DNA of 63,716 nt, the filler included, from Intoshia linei (Eukaryota; Animalia; Orthonectida): assembly GCA_001642005.1 (NCBI GenBank). It is 10 parts of 10 records of this genome, joined end to end, with 100 filler letters (N's around TTAATTAATTAA, not from the genome) between each part and the next. Parts side by side here need not be neighbours in the genome. Positions count along the whole stretch, not along the records: positions 19,539 to 36,621 come from LWCA01000814.1; 9 more parts are not named here. One strand, written 5' to 3'. The position numbers and the translations under genes were made by a program. Positions 1-63,716 of this stretch are shown one piece after another (the first letter of the stretch is position 1; the number at the start of each line of letters is the position of its first letter). Below the pieces are notes generated by a model, which saw only the letters and a list, made by a program, of their open reading frames with translations, searched no databases and was not told the DNA's origin.

Positions 1-435
1 AATAAAGAAATATGGGTGAAAATCTATATAATTGATTCCTTCGCAATTTTTAAATTTTAATTCTCATTTTTAAAACATTTTGAATAAAATGTAAATAAAA
101 ACTACTACAACGAAACTAAAATAATACAACTTAGTTAATATTATTTTTATGTTTATTATAATCATTTGCAATATTGGTAAAATTCGACTGAAATATGTTT
201 ATAAAGTGAAGATTCTGTTAATTATTGATACTTACTGGGTATTTTTAAGTATTTATTAAATTGGTACTGAATATTTAAATCACATTGAAAATGACAAAAT
301 AGGTTTTTATAATTTTATTTTTACTGGAATTTATGCTATTTAAGACAATTTTTAGGATTGGACTGTTTTTACTTTATTTTTAATATACACACATTCTGTC
401 TAATAAATTATAAAAATGAAATTACAATTGTTACA
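1..435 (+). mobile_element. Internal fragment of the same Helitron family
   Basis: Near-identical to about 5570-6075 (e.g. gggtgaaaatctatataatt, cacattgaaaatgacaaaatag, aggattggactgtttttac). Confidence 0.75.
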
Positions 436-2972
436 ATTGATTGATACGATATGATTTATGTGGTGAATACCCTCTACAGTGAACGTTAGTGTACTAGTAT
501 AGTAAATATTTTATCAAGATTTAGACAAACATTGCATATCAAAATAAACCTCAAGATATACCTGAACTAAAACAAAACGTAAACACAGCAAACAGTTAAC
601 CATTATTCATTTAAAAATAAAAAAATACAAGAACCTGATTTTGACGCAACTTTTAGATAAATGTTTTCTTAATTAGGTAAACGTTTTGGTGAAATAAAAA
701 TAATTAATTTTATCGGCTAGCAAGATGCATTTGACATGTGTTAAAAATTATCAATGTAGTATAAAATTACACGAAATAAAAATTGTAGCCGATATAAAAT
801 ATAATTTGTCTCAAATTGATTTATTAATGCAAGAGACGGCAAGTTTGAATATAAACACATTTTAGCATGATGTAAAATTCCAGAGTTAATTCAATTCTAT
901 TCATGTATCAATAATTTCCAATATTCAATTATATTTACCCCAGAGTGTTGCAATATTTAAGATGGTTGGTAGAATGCGTACCAAAAATTTAAATGTCATA
1001 ATTTTTAATATAATTATTAAAGCTAGAAAAGTTATTGTATTAAATATAATTCGCTTGGTTTTTCGCTTCATAAACATGTTGTCGTGATATTAAATTATGC
1101 TATAATTGTAGTAAAGATATTTTTCATAATATTTTTGTATATGAATAATATATAATTACTAGGTTGAGTGTACCCTCTACTAACGAACTAACCCTCTAAG
1201 CCTTAGAGTCTAAGGTGTCGCGAACTGTTAATAAAATATTTTGAAAAAAAATATATTCATACTAAAATGCTTTTTTGACCGTTGAAGGCGTCTCTTATTC
1301 AGATTGAATTATATTTTTTTGATGATTGATGAAATAAAATGAATATTTACATTTACATTTTCATTTTTAATCCAACTACAGTCAAAACTCTCAATATCAC
1401 TATTTTGGTTTTTCTATATTTATGGCGGTATTGAGAGTATAACTGTGTAGCGAATAGATCATGGTTACGGTTTCTATGTATTAATAAGCCTTCATATAGT
1501 AAAATAATAAAATTAAGTAGATAATTCCAACAAACGCGTTTTTAATGTATTTGTTTGTAAATTTAATTAGGTGGATATTAGTTGATAATATATTAAAAGT
1601 TATTTTCACTGGAAATACGTAGATTTCTGAGGTTGAAATTTTAAATTTATATCAACTGGAATAAGCTGTGGCAGAATAACTCTTTTTTTTATGTAGGACT
1701 TAATTATTTCAAATTGTTTGTTTCAATAAAAAATTACCAAATAAAAAAAAAAAATTATCAAAGTTCTTTTTTGACATTGAAGATGTCACTAACGTTTCTA
1801 AGATTAAAAATTTTTTGTGTTTTTTAACTGGAGTTAAGTGTATGAGATGTAAGTTTTGTTAAAATTTTAAGATTTTTTATCTTTTCATTTTTTAAAAATA
1901 GGGTAATCTGGCGTTTTCATTATGAAAATATAAGTTTGTGAGGTTGAAATTTGCGACAATGATAATGACTTTCAAAAGAGTATTAGAATATATGTTATTT
2001 AAGTTTTAGGGATAATTTTATTTTTTAAAAAAAGTGAAAATTTGGTTTTTGTCTCTGAACGACTCATTTCTGGGAAATGAAATTTGCGATACTGCATCAC
2101 TCTCGAAAAAATATATTAGAAATTAGGTTTTTTTAATTTTAACACTGTTCTATATTTAATTAAAATTAATTAAACATAGAAGACAGACACACAAATAGAT
2201 ATGAACACAAAAAATGTCTGTCTGTTTGTGTTACAATTTGTTTAGAAAACAGACAATCCCAAAGGTTTCAATAACAAATATTCAAAGTCAGTTTTTTTCA
2301 GCGCAAATATTAACTCAAACTGAAAAATCGACACTTTCAGTTACAAGTTGTAACTAACAACACAATTGGAACCCCACGTTATTTATTTTTTAAAAATGTA
2401 TAGTCCTATGATTTTACAACACATATTTTGAAAGTTTGTAAAGTATGAGCATTATCACACATTGCAACCTCAAAAATTGGCATCTACACTGCCAAAACTA
2501 CAAATCTGTTTGTATAAATTAAATAAAGGTCAAATCAGTCTAAATATACAAAAATTATGCAATTGTGATTAAGTTTACATGTTAACAAGTTTTACACCAT
2601 TTTTTAAGGAATTTTGTTTAATACATAGGAAACCTACATAAATTTATTACTTATTTTTATACATTATATCTATGAAATTCAATTTATACTGGATTTTTAT
2701 TTTTAATTATTTAAAATGGTATTAATTTATTCACTACACATCAATCATTCAACCAATCGCCAAAATGTTTAATCTTTTGTTGTAACTATTACAGATGAAT
2801 TAAATTTAAATTGCTCTCATTCATTTATTTAAATTCTAATTTATACTGCTAAGCTTAATTCTAATTCCAATATTATTGTTTACTCATCAACAGCTTAATT
2901 CTGCTTAAGGAAATTCTACTGAGTCAACAAATTGTCACATACACATAAAAATTTATAAAACTAAAATTTAAA

Positions 2973-3895
2973 ATGGTTGTTAAATTAAATTAAAAAATTT
3001 AATCTAATTTAGATATCCGGATTTAATATTAATGATGATGTTATTGAAGCAGCGTCACAAGTCTCAAAGAAAAAGTTTAGATATGCTGTCGCAAGATTTG
3101 ATAAAGACTACAAAAACTTGATACTGGGAAAATGTGGACCTATAGGTTTACTTTAAAATATATACTCATACATAAACTTTAAATTGAACCTTATTTCTGT
3201 AAAACATATTGAATGAATATTATTCATACATATTTTTACTACAGTTAATATTACATTGAATTTTTGATATTACATCATTTATTAATTTTATAAATCCCGT
3301 GATTATAATTGTATGATTAGAATCAAACTATGAAGAATTGGTCAATCATTATAAAGAAGAATTTCCAAATTCATTTTGCTACGCTATTTATCATTTTGAA
3401 TTTAAGAATAATGATGGACATTACAGGAACAAAGTAGTTTGTTTGAAACTGTAATTTTTTTAATTTACTTTTATTGAGGATTTTATGTTGCATATCAAAT
3501 ATACGAGTGTTTCCTAATCGGATAGCGAGACGTCAACTATACGTAAGAAAAATTAAGAAGAATTCCAAATTAATTGGTTCCAAAGTTAGTTAAATTTGCT
3601 ATTAAAACAATAAAACTGTAAAAATTTGGAATTTCCAAAAGGAAATCACTACATATTCTATTGATAATTTATAATTGTATATTATAAATCTTAAAATATT
3701 TTAATTTTAATAGTTTTTAAAATTAGCGGAATTGCAAGCTTAGCTAAAGTCAAGGATAAAATGATTTATGCATCCTCGTTTAAATGCGTCAAAGACAACG
3801 TTAAAACAAATATAAGTATCGATTGTAATGATAACGCTTCACTAGAATATAACAATGTACTTAAAATTGTAATGGATAAATGCAGTAAATATTAA
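2973..3895 (+). CDS. ADF/cofilin family actin-depolymerising protein, 4 exons (2973-2975, 3013-3145, 3321-3450, 3727-3895)
   Basis: Manual GT-AG splicing gives MISGFNINDDVI...KKKFRYAVARFD...CYAIYHFEF...AKVKDKMIYASSF...*. Contains the ADF-H KMxYASS motif, an N-terminal Ser-Gly and the family-typical intron directly after ATG. Confidence 0.9.
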
Positions 3896-4858
3896 ATTTT
3901 GTATTACAAAATGTCTTTGCAAAATAAAATTTTAATTTCATTATTTATTGGATTAATTTATTATTTACAATTAGTCATAATATGATAAATCTCCATTTTC
4001 TCGCAATTTTAAAAGATGAATAACTTTGATATGATGCAAAGTACCAATTAATGTAATCAATATTTAGATTTTTGTATGCTTTTGCAGTGTATTTTTCATG
4101 GTTATGAGATTATTAATTGCGTCTCTTACCTTCTACGTGTAAAATTGGGTTTTTTTCTTAAAAAAAATGAAATGAAAATAAAATAATTTATTCTTCATTT
4201 TATACCCAGATATTTTAAATTTTGGATAAACGATATCAAGGATACATTCATTATCTATTGTTGCTAATATTTTTGAAACATTTTAACACGTAGTTTAATA
4301 TATGCACCGTTAAGCGTATGTGACCATATGGTCACATTGGAAAGAATATGGCAACATTAATTTGTGAAATATTAATTAACAATACAAATGTAAATACAGT
4401 AAATTGTGTCTATCACAGGGGTGTCAATTATGCGGCTTTATTTAAAATTTGTATACGTATAATCGATGAATCACTGTATTTAAAAATTAACAGTCGTAGA
4501 ATTTAAAAAACCCAATATATAATACAGTTTTTATATGGAATGTTTATATCCATTTTTCAATTTCCGAATTTGAGTCCTTCAGAGTCAAAAACCAAATTAT
4601 CTCTTTTGTTGAAAAATAAAATGAAAAAATAATCAGTCCAAAAATTTAACAAAACATAAATTCTGACACGCGTTGGGAGAATCATTAATATTATCGTAAA
4701 TCTCAGCCTCAGAATCACACACCCTCATGGTCAAAACCTCAAATTATTCTTTATTTTAAAAATGAAACGTGTCCTAAAATTTTATAAAACATAAATTTTG
4801 GGATAGTTTTTAAAGTTATAAGCATTATCATAAATCATTATCATGATCATTACACTGA

Positions 4859-6331
4859 TCTTAACTTATATAATATGCGACGCGATTTTTGTTTGTGTGT
4901 GTGTGTTCCACTTTATTAAAATAAGCACCAGTCTTAGAATTTTTTAAAGACCACATTTCAAATACAGTTTTTTCCGGGACGCATAATAACATAAATTTCA
5001 ACCTCCTAATTTCACATCTTACGAGTCAAAAACCCCTGTTGTCCCTCTTTTTGAAAATCAAACCAGTTGAAGAATTTAAAAAAATATATACGCTGATGCA
5101 GATTTTAAAATCTTAAACATTATCTTAAATTTAAACTTATAAAAATTATATCTTCAGAGCCAAAACCCTAAATTACTTTTATTTTTTTAATGAAATCAGC
5201 CCAAGAATTTCAAAAAATTTACAGGTGGTACAGTTGTATCCTGTTAACACACATAAATAATCCGAATAAATGACGACTTCACGGCCAAAAAAGCATTTTA
5301 ATATTCATATATTTTTTTTTAAGAAATATTTTACTAAAACAAATAATGTGAAATCATTAATTGTCCGAAAATTAACAAAAAATTATTCTGATAGAGCTTA
5401 TTCCAGTTAATATAAATACAAAATTTCAACCCCAGAAATCTACGCATTCCCGGTGAAAAATAATTTTTAATATATTATTAACCAATATTTTTCAAAAATC
5501 AATTAAAATAAAAAATTAAAAATGTAAATATTGATCCTACAATTTCAAAAAATGTCTACACATTTCCAATAAGAACATATGGGTGAAAATCTATATAATT
5601 CATTCTTTCGGAATTTTTTTTATTGCTACGCAATTTTTAAATTTCAAATTTCCATTTTCAAAAAATTTTTATTAAAACATCTAAATTTAAATAAGAAACT
5701 ACAACAACGAAACTAAAAAACTTTGTTAATATAATTTTTATATTACAATCCTTTGCAATAATGGTAAAATTCGACTGAAATGTTTTTAAAGTGAAGATTC
5801 AGTTAATTATTGATACACAATTGCTATTTTTAAGTATTTATTAAATTGGTACTGAATATATATCATCACATTGAAAATGACAAAATAGATTTTTATAATT
5901 TTATTTTTTTTGGAATTTTAGGCTATTTATGACAATTTTTAGGATTGGACTGTTTTTACTTTATTTTTAATATTATACACACATTTTGTCTAATAAAATT
6001 GGACTGTTTTTACTTTATTTTTAATATTATACACACATTCTGTCTAATAAAATTTAAAAAATGAGATAACAATTGTTTTTAAAATTTTTTACGCAAATGT
6101 TAACAAACGAAAAATTAAGATGGAATAATTCACTTTAAAGTAAAAAGTAATATGATATGATGGTTCCACCTGAAACAAATTTGGGAACCACTCCTTTAAA
6201 GTATTGATAATAGTGAATAGTAGGATTTTTAAGTTAGATTTTTAACATAAATTTATTTTTTTGGTGATATAAAAATGTGCCCTTAGTAGATCTAGGTGCT
6301 GTTTGTACGTAGTACATAATATTCAATCTAG
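4859..6331 (+). mobile_element. Non-autonomous Helitron, both termini present (~1.47 kb)
   Basis: Inserted between A and T with no TSD. 5' TC end is followed by TTATATAATATGC and a TG/TTTG microsatellite. 3' hairpin TGTAC-GTA-GTACA lies just upstream of terminal CTAG. Many related copies occur in the window. Confidence 0.75.
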
Positions 6332-7249
6332 TATAGTTATATTCAGTGAAAATACACAAAAAATTTTTAAAATTAATATAATAAAATTACAAAAAATGAA
6401 AACGACCACATAATTTAATTTCAATTTAAAAATTTTTAAAAAAAGTGGGAACCATCCATATTTGAAATATAGAAACTTGGGCTTCATCTCATAGATTGAT
6501 TTCTGCGGTTTTTATGTCATGCTACGTAATTTATGAATTCAAAAACTTTAAAAATTTATAATGATTTGAAATGTAATAAATCTAAAGAATCTGACTGAAG
6601 TGGAATTGTACAGAAATGTATATACCAGTATATACCATTAGAAGTCAGGTTAAATTTTTCGCTGGGCACATACACAGTTTGCTGAGTTTAACCGTTTTAT
6701 ATACAGTGCACGTCATATGAATAGGGACAAAATGTTAAGTGGATAAACTGTAATTTAGCCGAATTTAAAATAAAAAAATGATATAGAAAGTGTGAATTAG
6801 CGATTGATAAATATCCTTATTAGGGTTATTTAGGTCTGGAGATAGAGAAGGCCAATTTAGAACATATATATTATTATTTTCAAACCAACTTTTGGATATT
6901 TTGGAGACGTGTATTGGTGCGTTATCTTGCTGAAATATTTAATTTGATCCTTCAATTGTAGAACCGATATGTTTAAGATTCGATTTTTTTTAACATTTTT
7001 ATGTATCCACGTGAATTTATATTTTAACAATTATAATTATAACTATAACTTATAATTAAAATTTATAAAATATATTGCTAATAGTGTTTTTTGCTATTTT
7101 CAAATCATTAAAATAAAAAATATCAATTAATAAAAATTCATTGTCCATTATTAACCCTTAATAACCCTTATTTAACATTTTAAAATTATTAATTTTTTGG
7201 TAAATATTAATTATGAATTGATATGACTATAATCAACTATAGGTCAGTT

Positions 7250-8545
7250 TTTATTTAAAAAAATGGTACTCTGGGTTTTTTACCGTGAAAATTACCTTTT
7301 TTGAAGTTACCATTTATGATAATGCTTATTATTTCAAAAACCATCCCAGAATTTATGTTGTATAAAATTATAAGATTTTCTTAATTTGTGGTTTTGGACG
7401 TGAAGATATAAGATTTTGAAATTGAAAATTATCATAATATTGATAAATTTAAAACTTTTAATTAGAATGTGTAATTTTTATAATTCTAGGAGGGGTTTGA
7501 ATTTAAAAACAAAAGACAATTGGGGTTTTTAACATTGAAGAACTCAATTTCTGAAATTGAAATTTGCGATAAAACATCACTCTGGAAAAACTGTTATAAG
7601 AATATGGAATTGGTAAAACTCGATTCCCCTTACTTTCTTAATTAAACTGGAACGAATAAATAAATAAACAAATCAATAAACAGACATACATAAGATGTAT
7701 TACTTATACAGATATAAATATTAGGATTATTAATTTTTTTTCATTTTATAAAATAAAGTGAAATTTGCCGTTTTGAACCATTTACCGTTTATATAAGTTA
7801 ATGAAATTGAAATGTACAATTTTCATGATTTTATATCAATCTCAGAGTGTTAATTATTTTTAAATTCTTTGATTTGTGTAATTTTTTAAAAGTATAAATA
7901 ATTATGATTTTGACCCTGAAGCACTCAAATATTTTAAATGAAATTTGCAATAAAATTTTAACCTCGAAAAACTGTATATTCTATTGGTATTTTTAAATAT
8001 CCAAGCTGTTTATTTTCTTAAATATTTAGTAACAAACAGACAGACATACACTTTTAACTAAAATACTTTATACAAGTAAAGATTTTACGAGTGCTCTATT
8101 AAAAATAGTTAATTTAAAACACAATGAAATTAATTTCAGAATCTAAAAAAAAATTTTTATTTTAAATATACAAGTTGAGTAGGTCGAGTATTTTTAAAAA
8201 AAGGGTGATTTGGGGTTTTGGATGTAAAGATATAAGATTTTAAAATTGAAATTTATCATAATGGTGATGATTTTAAAATCTTTAAAATCAGATTGTGTAT
8301 TTTTATAATTTTGGGACGTTAGGTTTTTAAAAAAAAAGATAATTAGGGTTTTTGATCTTAAAGGACTTAATTCCTGAAAATTAAATATTCGACAAAACAT
8401 TACTTTTGAAAAACTGTATTTGAAATGGATATTCTTAAAACTATACGCCCATTACTTTCTTAAATAAATTGGTATCAGACAGATCCATAGACAAATAAAC
8501 AAACTTATTTTTGACTAAATTACTCAAATAAGCAAAGATTTTAAA
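7250..8545 (-). repeat. Head-to-tail array of about three degenerate Helitron 5' modules
   Basis: Recurring blocks (gttttt-ga-c-gaag, gaaatttgc-ataaaacatcact-ctcgaaaaactgta, ACAGACA/ACAAACA, ...aagat) end near 7727, 8083 and 8539. They are related to the 5' part of the 4859 element. Confidence 0.55.
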
Positions 8546-9399
8546 AATATTGTTCAAAAAGCATTAAAATTCGTTTTTCACAGGGACGTGTGGATTTCTG
8601 ATGTTGAAATTCTGACTGTATGTTAACAGGACAGCTGTATTATCAGTCATTTTTATAATTGTGGGACTTTGGAATTTTGGTTTTTTGATGTTTTTAAAAG
8701 AAGCGTAATGTGAGTTTTTGATTGTGAAGATGGAAATTTAATCTTACTGTCCAGACCATAATAAAACTTGTTATTTTAGTATATTTTAAATTTCTGGCAA
8801 CGTCTGTTTTCTATATAAATTTTTAATTATGAAGTAGAATTAACGATAAAGTAAAATATAGAATGAACTAATTTATGGTAAACTAGTACTACCATATTTT
8901 TGTATAAAATTTTTTTAAATATGTGGCTATTGAGAATTTTCTTTATAAGTTTGTTACAAAATTGAAAAATAGTGGCGGTATTGAGAGTTGGCGATATTGA
9001 GAGGCCTCACGGTGATTGTATTGTTTATACATTATTTTTATGGTTTATCAAAGAGCCTTGAATAAATTAAAAAAATAAGTCTTGAAATTAAAAAGTCTGC
9101 CCTCAACAAAGCTAGCTTCTGTTTGAACAAAATACATAACAGTGAAGCTAGTTATCAATCAAAAAATAAATATAAAACAAACAATAAATAAACACACAAA
9201 AATGTGTCACAATTTTACATTAATGAATGAAATTACTTGATCCAAATTAAGTTTAATATTCCAATAGAAAGAAAATTGTAAAGATTAATGATAATTAATT
9301 GATTTGCATTATTAAATTAACTTTTTAAAAATAATTAAATAATTCAAGTTTTTAAAATAAAAATTGGGTCAAATATTTAAAAAGTTTGTACAAATTGAT

Positions 9400-10440
9400 A
9401 CAAAAATCATCATTTAAAAATTAGCATTATGTCAATAATTTATCAGACATTGTAGATCCTTAAGTTTAAATTACTTCATTTAGTTTGTTTAGTTAGTAAA
9501 GAAATTATTCAAAAAAAGTTTATCAATAAGTTGATTTGTGAGTATATTCATTTCGATATAATAGAAAATCTCATCATTAAGGCAAATCTCACAGTTAAAA
9601 TTCAAATATATCCAATAATCCACTTTTAATCAATTTTTAATCTTGGCAACTACAATGTAATATTTTTATTGTCATAATTTAGATTTGTCAAAATTTTTTA
9701 GATACATGCATTGATATTGATTAATACTTTTTTACTGATGGAGTGTTTGAAATGTAATTTTAGTACTTTATCAAGCATCCGTCAGAAACACATTATTTTC
9801 TGTCATTTTTAAATAAATATGAAATATGGATAATTTAAATTCAATCAATTTTCAGACAAATGCATTTAACAGATATCAAAGTAGTTAGAACTGTTTAGTT
9901 TGCAGTTTGGAATAATTATAGTGTAGTTTTAGTAAACTCTATATTTTTCTATGCGTCATCTGTGAAGTAATTAAATTTCAAATGTTTTCAGAACCATAAT
10001 CTTTAGTACAGAATATTTTCGAAATTTGAAATTATATATATGAAAGATTTGATACTATAAGACAATTTTACCAACCTTACAGATAAATGAATTCTATAAA
10101 TTGTAATTACAAATGACTTATTTAATTGTAAATAACAAGCCTAGTTTCAAATTTTCCTTATTAATATACCTGGTCAACCTAGTAATATAATTTAAATAGA
10201 AAAATATTTTTCATTTGCAATTTTTAACGATTAAGACTAAAATTCTAATGTATATTGAACCAAGAAAAAAATTTCGTGAACTACATAACGTTTCACTTTC
10301 ATTCTGTTTTCTCTGAATATTCATTTTTTTATTGGAAATCGTAAAAATTGATGATCTGCACATGGATAATTCATCTGCTACCTCTATTTACTATTTTCCA
10401 GAATGTATTGTTAATAATTTCGATTTTATCAAAGATACAT
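9400..10440 (-). pseudogene. Highly degraded pogo/Tigger-like transposase remnant
   Basis: Minus-strand fragments resemble the CENP-B/psq HTH (IEVADELSMCRSSIFTI) and a second HTH (PGILIRK; F..xGW). There are many stops. Confidence 0.35.
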
Positions 10441-10443
10441 CCA

Positions 10444-10891
10444 TCCTTACTTATATATATATATACATATATACATTTTTATATTTATTACATTCATCAC
10501 ATTGAAAATGACAAAATAGGTTTTTATAATTTTATTTTTTTTGGGATTTATGCTATTTATGACAATTTTTAGGATTGTACTGTTGGTACTTTATTTTTAA
10601 TATTATACACACATTCTGTCTAATAAATTAAAAAAATGGAATAACAATTGTTTTTAAAATTCTTTACGCAATATTAAACAAAAAATTAAAATGGAATAAT
10701 TCACTTTAAAATAAAAAGTAATGGGATATGATGGTTCCACCTGCAACAAGTTTGGGAACCACTCCTTTAAAGGATTTATAATAGTGAATAGTAGGATTTT
10801 CAACGTGAATAGATTTTTTTTTGGTATAATAAAAATGTGCCCTCTGCAAAGCTAGGTTCTGTTTGTACGTAGTAAATAACAGTCAACCCAG
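10444..10891 (+). mobile_element. Internally deleted Helitron copy (~450 bp)
   Basis: A|TCCTTACTTATAT 5' end, 3' hairpin (tgtacgtagtaaataacag) and CCAG|T end. Matches 5865-6331. Confidence 0.7.
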
Positions 10892-10989
10892 TGTACATAT
10901 ATAAGTAAAAGATGATTAAATTGAGACAATAAACAATAAATCATAGTAAATAGTAAAATTATAACTTCATTAAACAATATCGTAAATTG

Positions 10990-13900
10990 ATGGAAAATGA
11001 AATTTATGACGGCAAATTAAATGATGAAATTAAAGATTGTTGTAAATCTTTAAACAATTTAGAATTTGTTATCGAAGACGGGTGCATTAATTTTTTAAAT
11101 TAAATTTTAAAATCTCTAACAATTTATTAGATACAGGTTGATTAATTTTCATAATGGCTACACAATTGGCTCACAAATACTTGATCCAGGAATTATAACA
11201 AATACCCTTAATCGAGAGATTTACGATAAATATACAATTTTAAGTGTAAATTTAATTTGATACATGTAATATATTTAATTTAACAGAGTCAATTCTTTAA
11301 ATTTGCAAATTTTACTGATATTGAAATTATTCATTATCAAAATGATTGCATTTCAGCACTGGTATTTTTTATTGTATTACATATTTGCAGAGCCGTTTTA
11401 AGGCATGGGCAATATGGGCTGTAGCCCAGGGCCACTCATTAAAAAATACTTCACATTTATATCTTAAGAAACAGTTTTGAAGTGTGGAAATTCAAATAGT
11501 TTAAAGAATCAAAGTTCTGATAAATATTCAATTTAAAATATATTCTACCATGTTCATCATATATTGACATAAAAACTGTTTCAAATGATAATATTAAACA
11601 TTAAAACCTTTCTATTAAGTGAATATTCAAAAAAGAAAGTAGGAAATCTTTGATTTTCTCTTATTAATTTTTTAAAAAGTGGCTTTAAAATTTTTTTATC
11701 GCTTTGCTCGAAACTTTAAAGACCCTTTGCTTAGGCCAGGGCCACGAAGTGGCTTAAGTCTACAATAGTTTAAGGCTCTGCATATTTGTACTTGAAATAA
11801 AATGTTTTTTATTGCACTTTATATGTTAAAATGTTTTAAAATAATGTAAATTTCGAACTTTACAACAGAGGTGAATTTATATACTCCGTGCTCCTTTTTC
11901 TGGCCCTGGGAAATTTTTATAAACTGGGCCTTATTTTTCAAAAGTAAACATTAACAGTAGGGAGTGGTAAAATTGAATTTTTCATATTGGGGTTGGATTA
12001 AATCGAATTTTTCAAAAAAATATTGAAAAAAAGGGATTTTTTTCTTACGGGTTGGTTAAATTGGATTTTTTATTTTATGGTTGGATTAAGTGGATTTTTC
12101 TCAAGATTTCGTAAAATCTGATTTTTCAAAAAAATTTGGAAAAAGGGGATTTTCCCTTAAGGGTTGGTAAATTGAATTTTTATATTGGGTTTGGATTAAA
12201 TGGAATTTTTTCATAATGTTTGGTATAATTGAATTTTTCAAAAAAATAGTGAAAAAAGGGCATTTTTTATTTTTGAGTTGAATTAAGTGAATTTAATCTT
12301 ATCAGGTGTGGTAAAATCGGATTTTTAAAAAATTAAGGTAAAACGGGGATTTTTCCCTAAGGGTTTGAAATTGTATTTTTTATTAAAAATTATGTAAATT
12401 TTATTAAATTTTATAAATGCCGGGATAAAAGTAGGATTTAATAGTAATGCAGCGGTCGTTTAGGCCAGCCATTCTCAACATGGTCCACAGCACTTTTGGG
12501 GGTCCATGAAAATTATATACATTTATTACATATTATAGACATTTTCAGTAACATAAAGTCGTTTTTAAAACATAAAGGCTTACAAATATTAATGTAAAAC
12601 GTGAAAATGATGTAAAAGTAAATTCTTTGGTATTAAATTACTTACAAGTGTAAAAACTTATTGGGAAACCTCCATTGTTCTATTTTAGGAGCAGCGGTTT
12701 GATTTAATTATTTTATTAAAATTTATGACCGAGCCAAGTTTCTAGTCATAAAAAAAGGCTTTAAATTTCAAATTGTTAATGGGACAAAAAATCAGTCAAT
12801 ATTTATGATTCTATGAAACATCAACCAAGCGATATAAAATATTAATTTTCACAGGGAAGATAGATAATATGGACTTTTTATTTATCTGATAAAATATGTA
12901 GTAAACAATTAATAATGTACTACCTATTATGTTTAATACCTATTACATATTATTAATGTACTAATGTAATAAACAATACCTAAAAAACATGTTCCATTTT
13001 GGGAACATTGACGGGTTAAAGGTGAATATTAATAGTTCATAAAATTTATCATCTCGCAAAAATAGAGTACTTCATGTCTTTTGACCATCATTTGTTTCAC
13101 CCAAATGTAATGATTCATTAAAAATTGTCATTATTATTAATTTTTTTGGGGGTCCACAGCGAAAAAGGGTTGAGAATGCCTGGTCTAAGCTTTGGGATAA
13201 AATCCCGACATCTGGCAATTCTGATCCTAACTACAATTATACTTTTTGTGTTCAATTTAAAATGACATGTTAATACCCTTGGAGATGGTGCTAGGGATAT
13301 ATGGCACTACTCTTCGTTTTCAAAAATTTTTTAGGTGGCCTCGAGCGGTTAGGTTCGGCTCTTTGACACTCAACATGCAACTTTTCAGTGAGTTTTTAAT
13401 TAATTTGCAATTTATATTAAATTTTTACATATTTATATTTTTTAGGCTACTTGGTGGTCGGGTAGATCTCTATTGTTTACCTTAAAATGGAATGTTTTAT
13501 TGGACAACATTGCAAATATTGATGATGAAATTATTCAAACGTTTACAAAATTATTATCCAATGTTATAGAACATAGTTACACCCTTATGAAACAATCCAC
13601 TTTGGCTGTAGATGTAATATTTGCATTTTTTAATTTTTTATAAATGTTCAATTTTAGGAAGAAGAAGTTATTGTTGGTTACGAAATTAGCTGTGATACTT
13701 TTACCAAAAAAGAAATTGAAGATATTGATGTTGATTTGCTGTTATTCACTGTATATTATTTTATAAAATTGTGGGTGCCTATTGATTATTGACCAATGTC
13801 TGAATATTGTCAATATCAAAATCACAAATATGGCGAATTTATTTGTAATGACATTTAGATGAAAATAAAATATTTATTTGTCTATATCCGGGGTCGGCAA

Positions 13901-16900
13901 CCAGTGGCTCACAGAATAATTTTGGTGGCCCTTTGGTAAATATGTAAATTATTCATATTAAAAATTTTTCAACTTTTAAACATTTTCGCTCGGCAGAGCT
14001 ACCTCCTCTTTTTTACAAAGTACATAACAGTCAAGGTAAGTCACTTTCTATAAGTAAGTAGATGGGAATTCCCTCCATTTTTAATAATTGTATTTATTTT
14101 ATTTTGATTTTATAGGTTGCGGCATCTCAAAAACATGAAATTAAATTAAAATTTCAATTATTAATTAGACTAGCATTATTTCTATTGGATTACCATGATA
14201 ATATGGAAATATTTAATTTTTCTGATGTCACTATCCTGGATTGTATTTTGAAAGATATACTGAAGTATTATACACATCAGAATGGAATAAACGGCGAAAG
14301 AAACACCAATGAAACTGGAATTAATCAAAAATGTCAAAATAAAAGTAAATTTACAAAGTTTTAATATTATGAGTATAAACCAGTGGTTCTCAAGGGGGTC
14401 CATGTGGACCCCTTAGTGGTCCACATAAAATGTTTGGGGTCTACAGGAGAAATTACACATCTAGGTAGCGTACGACTAAGATTGTTTTATAAAATGGGGT
14501 CCACTAATAACATAAAATAGGTAAAGGGTCCATGTACTGAAAAAGGTTGAGAACCACTGGTATAAACAATGGATTAAACATAATTAACGTTTTTTCTAAA
14601 GTTTCTCCGATTTTAATTTTTTTATGAAAAAAATATCAAATTGTTTCCTTTTATATCTTGTATAAATCAAAGTGGAATAATACACGATAATAATTTCGTT
14701 TTGCTCGAAAATTAATTTGAATTGAGTTAATTATAAAAATAAAATGGAAACTGCTGAAATCTTATTCAACAATTTCATTTTTTCCAAACATTGTCAGTTT
14801 TGACTACTAGCTACACCCTACCTACCCAAAAAGATATTTTTTAAAGTGTATATTAAAATTTATTAACTTTTTAGATTACTTTAAAAATTATGGATTTGAT
14901 AGTTTGTATGATACGAATAACAGATTGGATGCATTCACAGAAAATAAACCACTGTTTGGTTTTGTAAAATCAATCGAATTTTTAATTTCATTTATTGAAA
15001 ACTGTAAACCTTGTCAAACATTTTATTTCATGACAAACATGTTTGAAATTATAGTAATTTTTTTTTAATATAATGTTTATTTTAGGATTTTTTGGTGGAA
15101 TATAATGATATGAATTGTATACTATTAAACCGATGCATTTTACAGGTAAAAGTATCATTAAAACGTTTAAACGAGTATTTCTCAACCAATTGGTCAGTAA
15201 TATTGACAATTTTAAGTTTATTCAGAAAAAAATTGAAAAGTAGCTACAGGTATATACCATTTCACAGAGGGTCACTTAAATCAATTTTTTTTGTACAGAA
15301 GCAACTTTTTTTCTTTAATTTGCAACTTTCCTTGCAAAATCTTATATAGTAAATATTTTCAGTAAGCATTTAGCAAATTTTTAAATTTTTACTATTTTGT
15401 ATTTTTTTATTTCTAACGATTCAAATTTTTTTGATTTCTCCAAGTTCAACCAATGTTAGAAAGATTGAGAAGTATTGTTATAGACAATTCTTTAGAGTGT
15501 TTATAGTTATATGAAATAATTAGATTTTGTCTTATAGAAAACAAGAATTTGTAGAATTATCTGTAGAATCTTGCATTAAACGTATCCTACCAAAAATATC
15601 ACAGTAATGTTAATTAAAATTTTAAATAATATTTCATTTAGAAATTTTGAATCTTTTCCAAAAACTTTTCTGGTTCATTTTAGTAGTCTGATTAAATTAA
15701 TGGTTCCAATATTTTGGGGTATTACTCAACATTTATTGTCAAATAATGTCAAATTGCAACAATTATTAGAGGGTGATCTTAAACGCTATGTAATTTTTCC
15801 TTATTTAAAAAAATTAAATGTTGAATTGATTCAGTGCCTTAATACCCTTGCCACAGTAAAAAAATTTATTAATAAAATTTAGATTTCAAAATTTTGTAAA
15901 TTTTTAATGTTAAACCTGATAAAATTATTTGTAAAAAAATCAAAATGTGTCGCTAATCGCGACACACACTATTTTGACCAAGACTAATAATTAACTATTA
16001 ATGATGGATGGAGTCGATTTTTTTACAATTCTATGCTTAAGATTATAATTAAAATTCTTATTACCTAAACATTTCTTTTTCTTTTTATAATTATAGTCGT
16101 TTTAATGGGTTCCAAAACTTGACGTTGAGACTATTACTACTTTGATTTTTATTGTTAATTTTAATGTAATTAAACATAGATTCAATTTATTGAAAATGAT
16201 TATAATGAATACAATGGTAATGGAGACGTAACACTGATTGAGTCGAATTGTGAGATTTCTAAAATTGATAATATTCTTAAATACATTGAAATTTATTTAT
16301 GTGAGGTATTTTTAACTTTTAACTTTTAATTCAAAAAAAATAAAAAATAGATACTTGTAGTTTTATGGTAAAACGTTTTTTATTCTTTTTCTTGTGATTT
16401 TGATGCATTTTTAATTGTTTTTTTCTGTAATAATTAGGGATTTTTATCAATTTTTGTTTTTAGATTTATTTGTACAATAAAATGAAAAATGAAATATGCT
16501 TGGTTGTCGATTATCTTATATATTTTACGTAATTTTTTAAATATATTTCAATGTACGTTGATTTTATTAGCGTGTTTAATGGGTTAACAATTTAAACTTG
16601 AATTAACGTGGATAGAATACGTTTTTATAAACAATTAATTAAAATAATATTAAAAATAAAGTAAAAACTGTCCAATCCTAAAAATTGTCATAAATAGCAT
16701 AAATTCCAGAAAAAATAAAATTAAAAAAACCTATTTTATCATTTTCAATGTGATAATATATATTCAGTACGAATTTAATTAAATACTTAAAAATACCAAT
16801 TATGTATCAATAATTAACGGAATTTTCATTTTATTTCAGACGAATTTTACCAATATTGCAAAAAGATTGTAATAAACATAAAAATAATAATAACAAAGTT

Positions 16901-18854
16901 GTATTACTTTTAGTTTCGTTGTTGTAGTTTAAATTTGAACAATATGTTTTAAAAATGAGAATTTGAAATTTAAAAATTGCGAAGCAATGAATTATATAGA
17001 TTTTCACCCATATTTCTTTATTGGAAATGTGTAGACATTCACTGCACATTTTTTTTGAAATTGTAGGTTCAATAGTTACATTTTCAATTTTTATTTTAAT
17101 CGAAATATTAGAAAAATATTGGTTGATAATATATTTAAAATTATTTTTCACCGGGAATACGTCGATTTCTAGTATTGAAATTTTGCATTTATATCAATTG
17201 GAATAAGCTCTATCAGAATAATTTTTTTTTTAATTTTCAGACCGTTAATTATTTCACATTTTTTGTTGTTAATAAAATATTTCGTGATAAAAATATATCA
17301 ATACTAAAATTATTTTTTGACCGTGAAGTCGTCACTTATTCAGATTGAAATTTTTTGTGTGTGTTAACAGGATACAACTGTACCACATATAAATTTTTTT
17401 AAATTATAGGGCTGTTTTCATAAAAAGTAAGAGAGAGTAATTTGTGGTTTTGGCCCTGAAGATATAATTTTTTTAAACTTAAATTTATGGTAATGTTTAT
17501 GATTTTAAAATCCATATCAGCGTATATATTTTTTTAAATTCTTCAACTCGTTTGATTTTCAAAAAGAGGGACAACTGGGGTTTTTAGCCAGTAAGATGTG
17601 AAATTGGGAGGTTGATATTTATCACGTGACGTCACGGAAACAACTGTAATTGAAATGTGGTTTTTAAAAAATTCTAAGACTGGTAGTTATTTCAATAAAG
17701 TAGAACACACACACAAACAAAGATTGCGTATCATTATTATATAAGTAAGGATTGGCGAAAATTTTAAAGCTTTATTAAATTTTTGGATTCAGAGTAACTT
17801 TGAATGAAATTAATTCTTTTTTTTAACATTTTATACGTTTATTAATATTTTAGATTTTTGTATGATTTCGTCATTCAAGAAAAAATTAAATTTGTAGAAA
17901 AGATTAATAAATTGAACTCTGTACCTGGTAATATACTACTAAATTCAAAATATTTTTTATTTTTTTATATTTTGCGATTTTAGACGATTATATTAATTAT
18001 GCGGATTTATATGTCAATCGAATTAAACAATACATGTTTTATGCATATTTATTGGTAACTTAATTTGACAATACGGAATCGTTGATATAAATTACACCTT
18101 TTTCTAAAAAGGGTGTGCTTTACATTTTACTTTTGTATACCTTGGTCGCCTTGTTCAAATAGTATTTTTCAAAAACCCAAAAAAGTGAAATATGGCGTTA
18201 ATATCCATGTATTTCTCTTAAAGATTAATAATCCTCACATTTTGTGTGTCTGAGTGAGCCATAGAGCAAATTATTAAACATTTTAAAATTCCTGTTTGAT
18301 TTGAATTTTTGATTTTTTTTTATCGAATGTGTGCTTTATTCCGACAAATACCATATTTAACTAAAAATGTTTAGATACTGAATGTATTTGATTATTTGCA
18401 AATGATTTGGTATCCGACTCAGTCTGAAGAGGAAAAACTTGCAGTCTATTGCAAGAAAATGAAACTATTCAAATATAGTTTTAAACGCTTTAAACTGTTC
18501 AACGAATACATTAAATACAAAATTAATGTCAAAAATGACACTAAAACAATATTTTATAATATCCACCTAAAATGCTACTTTTGTTTAAATAAAGTAGTAT
18601 TTTATTTGGAAAAATTGAAAAAAGTTAATGTGAAATTATACGATAAAGTAAAGTATATTTAATTATTTTCATAATTTATTTAGATTTCTACTTGCAATAA
18701 AACCTTACTAGAAAACATTGGCTGTTTAAGTATATTTGAAAAACATAATTCAAAAAAAATGGTAATTTTTTAAAATTTAATTTTTAATTATACTTAGAAA
18801 ATCAACATTCAATCATCAAATGTACCTTATTTCCCAATTATATATTTTAAATAA
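10990..18854 (+). CDS. NAA35: N-alpha-acetyltransferase 35 (NatC auxiliary subunit, MAK10), divergent, multi-exon
   Basis: Spliced exons (10990-11081, 11131-11245, 11287-11361, 13446-13613, 13658-13750, 14117-14344, 14875-15053, 15087-15145 ... 18375-, 18798-18854) give CCKSL..LDPGII..NREI, CISALATWWSGRSL, VDEEEV, YGFDSL, DFLVEYNDMNCILLNRCILQ and C-terminal PYFPII. These are colinear with Mak10 motifs (TWLEGHSL, EEEDF, GFEPL, CVLSRSLLQ, KYFPVV). Not all middle exons were traced. Confidence 0.75.
11388..11780. mobile_element. hAT-type MITE
   Basis: TIR CAGAGCC...GGCTCTG; perfect 8-bp TSD CATATTTG. Confidence 0.8.
11960..12370. repeat. Minisatellite-like array (~35-bp subunits, GGTAAAATTGAATTTTT/GGATTAAA..GATTTTT) inside a TE; related inverted copy at about 51270-51530
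   Basis: Visible tandem degenerate units with a higher-order period of about 105 bp. Confidence 0.65.
12466..13182. mobile_element. hAT (Buster/Charlie-like) MITE nested in another hAT MITE
   Basis: TIR CAGCCATTCTCAAC...GTTGAGAATGCCTG; TSD GTTTAGGC/GTCTAAGC. The flanking GGGATAAAA..ATCTGGCAATTCTG belongs to the interrupted element. Confidence 0.7.
14381..14559. mobile_element. hAT (Buster/Charlie-like) MITE
   Basis: TIR CAGTGGTTCTCAA...TTGAGAACCACTG; perfect TSD GTATAAAC. Confidence 0.85.
16630..17751 (-). mobile_element. 3'-truncated Helitron copy in an NAA35 intron
   Basis: Reverse complement of about 4859-5975, with the A|TC 5' end at 17751. Confidence 0.75.
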
Positions 18855-19007
18855 ATTTTTTGTTTTTATATATATTCGTGTATCAATAAGACATTAAAGT
18901 TGAGTTTGAAAAAATATAGAATACAGTCAGACTCGTCAATAATTAATTTTTAATAGTGACTGATTTTTTGTAAAATTTTTCAAATTCATTACTGTGTTAC
19001 TCATTAC

Positions 19008-19438
19008 TATTAGGTCGTTTTTTTTAACAAAATTAAAAAGTTTATTTGATTACATTAAAAATAAAGTTGTATTATAAAATATTCACCATTGCTTTCCAGT
19101 CTTTTTCCAATATTCCGGTAGTTTATTTATACCATTAGCATAAAAATTCGCTTCTTTATTGGACAAAAACTTTTCTATGTCCAATTTTAACCCTTCATTT
19201 GAAATGTATTTTTTATCATAGTAATGGTTACTCATAGCTTTAAATAGGTAATAATCAGATGGTGCTAAGTCTGGTGAATACGGTGGATGTGGTAATACTT
19301 CAAATTTTAACTCCTTAGAAGATAAGAGGTTTTTTTAGAAGTGTGAGGTCTAGCATTGTGTTGTAGAATAATATTGCCCTTACAAAACTTTAGTAGTCTT
19401 TTCAGGTAAATATTGTGATTTAATTTTTCTAATTGTTC
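19008..19438 (-). mobile_element. mariner transposase 3' remnant
   Basis: Minus strand reads ...NARPHT...FEVLPHPPYSPDLAPSDYYLFKAM...FYANGINKLPEYW. TATTAGGT-type end near 19008; cut by the gap. Confidence 0.85.
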
Positions 19439-19538
19439 NNNNNNNNNNNNNNNNNNNNNNNNNNNNNNNNNNNNNNNNNNNNTTAATTAATTAANNNNNN
19501 NNNNNNNNNNNNNNNNNNNNNNNNNNNNNNNNNNNNNN
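19439..19538. other. Artificial contig linker; same linker at 36622, 38123, 39522, 41307, 48588, 54447, 57967 and 62582
   Basis: 44 N + TTAATTAATTAA (stops in all six frames) + 44 N, identical 100-bp structure each time. Confidence 0.95.
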
Positions 19539-19697
19539 TAAAAATATAATATAATATATTTATAGTATTTCTATTTGACTATTCTAATTAGTTATTTTTG
19601 TATTATATATAAATTTTGCAGATCTGTCTAAGGGTGCATGCAGTTAATTAAAATTATAATAATACAATTATTATTTTTGATTTGCTACAATGTATAG

Positions 19698-20260
19698 CAG
19701 TCGTGTCAAACTTGCGATCCGCGGGCGCATGCAGCCCATTTCAAATTTAAGTGCGCCCGTCACGACTTCGTACTATGTATGTATAATATACATAAATATA
19801 TACTATATTATTAATACAAATAATATATTAATATATGCTGGAATATTTATATTATTAAATATTCCCAAATTAATTGTGTATCATCATTATTAGACCTAAA
19901 CTGCGAGAAGATCACATTTACATCAACGATATAATAAAAATAATGCTTATTAATTAGAGATAATTAACACTAACTTCAAAATTTGAAAAATTGCGTGCAA
20001 GTCATATCAAATATTAAATTTTAGTTTTATCAATCCAACGGTAATTTTAAAAAATCAATGCTTCACCACAGATACAGAACCATGCAAAAAAATATATAAT
20101 TTATTATCACATATTATTATCGAATTATCACAAAATAATTAATAATTAAATCATTGTGTAATACACAATGATCTCGATTCATATTATAATGGTTTCCAAA
20201 GATTATGCTCGAAAAATTTTTATGATGCGGCCTGCCGCGTATTTGAGTTTGACATGACTG
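19698..20260. mobile_element. hAT MITE
   Basis: TIR CAGTCGTGTCAAACT...AGTTTGACATGACTG; TSD ATGTATAG/ATGTATAA. Confidence 0.8.
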
Positions 20261-20326
20261 ATGTATAATATACATTTACCATTTACATTTACATGTTAGT
20301 AATATATTTAGTTGTAATATATTTAC

Positions 20327-23300
20327 CATTAGATTTTTCGTCTTTTTTCATATTTTTAATTTGTAAACTAAATTTATTATTATAACATAGTTGTGTAACG
20401 AATAAAGGTTGAGAATCCTAGGTAAGGATTGTACAATAGTCGTAATGACACCGGTTTGCCGATTTCATATGTTTAAAATATATGAATTAACGAATATTTT
20501 ATCGATTTTCACTTACATATGAAGTTTTTTTTGGTCAAATTCGTCTTTATCTTCAATTAGCAAATTAGTTTCAGTTATATCCTGTTTATTCAACATATCC
20601 ATTTGTTTGTCCATTTCTTTATCTAAGTCCTCAAAATTCTAAAGTACTAATTCATACCTTATTATTAACAGTATTATATTATTGTTGTTAAAAATTGTAT
20701 ATTATACAATTATTATAGTACCACTACAATTTAAAAAAACATACATTCTGCGACGCAGTGATTACCGTGTATTTTTTAAAATTACAAGCATTATCATAAA
20801 TGGCACCTCAAAAAACTTTTAATCATATCAATTTAAATCTCATATCTCAATTTGAATTTTAATCTCATAAAGTGACGCCTTTATGATTAAAAAAATACTT
20901 TAGTATTTATTTTTTATTTTGTAACTACTTTTTACTATTTATTTGGTAATTAATTTTTGTATTTGTATTTTATTAAAACAAACAATTTGAAATTATAAAT
21001 AAAACGATTAAAAATCTGATACAGCTTATCCCATTTGATATAGACACAAAATTTTAACCCTAAAAATCTCGCATTCCCAATGAAAAATAACTTTTATATT
21101 TTAACTACCAATATTTTTGAAATGTTTTGATTAACATTAAAATTAATATAAAATTAATAATTTCAACCTCATAAATCAGTTTGTTTTCTTTTTTATTTTC
21201 AGCATCAGTTAATTCTTGAGCATTTGCTAAGTTATCTACAGCAATAGCCAAAAATACATTTAAAAGTGTATCTAAAAGTATCATTAAGCAATTTTTAATA
21301 TATATTTACAGTTTCCTACAATCACCAATACAACAAAATATAAACTATATATTGTGCCACCGCTTTCGATACCACCCTGTGATCGGACTCCATTATACAT
21401 AATTTCATTCCAATCTTCCAATCCTATTATCTTAAAAATGACTTTGCAATTTTATATTAAATTAATACTTGAAAAACGGTCAATAAGGAAACTATGAACG
21501 TGTCAAAATTTGCAGCCGGTTTACCTTCTGGGAAATTCCAACTATATTAATAATATCAATGTATTTTGAATATACAAACCTGCCGCCAAAAAGTTGCATT
21601 CCCAATAATGCAAATATTAACATACACAAAAATAACAGAAACAGTAAACTAATAATTGACCGCATACTGTTCAATAGTGAAATAACTAGATTGCGTAGAG
21701 AAGCCCAATATCTAAAACTTATGTATATTTGAGTGTTTAACAATTACCTTGTTATTTTAAAAACTCGAAGCAATCGTATAGCCCTAAGAACACTAATTCC
21801 GAACGAAGATTCAGTATCAAAAGAAGACCAAATTATTTCAATGACACTGCCGAATATAACCTACATACGTGAATATAATTAATGTATATACAATGTAGCA
21901 ATGATAGACGATGTAAATATTATTTTATTTCCCAAAATAGTTAATTTTATAATCTTATATGTTATTAACAATATATATAATAACAATATAATATTATTAT
22001 TAATATTGCAAACTTACGAGAATAATTAATACATTATAATCATACCGCACAGTCAAATTTATTAAATGACGACATTAGATATACGGTTGGTTTTAAGCTA
22101 TACATTTTAAGTAATACTTCAAACACAAAACAGGCCAAAAATGCGAATTCTGCATAATCTATAATTAGTTTAAATAAGGACATAAAATAAAAATACGCAA
22201 GAAATCCGATAACCATGGAGGTTGATTATAATGTTCTACGGCAATACAAATAGTATTCAAAAACACTAATATAATAACACACCAATAGAAAAATTGTGAT
22301 TTCACCAATTTCTTTATTTTTAATCTAATAATTTAATTTAATATTTTAATTTTTGATAATTAATATTTAAATTGATAATAATGTATGTTTAATAAATAAT
22401 ATGTTATATGTTTATATAATATTAGTTTATCAATGAAACATTTAGAATAAATTAAATTCCAAAGTCTCAGGATCGATAAATATTTCAAAAAAAATACACC
22501 ATCAATTTGAGAATATGAAGAGACCATACTTTATTATTATATCTTATAATTCATATCAATTATTAAACATTAATTATTGTACAATAATAAAGTCGACAAG
22601 ATACAATATAATATTTAAATATTTGCAAGTTATAATTTACCTAAATCTACGCTCTGACGTATGCAGTCTAGATTTATTTTTTTTATTTGTATCCTTATAT
22701 AATTCTAAAATGTATGACATCAAAAATGTTATATGATTATACAATTATTAATTACTACTACTTTAATAATAAATATAGCTTTTGTGTTATTTGTATTTTT
22801 CATAAATACATTAAAACTATTTGAAAGATTTAGAGTTGATAACACATAGATACTCTAAAGCAGTAGTTCCTAACCTGCACACCGCGGTAAATTGGTGCGA
22901 CATGAGTAGTATTAAGGTGCATCGCAAATATTTTATTTTCTAAAAAAGTTTTTTTTTATTCTATTGTTTTATTTAAAAATTTTTATAAATTAGTTCCAAA
23001 CTTTTATATTGACAATTCTCTGATTAAAATTTTTTAATCTATTATTGATTATAATTATATTCGTGTATATATATTCAAATATTATAATATATTTACTAAT
23101 ATATTTAAATAATAATTTATAATTATAATTTTAATTATATAATAATTTAGTATATTGAATAATATGGTGAACTCCAAAAATATTGATAAATTTCATCCTA
23201 TATCAAAAGTTCTTTACTATATTTAAATTAACCAAATAAAAGTATTTTTGTATTAGTAGAGAAAGTTTTTTACAAATAACCTATAATAATTACACAAATA

Positions 23301-26300
23301 ACATGAAGCTTAATTTTTAGTAACTTTATTAACTTTTAGAAAACATTTTTATATACACTGCAGTGTAGTGATTGTACCCCTGCATAAAAGAGTTTTAAAA
23401 ATTAGAATTTTGATAGCCTGTTAGGTCACGAAGGTCTAGGCTACGGAAGTTCGGTCTGCTTAGGTCTTATAAATAATATTTATCAGATATCTATATTCAA
23501 TATTTTATACCTGTCACTATCGATTAACTGTCACTAATCCAGCGGTTCCCAAATTGGGTACTGGGATATTTAAGGTGCGCCCTGATGTTAAAAATGATAA
23601 AAATCACTGCTCTCAAGTTTTATTATTTTATTAATTTTAGTATTATAAAATTCCAAAGGGATATTACTAGTATCGTCATAGTCGTCGGAAGCGTCATTGC
23701 TTTCTTTGAGTCTTAGGAATTTCATTTTTTTTGTAGTTTTCCTTCTTCGACCTAATATATATAAGTATATACATTATTATTTAAACCTTCAATTATTTTT
23801 TTTTTTTCTGCTAAAGTGGTTCTATCTTCATTTAAAATTACTTCTTCTAAAATTAGTATGTAAAAGAGATATCAAATGATCACATTATTTGAATTATTAT
23901 TTACCTGCTCTGCAAATCCACTCTAAATATCCATTTAATTCTATTTCCATTTGTTTCTGTTTTCTCATTTTATTATATGAACGTTTGTGTTCTACTCTCT
24001 CACGCTCTTTTTGAAATTCTCTATATTTTTTTCAGATATAGTATAATTATTGGATAATTAACTACCCGCTAAGTACACCAAGCACTAGATTTAACAAGAA
24101 GAAAGATCCCAATATGATTATAATTATGTAGTAAAGAAAATTAGCAGAGGTTCCAACCACATTGTTCGTCTATAATGGGACATTAATTACAAAAAATAAA
24201 ATTTTACATTATATAAAATTGTAGTCCATCCTTCCATTGTTATACATTGAAAAACGGTTAACATAGAATAGAATATATTGTCAAAACTTGTTATTCCATA
24301 ATTAGGTCCTCTCCAGTATGGTGTACATTGAGAATTAATTGGGCATATATAACTTCCAGATGCATGTGTACTGGAACATGGAATAAGTATTTCTTTGTTA
24401 TTATAATTAAAATTTCCTGTAATGATATAAATGTATATTTTATAATTTGTATTGTACCCGTTTCAGTGAATCTACAAGCTTTATGGAAAATTCCAGAATA
24501 AAATTCTAATCCAATTATCGCAAAAATCAATATAGCAAATATTACAATAACACCAATTTGAAGTAGTGGAACCATTGCCATAATTATTGACTTTAATACC
24601 ACTTGTAAACCTTTATAATTTTGTAAAATATGTATATATGATATTTGGTAGGTATACAACACAGTAAAAACACTAACTAGGTATTCCTGAAACCAATTTA
24701 AGTGGTCGTAAAACTCGTAATGCTCGAATTATCCGTAAGTTTATCAAACCATTACCATTCGGCAAGAAATAAGTTAAAAATCTGTAATAGGGTATATTAT
24801 AATAATAAAAATTTTATAATGATAATAAATAAATATTCATAAATATTTTTACACTTAAATTTCGTAGATAAATTCGCATATATAAAAATAAAAATATTTG
24901 AATAAAAGCTATCAAAATTTAAAGTAAATTCATATTAATCATTAATTATCAATAAATTTGACAAACATGCAGGATAGTTATAAATTTTGCATTTAAATGC
25001 AAATATTACTTTCAAACCCAGTTACTATACGTAATGGACGCAAAACTCGAATAGCCCTTAAAGCAGCTTGATCAAAATTTGTCATAGACAATGACAATAA
25101 TCTATATAATATTTTAATATATAAATTTGAATTAATTTTAAAATGTCATTTGCACAAAAATATATTTTAATATACTATAATATTATAATATTTATATTTA
25201 AAGATTTTATATAACTTTAATTAATGTATAATAATGAAATTAATGAATACATAATTAATAATTGTCTTATACCAAAAACAATAATACAAAATGTATATGA
25301 TTCATTTATTGCGAGTCAATGAATTTAATCTAATTTTATTTGAACGATAGAATTGATGTTATTATTCACAATGGTTGAACTATTATGGTTCACCATTTAA
25401 CCATTTTCTGGTATGAACACCTTGAAATGTTTTGCACACAATATTAGCTGATTTAAATATTTTTTCATGAATAAATAATATTTTTGTATGAAAATAAGTA
25501 GAAAAATGTAATTAATATTATTACAGGTTATTAGTAATATTTGAACGTACACTGGAAATAATGTTTTGCAGGTACATACAAAGTAAATATGAAGCAATAG
25601 ATACGAGTCGTATCATATGAAAAAAATAAGAATTAAATTTAATTAATTTATCTTCCGTTGATGTTTTATTTGCTTAATTTTGGTATGCGATAAATAATTA
25701 TTTATAGATAATCATCTAATTACCCAGTTAAAACGACAATGAAGTCCATTATATTCCAAAAATTTCTTAAATAACCGTTTGGTGTTATTAGAAAACCATA
25801 TGCAATAACTTTCAGAATAAATTCTACGCAAAATATACTCAAAAAATATATTTCCGTATCCTCCTAAAAATAATATTATAATAATGTAATAACCCCAACT
25901 ATTTTATAAATTATAATATTTTATAATATAATATAAATTAAAAATTTCAAATAATTTAACCGTTTAATCAACATACTGCAGGCATAATTACGTTTTGTAA
26001 AATTTTGTTTCATAAAAATATGAAGACTGAAGTGTATTTTAAATTTAGTAAAAAAGTTTTGCTTATTTCAAAACTACAGCATATTAAATAAATAAAAAAT
26101 ACCAATTTTGTGGATAGCACAGTTTTATCACCATTAGGTAAATGCATCTCCATTCCTAACACAAAACAGTTTGCTATAATTGTTAGCAAAATCATATATT
26201 CGAAGGGATTGAATCATTAAGGATATAATATAATAATGTTTTAGCTTTTAAACAGGCATGGCATAAACCAGTAACTTAAAAAATTTGAGCACGCATAGTA

Positions 26301-27373
26301 AAAATGATAATAATGCATATCAATGGGTACCGAAATTTTACTATTCCGTTTTTTAACCTTAATTTAAATACAACTACTAAGTAATATATTTTCCCATGCC
26401 TATTCTAAACCCGTATATTTCGTCGACTCTAATATATAAAAAATTTATACATAAATGAGTCACGTATATATTGGTATTAGATTATAAAAATCTACTAAAA
26501 TAAAAGGATATTTCCATTCTACCAGCAGTTTCGCATATTTTCTGATTGGATTTTTTTCCGAAAACAAAAAAAAAGATCGATTTGAAGTTAGGAAAGAGTA
26601 AAATTGAAAATTGAATCCAATTTTACTAAAGAACGAACTGGCAAATGCTTGGTGATTTTTGTCAAATGTATTAGTATTTTTGCTTGAGAAAGACAAAAGT
26701 CTATTTCTGTAATCAATTGTACTCGACGATTTGTGCTTCCTGTAAATGAATATAATTATATAAGGTTATTAGGTTTTAAACATTTATGAATCATCTATAT
26801 AAATTTCTTTTATGTGTGTAGTACCTCCGTATTTAAATTATAGTTACACAGTATAATCAGTAAGTAACACAAATTAATTTGAATAATCGATATTTTTGTT
26901 CACTTAATTTTACTTTTATTCAACTATCACCAAGTATAGTTTATCTGGATGATTTTTAATCGATATAACCAAGTAAATGCAAGGAATATTTTAATCAATT
27001 CTTTTAAACAAATGACTACAAAATGTCACCTAATTAAATGTAAACATTTTTTTTCAATAAAGCTAAACAATGAACCAAATTGCCAATGTAATGATAACAA
27101 TAAAAACATTAACCTCACAAATTGGGTCAACTGAACAAATAAAATAATTAATATTTACGTGTTTCCATATGTAATTGGTCTTTTTTTATTTTTTCTTTGA
27201 TATTGTAAATTCAGACAGTCTTTTATGCCTTTTATATTTACCGCATCACGTCTTTGTTCCAAAAAATCATTGGAGGTAACACCTCTGCGCGATTCCCAAT
27301 TCGTATTTGTTATCGACTCATTAGCTTTTTTCACATCCCTAGTACACCTTTGATGACGTCGAGGGACAATCAT
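20327..27373 (-). CDS. Voltage-gated calcium channel alpha-1 subunit, Cav2 (cacophony/CACNA1A/B/E-like), N-terminus through the start of the II-III loop; 3' half absent
   Basis: Spliced exons give [69 protein letters not shown], pore [61 protein letters not shown] and [24 protein letters not shown] (Cav2-typical). Confidence 0.95.
22861..23609. mobile_element. hAT MITE (composite) in a Cav2 intron
   Basis: CAGTAGTTCCTAACCT...AAAATCACTG; TSD CTCTAAAG/CTCTCAAG. Confidence 0.55.
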
Positions 27374-27760
27374 TTCATTTTTAATCTAATATTCGGAAAA
27401 TGAATCAAATTAACTTGGATTGTACCAATACAAAAAATAAATCAATGCAAGTCCAATCATACTAATTAAATGGTATTCGTTTATAGACATGTACAGTGAT
27501 TATTTCTGTATATCTATTATATATCTGTATATATATTAGTGATCTATACAATACACTTCATATTTAATGATTAATTTTAATTACTAGTCTGTATACAGAA
27601 TTTCAACTACTAAATCTCTAAATCACTTGTAGATTCTAAATTAAATCAATTTATTATTCGTTACCTTCATTTGATTAAATATTACAGGTGAATAAAATTA
27701 TTCACAAACATAAAAATCAATAATAAGTATTTAATAAAAATTTACAATGTAGATAATTAG

Positions 27761-30022
27761 TCAATTCGATACTTTCGAATTTTGGCTTAAATAACCAGAT
27801 ATATTCTCGTAAAGCACCATAGTTATGCAGCACGCCGGCGTTACTCTCAAGATGCACATATACAATCCAGAATAAAAATCACGTATACCACCGACACTAA
27901 AAAAGTAGAATATTAGATCCCATCAAAAGTACTATATATAAATAAATTTATTAATTTTCAACAGCTGAAACAATATTATTTAAATAGGAATAGATGTTTT
28001 CCTCATAAACTGAGAAACATTTTTACTCACATTTTCGTAAACAAACATAACAATAATGATACTAGGTAGCATATGTATGAGAGTCGGAAATATTCCTTTA
28101 TAATAACCTCTCATTCCTTCATTACTAAATTATGTGTATATCGATAAACCAAATCGAAGTAAATTATTACCGTATAATATACATGACCACATCGTAAACC
28201 CCATTGTAACGAGAATGTTGATCCTGCAATCGCGATCTTATAACTTGATAAGGGTAAGTTGTAACAACAGCTATCATTTTGGATAAGCTTGCAAAGGCCA
28301 AATATTCCAAAAACGTCTTAAATAATAATATTACATGATATGGGTAGTTTATAAGCAGTAGTTGGAAAATATAGAAATGCTAACAAATTTTAAACTTTAC
28401 CACACGCGGTGTTAATACGTCGACCAAGATAAACGTCTCAATTCAGAGTTATTATATCAGATCACGGGTGTATCCATTATGAATATGTATATTTACGTTT
28501 TTATATATAAATATATATATATATATAACATCAGATTCAAATAAAATAAAAAAGAGTGGTACCATATTTTCATCTTGATAAATAAAATAAATATTCACAC
28601 ATTTTTATTTATATACTAGTGCTATACATAGTGTATCTTCCAAATTCAGTATTTAATATTAAATTGAGATCTTTCTATGAAAGATAATAAAATTAATTTT
28701 CATCAGAACATATGCCATAAAAAAATTATGCAAAGTTATAAGATTAGTCAGAAAAAATTAATTTCAATTCAATTATTTGATTGCAGGTATATTTCCCGGT
28801 CCTGTATAAGCCGTGTGCTAAAATATCAAAGTTTAATTAGACAGTTAAAGTTAAAGATTAGAATCAATTAAGTTTTTCAAAAATACATTTGAATTTGATA
28901 ATTAAAAATATACATCGTACGATCATCAAATTAAAATTGGAACGAAAATCGTAAAGCTTAATATTAGACATTTGTCAGAATTCCTTTTTACTATAGTCGA
29001 TAACGGATAAATTAAGTTGGTCTCTTTATACCAGGGGTGGGCAAACCACTGCCCACGTAATATTTTTTTCTCCGCTCAAAATTTTATATTGTGTTAAATA
29101 TCGATTAATAAATAATTATAATCTATAAATCTATTTTCGTTTATAAGTTTATTATTTTCCCACCCCTGCTTTATCAAATACAATATTTACGTATTTTCTT
29201 TTATCGGTGTATTCATATTGTCTAAATTTGCAATATCTCTTTTTGGTATCTTCGTAAACTACAAATTGTATAGCGCCATGAGATACTCCAAACAAACCAG
29301 GAGTAAATCCCTACATTTATGTTAAAATTACATCATAAAATTATTGAATCTTAAATGTAAGTTTACTTTGTAAAGAGAAGTAAACCCTTCTTGGCGAATC
29401 ATGGTTTTCATACAATGAAAAATTCCATTATAGGTCTGTGTACCCATATTTTCATACTGTAAAATCAACCGAGTTTTTACGACCCATATTGGATTTGCCA
29501 ATAAAAGCGTGAATACGCCTGAAAATAATGTATATACATTTAAATATACTACCGGCCTGGCTAGCATAACTCAAATGCTGTTTCCAATTTAATTCTACAA
29601 CGTCTTTAGTCTTTAGTGTATGCTGCTTAAGAGAACCGTACCTAAATATTTCATTAAAATTCTGAATAAAATCAATCATAAATTACACTAAAAAATAAAT
29701 TCCCCACGATGTTGATGATCCCATCACATTTGGCAACAATCCTCTGTACAAACTACTCACACCTCCACTTCTTACTATCTTTGAAATAGCGTCAAATATT
29801 CCGGTATATTTGGGTCGATTAATATTGCTTTTACCATTTTCAACTAAATAATGTAGATACCTTTTATCAAGTATACCTTGAAATCTCACTTTAAGCAGGT
29901 CGAGTGGGTGCAAAATCATAGTTGATACGCCACCTAAAATTAACTGTATTGTTTAAAGATAATTTACCTCCTATCATCCCACCAAGTAAGGATTCATATC
30001 GTATGTTACTGTAAAAGCTCAT
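27761..30022 (-). CDS. SLC25A32: Mitochondrial folate/FAD carrier with two alternative last exons
   Basis: [68 protein letters not shown] and [15 protein letters not shown]: three carrier repeats matching SLC25A32. Confidence 0.92.
29032..29168. mobile_element. Small hAT MITE
   Basis: TIR CAGGGGTGGGCAAA...TTTTCCCACCCCTG; TSD CTTTATAC/CTTTATCA. Confidence 0.75.
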
Positions 30023-30459
30023 CTTGACTATTTTTAAAAGTTATAATGAAATTTCGGTATTTCCAGTCATTTCTTCTTAATCATCCCAAATATCAACTGA
30101 AAATATAAGGTTAATATATAAATAACCATAGTTATTTATATTGAACGTTAACACAAATTAAATAAAACTTGGATACGTTGATCTATATTTACGTTTGTGT
30201 TTGATAAAAATACGTATACATTTTGTAATGATTATTTTTATGCGATTATAAGCTTGTATAGCTAATATTAACATTCTACTTATTTGATCAGAAAATATAG
30301 TTTATATATTGAAATCATACAGCCTATCCAGTGGATATTCACATTGATGTGTAACTAACTTAGGGTGTTTACTACATACAATAATTGATTTCAATGACAA
30401 AAACGTTTTTGACGTGTTACTTCAATGAAGTGACTTCATTATTTATTGCCTGTTAACTA

Positions 30460-31136
30460 AGAGTGACCAGAAAATAGTAATTTTATTGTTATTTATTACT
30501 TAGAAACAAAATGAAAAATAAACGTCACTGGAAACTTTAATACAAAATTGAGTAAATGAATAACGTAAAAGATAAATGTAAATAGAGATTAATTGATTTA
30601 TTGTAATTTTAAAGTTATTTTAATGTAACATTTAGTATTTGTCGCTAGATTTAATTTTTAAAAATTATAAATTATAATTCAATTTTTAACTTATTTGAAT
30701 ACTACTTTTGTTTAGATGCAAAGTAATACTTTTTGTAAAAAGTAATACTTCTGGTCACACAGTCGCAATAGTTAACTCGTAACTTATCATGACTCATGAT
30801 TTATGACGAGTGGTCACACGCGTTAAGGCGATTTTAAAAATTATATTATTTAAATATAAAACAGCAACAATGTGAAAATTTAATTGTAAATAACATGTTT
30901 TGATGAAAAATTTTGATATGGTTAAAAAATTATTGTCACCATTTTCCTACATTGCAAATTACAATGCTTTGGTGTCATAAAATAAAACTATTTTCAATTA
31001 CTTCTCCAATTATCACTACTCCGAAATGACGATTTTGCATACATAAATGCATGAAAAGATTTCTGGAAATTTCCGTAAAGGAAAAGTTTGTTTAATATTC
31101 ATTGTTTGTCTCATCATGAGACTCATGAGTCATGAC
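30460..31136. repeat. Two adjacent inverted-repeat (MITE-like) elements between SLC25A32 and MRPL20
   Basis: GTGACCAGAA...TTCTGGTCAC (about 30460-30762) and TCATGACTCATGA...TCATGAGTCATGA (about 30787-31136). Confidence 0.5.
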
Positions 31137-31348
31137 ATTATTTTCATGTACTAAGGATGATCAACTTACCGACGTAATTTACTATTTCGAATTATTAAAA
31201 ATAGATAATTTTCATTATTGAGAATTCAAAATATGTACGGGAGTAGGTAGACGCTCGAAAAGTGACCACTCCCCAAAACAGTGGATTACCATTACGATAA
31301 TTTAAATAAATCAAATAAAGTTAATCAAAAGATTAATTCAATTTAAAA

Positions 31349-31803
31349 ATGAGTAAGCAACAAGAAAAATTTTGGAGAATACAACAAATTTTGAGATTTT
31401 CGTGGAGATTCAAGGGTCGGAAGAGAAATTGTTTTGCAATTGGAAGACGTTATGCGAACAAAGCGTTATATTATTCATCTGTTTCACGGTAAAGTGTATA
31501 GTTTATTTATTGCTGATATAAGTTTTTAGAATACTCAAAAGATCTCATAACTGTCGATTATACACTTATCGATTTAATGCTGCTTGTAGTGAACACGGAT
31601 TAATGGGAAATGATGTTATGAATTCTTTGAATTCAGTTAATATTATTTTATCCAAAAAAATTCTCACTCATTTGTCAATTTATGAACCGAAATCGTTTAA
31701 AAGTTTAATGGAAATTTCTAGAAAATATATAAAACAAAATGATATCAATACTAAAAATCCACTTGACATGAAAAGCTTCCAATTATCATATGCAACTGTT
31801 TAG
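31349..31803 (+). CDS. MRPL20: Mitochondrial ribosomal protein L20 (bL20m), 2 exons
   Basis: FWRIQQILRFSWRFKGRKRNCF..R|ILKR..RFNAACSEHGL..KKILTHLSIYEPKSFKSL. The true start could lie in an unrecognised upstream exon. Confidence 0.88.
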
Positions 31804-31823
31804 ATGTATATAAATTTTTAATA

Positions 31824-32711
31824 TTAAAACATTTTTTTTTTAATTTTCAGTGTCTTGTAGGATGTTATAACATGTTGAGTATCATAATCTTGTGAAATTT
31901 GGTTATTTAGTCGCATTGGTTTTGAACTACAATTTTTCCAATTTATACTTTGTTTTAAAAATTCTTTACGAAGCGTTGTACATCTTGTCGGTTTTATGGT
32001 ATTGAATATGGATTTTTGACTTTTATTAGAATATAATTTTCTAGGTTTCGGATTTTTATCATAAATATGCTTACATATTACTGGCTGCCATGAATTTTGA
32101 TTAATGTAGACATCTGATTTATCTTCATGGTCAGTTTTTTTTGAAGATCTTTGACTTATATTCTTGCACCAAGTTACAAATGATAATTTATTTTGTTCTC
32201 TTTTGCTTTGATTTTCTAGCTCTAATTTTATTTTTTGTTCCTGTAAATTCAATTCAATCTGTTTCCGTTCCATGTTTTTCTTTCTTAGCCATGTCTCGTA
32301 ACATTTTTTTGTTTCAAGTTCTCTCTTCTTTTCAATTTCTTTTGTTTCTTGATTCGACTGTATTTTATCTTTTATTTTTTTTCTCAATACCATATTATCT
32401 ATTTCTGCTTTTTTATGTATCCATTCATGTACCTTTTTCTGATTTAAATTTACTTTATTAATTTTTTCTATTGTTTCACGAGCAGATTTTATTTTATTTT
32501 CAAAAAAATATGTTTGTTCTTCTATTTGTTTTTTCTTAATTTCAATTTCTTTTTTAATAGTCCATTTTTGCCAAGCATCCACTACCGAATTTCCTTTTAA
32601 ATTTTGTTCGTTGACATTTAAAACTGACAATGCATCTGTATTTTCAATTTTTGTGTGTATTTTTGTGGTATAATTTATGGGAATATGTTGATCGGCACAG
32701 TTATCATTCAT
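31824..32711 (-). CDS. CCDC34: Coiled-coil protein, CCDC34-like
   Basis: 295-aa ORF with periodic Trp motifs (AWQKW, VHEWIHKK, YETWLRKK, FVTWC) in a charged coiled coil, and YINQNSWQPV resembling the CCDC34 C-terminal FYNPIPWKPI. Confidence 0.65.
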   Translation of the reverse strand: MNDNCADQHIPINYTTKIHTKIENTDALSVLNVNEQNLKGNSVVDAWQKWTIKKEIEIKKKQIEEQTYFFENKIKSARETIEKINKVNLNQKKVHEWIHKKAEIDNMVLRKKIKDKIQSNQETKEIEKKRELETKKCYETWLRKKNMERKQIELNLQEQKIKLELENQSKREQNKLSFVTWCKNISQRSSKKTDHEDKSDVYINQNSWQPVICKHIYDKNPKPRKLYSNKSQKSIFNTIKPTRCTTLRKEFLKQSINWKNCSSKPMRLNNQISQDYDTQHVITSYKTLKIKKKMF

Positions 32712-32806
32712 TTTAAACTACTATTTCATATTAGTAACATTCAAACAAAACAATATTATATACCTAGCAATTGTCAATATCCAAATAAATACATTATATG
32801 GGTGAA

Positions 32807-33757
32807 ATGTCCATAAATTCCCAATTTCCTCGAGATAGAGAAAATAAACATGAGTTAAACTCGACTTTAAAATTAGATGAATATTTAAATGAATGGAAAT
32901 TTTTGTTTGAAGAGGTAACAAATAAATAATTTACAAAATAATTTATTTACTTATTTGATTATAATTAAGAAATTGAAAATTTTCAAAATTGTACCTAAAA
33001 AAAAAATTTGCCCGTATCACATTCATCAGTTTTTAGGAAATGTTGCAGATAAATTAAGTAATTAAAACTATAACATCATATTTGTATTAATAGAAATTTA
33101 TAATGAACCATGCTTTGTAAAAAAAACAATAAAAGCACTACGTGTTAATCTGATTTCTGATCAAATCAAAGAGGTATAAACCATAAATAATTTTAATCTA
33201 GAATGGACTCAATCGTAGTGTAATGGTGACTTTCGAGAAATCTATACATTATTAAATTCAATTAGATTCCGGTAGTATGACATGTAAAATCTCACCTATA
33301 TAAGTAAATCGAAATACACATATGGCTGCTGAAGTTGTTTAACCTTTGATTACCCATATATTAATTACAAACACTTTAACATTTATAATTATCTAAATTA
33401 ATGATAATTATAATCAATTTAGATTTTATCAATCTATGATTTTATTATTGGATATTCACATTAGTATAATGACAAAAATAAATGAAGTACTAATAGTATA
33501 TTAAATTTATAACATTCTACCATTAAAACTAATCGTCACTGACGATGGGTAAGTTGCCAAAATGGGTGGTGCGAGATATTTAAAATTTTTTCAGATTGTA
33601 TGATATTTTGCATCTAATAATAATATTCTTGAAGTTGAAGATGAAAAAACGATGGTCAACCACTGCAACTGGGATTGTTGTAATGCTGAGGTTGACAACA
33701 AATTTACAAGAGGGGATCGCAGAATGGTTATTGACACGTATCATGAATATAAGTGAG
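32807..33757 (+). CDS. Possible multi-exon gene of unknown function, head-to-head with CCDC34
   Basis: ATG at 32807 and phase-compatible short GT-AG introns give MSINSQFPRD..EWKFLFEE|KLKIFKIVP..|IYNEPCFVKK..QIKE. Downstream exons could not be joined cleanly. Confidence 0.3.
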
Positions 33758-34842
33758 ACAATAAATAAATTGACACGAATATAAAAATTAAAAGATTAAA
33801 AAATATTTTTACAAAGTTTACAATACAATTAATTTTATTTTTTATATTCACTTAATTTTCGTTATATCATTTAATAATTAAATTTAATATCTTTAGTTAT
33901 ATATCACTATCATACTGATTAAGATTCGAATATATACTTTTGATATAACTCACTTGATATGTTTAACTGGCAGAGTAGTCATATAATTGTATCCTGCGTG
34001 GTTAGGTTCGAATCACCAAATCGGGATTCCAGATTTGGACAACATTTTATTTAAGATGAACTTTCTGAGTTTTTATCAGCCAAACGTTACAATATCAGAT
34101 AAACATTTAATAATTAAAATTTAATACAAGTGAAATTTGTTCATTTAAATGCCGTATAAGGCTACGAAGTCGTTAATTTGATTTATTTATATATGTCATA
34201 TTCAATTTACTGGACCGAAACTGGCCGCATGCGTCTTGTGGTCGCCATTGCCTTACCTTTGTTGTATCGAATATAAAGATTGATAATTTAAAAAAATATT
34301 TTAATTATCATGTAATATACATGTTTTATTTATGTAATCCACAATGCTGATAAAACATTACTTATTGTATATTGTTTAGGTGGACGAAAAAAATTTCGAA
34401 TTGATGAATACCGTTTATATCAAAATTCAAACTAAACTATCATATGACAACAAAAATATTCGCCCAAAAAAAATTGTATATATAATTTATAGATTACAGA
34501 CCGTTTGAATAGTTGTATACTAATTTAAGAATTAGTGTTATTTATTAAATATAATTAGCATAGTCCACTTTTACTGACATGAAAAATAAAATATAATAAT
34601 AATAATTAACAAAATATTAAATAAAAAACCAATCTATTAAAAACCAAATACTATATAGTATTGTAGTGTATCTATAGAAATAGATAAACCCAATTTTAAC
34701 AACCTTTAAAGTTTTTCGGTAAAAATGGATTATCTACTATTATTTGATCATTCCGTTTCGATTTTGTAAAAGTTCTATATTTGTAGTTGCTATATTTTTT
34801 TTATATATACATTTTTTTTTCCTTAGCGTCTTAGCCTTAGAT

Positions 34843-35281
34843 CAGGGATGCACAACCTTTCCATCAATTCGGCATTTACAATTAAATAAATATACATAAA
34901 TAAATTATTCATTTATACAGAGTTCACACAAAATTTACTTTGACAGTGAGAAAGTTTAAATCCAATTTGAGAAACTGAGGAAAAGTCAAAAATATATTTT
35001 TATGATTAAAATGTATTAAATGACCTTGAATAAAATCTGATTTAAAATTTTTTAAATTGAAGTAAAATTGCATATTGGATTGCACACAAAGCAACAACGA
35101 AATTTAAATTAGCCATTTTAAAAAGATACTCATATGCTTCATATGTTTATGAAGTTAAACATAAATATATATTATAAACTACACCGTTCGAATACAGTGC
35201 ATCGTTTACTGTGAATTGATATAGCCATATAAAATTTTTCTATATAACGCAAAACTATCTCGTACAGGTTGTGCACTCCTG
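34843..35281. mobile_element. hAT MITE
   Basis: TIR CAGGGATGCACAACCT...AGGTTGTGCACTCCTG; TSD degenerate. Confidence 0.65.
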
Positions 35282-35471
35282 ACGTAGACAATGATGAAAA
35301 TCAATTATTCGCATTAGCTTTGGTAAAAATATTATATAATATAAATATATATATAGATAATTATCTATTATATAATATAATATTATATATATTATAAGTA
35401 TAACGATTTGATATTTTAATAAATAATAAATTAAACGATTTGAAACTTCAAACGGACGGTATAGACTATTA

Positions 35472-36528
35472 CACACTGTGTCAAATTTTTAGGAAAATTA
35501 TATAAAGCTATGTAATACACTCAAGATCTAGCCAAAATATTTATTTTTTTTTGTAATTCGGTGACTTGTAACAAATGCTAATATTATTCATTAAAAAATA
35601 AATAGTTAATATGCAAAAAAAACTTTTTATCTACTTATTATCGTTTTTTTGCATAACTTAGTGTGTCAAATTATTAGGCAAATTTATAATGGGACAAAAA
35701 AACGATTTAAAAATGGACGAAAAAAGCCAAATAATGGCTTTATTATCAAAAGGGAAGACAACTCTTCAAATTTCCAAATGTTTAAAGCGCGATAATCGCA
35801 CTATAAAGAAATGAATTAATGATCTATCTAAAATAACCGTAAAATCGAATAATCGGATAAATTCGAAGACCGAAATTTTTAGAAATAAGTGCATATTTAT
35901 GCATGACAATGCATTTTCACATGCATCGTTATATACTAGCACATTTATTTCAGAAAATTGCATTAGCGGAGAAAAATTGATGAATTGGCCCCAACAGCCC
36001 CGATTAGTAGAAACACAATAGAAAATTACTGGACCATGATAAAAATGTAATATATTAAAATTACTTTAATAATTATTCATATTAATCATTTAGAAAATTA
36101 TATTTGGTTGGGACTCATTATAACTTTATTGATGAACTTTGGAATGCTATTAAAGAAGTGTTTAAATCAATTATACCAGAACGTGTCAAGAGATTGACCG
36201 ATTCTGTCAATGCTAGGCTCATTAAGGTGTTACAAGTTCATGGCAACTATATTAAATATTAAATATTAGAACTAATTTTTAATGATAAATTCCACTTCAT
36301 TCACCTATGTTCATTACATTTGCCTAATATTTTGACACACTTGTATTAACTAATATTTATATATATTCAATTATTTCAATTTTAATTGTATTAGATTTTT
36401 TTTGTTTGCATTTTAAATATTGTCGTAAACTATTGTGCACACTCACTAAAAAAATTTAAGAATTTAGTCCAGTCTTTGGAACGAATTTTTTAATTTTTTA
36501 GATTTGCCTAATAAATTAACACAGTGTG
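35472..36528 (+). mobile_element. Tc1-like (TRT/DD37E) transposon, internally deleted copy with both ends
   Basis: TA-flanked TIRs CACACTGTGTCAAATT..AGG; inner repeats at 35661 and 36320. Retains the transposase start and C-terminus (MHDNA..SHAS, IENYW, DELWNAI). Matches 56507-57966. Confidence 0.88.
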
Positions 36529-36721
36529 TATACATCAAAAAATATATATTTGTATAATATAGCAGTGATTTCTTAATTTTGAAACGTAACTTGTACGTCG
36601 TATAACCTCCATTTCATAAAANNNNNNNNNNNNNNNNNNNNNNNNNNNNNNNNNNNNNNNNNNNNTTAATTAATTAANNNNNNNNNNNNNNNNNNNNNNN
36701 NNNNNNNNNNNNNNNNNNNNN

Positions 36722-37103
36722 GTTGCAAGAAAATTTGACAGATTGCCAAGTATAAAATATGGACGAAACGGAACTATTATGGAGAAAAATTCCAAAAACA
36801 ACAATGTCAACTTCATACGAACGAAAAAATAATAAAAAGGGAAAAAAACATTATAAAGATAAAATTACCATTTTGTGTACATCCAATATGGATGGTACCG
36901 ATCATCAGAAGCTGATGGTAGTTAGAAAAAGTAGAAATCCAAGAAGCTTTAAGGGACATGATATACCCGTTTATTATACTCACTCAAAATCAAGTTGGGT
37001 TAATCGTGACATAATTATTGATTGGTTTTATAAACATTTTGTCGTTGATTCAAGAGCTCATTGTATTTCAATGGGGCTAGATAAAAATAAGAAGAAAAAA
37101 TAA
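36722..37103 (+). mobile_element. pogo/Tigger (Jerky-like) transposase fragment
   Basis: MDETELLW..KITILCTSNMDG..KSRNPRSFKG..YYTHSKSSWV: DDE_1-type. Confidence 0.85.
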
Positions 37104-37559
37104 AATTATAAAAACATATTTTGTCATTTTCAATGTGATGACAAAAATTACATATATAAATATTTAAATTAACTTAATAATTTTAATATCTATTTCTATT
37201 TTTCTAGTTTCTTAATTTCTAAAGTTTAGATCCTAAACATAAATTGTAAATAAATTTCTATGTAAAAAATTTTATATATATCACTATGATTACTACATTA
37301 CTACATAACTCGTTAGTAGAAAAAATGAAATAAGAGACAAAGACTAGTTTATTTTTATTGTTTACTAACGAGAGTTGACTGTATGAATTTGAATGAATAT
37401 TTTATTGCTCACAATTATAGACATTGTAATAATAAAATTAAATTGATTTAAATTTCAAAATAATGAAAAAAACTATCACATATTACGGAAGAAACGTTAC
37501 TTGTTAAAGTTTTTATGGAGTTTTTTTTAAGGAATTTAATAGTACAAAATGTGAATTTT

Positions 37560-38122
37560 CACGAAGATGGTTGCAAGGGTTTAAAAAAATAGAATTAAAT
37601 CTTACAAGTTATGTGGTGAGTCTGAAGGTGCTGATATTAAAGCTGCTAATCAATTTGTCAGTGATTTTAAAAAGATCATTTTCCAAGAAAATTTAACAGA
37701 AACACAAATTTACCATATGGATGAAACCGGCTTAGAATGGAGTAAAATATCTAAAAATACATTATCGACATTATTCGAGAGGAAGAAAATGAAAATAGGA
37801 AAAAAATGTAGTAATGAGAGGATTACCATTTGCTGCACTTCTAATATGGATGGAACTAATAGACAAAAATTAATGGTGGTTGGTAAAAGCAAAATGCTAA
37901 GAAGTTTTAAAGGGTATTATCCACCTATATATTATACTTCATCTAAATCGAGTTGGGTTTGTAGAGATATCGCCATTGATTGGTTTTATAATCACTTTGT
38001 ACCTGACTCTAGGGCTCATTGTACATCCATGGGACTAAATACAAATTGTAAAAATTTACTTTTGATGTACCGATGCCCTGCACATCCACCGGTTCAATTT
38101 CTAATGTCGGATAATGTTGCAG
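37560..38122 (+). mobile_element. pogo/Tigger transposase fragment (second, related copy)
   Basis: KLCGESEGAD..IYHMDETGL..ERITICCTSNMDG..GKSK..SSWV..CPAHP. Confidence 0.85.
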
Positions 38123-38222
38123 NNNNNNNNNNNNNNNNNNNNNNNNNNNNNNNNNNNNNNNNNNNNTTAATTAATTAANNNNNNNNNNNNNNNNNNNNNN
38201 NNNNNNNNNNNNNNNNNNNNNN

Positions 38223-39521
38223 AAAAAAGGTCATTTGTATAATTACTGTAATAGTCAAATAAATAATAATGATTACGTTCCATTATTTTTTGTAGAAGCT
38301 ATAATAGACAATAACAAAATATCATGTCTGGTAGACATAGGATCGTCAGCCTCATTTTTACCATCTTATTTTAAATCGAATAAATCATATGATAATGAAT
38401 TTACCTCTATAACTGGTCAAAAATTAAAAATAGGCGGAAACGTAAATGTACGATTTACATAAATGTTTTAAAAAACACATTCGAGTATGAATTCGTTATA
38501 TCAGAAGATGTACAAAATCCAATCATTGGGCTAGATTTTATCAAGAACTATTCAATTAATATTTTACAAAATCCTATACGGTTACAAATTAATTTCATAA
38601 AATAGCATTTCATTTGTCAAGGAATTAGAATCAAAATCTATCGATTTATGTGATCCAAATCTTAACTGTCATACAGATATTAACTCAATGGCTTCTTTTA
38701 ACGATCAATTCAAATCTGTTGTGGATAAATATAAATACAATATTTACGAATAAACCTGGTAGATCAAAAAATTATATATATTATTATATATTAAAAATTA
38801 TTACATGATATATCTATTGAAGAAGATTCTAAACAAATAGTAGGACATTCTTACTCTCCTCCTATTAATCAAAGAAGCATATTACCGGAACAAATTAATG
38901 AAATGCTAAAAGCGGGAATTATTGAATACGCTAAGAGTTAATACAGATCATTTTGTCTCATAGTAAAGAAAAAAGATGGTTCCAATCGTTTTTGTGTTGA
39001 TTACCACAAATTAAATTCAATTACAAAACGTGATACATATCTAATTCCAAAACAAAATGATATTTTCGATAATTTACAAGGGAATACATACTTTTCCACT
39101 TTTGATCTATGTTTGGGATTTTGGCAAATACCATTATCCTCTTCAGTTAAAACAAAAACTGCATTTTCAGCTGGTCCCAAAGGCGCATTGTATATAAGTG
39201 TCAATAAGTTTAAACATTTGTTGAGAAAAAAATTCATAATTTTAACAAACCATAATCCATTAACATCTCTTTCATGTTCATCCAAATTAACCGGAATGAA
39301 ATTTAGATGGTTTCAAGATTTATCTGATTACGATTTTGTGATTCAGTACAGACCAGGTCAACAAAATAAAATGGCCGACCAACTTTCTCGGTGCAATGCA
39401 GTCATACATAATAATAATTTTAACATTGAAATGTATCAGTGCAATGACATATACTGTAATCAACCTATCAGTTTAGGATTGATCAACTTAAAACTGAAAA
39501 AAATTATCGTTAGTTACAAGA
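38223..39521 (+). mobile_element. Ty3/Gypsy LTR retrotransposon pol remnant (protease, RT 5' part, RNase H 3' part)
   Basis: CLVDIGSSASF, RFCVDYHKLNSIT..FSTFDLCLGFWQI, RW..LSDYDFVIQYRPG..NKMADQLSR. Contains stops and an internal deletion near 39185. Confidence 0.9.
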
Positions 39522-39621
39522 NNNNNNNNNNNNNNNNNNNNNNNNNNNNNNNNNNNNNNNNNNNNTTAATTAATTAANNNNNNNNNNNNNNNNNNNNNNN
39601 NNNNNNNNNNNNNNNNNNNNN

Positions 39622-40643
39622 AGTTAGATCTGGGGCAACTAGTCTTTTGAAGAAACACGCCAGAAATCTAGGCAATGACGGGGTTGTGTCCTATCACTGC
39701 ATGATCCACTACGAGGCTTTGTGTGCCAAGTCGCTTTAGATGGTGAACGTGACAAGTGCCATCATTAGAGTTGTTGATTTTATCAGAAAGAATGGTGCAA
39801 ATCATAGGCAGTTCAAAGTCAGCATTGAGGATTTCGACGAGTGTGATGTTTACTTTTGCAATGCCAGGTGGTTAAACATAGTGAAGGATGATTGATCGCT
39901 TTTTTAAGCTTTTACAGCCGATAATAACGTTCCTAGAGCAAAAAGAAAAAGACACAACAGAATTGAAGGATCCTACGTGGTTATCTGATTTTGGATTTAT
40001 GGTGGACATTACCAAAAGCGTAAATATTCTCAACAAAAGTTTACAAGGCAAAAATGTATTGGTCATACATTTGCTGGGAAAAATTTGTGCATTTGTTAAA
40101 AAAGTAAAATTGTTTATTATGCAACTTAGACAATGGAATTTTACAAATTTTTCGACATTGGAGATGTATCAACCAGAGGACGTACTGGTATTTGACGTAT
40201 TGGTATATGTACAAAAATGCGAAGACCTAAAAGTACAATTTGAAGGTATTTTAAAAATTGATTTTAAAAAAATTATGCCTTTTTTGGATGTATACACCAA
40301 ATCTTTTTCAATGGAACCAGGAATGGCACCTGGTTATCTTCAGCTAGAGTTGATTGACCTCCAAACAAACACCGAACTGAAAGTAAAATTTGGCCTCTTA
40401 CCTCTACAGAAATTTTATCGATATTGGATTTCGGTCACTAATTTTCTGCTTCTTCACAGCAATGCAATGAAGATACTGACCCTTTTCGGTAGTACATATA
40501 GGTGCGAACAATTGTTTTCGTTGATGAAAGTGAGAAAGAACAAGACTACTAATCGAATACTAGACGAAAATTTAGCACATTGTCTCAAATTATATTCCAC
40601 CGATGTAACTTTGGAACAAATGTTTGAAAATATGAAATTTTGA
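39622..40643 (+). mobile_element. hAT transposase remnant (Buster/SPIN/GTF2IRD2-like)
   Basis: YHCMIHYEALCAK*, WLSDFGFMVDIT..LNKSLQG, LQLELIDLQ, FGSTYRCEQLFSLMK. Confidence 0.88.
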
Positions 40644-40729
40644 TTTACAAAAATAAATTTTAATCTAAAAAAAAATAATTTTTTGTCGCTTGAGCGCGAT
40701 CATAATTTAAAAATCTTCGGAATCTAGTT

Positions 40730-41306
40730 TATTCGTTGAATTTTCTTTCGTCCTTGTAATGATAATCATTTTGGTTGGGCCCTTCTGAACAATAACCACA
40801 GCTGTACAGGTTATTTGATCCAACGCTCTGCATGCAGTGACAAAAAATTTAAATTAGAATTTTAGAATATTATGACATATGTCAAGCTAGAGTTTCATGC
40901 TAACATACATGTTCGTTCTTTGCTTCGTTGACCAAAAAAATGTTTATAAGATGTTTTCTGAATTCAAGCGATGTTTTAGCCTTGTCATCCCCAATGTAAA
41001 AGCTATGGTATAAAACATAACAATTATGCACCATAAGGTTGATAAGATATATAAGCAATTTAAATTAAATTTATGAAATTGTTTATTAGACTAAATACTT
41101 TTTTATCATGCCAGGTTAAACAGTTGGTATCATTTTTTTGTTGCACAACAATCTCATATTTATTTAAATTTTTTTTCAAAGTTTTCATATTTTCTGGTCC
41201 TTCTCTATTCATTTGTATTGTGCCACTACAATATATTAGTACGGAACTTAAATGATTAAAAAGATCGAAACTAGAATAATAATTATCTAAATATAATTTG
41301 TGGTTT
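40730..41306 (-). mobile_element. piggyBac-like transposase remnant
   Basis: HKLYLDNYYSS..LF..L..GTIQMNREGP..WHDK, then after a deletion YLINLMVHNCYVLY..LEFRKHL. Confidence 0.75.
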
Positions 41307-41406
41307 NNNNNNNNNNNNNNNNNNNNNNNNNNNNNNNNNNNNNNNNNNNNTTAATTAATTAANNNNNNNNNNNNNNNNNNNNNNNNNNNNNNNNNNNNNN
41401 NNNNNN

Positions 41407-41835
41407 TTGTTGTTATTACAATGTGTCAAAGCGGTACGTTATTTACGTTCGACAAATCAGTTTGCCAAAATTAATTTACCAAATCAGCCACCTTCGATTA
41501 GCGTAGCAAGATGGAACAGTCGCGCAATATATTCCATCATGTCTGAGTTATGTGTCGACACTATAGAGAATGTAATTCGCATAAATACGTTTATTATCCA
41601 GTATTGGTCAATTGAATCGTTTGGTGTTAGATCATTTATAAATTGGAACAATCTTATTAATTGCAACATAATATGTAATGCCTCCAAAAATGTTCTTATC
41701 AAGAATAATTTGTCAGATTTTGATGTTTACCCTTCAACAAATGAATTGGTGGAGTGAGTATTTAGAATGGCCAATGATAAAATATACTATTCAAAATCCA
41801 TTAAACATTTGGAACAAGTTTTGATTAAATATTTT
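41407..41835 (+). mobile_element. Degenerate DNA-transposase-like fragment, family unresolved
   Basis: SISVARWNSRAIYSI and STNELVE*VFR resemble ARW..xAIY / N..xER motifs of hAT-related transposases. Contains an internal stop. Confidence 0.35.
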
Positions 41836-42883
41836 AATGATATTAAACTAATGTAATAAATATTTATAAATATATTCTATATAAAATCTACTTTTTATAT
41901 CAATTTATAGTTTTTTCTATTGTTTTAATTATATGGTTTAGTCCATCTTAGGATTATTTGTTAAATTATTAAAATTAATTTATTTTCTATTACATCATAA
42001 TTATCCTTACTTACATTAAGTAATTTAGTTAAAAATGTATGTCTATTTATTTTTCTGTCAGTCTATTCCAGTTTATTTAAGAAAGTAGAGGATTCGAGTT
42101 TTAAGAATTACATATTTTCATTAATTTTTTCGATAATGTTAATTTATCGCAAATTTCATATTCAGAAATTGAATCCTTCTAAGAATAAAAGAATTCTAAG
42201 AACGGTGGCACCATTTGTTAAGCTTATATTTTTAAAAACATCGCCCTGATCAAAGGAAACAGTATTCATAAATAAGATTTATAAAATTTGTGTAACCTTG
42301 CCATTTAGTTTATATTATTAATTGAAATCGTCATTTCTGTTGACAAAAATCTAACCTGCCTGAGAAAAAAATTAAAATGGGTTTAATTAATTACAAAAAA
42401 TAATTTTTGTCTGATAAAGTAAGTAACGGTAAAAAATAGTCCTATAAATCTTCACCAATTTGTTTACACTATATACTAATATGATATAATATGATATATA
42501 TGAATACTAATAATTAGTAAAACTTATCCATTCAATTTAAATTTTGAATTATAGTAACTTAATGATAGGCACTATTGTAAAATTTCATGTCAAGATTCGT
42601 ATGTGCTAAAACAATTACTGCGCTGTGGAATTGCAGACCATTATCACATATTAAATGTATACTGATAATTATACACATGATTCATATAATTACAATTATT
42701 CAGTCAACAATTATAAAAAATAATGCTTAATTTATATATTGAAACAATAGGCATCGAAAAACATTTGTTATTTATTAAAATTAAAGACACGCCTACTTTT
42801 TTAGATACAATAAAAACTATTCAGTTCGTCATTCTCTAAAAATTGATAAATTATTAACGTCATTTTAAAACTCAATAAACATT

Positions 42884-44576
42884 ATGAATTTTCACACGAT
42901 TTTACTGGTTACAACGATATCGATAACGTATTATCCGGTAATAAAGTGAAATAATATCAATAATAATCATATATTTAGCTCGTAAGTTCAACCGGCACGT
43001 TTCAATTTGATTTTATATTATACAGCAATGAAAAAGGCAGAGTTATTGACGGAACCGTTTGTGATTTTTTCAGTAGTTGTGACATGTACAGCAAAGTGGA
43101 GATCCATGCTGATGACGAGTATTTTTTATTTATTCACATGTTTATTCAAATTTAGTGTATATTCGTGGGATAATTCCGACAAAAAATTTTTATCCGATAA
43201 TAACGTTCTGGTAGACATTTTACCATATGGGTATAATGTCACATTTCAAATTGAGCCAGTAATTCCATTTTAATGTTGATTTTCATCAAATTTTAGAGAA
43301 ATATAAAAGTTATTGTTTATATTTATGATTACGATCAAGTCGGTGAAGATGACCTCATAGATATAGTTTACATAGATTACATTAACAATCAAGTTTCTGG
43401 GACACGGCATGATGCTCACACTCACAAGTAATTTATATAATTATGATTATAATTATCATAATATAACAAGTCTGTATGTTTTGTACTATGTAGAAACAAT
43501 TAATTCTACCAAGGTCGGACGTTTCCAAGTAAAATTTTTGACATACTACATCTCAAATTTTGAAATTACTCAATACACAGAAAATAATGTGTATTACTAC
43601 ATAATTTTCGTTTTGACACCCATATTTACAATATATTTGTGTCTAGAGCAGGGTGTCGATTATGCGGCCCCAATTCTGAAATGTGCGTTATAATGTATAT
43701 TTTTATTTTTATAACAATTTTTTACACACATATTTCTTTTTTTACATTTTTTTCATATATTTTTTATGACTTATTCATTCATTACAATTTTAACATTATT
43801 TATTCACTTATTCCATTATTATTGTTTCTTATTTGATTTTATGAATTCAAATTATTGTTAATTAATTACAACTGTTAGTTTTAACATTTTTTGAGTGAAG
43901 ATTTTTTTGTGCGGCCCGCGTAATAATTTTATTTATCATTTGACCCGCCAAGCAAATTAAGTCTGATACCCGTGGTCTAGAGTCTACAATTTTAATTTAA
44001 ATAAATTGCATAAGACTATATGGTAACATGCGTTTTGACCGGGAAGATAAGATTTTCAGAGATTTTAATTTATAATGACACTAATCGGAAAAATATTTCC
44101 TAGAGTATGTATTTTGTAAAATTCTATTACACTTGGTTTATTAAATAAATGTAACAAACAGACATAAAATTTTATAAATTTATTTTTTTAGTGAAGTTTC
44201 ATCAATATACTTAAAGTATTTTGCATATTACACGGAATGTAATAAAAAGAGTGAAATGAAAAGTAACATTATGAGATCAAATTACTCAAGGCATCAATTT
44301 AAAATCAAATATGAGCAAATCAAACAGCAACTGAAAAATGAGAAAGACAATGATTACAGCAGCCTATCAGATTTCTTATCGTCGATATCAATATATATTA
44401 TTATCGGAGCAATAATAATTTTTATGCTAAACTTTTTGGCCGTTATAATTATAGTTAAATCCCTTATCAAAAATAAATCAACTAAATCTAAAAACAATGA
44501 TTTAAATTGCTCTAAAGGTGATGAAAATCAATGTTTACTGAACTGTGAAGGAAAAACATACTCAACTTTTGATTGA
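42884..44576 (+). CDS. Single-pass type I membrane protein with an N-terminal C2/MNNL-like (Notch-ligand N-terminus) domain, 5 exons
   Basis: Exons 42884-42937, 42979-43118, 43156-43258, 43297-43427 and 44192-44576 splice in frame. They give a hydrophobic signal, STGTFQFDFILYSNEKGRVIDGTVCDFFSSCDMYSKV, IVYIYDYDQVGEDDLID, TM ISIYIIIGAIIIFMLNFLAVIIIV and a short tail. Confidence 0.7.
43649..43974. mobile_element. hAT (Charlie-like) MITE
   Basis: CAGGGTGTC..TGCGGCCC ... GCGGCCCGCG..GATACCCGTG; perfect TSD GTCTAGAG. Confidence 0.8.
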
Positions 44577-44785
44577 CATTTTAAATGTTAAATAATAAAT
44601 AGATTTGGTAAAATGTTTTAATAAATAGCGCAAACCTTTACAAGATTTCTGTCGCCATTTTTAACATGTAACATGAATACAACGACTACATTGACCGAAA
44701 TAACGATAAAATATTTGTAATGTCATCAATTAAATTTTATAAATTAAAAAAAAATAAATGTTCTAAATTTTCATTTCTACTAAAC

Positions 44786-46352
44786 CTTGTGGTCCCTTCG
44801 ACCACATGGCTCAGGTTGACCCAAATAAGTTTCTCTAGTCAAGTCCGTATACATGAGGTGATGATAACTCAAAAACCATAACAATTATAACTGATTCTTG
44901 GTTTCAACACTAATAGTTGTAATTAACTTTGTTCTTACATTATATATCGTGTTTTCAAACATGAAATATTCATTGCTATTTGATATATACTTTTTAATAT
45001 CCTAATATATATTTATAATAAAAAAATTTTAAAATTATTACCCTAATCACAGCCACATCAATAAGGTAGGAATATCGTACCGTTCTTTCAATAAGCTGAT
45101 CATAGTGCAACTTTGACTAAATTATAATTAAGTAAATTCTTAGTGAACGATATTAATATTCCTATAATATAATTGTATTTGACGAATCAAAATAACACCA
45201 AAATGATATCTATTATAATAGGATAAATAAACTTTCAACATATTAAAATTTTATCAGTTACCTTTGCTTCATTAATTTTTATAAAATGATTCCTCCATGT
45301 GCCTTGACGTGATTTTTTATTTTGAATACTGTTGACAATTTTTAATTTTACATAAGAGTAATTTATTTCTAAAAGTTTGATTGGTTATAATTTAAAAAAA
45401 TTAATATCAATTCGGATCTCAAACATTTTCTAGCGAATCACACCCTTGAGTGTAAGAAATGAAACTTTTCAGTCAAAAAATGTGATTTTTTATAAATATT
45501 TATACAGTCAGACCTCTCAATACTGCCATTTTGGTTATGCAATATTTATGGGGGTATTGAGGGTTTGGCGTTATTGAGAGTATAAAATTGTGGCGAATGG
45601 TGCATGGATACGGTTACTGTGCATTAATAATCATTCATATAATAAAATAATGATACAATGAAGTTCATTTATCCAAAAAACGCGTTTTGTATTTGTTTGT
45701 AAATTTAACTAGGGTTTGGTAAGTTATAATTAAAATTAAATCAATAATTTCTATAATAACAGTTTATATTAAAATATTTATGATTTTAAATTATTGGATT
45801 TAACTCATTTTAATCAAATTTTTTTTTAAAATATTTTAAAATTGTGGCGGTATTGAGAGGTCTGACTGTATCAATGTATTAAGGTGTCAACTTTTTTCTA
45901 AGAACAAAAATACAGGGTCATACGGGAAAAGCCAAAAATTCTAAGAACGGTGGTACCATTCGTTAAGTCTAACTTTTTAAAAACATCGGCCTACCCAAAG
46001 GAAATAGTTTTCATAAATACGATTTATAAGTTATAAATAGGGCAAACTTTTTCTAACCTATAAAATCGTCGAAATATAAATTATCAAAATATCCTAATAT
46101 TACTAAAATTCGATCAAAAAGTTAACACCTTAGTGTAGATGTATTATAATTTACCCGTGATTTTTTTAAATTCTGTCAAATAACCAGAAAAATGTAGATT
46201 TATACTAAAAATGTAATTTAAACTTTTAGCCAATCATATTAAAACTACAATTTTAAAAATACATATTATCATTAGCCACTAAATTTTGACTTAAAAACTC
46301 TAGCATAAAATGTTCCTGGCAACTTGTTTTTTCCAATATTAATTCAGCTCGA
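44786..46352 (-). CDS. TBC1D19-like protein, internal exons only
   Basis: Spliced KLHYDQLIERTVRYSYLIDVAVIR|DIKKYISNSNEYFMFENTIYN resembles TBC1D19 YYEQLK..LLVDSLIYKDVKLTASNDDYYFVFEDYLYQ. Gene ends are not resolved. Confidence 0.5.
45505..45868. mobile_element. pogo/Tigger-type MITE (partial relatives at about 1379-1575 and 8950-9012)
   Basis: TA-flanked TIR CAGTCAGACCTCTCAATACTGCCA...TGGCGGTATTGAGAGGTCTGACTG. Confidence 0.85.
45880..46131. mobile_element. TIR MITE (related pieces at about 42177-42290 and 54377-54430)
   Basis: TAAGGTGTCAACTTTTT...AAAAAGTTAACACCTTA inverted ends; dispersed copies. Confidence 0.6.
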
Positions 46353-47579
46353 TTTGCAAATACTAAATATACACCTTAAATCAATAATAAATCGCATTAT
46401 ACAATTTATGATAAAAATTGAATATGAATAAATTAAGCAAATTTTTTTGAATTTTTGGCACAGTATATACATTGTATTATGTACATTACAGTGCCACAAT
46501 TTTTACTAAAAACTAATAAATATTTTTAATCAAATCAAATCTTTTTTATTGTTTTAAAAGAAATAGTTTACACAAATGATGAAATTAATCAATAGATATT
46601 ATTTTGACGAAAAGCATCACAAAAAACTACAATTTTTGTGATATACTTCATTGTATAAACTAAATGGCGGAAACGAGAAATCGATCGCCATGTGAATTAA
46701 CTAGTGTTGATAAATTCCGAATCAGAAAAAGCGCAAAAATGACCATTAAATATATGCGATGGTAAACCAATGAATTAATTTGTTAAAAGTAAATAAAATT
46801 TTGAGTGTAAATTATAGAAACTTTTTTAAACGAGAATTGCATCATGCACGTAAATCAATCTTACGATCCAAGGATTTTTTATTGTTTCAAAAGAAAAAGT
46901 TAACACAAATGATGGAAGTAATTAAGAAATATTATTTTGATAAAAAGCATAACAAAAAACTACAATTTTTGTGGTATACTTCATAACATAAACTCGAGGT
47001 TTTTCAATGAATTTCATAGATGAGGAGCTGTTTAGTGTTGAAAGCTTCAATGAGTTCATATTTAATTTTAGCTCAGAGTCGCACCAAATGGTGAACAAGG
47101 CTACACTTTCGCCACCTCCGCGGAGGTTCTATATATAATATCCGACCTTAAATACATTTTTCATTACATCGGTTTACATCAAACAAAAATAAATATGCTT
47201 TGTATTAATATGTAATACCATGCTCGTAAAATTTTACAAGCTTATGGTCCAATTGATCGTACCAATCACGTTTTATTACTTTTGATTCGTTTTCATTTCT
47301 CTAAATTAAATTTTATTTATGGTTAAGTTTACTAACTAAAATGATATTTATGGTAGACTAAAGCAGACTAGTCCAATAAAATTTGGGATAGGCCCAAACA
47401 ACTTAGTCTCGACATTTTGAAAGTACATTTTATAGAAAATGCAAAAATTTTAAACTAATATAAGTAAAGTGATTTTTATTTAATCTAACGAAGTTCTTGT
47501 TTTACTTTATTACTTACTTTATTAAGAAAATTTTCACTTTCCAAACATAGTCTCCATTTGGATTGGGGAGGAATATTTA

Positions 47580-48587
47580 CACACGACAAGAAAAAATTTT
47601 TCTCTTTTTCCTATACTTGGTTACTTACACAGTACCACATTTTTCAAAAAATTTCAAAATAGATTTTTCTAACCTATATCGTTTTGTAGCCGGCATTCTT
47701 GTGATTCGAATGGTGTGGGTCACTCTATCAAGTCAGATCAACGTTTCAAGTTATAATAGAAATAAAATACCATAATTACAAGAAAGTTATATTGATTGTG
47801 ATCTAAAACCACTGTTTGACCTTTAACAAAATTATGGATTCAATCAAAAATTTGGCTTGTGGCAATATACGTATGTATTTACCATAGCGAGAAAAAAAAT
47901 TTATAAAATTTAAAGTATTTTAGAATTTAGCCTGTGGAATTAAAATTAAAATTGGAAAATTAAAATTTAATGGATTTTTGACAACAATCTAGAATTTACA
48001 AACCAAATATAGTCAATGATCATCGAAATCATTGATGAAAGCGTTCACCATGCTCATTTGATATAAGATGAGAAACTGGAAATTAATCATAATGGCATTG
48101 CAACAGGTGCACTTTAAAACTCATCAAACAGCCTATTTTAGAATACGAATTAAGCAAATATTCTATGTATCTTTTAGAATTTGGAAATTTGTCTTTACCT
48201 AATTAAAATTTTAGATTTTTATATGAAATTAATAACCTAGTACAAATTTAACGACATACTTAAATGACCTCGATGAATTTAATTAATCAGGATATAGACT
48301 GTTTTAAAATGTTTTAGACATAAAAAGTTGTTTGATTTCTGGTCCTTTAATACTCCTGCCAACAATTTCATTTTCGATAAATGTGGCAGAGCATTTGTTA
48401 AAGTAATACGTGGTTGAAAAGGGTCGAGAGATCTCTTTCTTAAACATTTTAAAAATTGTGAGCATAATCCGATTTTTAAATGTAATGGAGGTAACAATAT
48501 CCTATTAAATTTAATCAGAGCAACTTTCATAAAATTATGTTGGTTGACTATATGTACATTACGTGTAGTCCACTCACATTTTTGATA
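47580..48587 (-). mobile_element. DNA transposon remnant, probably Chapaev3/CMC type
   Basis: ILLPPLHLKIGL..QFLKCL, KVHLL..H and SNEHGERFHQ motifs; CAC terminus next to TTA at 47580. Contains frameshifts. Confidence 0.6.
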
Positions 48588-48787
48588 NNNNNNNNNNNNN
48601 NNNNNNNNNNNNNNNNNNNNNNNNNNNNNNNTTAATTAATTAANNNNNNNNNNNNNNNNNNNNNNNNNNNNNNNNNNNNNNNNNNNNGTTAAATTCATTT
48701 AACAAATATGCCATTTTAACGTTTTGCCATTTTCGTTAAATGAGATTTTGACTGTATATTAATTATATAAAATTAAAATAAAATTAC

Positions 48788-51700
48788 ATTTTTTTGAGAC
48801 AGAGATAACAAAAACTCCAAGAAAAAAGCATTGAAATAGCCAAAGTGAGATCCATGCCACATAGCCAAAAATAAAAGTGTTACAAACTGTGATATATTTT
48901 TATTATTCAAAAATCGAAGTCGAGTATAAACGTATCTATGTATAATTAAATATAAGTTTACCCAATACAGTGTACAGATTACAACTCATAACTTAACATA
49001 TAATACAATTTACTAGTGCACCAATGACAAAGGGTATAGCCATTTTTTTGTATTTTTATTTTAAAGTTATTACTTTTATAATATTTTCATAAATATTATT
49101 ATTTCTACCACACAAGATAGAAATAAAAACACTAAAATTTTTCAACATCATTAAAAAATAATTTCAATGGTAACTATATAATAATAGTATACAACCAACC
49201 TCAAAGCCCAAATATTAGTTCGAATATTAAAGCTTTGAACTACATCGTCCACATTAACAGATAGCAAAAAATTTTGCACGTCAACATTTTTAAGACAATC
49301 CCATGTAATTTCATTTGTCTCTTTGTTTTTTATATATGTTATTCCTGTCAAAACCAGAGATGCTTCCTAAATTGAATTATAAAAACAACTAAAATAGTAA
49401 AATTGACGTGTTAGTAATCTAGTTTTTCTCGTTCCAAACTATTAACATTTAAAAATCCTGATCGGTTGACTCCCTTTTCAAAAAAAGTTATAACCACTAA
49501 GAAATGTTTTTTTAATATTTGTTTATAATTTAATAATAAGATAATATACTGAAATTTTCAAAAATTTTATCTTATTTAAATTTTAAATGTACTTACCAGT
49601 TAGTAATTTTGATGACTTGCACATATTTGAACAAATTTAGAATTAATTAATATGTATGATTTTAATAGAATCATTGATATCACTTAATATGACCTACACG
49701 TCCTATAGGTGTGATAGTGATGATAAACAATTCATTTTGGAATATTTAATAATTTAAATATCAATACATAAAACTAATATATTATTATTATTATAACATA
49801 TTATTAAAAATTACGCTAAATAGCCACATAAAGACATATTTGAATAGCATCAATCTCACCCAAATTACCACTATTAACAATTTATAAATTATGTCATAGT
49901 TCTAAAATGTTTTAAAATTAAATCAAATAAATAAAAACCTATAACATCTAGAACACAGTTGGTCAAAATTGAGGGAAGGCCAAATAATGTATTCCAATAA
50001 ATACATACATATCATTTCAAAATCAAAATATGTATAAGAATGAACACTGCCTATTGAGCACTACTCAGAGAATACACTCATCCGTTTACTTTTCATTTCA
50101 TTTCTTTTTTTTATAGGAAAATTTTAAACTTCAGAAATCATAGTTATTTTATATTTTACAGTTTGACTGTTATGTACTACGTACAAACTGGACCTAGCTC
50201 TGTTGAGGGCACATTTTTATTATACTTAAAAAATAAAGTCACGTTGAATTCGAATTCGTTTCGTATCAGAATAATCTTTTTTTTAATTTTCAGACCGTTA
50301 ATTATTTAAGATTTTTTGTTTTACATTTTTGTTAATAAAATATATGAATACTAAAATGCTTTTTTGACCGTCAAGTCATCATTTATTCGGATTGAAATTT
50401 TTTGTGTGTGTTAACAGGATAAAACTGTACCACCTGTAAATTTTTTGAAATTCTAGGGCTGTTTTCATTAAAAAAAAATGTAATTTGAAGTAGAACACAC
50501 ACAAACAAAAATCGCGTAGCATATTATATAAGTAAGGATATATTTATTTATTTTACAAATTCCACTACAATGTATTTTAATAAATACATTAATTCAAACC
50601 AGTCATTCTTCACCGGTGCAACGTGCAAAAATTTGAGTTTATTTTATACATTTTTATTAATTACTGTCAAAACTTTACATTGACCATTATTAGATAAACA
50701 TTTTGGGATTTACTATTTAATATGTTAATATAATATATATATATTAAATAATATGGTAAACACCAAAAATATCATAATTTCATCATACATCAAATGTTGT
50801 TTACTAAATAAAAGTAATTTTGTACAAATTTGCACAAAATTTTAATTTTTACGATAATCGATTTTTTTTATCAAAAAAAAAAAAATAAAGGTACGCCCAA
50901 ATATTTATTTATTTCACAGTTGCACCCTAAATTAAAAAGGTTAAGAAATACTGGTTCAAACATACTATTAATAGAAAATTACCTTGTATGTATCACTGAT
51001 AAAAAATTGATCATTCATTATTCTACCGAATAAAAATACAATTATCATAATAACAAAACCCAATGCAATCCTTTGTATGGCATAGTTATAGCTAAATAAT
51101 ATACCTAATTAATGGAAAATTTTTTAAGGCAACAGTTATTTTATATTTCTAATACATTGTACTACTCAAAGAGATCTACACTATATACGAGGGGTCTACG
51201 GCTAAAGCAATGTATTAATTCACAAATTAATTTAATATTATTAAAAAGAAAATAATACTAAATACAATTACAAATTCATCAACCCTTAAGGAAAAAATCC
51301 AAGTTTAACATCACTTAAAAGAGAAATCCATCTTTTTTAATTTTTTTTGAAAATTGCGATTTTACCGAACCATCCGTGAAAACACTTCTTAATGCAATTT
51401 TACCAACGTTTAAAGGAAAAATCCACTTTTTCCAATATTTTTTCAAAAAATACAATTTACCAAATCTAAGGAGAAAAAATTAACACTTAATCTAAGCCAA
51501 AAAGAAAAAATATAATTAAAATAAACCGAATTTTTAGAAACTTTAAATATTTTTAAATTAGTTAACAAATTTGAATAATATAAAAAAAATTCTTTATAAA
51601 TCTAGTGATATTTCTAGTTATCACTACATTAACTTATTTAAATTTTAATATCCACTATAAAAACGAGATAATATTTTTCCAAGTATCAGCAACTTGGTTT

Positions 51701-53620
51701 TGTATCTTTTCCTATCAACAAAAATTTGCCCATGTCCCTTATGCTATAAAATACTAACCAACGCACCTATAAAACCTTCAAAATTGAAAGTCCATTTGAA
51801 TCGAATGCATCTTGATAACAAGAAGGAAGATATATTATTTGTATATCAATTATTAACAATACTAATATTAACATTATTCTATAACTGTAGATATTTGCGT
51901 TTTTATGGCCAGTGGTCACAATTGTATATGAATAATTACCATTTTTGATAATTTTCTTTAATGTTTTTAATGTTAATTTGTTTTATTAGTGATTCGTAAA
52001 AAATATAAGGAAACTATAATAAAGTATTTTAGTAAAATACATAAATGAAGCATACCTGAGGGCCAGCGAATGATGATGACAAAAAATAGGAATATCCCAT
52101 AACAGACATAAAAGAAGGGATTTCTGTAAGGCGGTATGATGTGAATTTTTCATTAATCACAATCTTGTTGTTTTTTAGCTAGAATCAAATAAAAATAAAT
52201 ATACACTTGTTAAAAGTGATCAGTGATCACTGATCACCATACTAAATTTAAATTAAAAATTAAATACAATTGCGCAGAACTAAGTAAATCCACTGAGAAA
52301 CATAAATTACATAATAAAAAAATTAAAATTACACTTGCTGCGTACATTCTTTTGTCGTAAAGGTCCCATGACAGGCCAATTAATCTTAAGCAAATGATAC
52401 ACTGAGACATGGTCCAAGTAATGTCATAAGAAATTGAATAGTATGCATAATAACCCCACAGTAAATATCCCTACAAAATGTTATACAAATGTATTACATA
52501 AAAAATTGTTTAATCCAGCAATCCAAAATAACTTTTTTAAATTTTCAGACAATTTAATGTAAATGTAGTTTTAATATATCAATTACTAGATTAAACCGTA
52601 GGTACCATGTTCCATAAAAAGCACAATATAATATTGTATCTGATTGATTTAACACATCGGAATATCGCATAAAATATACAGATTGTCGCCAATTGATGGA
52701 ACATGTCATTTCCTAATTATAAATAATTAAACGATTGATAGCCTTAAAAGATTGGTCCAAGTGTGAGGGACGTCCTCATAAATTAAATGAAATTATTTAC
52801 ATGTTAAAAAAATTTACTCACGGAATTTAAAAGTACATTTGTAATGTTCTGTAAATCTAATTTTTAGCGTCAGTAATTATATATTGTATATTAATTTAAT
52901 ATTATCAAGTGACATCGTTTTCATAATATACATTATTAGCATGTTAAAAATAAGTCAAGTTAACTTAAAACGTCCTTAAGTACGTTGTCAGTACTGAAAA
53001 AAGTTTGCAAATGTGACGTACCCAATTTCTTGAACCATCCTGCATTATCATTATCGATAGAAAAAAATATTAAGGTTTGTCACTCCTGCTATCAGAGCTA
53101 AACTAATTCAGATCGAGGCCACAAAAATGAAAAATAGTTCCCTAAAAAATTTTTACAAAAGATTCAGTTATATAGCCCTAATCACTTATATCAGACCCTT
53201 GACTTGATATTTTAAATTCAGCACATAAAATACATGTAGTTGATATTCAATAAAATAATTTTGAATTATCAATTTAAAAAATAAAATGAATGATGATAAA
53301 GGAGACCCATTTTAGAAAAATTCCGTCGAGGACCCGAAGAGGGTTTCGGTACTGTAAGTTCGGCAATGCTTGCTATCAATTTAAATTACCATAATTGTAG
53401 TATGAAATCAAAAGGCCGGTTGAAGCAAAGTATAAATTCTGCAAAAACAAACTTTTAACATTATATTTATAGACAGCTATTGCATATATATATGCCAGAG
53501 GGAATCCTATAAATTAGATATCAAAATTTAAAAAATATACAAAAATGTACCTATAAATTGAGTCAAAAGAAATCGTAAAACTGTTGGGTCCAACCCAGTA
53601 AGTTTTATGAGAAATTTCAT
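48788..53620 (-). CDS. LPCAT3: Lysophospholipid acyltransferase 5 (MBOAT5/LPCAT3/nessy-like); last exons lost in the gap
   Basis: LRFLLTQFIGFPLA..TGLLISYYNYG, YDITWTMSQCIICLRLIGL, GYSYF..AGPQ, SFNIRTNIW..RYVYTRLRFL, FLAMWHGSHFGY (catalytic Asn and His present). Confidence 0.88.
50159..50538 (-). mobile_element. Internally deleted Helitron copy in an LPCAT3 intron
   Basis: Has the 5' A|TCCTTACTTATAT end and the 3' hairpin (CAGTTTGTACGTAGTACATAACAG). Confidence 0.7.
50600..50953. mobile_element. hAT MITE
   Basis: CAGTCATTCTTCACC...GGTTAAGAAATACTG; TSD ATTCAAAC/GTTCAAAC. Confidence 0.7.
51690..51840 (+). mobile_element. hAT/Buster N-terminal zinc-finger fragment
   Basis: CPLCYKILTNAPIKPSKLKVHLNRMH matches the C2H2/BED-like CxxC..KPSKLxxHLxxxH motif. 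Confidence 0.65.
53093..53368. mobile_element. hAT MITE
   Basis: CAGAGCTAAACT...AGTTCGGCAATG; TSD CCTGCTAT/CTTGCTAT. Confidence 0.55.
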
Positions 53621-54546
53621 TTGATATTTAAATTAATTAAAAATCAAACTTAAATAGTAACACCAAACTAAAAACCTATATTTAGAATACGTAATATATG
53701 ATTACTGTTGATAAGCAAATCTGAAAGAATTACGAAATAATGCTTTTTCAATAAATAAAGTGTTCACTTTAAATTTGAATTGTAAATGTACAATGTAGCT
53801 ACAATTTGTACAAATGTAAAATGTGTTTGCTCTTCCGTTTTTTTAGGAAATATTAGTGCAGTATTTATGACAACTGAGCCTAGCAAACTCGAGGCTACCC
53901 GAAAGTAAACATTTTTAATTTACATAAAAATTTTATTAAATTTAATTGTCAACTATGAAACATGAAATTTCAACAATAATAAAAAGTAAAATGTTAAAAA
54001 TGAGTCATTACAAATTTTACTGTGTAAAGTCATGTTTGCATTAGATAAATAATTCGTTTACATTTTCAATTAAATTACAATTAAATACGTTTATTTATGC
54101 TACTGTTTTATTGACAGTGAATATACATTTGTATCATCTTTGCTCATGAATCATGAGCAACTTGAGAATAATACGATGATAAATATGAGAAATGTTCTTT
54201 TTTTGCTATTAGAAACTTTCGTAAAAAACGCAATACTCGAGTCAGATGATCTGAAACACTGGATGTGTTGTCATTTTGATACATTTTGATAAAAATCTTG
54301 ATCCATAATAAAATGGCCAGAAAAAATACGTACAACACAAAACGTGTAAAGACAAAACTACTTATCTATGATGACTAGGGCAAACTTTTTCTAACCTATA
54401 AAATCGTTAAAATATAACCTATCAAAATAAAATTTTAACTTTTTTTNNNNNNNNNNNNNNNNNNNNNNNNNNNNNNNNNNNNNNNNNNNNTTAATTAATT
54501 AANNNNNNNNNNNNNNNNNNNNNNNNNNNNNNNNNNNNNNNNNNNN

Positions 54547-54898
54547 GATTGAAATTTTTTATGTGTGTTAACATGATACAACTCTACCACCTGTAAATTT
54601 ATTGAAATTTTAGGGCTGTTTTCAAAAAAAAGGAAGGGTAATTTGTGGTTTTTCCCTGAAGATATAATTTTTTTAAATTCTCCAACTCGTTTAATTTTCA
54701 AAAAGAGGGACAACAGGGGTTTTTGACCCTTAATATGTAAAATTGGGAGGTTGAAATTTATCTTATTATTCGTCCTGGACAAAACTGTAATTAAAGTGTG
54801 GTCTTTAAAAAAATTCTAAGAGTGCTAGTTATTTCAATAAAGTAGGACACACAGACAGACAAACAGAAATCTAAAAAAATAGAATTTTATATAGGGAT
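54547..54898 (-). mobile_element. Helitron 5' fragment
   Basis: Reverse match to about 4880-5260. Confidence 0.65.
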
Positions 54899-54999
54899 GT
54901 AATATACATATCGATGATTAGTAATCAATGATTACTTATAATTTCAGTGTTAGATATAATATATATTTTATTTTATGTACGTGGACAGATATTTTTTAC

Positions 55000-55742
55000 C
55001 ATAATTCGAATTTTATAGGTCATTAATTCAGATTCTCCATCAGGAGGAATGCATAAAATATTTTCGGATTTACTGTAATCGCTAAGTCTCACACATTGAT
55101 GGAATTTAATACCTTCCAGTTCAAAAGGCAATTTACCTAAATTTCGATATAATATTTAATTAATCAAAAACCAGAAAAGAATTAAAAATTATATACAAAC
55201 ATAAAAAAGCTACATTTATAATTTACCTTGACTGTGATTATTTTTCTTTATTCTGTCGTTGAATCTTATTGAAATCATTGGCATTCCAGACAAATGACAA
55301 TTCATAAGAACTTTACCTACAACCTCATGTTGTAGAATTCTACCTTGACTATCAATCTATAAGAATGATTAACAGCATGCTGAATTTTAATATATTTGTG
55401 TAAAAATTAATGAAACGTATTTTAATTTTTTTTATTTATTATTAAAACAAAAAAACACAACGCGATGAATAACACAAAAATGGCTTGTCGTCAGCGTTAA
55501 ATTATACGATTCATTTCTGAATCAAGACTTATGTAGTTAGTACATGGATAATTAATTAATTAGAATATTATTACGATGGAAGATAACATACCAAAGTGTT
55601 TATGGACTCTAAAACATCAAATAAAATTTCATTGTTTGGATAATATATTCCCGGTTTTCTCCATGAAACCGCAGCTGTGACAGCTGCAGGGATCGTGGGT
55701 AGTTTTTCTATGTCGTTGAAAAATCCTTTTTGAGTTATAAAT
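55000..55742 (-). CDS. Clathrin adaptor medium chain, AP-1 mu-like, three internal exons
   Basis: FITQKG..PAAVTAAVSWRKPGIYYPNNEILFDVLESINTL|IDSQG..LSGMP..ND, FHQCVRLS..IPPDGESELMTY. Confidence 0.8.
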
Positions 55743-56506
55743 CTAAGCATAAAATGAATTATAATTGTTTTATTTTATAATTTCATGACATTCTATAAAT
55801 TAGATCGCTGTAACAGGTACGGTAAGTGGGTAACCTGTGTCAGATTTAGTACGCGGGTTGAGTTATAAATTGATTGAATTTGATGTTTAGTTATTAGTAC
55901 ATATACATTATATATAATATACATGTATAATGTCCAATGAGAATCATTACTGTTTATTTGTAATAATTAATATATCGATAGTTGGAGATACTGTTTATGT
56001 GGTACGGATCGTTACCAAACAAAAATTTGAATCCGAACGGGTACGACGACTAATGAAATCTTGGAACGGCACAGGCGCTGGCGCTGGCAATCAAAGCATG
56101 TCGATGCAAAGCTTTAATTAAATCTCTGAACTGGTACCGGTAAGCCTAACTATTTTAAAGTAAGTATTGACCGACTCTGAACCATACTTTCATTATACCA
56201 TACACATATATTTTCATTACCCACTGATGAGATGCCCGGGCAAAGTATTAATTTAAAAAACTGATTGGGAATTAATTTTATAAGAATATTTTTTGTACAT
56301 TTTACATCACTTTTGTATCTGTTGAATCGTTAATGTATCAGTTAATTATGACATTAATGGTTATTATAGCACTAAGATTTTTGAGACAATACTCAAATGC
56401 AAATAAGCACACGACGGAAAGGGTGATACACACAAGATATTTTGTGATACACACAACTATAACATTGACTATCTTCAATATTGTAATATCATTATAATGA
56501 TTTATA

Positions 56507-57966
56507 TACACTGTATCAATTTATTAGGCAAATCTAAAAAATTAAAAAATTCGTTCCAAAGAGTGGACTAAATTCTTAAATTTTTTTTGGGGAGTGTGCA
56601 CAATAGTTTACGACAATATTTAAAATGCAAACAAAAAAAATCTAATACAATTAAAATTAAAATAATTGAATATATATAAATACTTATGTGTCAAAATATT
56701 AGGCAAATGTAATGAACATATATGAATGAAGTGGAATTTATCATTAAAAATTAGTTCTAATATTTAATATAGTTGGCATGAACTTGTAACACCTTAATGA
56801 ACCTAGCATCGACAGAATCGGTCAATCTCTTGATACGTTCTGGTATAATTGATTTAGACACTTTTTTAATAGCATTCCAAAGGTCATCAAGGGAGTTATA
56901 CTGAGTCCCAGCCGAATATAATTTTCTAAATGATTAATATGAATAATTATTAAAGTAATTTTNATTCCAAAGGTCATCAAGGGAGTTATACTGAGTCCCA
57001 GCCGAATATAATTTTCTAAATGATTAATATGAATACTTATTAAAGTAATTTCAATATATTACATTTATATTATGCTCCAGCAATTTTCTATTGGTTTAAA
57101 TCGGGACTGTTAGGGGGCCAATCCATTAATTTTTCTCCGCTAATGCAATTTTCTGAAAGAAATGTTCTAGTAAATAACGATGCATGTGAAGGTGCATTGT
57201 CATGGATAAATATGCACTTATTTCTAAAAATTTCGGTTTTCGAATTTATCCATGGACAGTAATTTTCCTCCAGAAATTCCATGTAACTAAACATAAAAAT
57301 TAAAACATGCTAAAATAATAAGTATTACAATTTAGAATTCATTTTCACGCCACTGGGAACACGAAATGCTCCTAATACTTTATTTCCAATGATTCCTGCC
57401 CATAACATAACACCTCCACCACCTTGTTGGTAACGCATCCTTGAAGGTGTTTCAGCAGTATTCAGTACCCAACCTCTTGACCATCCATCCGGTCCATCTA
57501 ACGTTGCACGACACTCGTCAGTGAACAACACTGTTTCAAAATTTGTTTTTAAGTAAGTTGTTGCCCACTTTACATGTTTTTCCTTATGTATCGGTGTTAA
57601 AATCGGTCTTTTAAAAGCTTTTTTCACCGAAGCTATAGATTTTAGAATTCTACATCGAGTATTTCTATACACATTTTCTGTGTTACAGGCTGAAAATATG
57701 TTTGCACTTGCGGAAAGTGGTGTCGATGATACTTCTCTCCTTAATAATGATAATTCTCGAGGTGTTACGATTTTGTTACGTCCACGTTTCGATTTTACGG
57801 TTATTTTGGATAGATCATTAATCCATTTCTTTATAGTGCGATGATCGCGCTTTAAACATTTGGAAATTTGAAAAGTTGTCTTCCCTCTTGCTAATAAAGC
57901 CGTTATTTAGAATTTTTCGTCCATTTTTAAATCGTTTTTTTGTCCCATTATAAATTTGCCTAATAA
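56507..57966 (-). mobile_element. Tc1-like TRT (DD37E) transposon, near full-length, inactivated
   Basis: VLFTDECRATLDGPDGW, QQGGGGVMLWAGI, FIHDNAPSHAS...WPPNSPDLN(P)IE, with 37 residues between D and E after correcting one frameshift. One TIR is at 56507; the other end is in the gap. Confidence 0.9.
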
Positions 57967-58066
57967 NNNNNNNNNNNNNNNNNNNNNNNNNNNNNNNNNN
58001 NNNNNNNNNNTTAATTAATTAANNNNNNNNNNNNNNNNNNNNNNNNNNNNNNNNNNNNNNNNNNNN

Positions 58067-58747
58067 TAATATTAAAAATAAAATAAAAACAGTCCAATCC
58101 TAAAAATTGTCATAAATAGCTTAAATTCCAGAAAAAGTAAAATTATAAAAATCTATTTTGTCATTTTCAATGTGATGATATATATTCAGTACCAATTTAA
58201 TAAATACTTACAAATACCAATTGTGTATCAATAATTAACCGGATTTTCACTTTATAAACATATTTCAGGTGAATTTTACCAATATTGCAAAGAATTTTAA
58301 TAAATATAAAAATGATAATAACAAAGTTGTATTACTTTTAGTTTTGTTGTTGTAGTTTTTATTTAAATTTTATCAAAAATGTTTTGAAAATGAGAAAATA
58401 AAATATGCGTAGCAATGAAAAAAATTCCGAAGGAATTGATGATAATGTTTATGATTTTAAAATCCGTATCAACGTATATATTTTTTTAAATTCTCCAACT
58501 TGTTTGATTTTTTAAAAAAAAGAGAATTGGGGTTTTTGACCCGTAAGATGTGAGTTTGGTAGGTTGAAATTTATTTTATTATATCCCCGGAAAAAATTTT
58601 AATTGAAATGTGGACTTTATAAAATTCTAAGACTGGTAGTTATTGAAATAAAGATAACACAAACAAATATTGCATAGTATATTATAATATGCTATGATTA
58701 TATAAGTACACAAACAAATATGGCATAACATATTATATAAGTAAGAA
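58067..58747 (-). mobile_element. Internally deleted Helitron fragment
   Basis: Reverse match to 5600-5975 joined to 4860-5125. Confidence 0.7.
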
Positions 58748-59530
58748 TGTAGTAGGTATATTTTATATAAATTTTAAATTTTATAACCAATGATGGTATT
58801 GGTGGGTGGGGTAGGATTTGCATTGAAAGTAACTAAAATGTATATTCATTGATTATTATTATAAATGGTCTCAAAATATAGCATTTATCTTTCAAATTAA
58901 ATTTGTTATCTTATTGTTAGTCTTATAGTTAGAATCAAACGGTTAGAATGAAAAAGTTATTAAAAGTAATTATAAATAAAAACCATCAAAATAATTAATA
59001 ATTTAAAATACAATATAATAAATACTAAATAAAATGTGGGTTTCACACTGAGATTATTAATCTAATAAACAAAATTGTAAACATATTTACTGTAAATAAG
59101 ATTTTTCCCTTATAATACATATTGTACACAAAATAATAAATAATAGGCGTGTTTATATAGAAAACATCAATACATAGAATAAAATATACAACAATAATTC
59201 AATGGCCATTAGCGATATAATCAAAACACATGTTTAATATATATTAAGCAAGCATAGTCAAAAGAAGTCACGTTAGATAACATTAAATAACATTAAATTG
59301 ACCAATACGAATCGAGACATTAATATAATTAACAATTCTGATTCACCGCAAAGATAAATACAATCATATTATATTTATACTATTTCAAAATATCAAAATT
59401 TGAAATTAATAGATAAAGTAACTTGATATTTGAAATAAATTTACAAACCTTCAGAACTTGCATCAAAATTATACAATATTTACATATTGCATTATATTCG
59501 ACATAAATAAAAAGCTAAAAAACAGACACA

Positions 59531-60705
59531 ATGAACAATACTATTAGAAACGTACCTTATGAACTAATTACAGATTTGAACAAGACCAACAAATGTAATA
59601 AAATAGAAATTAATCAAACAAAGCAGAACGTAGACATCAGCTACGATAACGTAAAAGAAAAAAATACAAAGAATAAAAGTTTAAAGAAAAAATTAAATTC
59701 CAAAACAAAGCCTTTAAAAAAACTAAAAAAAAAGCTTAATATCAAAATGGATGAAAAAGGAAAAAAAATTAAAGACATAAAAACAATAGTTTTGAATTCA
59801 CTCTTTCAACCGATATCTTTTTGTAATAAAGATGCGTTGCCACCCATTCCTTCAAAGAGTAATTATAATCGATCCATGGCCATTAAAAATAATAATTATG
59901 AAAATTACAATATAGTTGAATTGAACGAGGAAAATAGTTGTATTGATAACAGTTTGATAAACGATATGACTTATATCAAAAATATATCATTTTCTTTGTA
60001 TGAATTGGAATCAAACTACGTTGCATCGATAAACGGTAATGTTTACATAATAATGAGTAGATAAAAAAAAATTTTTAATCAATTTAATTTTTAACAATAA
60101 TTTTTATAATAATAAAGTGTGAACACTAGTCTAAATAACCGATAAAAGTCTTAATTTTTATATTTAATACTTAATAATTAGATTCAAAAGTAGTAAACTC
60201 GTCAAAAGAAAAGGAACAATTTTTAGAAAGCAATAAAAGCAAAGTAAAAGTATTGGGTCGACGAAAAATTAGACATTTGGATGAAAAATATGGCATCTCG
60301 GCAAATCGTGTAGAAATGAAATGTGAATCTGTAAAAGAATACGAAAAATTAAAACATCCAAAAGAAATAAAATTTAATAAAGAAATTTCTCAAATGCAAA
60401 CCACTTTGAATTCTTACATTTCTCATTACAAAAATAATCAAACAAACGCATTCAACGATACTTCCAGTTATTACTTGATATCGAATGAAAGTAAAAGCTT
60501 AAACGTTTCAATTATGGACATGACCTCAAGCGACAATTTCAACAATCAAAATAAAGATTTACAACTTTCAATCGAGCAACATGAAAATTCTTATCTAATA
60601 CCCAATTTTAAAATTCAACAAAATTTTCATTATCCAGATTCCAAATTGTATCAAAATTCTAAACGAAAATTTTCATTTTTATCTACCATACCAAAAAAAT
60701 GGTAA
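59531..60705 (+). CDS. Uncharacterised Lys/Asn-rich protein, 2 exons (59531-60035, 60182-60705)
   Basis: Two long ORFs in very AT-rich DNA join in frame through a GT-AG intron. No recognisable domain. Confidence 0.55.
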
Positions 60706-61602
60706 TGGAAAATTTTTCAATTTAATTCGAATTTTTTAATGTTTGATATAATATTACCATTGTTTTAAACCCTTTGTATCATTATTTTACTATTAAAGTG
60801 TTTATTTAATTTGTTATTGTACCGTTATGTCAACTGTTTATGATTCCTACTAATTTTTACGAAATTATACTTAATTACAGTGTAGTTACTTAATATAATA
60901 TTATAAGCGTAAAGAACGGTTTTAATAACATAACTGATTATCAACACTTTGTTAAATTAAATATAAAATTATGTTTAATATGTCAATTAGCTCAGTGGGA
61001 TAGAATTTTTTATCGATTTTAATTGCCTAAATTTTATATAATCACATGATATTGAAAAAATATATTAGTATTCTGTGTCTGTTTATTAACAATGACATAA
61101 TTGATTCATAATTTTTATTGATTAAAATTGATAAATAAAACATGCACGCTACGGGGCACGGTCATGTTATTGTAAACATGGAAAACTACATAATCTATAG
61201 ATCAATCATCTTTAATAAAGTATATGTCGTATATATTCATCAGTTGTATTTGTATGTATACGTGACTTAAAATTCTATAATATTATTATGATACATACTA
61301 TGTTAGGTGTGTATTACATAGCTTATAATGGATTTATTAGGTCTATGTAGAAAAACCTTTGGAAACCACTCCTAGATTGATAATAGTGAATAGTAAATTT
61401 TTAAGTAAGATTTTAGTGTTTACATTTAATTAATTTTTTTATTTATTTTTTAGGTGAATTAAAAAAATTCGCAATCGTCAGAACTAGGTGTTGTTTGTAC
61501 AAACTACATAACAATCACCCTAGTTAAAAATAAATATACAATCAATAAAAAATTTAAAATTTAATTGTGACAAGTCACTGAATTGTATATAAGTGGTTTA
61601 TT

Positions 61603-62415
61603 TTAAATGTTTTTCAACGGTTCAATTCCAAGAATTTGTAATCCCGTGGAAAGTATACGTTTTGACGCCATAAATAAAACGAAATGAGGCTAAAAACTAA
61701 ATTGTTAAATATTAAAAAATTAAACCAAAACAAAATCTTTGCTGCCTTTAGCAAGATGTTGAACAGATAAATTTTCATTAACACGCTTTCTAAATTAAGT
61801 TTAAATTAATACACTATGGATATCTAGGGTTTGCAATTTTGCCCACAGTAATTCAGGACATGTGTGTTACTAAATATACTCTTAATTTATTTAGATATTT
61901 GAAAAATTTGAATATGAAATAATTTATAAAATCGTGAATTATTTAACAATTTAATATGCAATCTTAGAGTAACAAAAAATTAATTTTTATATTCAATTAA
62001 TTTGTGAAATCTTAATTTTGGGAATTTTAAATAAATTCATAATTTATGAGTTATAGTATCAGAGAGTTGTTACTCCCAAATAATGTATTGAAACCCTAGG
62101 TCCCAGTACCTATTAGTGGACCGCTAATGTAGAGGATTGCAGTTCCCGATTTATATTTATATGATAAAAATAGTCACGAAAATAATCAAAAAGTTACGTA
62201 AATTCTAATAAATAGTTGACCAACTTGCTTGGATCCATACTTTGATACGTTTCGCTTATTATATCTTCAAATCTAAACATTTAAAAATATAAATAAAAAA
62301 AAATCATTACGCTGCAATGTGTAAAATTAAATTATAAGAGGTTTCATTCCCAAGTGGTCCCAGAATCGTTGTCCTCTGATAGGAATTATATTCTTGGCCA
62401 AATTTTTCTTCCAAT
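61603..62415 (-). CDS. RARS2: Arginyl-tRNA synthetase (mitochondrial RARS2-like), C-terminal DALR domain exons; 5' part beyond the gap
   Basis: LEEKFGQEY..LILHIAAFEDIISETYQSMDPSKLVNYLLEF..LFMASKRILSTGLQILGIEPLKNI*. Confidence 0.75.
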
Positions 62416-62839
62416 CTATAAATTAAATGTGTAAAGTAACGACATTACTATTTAGATAGTAGATATTTACATAGATTCCTAAAATGGACAATATCGTTCT
62501 GGGGCGATTTTTAAAAATTATTAATTAAAATAAAAAATAAATAATATATAATAAATTAATAAATTACAACTTACTATAACANNNNNNNNNNNNNNNNNNN
62601 NNNNNNNNNNNNNNNNNNNNNNNNNTTAATTAATTAANNNNNNNNNNNNNNNNNNNNNNNNNNNNNNNNNNNNNNNNNNNNTAGAATTGAAATTATATTT
62701 ATATTTTTCAGGCAAATTTCTTAGTTTTTATTTTTTTCAATATTTATTTTTTTTAATTTACAATGGTTTTAAAATGTTTAAAACATTGAGATTTATATTT
62801 GAATAAAATTATTTATTATTTATAAATTTTGGAAATACC

Positions 62840-63082
62840 TCTCTACTATAAGTTTCATTTTGACAGAGTAATTTTTCTACTTGATCTTTTTCAAATTTTG
62901 TAAAATTCTTTTCATTTATATATTCATCCTTTATTTTTTCATTTTCATCAACTTGATCATCAAATTTTTTTTTTAATACGATAAATTTCTTCTTAACCAT
63001 TTTCAAGTTCATGTTTAGTTTTTCTACATCTTTATTTGATTTTTCAAATGTAATTTCTTTTTCGTCGAATAGTGTTTGTAGC
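62840..63082 (-). CDS. Coiled-coil exon of an unidentified gene
   Basis: AG..GT-bounded open exon LQTLFDEKEITFEKSNKDVEKLNMNLKMVKKKF..SRE. Confidence 0.4.
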
Positions 63083-63716
63083 TATTAATAAAATAGGTAA
63101 TTTATGGAATATTAGTTATATGTATGGTTATAGGTGGAACTTGTGCATTACATACCAATTAATTTTAACCATTTTTCAAGAANTTTTTTAATACGATAAA
63201 TTCCTCCTTCACCATTTTCAAGTTCATGTTTAGTTTTTCTACATCTTTATTTGACTTTTCAAATGTAATTTCTTTTTCGTCGAATAGTGTTTGTAGCTAT
63301 TAATAAAATGAGTAATTTATGGAATATTAATTATATGTATGGTTATAAATGGAACTTGTGCATTACATACCAAGTTTTTGGTAAAAGTAATTTTGAATAG
63401 TTTTTTAACAAAGTCGAGATATTTCAACTAAATTCTAAAAAATTTTTTTATCAAACATTACTTATAAGGCTTTTAACCAATTTTTAAAAAAAATTTAATT
63501 CAAATGGTTATATATGCCCCAATTACTGTTATTAGAACATGGAGAACTACCTGCAGGTGACTTGGACGGTATGGATTGGTATTGTAATATAATTTTACAT
63601 TTACTAAATTACAAACTTACATTTAAAATAGATTCTTGATAGTATTTATGTAGTTTTTGATAATGTGTATTTGAAGTAACTGACTACAAATAATAAATTA
63701 ATAATATTTGCGTTAG

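What the first reader, a model, noticed from the sequence alone, without database searches (positions are those of the whole stretch)
24678..25101. Mutually exclusive voltage-sensor (IS3-IS4) exons in Cav2 that differ by one gating charge
Seen: two tandem homologous exons with canonical AG/GT ends. 25101-25010 (92 nt) encodes [30 protein letters not shown]; 24781-24678 (104 nt) encodes [34 protein letters not shown]. Both start in phase 2 and end in phase 1, so either fits, but including both or neither shifts the frame. The 92-nt exon lacks the outermost S4 arginine (4 vs 5 basic residues), has K5 changed to R, and has a different S4-S5 linker (TGFES vs SGIPS). Known: Drosophila cacophony has mutually exclusive IS4 exons that alter activation voltage. 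Inference: a splice switch retunes voltage dependence, yielding two channel types from one gene in a reduced genome.
Basis: partly seen in the sequence, partly recalled or inferred. Interest (0 to 1): 0.82.

Follow-up and report, generated by a model that had tools for sequence, protein, structure and literature searches.

The report
Ancient alternative Cav2 voltage-sensor exons
The calcium-channel gene of the tiny parasite Intoshia linei carries two interchangeable versions of one voltage-sensor exon, and the same pair occurs in sea urchins, feather stars, snails and other invertebrates, so it is an old conserved splice switch and not a quirk of a reduced genome.

Summary
On the minus strand, two tandem homologous exons encode the end of IS3 through IS4 of a Cav2-type channel. 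They are 25101-25010 (92 nt) and 24781-24678 (104 nt). Both have AG/GT ends and the same phase. Including both or neither produces an early stop.

The piece is an Intoshia linei contig. Its GenBank model (OAF66841.1) uses only the 92-nt exon.

The 92-nt exon belongs to a conserved class that lacks the outermost arginine (R1) and has an altered S4-S5 junction. That class is an alternative isoform of the same Cav2 gene in RefSeq models of Lytechinus, Antedon and Pomacea. It is the only form seen in parasitic flatworm models. In five metagenome contigs it lies upstream of the canonical exon, in the same order as here.

Synonymous sites between the two Intoshia exons are saturated, yet both keep the S4 pattern and exon-like GC. 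Both are therefore under selection.

The Drosophila IS4A/IS4B pair is analogous but appears to be a different pair.

No transcript data could be reached, so use of both exons in Intoshia, and any effect on gating, remain inferences. Verdict: a real, probably ancient mutually exclusive pair and a new member of a known kind.

The parts
25724..25863 (-). Constitutive exon (140 nt) encoding IS2-IS3, ending ..[14 protein letters not shown] with two bases of the Gly codon; donor GT at 25723-25722
   Evidence: sequence; Pfam Ion_trans, E = 8.7e-10; present in the GenBank protein P0121
25102..25723 (-). Intron of 622 nt upstream of exon A, about 11 times the species' median intron length
   Evidence: length, GC 0.19; median intron 57 bp in I. 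linei (PMC6543705)
25010..25101 (-). Exon A (92 nt): the R1-less IS3-IS4 variant, [30 protein letters not shown]; four basic residues; TGFES junction
   Evidence: GC 0.35; used in GenBank model OAF66841.1; 23-24/30 identical to the alternative exon in loci L014-L019; groups with the R1-less class
24782..25009 (-). Intron of 228 nt between the two alternative exons. It is long enough to be spliced, so steric hindrance is not what keeps the exons apart
   Evidence: GC 0.16; only AT-rich, low-complexity inverted repeats
24678..24781 (-). Exon B (104 nt): the canonical Cav2 IS3-IS4 variant, [34 protein letters not shown]; R1-R4 plus K5; SGIPS junction. Not in the GenBank model
   Evidence: best match Cav2.2/2.1/2.3 IS4; GC 0.33; groups with canonical exons
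24611..24677 (-). Intron of 67 nt
24458..24610 (-). Constitutive exon (153 nt) encoding the S4-S5 linker and IS5, (S)[51 protein letters not shown]; carries the Cav2 hallmark LQVVLKSI
   Evidence: Pfam Ion_trans; 589 Cav2-type relatives
24208..24416 (-). Constitutive exon (209 nt) encoding the domain I pore loop (..[13 protein letters not shown])
   Evidence: query of the big search
19539..27373 (-). Partial Cav2 alpha-1 gene: N-terminus, domain I, I-II linker with the beta-subunit binding motif ([19 protein letters not shown]), domain II and the start of the II-III loop. Cut off by the end of the contig at 19539
   Evidence: full-length tree places it among spiralian Cav2, away from Cav1

Best explanation
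The window is a contig of the orthonectid Intoshia linei. It carries the 5' half of the animal's Cav2 (presynaptic, non-L-type) calcium-channel alpha-1 gene.

The segment from the end of IS3 to the start of the S4-S5 linker is encoded twice, by two tandem exons that are spliced in a mutually exclusive way. Exon B gives the canonical Cav2 voltage sensor, with R1-R4 plus K5 and the SGIPS hinge. Exon A gives a variant that lacks the outermost charge (R1 is Ala), has Arg at K5, has a four-residue shorter S3-S4 loop, and has a TGFES hinge.

Exclusivity is enforced at least by reading frame. Neither 92 nor 104 is a multiple of three, so including both or neither produces an early stop. Such products would be truncated or, if nonsense-mediated decay acts, removed.

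The pair is not an Intoshia invention. It is most likely the local copy of an old bilaterian alternative-exon pair, R1-less exon first and canonical exon second. That pair survives in echinoderms, molluscs and unidentified spiralian-like animals, was reduced to the R1-less form in parasitic flatworm models, and was split between gene duplicates in Biomphalaria.

Shown here: the anatomy, the frames, homology to IS4, the identity of the organism and gene, selection on both exons, and the existence and tandem order of the same two classes elsewhere.

Inferred: that Intoshia makes both mRNAs, and that the two channels differ in the voltage range or kinetics of activation, or in coupling through the S4-S5 hinge. 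These differences might serve different cell types or life stages.
For: Anatomy and frames.

Homology to IS4 of solved Cav channels.

Gene is Cav2:
- LQVVLKSI and hundreds of Cav2 relatives.
- Beta-subunit binding motif.
- Full-length tree places Intoshia inside a spiralian Cav2 clade (SH-aLRT 99), with Cav1 on a separate branch at 100.

Organism: the window's own protein is OAF66841.1 of Intoshia linei, on a contig of 17083 nt, which equals the length of the piece.

Selection on both exons:
- Synonymous difference 0.88 (saturated) against non-synonymous 0.46.
- GC is 0.35 and 0.33 in the exons against 0.16-0.22 in the flanking introns.
- Exon A is 23-24/30 identical to alternative exons in other genomes.
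- Exon B keeps every invariant of the canonical S4 and hinge.

The same two classes are true alternative isoforms elsewhere:
- Lytechinus X7 against 13 canonical isoforms, Antedon X5 against 14, and Pomacea X8 against 14.
- Lytechinus X7 and X1 differ only at residues 159-186.

Same tandem order (IS3 exon, 92-nt R1-less exon with cag|G..GAAA|gtaagt, canonical exon, IS5 exon) in loci L014 and L019. L016, L017 and L018 each carry the R1-less exon followed by the canonical exon on one strand; L017 also holds the IS3 exon and L018 the IS5 exon.

The exon tree splits the R1-less class from the canonical class with support 91-93/89-90, and in 90-96% of bootstrap trees. The gene tree follows the species tree.

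Introns flanking exon A are 622 and 228 nt. The genome median is 57 nt, and neighbouring introns in this gene are 38-67 nt.
Against: - No RNA evidence from Intoshia. The GenBank model, a prediction, uses exon A only.
- The test of a single old origin is not decisive. An AU test of 'Intoshia A and B are each other's closest relatives' gave p = 0.066, 0.035 and 0.104 on 34 columns, with a log-likelihood difference of about 16.
- Exon A departs from its class at two positions: Ala where others have Pro at the R1 site, and Arg where others have Lys at K5.
- No conserved RNA structure or regulatory element that would steer the exon choice was found.
- The direction and size of any gating change cannot be read from sequence. 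The one functional study of Cav2 IS4 exons (Drosophila) concerns a different substitution.
Confidence: 0.85

Rival explanations
1. Only one of the two exons is used in Intoshia. The other is an unused relic of an old duplication that happens still to be intact.
For: No transcript data. The GenBank model includes only exon A. An open frame of 30 codons in this AT-rich DNA has roughly a 5% chance by itself (my estimate from base composition).
Against: Synonymous sites between the exons are saturated while the S4 pattern is kept. Both exons keep exon-like GC in very AT-rich introns. Both keep AG/GT ends and the correct phase. Each matches its own conserved class at 60-80% identity despite the fast-evolving orthonectid lineage. 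A genome with a 57-nt median intron has kept 942 nt between the IS3 exon and exon B.
Confidence: 0.08
2. The pair arose by a tandem duplication within the orthonectid lineage. Exon A resembles the R1-less exons of other phyla by convergence, so the pair is functional but not ancient.
For: The AU test does not firmly reject Intoshia A plus B as a clade: p = 0.066, 0.035 and 0.104 on 34 columns. Both Intoshia exons sit on long branches.
Against: - Exon A shares the 30-residue length, the FDQ.AL motif, loss of R1 and the exact TGFES junction with flatworm and metagenome exons. It is 23-24/30 identical to L014/L015/L018/L019 but only 11/19 identical to exon B over the S4 core (my count).
- The constrained tree is about 16 log-likelihood units worse.
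- The class split is recovered in 90-96% of bootstrap trees.
- The exon order and the 92-nt exon with the same boundaries recur in other genomes.
Confidence: 0.1
3. The two exons are not alternatives. Both are included, or exon A belongs to another transcript.
For: None found.
Against: Joint inclusion gives a stop after two codons of exon B. No other gene or RNA family is detected in the interval.
Confidence: 0.01

Closest known systems
Drosophila cacophony (Cav2) mutually exclusive exons IS4A/IS4B
   Same: Same gene family and same segment (IS4 of domain I). Two tandem exons, one of which must be chosen. The upstream exon is the variant and the downstream exon is canonical. The exons differ by one positive charge. 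Experiments show they change activation voltage and synaptic localisation (PMC11828482; PMC12370356).
   Different: The fly exons are 99 nt each and start and end in a different phase. Both keep R1. The extra charge of IS4A is Gly-to-Arg in the S4-S5 junction (..LVSRIPS). IS4A groups with canonical exons in the exon tree. It is conserved across arthropods (Colias, Meganyctiphanes, Nymphon), so it looks like a separate arthropod pair.
RefSeq isoforms of the single Cav2 gene of Lytechinus variegatus (X7), Antedon mediterranea (X5) and Pomacea canaliculata (X8)
   Same: Same two exon classes: a 30-residue R1-less exon ([FL][DN]QPA[ILV]R..RVLRPLK.V..) against a longer canonical exon with R1 and SGIPS. 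The isoforms differ only in that block.
   Different: These are predicted models. The library searches, whose terms did not name these isoforms specifically, turned up no paper that discusses them. They have Pro, not Ala, at the R1 site and Lys, not Arg, at K5. The Lytechinus junction reads SNIPS.
Vertebrate sodium-channel exons 5a/5b (5N/5A) of the SCN-alpha genes
   Same: Homologous position in a four-domain channel (domain I S3-S4). Both are 92 nt, so joint inclusion or skipping shifts the frame. The duplication is old and predates the gene duplications (PMC12772994).
   Different: A different channel family. The two exons differ by one or a few residues in the S3-S4 loop, not by a gating charge (from my own knowledge). 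Nonsense-mediated decay was found not to be the main cause of exclusivity there, and intronic RNA pairing contributes. No such pairing was found here.
Parasitic flatworm Cav2 (Schistosoma, Trichobilharzia, Clonorchis, Echinococcus and others), and the second Biomphalaria Cav2 gene
   Same: IS4 is of the R1-less class with the identical TGFES junction ([31 protein letters not shown]).
   Different: In these models the R1-less form is the only one seen. In Biomphalaria it sits in a recent duplicate gene while the sister gene carries the canonical form. Whether flatworm genomes also hold an unannotated canonical exon was not tested.

Membership tests
Cav2 (non-L-type, high-voltage-activated) calcium channel alpha-1 subunit | Four-domain voltage-gated channel fold (Ion_trans domains with S4 arginine repeats) | tested here: met
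   Pfam PF00520 on six exon pieces. Domains I and II lie within the window. Domains III and IV lie beyond the contig end.
Cav2 (non-L-type, high-voltage-activated) calcium channel alpha-1 subunit | Selectivity-filter glutamates in the pore loops, and a beta-subunit binding motif in the I-II linker | tested here: met
   Domain I ..TMEGW.. and domain II ..LEDWN... The motif [19 protein letters not shown] fits Q..E..L.GY..WI...E; the consensus is from my own knowledge.
Cav2 (non-L-type, high-voltage-activated) calcium channel alpha-1 subunit | Groups with Cav2 and not Cav1 or Cav3 | tested here: met
   LQVVLKSI as in all Cav2 hits, against LQVVLNSI in Cav1. The full-length tree puts it in the spiralian Cav2 clade (99), with Cav1 separate (100). 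The Intoshia branch is long and the tree was a quick search.
Mutually exclusive exon pair | Tandem homologous exons with the same phase and intact splice sites, where including both or neither breaks the frame | tested here: met
Mutually exclusive exon pair | Mature mRNAs contain exactly one of the two, and both kinds exist | not testable with these tools
The GenBank model uses exon A only.
R1-less IS4 alternative-exon class of invertebrate Cav2 | 30-residue exon; non-basic residue at the R1 site within a [FL][DN]Q[PA]A[ILV]R motif; altered G-I-P-S junction; lies upstream of a canonical exon | tested here: met
   Exon A is 30 aa, with FDQAALR and TGFES, and lies upstream of exon B. It is 23-24/30 identical to L014-L019. 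The class forms one side of a branch with 91-93/89-90 support. Same order in L014 and L016-L019.
R1-less IS4 alternative-exon class of invertebrate Cav2 | Common descent of exon A with that class, as opposed to an Intoshia-specific duplication | tested here: inconclusive
   AU test p = 0.066, 0.035 and 0.104, with a log-likelihood difference of about 16 on 34 columns. Common descent is favoured but not proven.
Orthologue of Drosophila IS4A/IS4B | The variant exon carries the IS4A signature ([19 protein letters not shown][IL]P: R1 kept, extra Arg in the junction) | tested here: not met
   Exon A lacks R1 and has TGFES. IS4A falls with canonical exons in the exon trees.

The most novel reading that the evidence does not exclude
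The ancestor of protostomes and deuterostomes already made two Cav2 channels from one gene by choosing between a five-charge IS4 exon and an R1-less exon with a different S4-S5 hinge. This switch has been kept for over half a billion years, even in an animal whose nervous system has about ten cells. It was lost in vertebrates, which instead have three Cav2 genes. It was replaced by a different pair in arthropods, resolved into separate genes in some snails, and apparently fixed to the R1-less form in parasitic flatworms. Under this reading the two exons would define two ancestral functional types of presynaptic calcium channel.
Probability: 0.6. Interest if true: 0.7.

Novelty: new member of a known kind. 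Interest (0 to 1): 0.5.

Why it matters
Mutually exclusive splicing of a voltage-sensor exon is a known way to get two channels from one gene. For Cav2, the papers I could search describe it only in Drosophila. They call it absent from vertebrates and say nothing about other animals.

Four points follow.
- A second kind of IS4 pair, canonical against R1-less, is widespread and probably older than the protostome-deuterostome split.
- An extremely reduced genome has kept it, which argues that both channel forms are needed even in a minimal nervous and muscular system.
- It provides natural, selected variants for asking what the outermost charge and the S4-S5 hinge of sensor I do in Cav2 gating.
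- It flags unannotated exons and faulty gene models in public records.

The functional consequence is still unmeasured.

Tried and rejected
- The search of earlier findings was not open.
As a result I could not fetch the genomic loci of named relatives, nor any transcript contigs of Intoshia.

Searches that did not help
- A word search with the IS5 exon piece found only short Cav2 fragments with canonical IS4.
- It found no orthonectid relative.
- Inverted and direct repeat scans of 24600-25730 gave only AT-rich low-complexity pairs plus the shared S4 core, so there is no evidence for docking and selector RNA pairing.
- Rfam and tRNA scans of the piece found nothing.
- Paper searches for Intoshia calcium channels, for IS4 alternative exons outside Drosophila, and for the JAAU* contig prefixes found nothing.

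Ideas rejected
- The R1-less exon as the mark of an old Cav2 paralogue. The full-length tree follows the species tree, and Biomphalaria's second gene is a recent duplicate.
- Steric hindrance as the cause of exclusivity. The intron between the exons is 228 nt.
- Orthology with Drosophila IS4A.
Full report
**Observation**

- Exon A is 25101-25010 (92 nt). It follows AG at 25103-25102, precedes GT at 25009-25008, and encodes [30 protein letters not shown].
- Exon B is 24781-24678 (104 nt). It follows AG at 24783-24782, precedes GT at 24677-24676, and encodes [34 protein letters not shown].
- The upstream exon ends ..[11 protein letters not shown] at 25724 with two bases of a Gly codon. The downstream exon starts at 24610 and supplies the last two bases of a Ser codon before LQVVLKSII.

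Either exon alone keeps the frame. A plus B stops after two codons of B. Skipping both shifts the frame to a stop about 43 codons on (three exons were joined inside a script for this frame check only).

Exon A has four basic residues and exon B five. In A the R1 position is Ala, K5 is Arg, and the S4-S5 junction is TGFES instead of SGIPS.

Both peptides match IS4 of solved calcium channels. B is closest to Cav2.2, Cav2.1 and Cav2.3 (E = 1.8e-7). A matches Cav1.2 and Cav2.2 about equally (E about 4e-5). The only non-AT-rich repeat in the interval is the shared S4 core.

**Gene and organism**

Stop-free segments of the minus strand from about 27373 down to the contig end at 19539 encode the following:
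- the N-terminus and IS1 to IS6;
- an I-II linker with the beta-subunit binding motif;
- IIS1 to IIS6 and the start of the II-III loop.

Pfam calls Ion_trans on six pieces. The IS5 exon carries LQVVLKSI, which every Cav2 relative has. Cav1 proteins have LQVVLNSI.

The one large search, run with the domain I pore exon, returned a 1134-residue protein that contains the window's own exons. It is OAF66841.1, 'Mitochondrial folate transporter/carrier, partial [Intoshia linei]', on a contig of 17083 nt. That is exactly the length of this piece.

That model is a fusion of the neighbouring carrier gene (27980-30022) with the channel gene. It uses exon A and skips exon B.

A full-length tree places the Intoshia protein among spiralian Cav2 channels, with Cav1 on a separate, fully supported branch. 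This was a quick search and the Intoshia branch is long.

**Are both exons maintained?**

- Between A and B, the proportion of synonymous differences is 0.88, which is saturated. The non-synonymous proportion is 0.46, and RVLRPL is kept through different codons. The duplication is therefore old, and the protein pattern has been held by selection.
- Both exons have GC of 0.33-0.35, against 0.16-0.22 in the introns beside them.
- Exon B keeps every invariant of the canonical Cav2 S4 and hinge.
- Exon A is 60-80% identical to exons of its own class in other phyla.
- The introns beside exon A are 622 and 228 nt. The next introns in this gene are 67, 41, 38 and 45 nt. The median for the genome is 57 nt (PMC6543705).

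**The decisive comparative result**

The second-best hit of the large search, a Schistosoma japonicum Cav2, reads [40 protein letters not shown]. It has the same length, the same loss of R1 and the same TGFES as exon A.

A word search scored on that region alone ranked a set of 'R1-less' proteins at the top:
- trematodes and cestodes;
- Pinctada;
- a Biomphalaria gene;
- Pomacea isoform X8;
- Lytechinus isoform X7.

The crinoid Antedon isoform X5, another R1-less protein, had already come up in the large search. It was ranked in the second region search and named.

Listing cluster members showed that this form is an alternative isoform of the same gene:
- In Lytechinus, one isoform is R1-less and 13 are canonical.
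- In Antedon the split is one against 14.
- In Pomacea it is one against 14.

Lytechinus X7 and X1 are identical except at residues 159-186. The Pomacea and Antedon pairs that were compared differ in the equivalent IS3-IS4 block and in one or two separate short blocks elsewhere.

The full-length tree follows the species tree. The Biomphalaria R1-less gene is a recent duplicate, and Pinctada sits beside Crassostrea. The R1-less exon is therefore not the mark of an old paralogue.

**Genomic arrangement elsewhere**

A degenerate DNA pattern for QPA[ILV]R[AS][IL]RVLRP[LI]K found 20 contigs in the metagenome collection.

Five of them carry both classes on one strand. They are L014, L016, L018 and L019 (JAAU* records) and L017 (whose canonical exon matches Mya).
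- L014 and L019 hold all four elements: the IS3 exon, then a 92-nt R1-less exon bounded cag|G...GAAA|gtaagt, then a canonical exon of 34-35 residues, then the IS5 exon.
- L016, L017 and L018 each hold the R1-less exon followed by the canonical exon. L017 also has the IS3 exon upstream, where its R1-less exon is 95 nt. L018 also has the IS5 exon downstream.

This is the Intoshia order and, for the JAAU* contigs, the same exon boundaries. Their alternative exon, [30 protein letters not shown], is 23-24/30 identical to Intoshia exon A.

In another group of contigs (for example L002) only the R1-less exon lies upstream of IS5, as in flatworm models.

**Exon phylogeny**

Trees of the 30-43-residue exon peptides put all R1-less exons, with Intoshia exon A, on one side of a branch. 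All canonical exons, with Intoshia exon B, fall on the other side. Support is 91-93/89-90, and the split appears in 90-96% of bootstrap trees.

The alignment has only 34 usable columns. AU tests of the rival 'Intoshia A and B form a clade' gave p = 0.066, 0.035 and 0.104, with a log-likelihood loss of about 16. A single old origin is favoured but not formally proven.

A near-identical motif appears in a sea urchin (LDQPAIR) and a pearl oyster (FDQPAIR), where canonical exons have FDLRTLR. This makes convergence unlikely in my judgement.

**Relation to Drosophila**

The fly pair is real and functional. Each exon is 99 nt. They differ at 13 residues, and IS4A has one more positive charge. IS4B is needed for sustained high-voltage current and active-zone localisation (PMC11828482; PMC12370356).

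The IS4A sequence (..[23 protein letters not shown]) keeps R1. It gains its charge by Gly to Arg in the hinge.

The same IS4A type lies in tandem with a canonical exon in mis-joined models of a butterfly, a krill and a sea spider, so it is pan-arthropod. It groups with canonical exons in the exon trees. The Intoshia pair therefore works like the fly pair but is probably a different and older pair.

The closest structural analogue outside Cav channels is sodium-channel exon 5a/5b. It is also domain I S3-S4, also 92 nt, and also old (PMC12772994).

The Aplysia Cav2 survey lists five splice sites, none of them at IS4 (PMC5818475). I found no paper on this exon class.

**Mechanism**

Shown: the frame rule makes any mRNA with both or neither exon non-productive.

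Not shown: what steers the choice between the exons. No intronic pairing stands out.

At the protein level, exon A does three things:
- it removes the outermost S4 charge;
- it shortens the S3-S4 loop by four residues;
- it replaces the Pro of the G-I-P-S hinge with Glu.

From general knowledge of voltage sensors, each change can shift the voltage range or speed of sensor movement, or its coupling to the pore. The direction cannot be predicted from sequence. The fly result concerns another substitution.

I think the most likely reading is two channel types with different activation properties or partners, used in different cells or stages. I put the architecture and use of both exons at about 0.85, and a measurable gating difference at about 0.6.

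**Limits**

- There is no transcript evidence for Intoshia.
- The search of earlier findings was not open.
- The word-based searches sample candidates, so the taxonomic spread of the class is a lower bound. No named annelid was recovered.

Noticed in passing
window 26209-26511 (minus strand): The intron between the N-terminal exon (..KYAKLLVEW) and the IS1 exon ([15 protein letters not shown]..) looks like a U12-type (minor spliceosome) intron. The donor is tgg aa|ATATCCTTT at 26511. A branch-site match TCCTTAAT lies at 26223-26216. The only in-frame 3' end is AA|T at 26209/26208. There is no AG or AC in reach. Minor introns are known to be conserved in voltage-gated channel genes (from my own knowledge). 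This suggests that Intoshia keeps a minor spliceosome.
   Followed up: partly
window 19539-30022; protein P0121 (OAF66841.1): The GenBank model is a chimera of the mitochondrial folate carrier gene (27980-30022) and the Cav2 gene. It also mis-splices IS1, skipping ..SKIGF...KYAKLLVEW and [13 protein letters not shown], apparently because the predictor could not handle the AT-start intron. The channel is therefore filed under the wrong name.
   Followed up: partly
window 35649-36262 (+) and 31824-32711 (-): There are fragments of a Tc1/mariner-like transposase in two frames, and an intronless 295-residue Lys/Glu-rich ORF of unknown function.
   Followed up: no
protein P0001 (ENA contig, 141 aa): One ORF call from another, arthropod-like species holds two IS5-like segments in tandem. 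The first is Cav1-like (..LNAILMAMIPLLHIALLVIF..) and the second Cav2-like. This may be a further alternative-exon pair at IS5.
   Followed up: no
proteins P0536 (Colias), P0550 (Meganyctiphanes), P0375 (Nymphon), P0528 (Camponotus): Database models read through both arthropod IS4 exons in tandem: the IS4A type [19 protein letters not shown][IL]P, then the canonical exon. This shows that the Drosophila pair is pan-arthropod and that these models are mis-joined.
   Followed up: partly
proteins P0382 and P0458 (Haliotis asinina isoforms): Abalone Cav2 isoforms carry two different canonical-type IS3-IS4 segments (LLTYFSSMGSTTFNLRTL.. and FITLLHTSTSSSSFDLRTL..), both with R1. This gene may therefore have more than two alternatives. 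Intoshia exon B is closest to the first of them.
   Followed up: no
proteins P0289 and P0391 (Biomphalaria); tree: Biomphalaria has two recently duplicated Cav2 genes, one fixed for the R1-less exon and one for the canonical exon. This may be a case of alternative exons being partitioned between gene copies.
   Followed up: partly
loci L001-L013 and L020 (JGI metagenome contigs): A second group of unidentified animal contigs carries an R1-less exon ([31 protein letters not shown]). In L002, no canonical exon lies between it and IS5, which suggests lineages where the R1-less form is the only one.
   Followed up: partly
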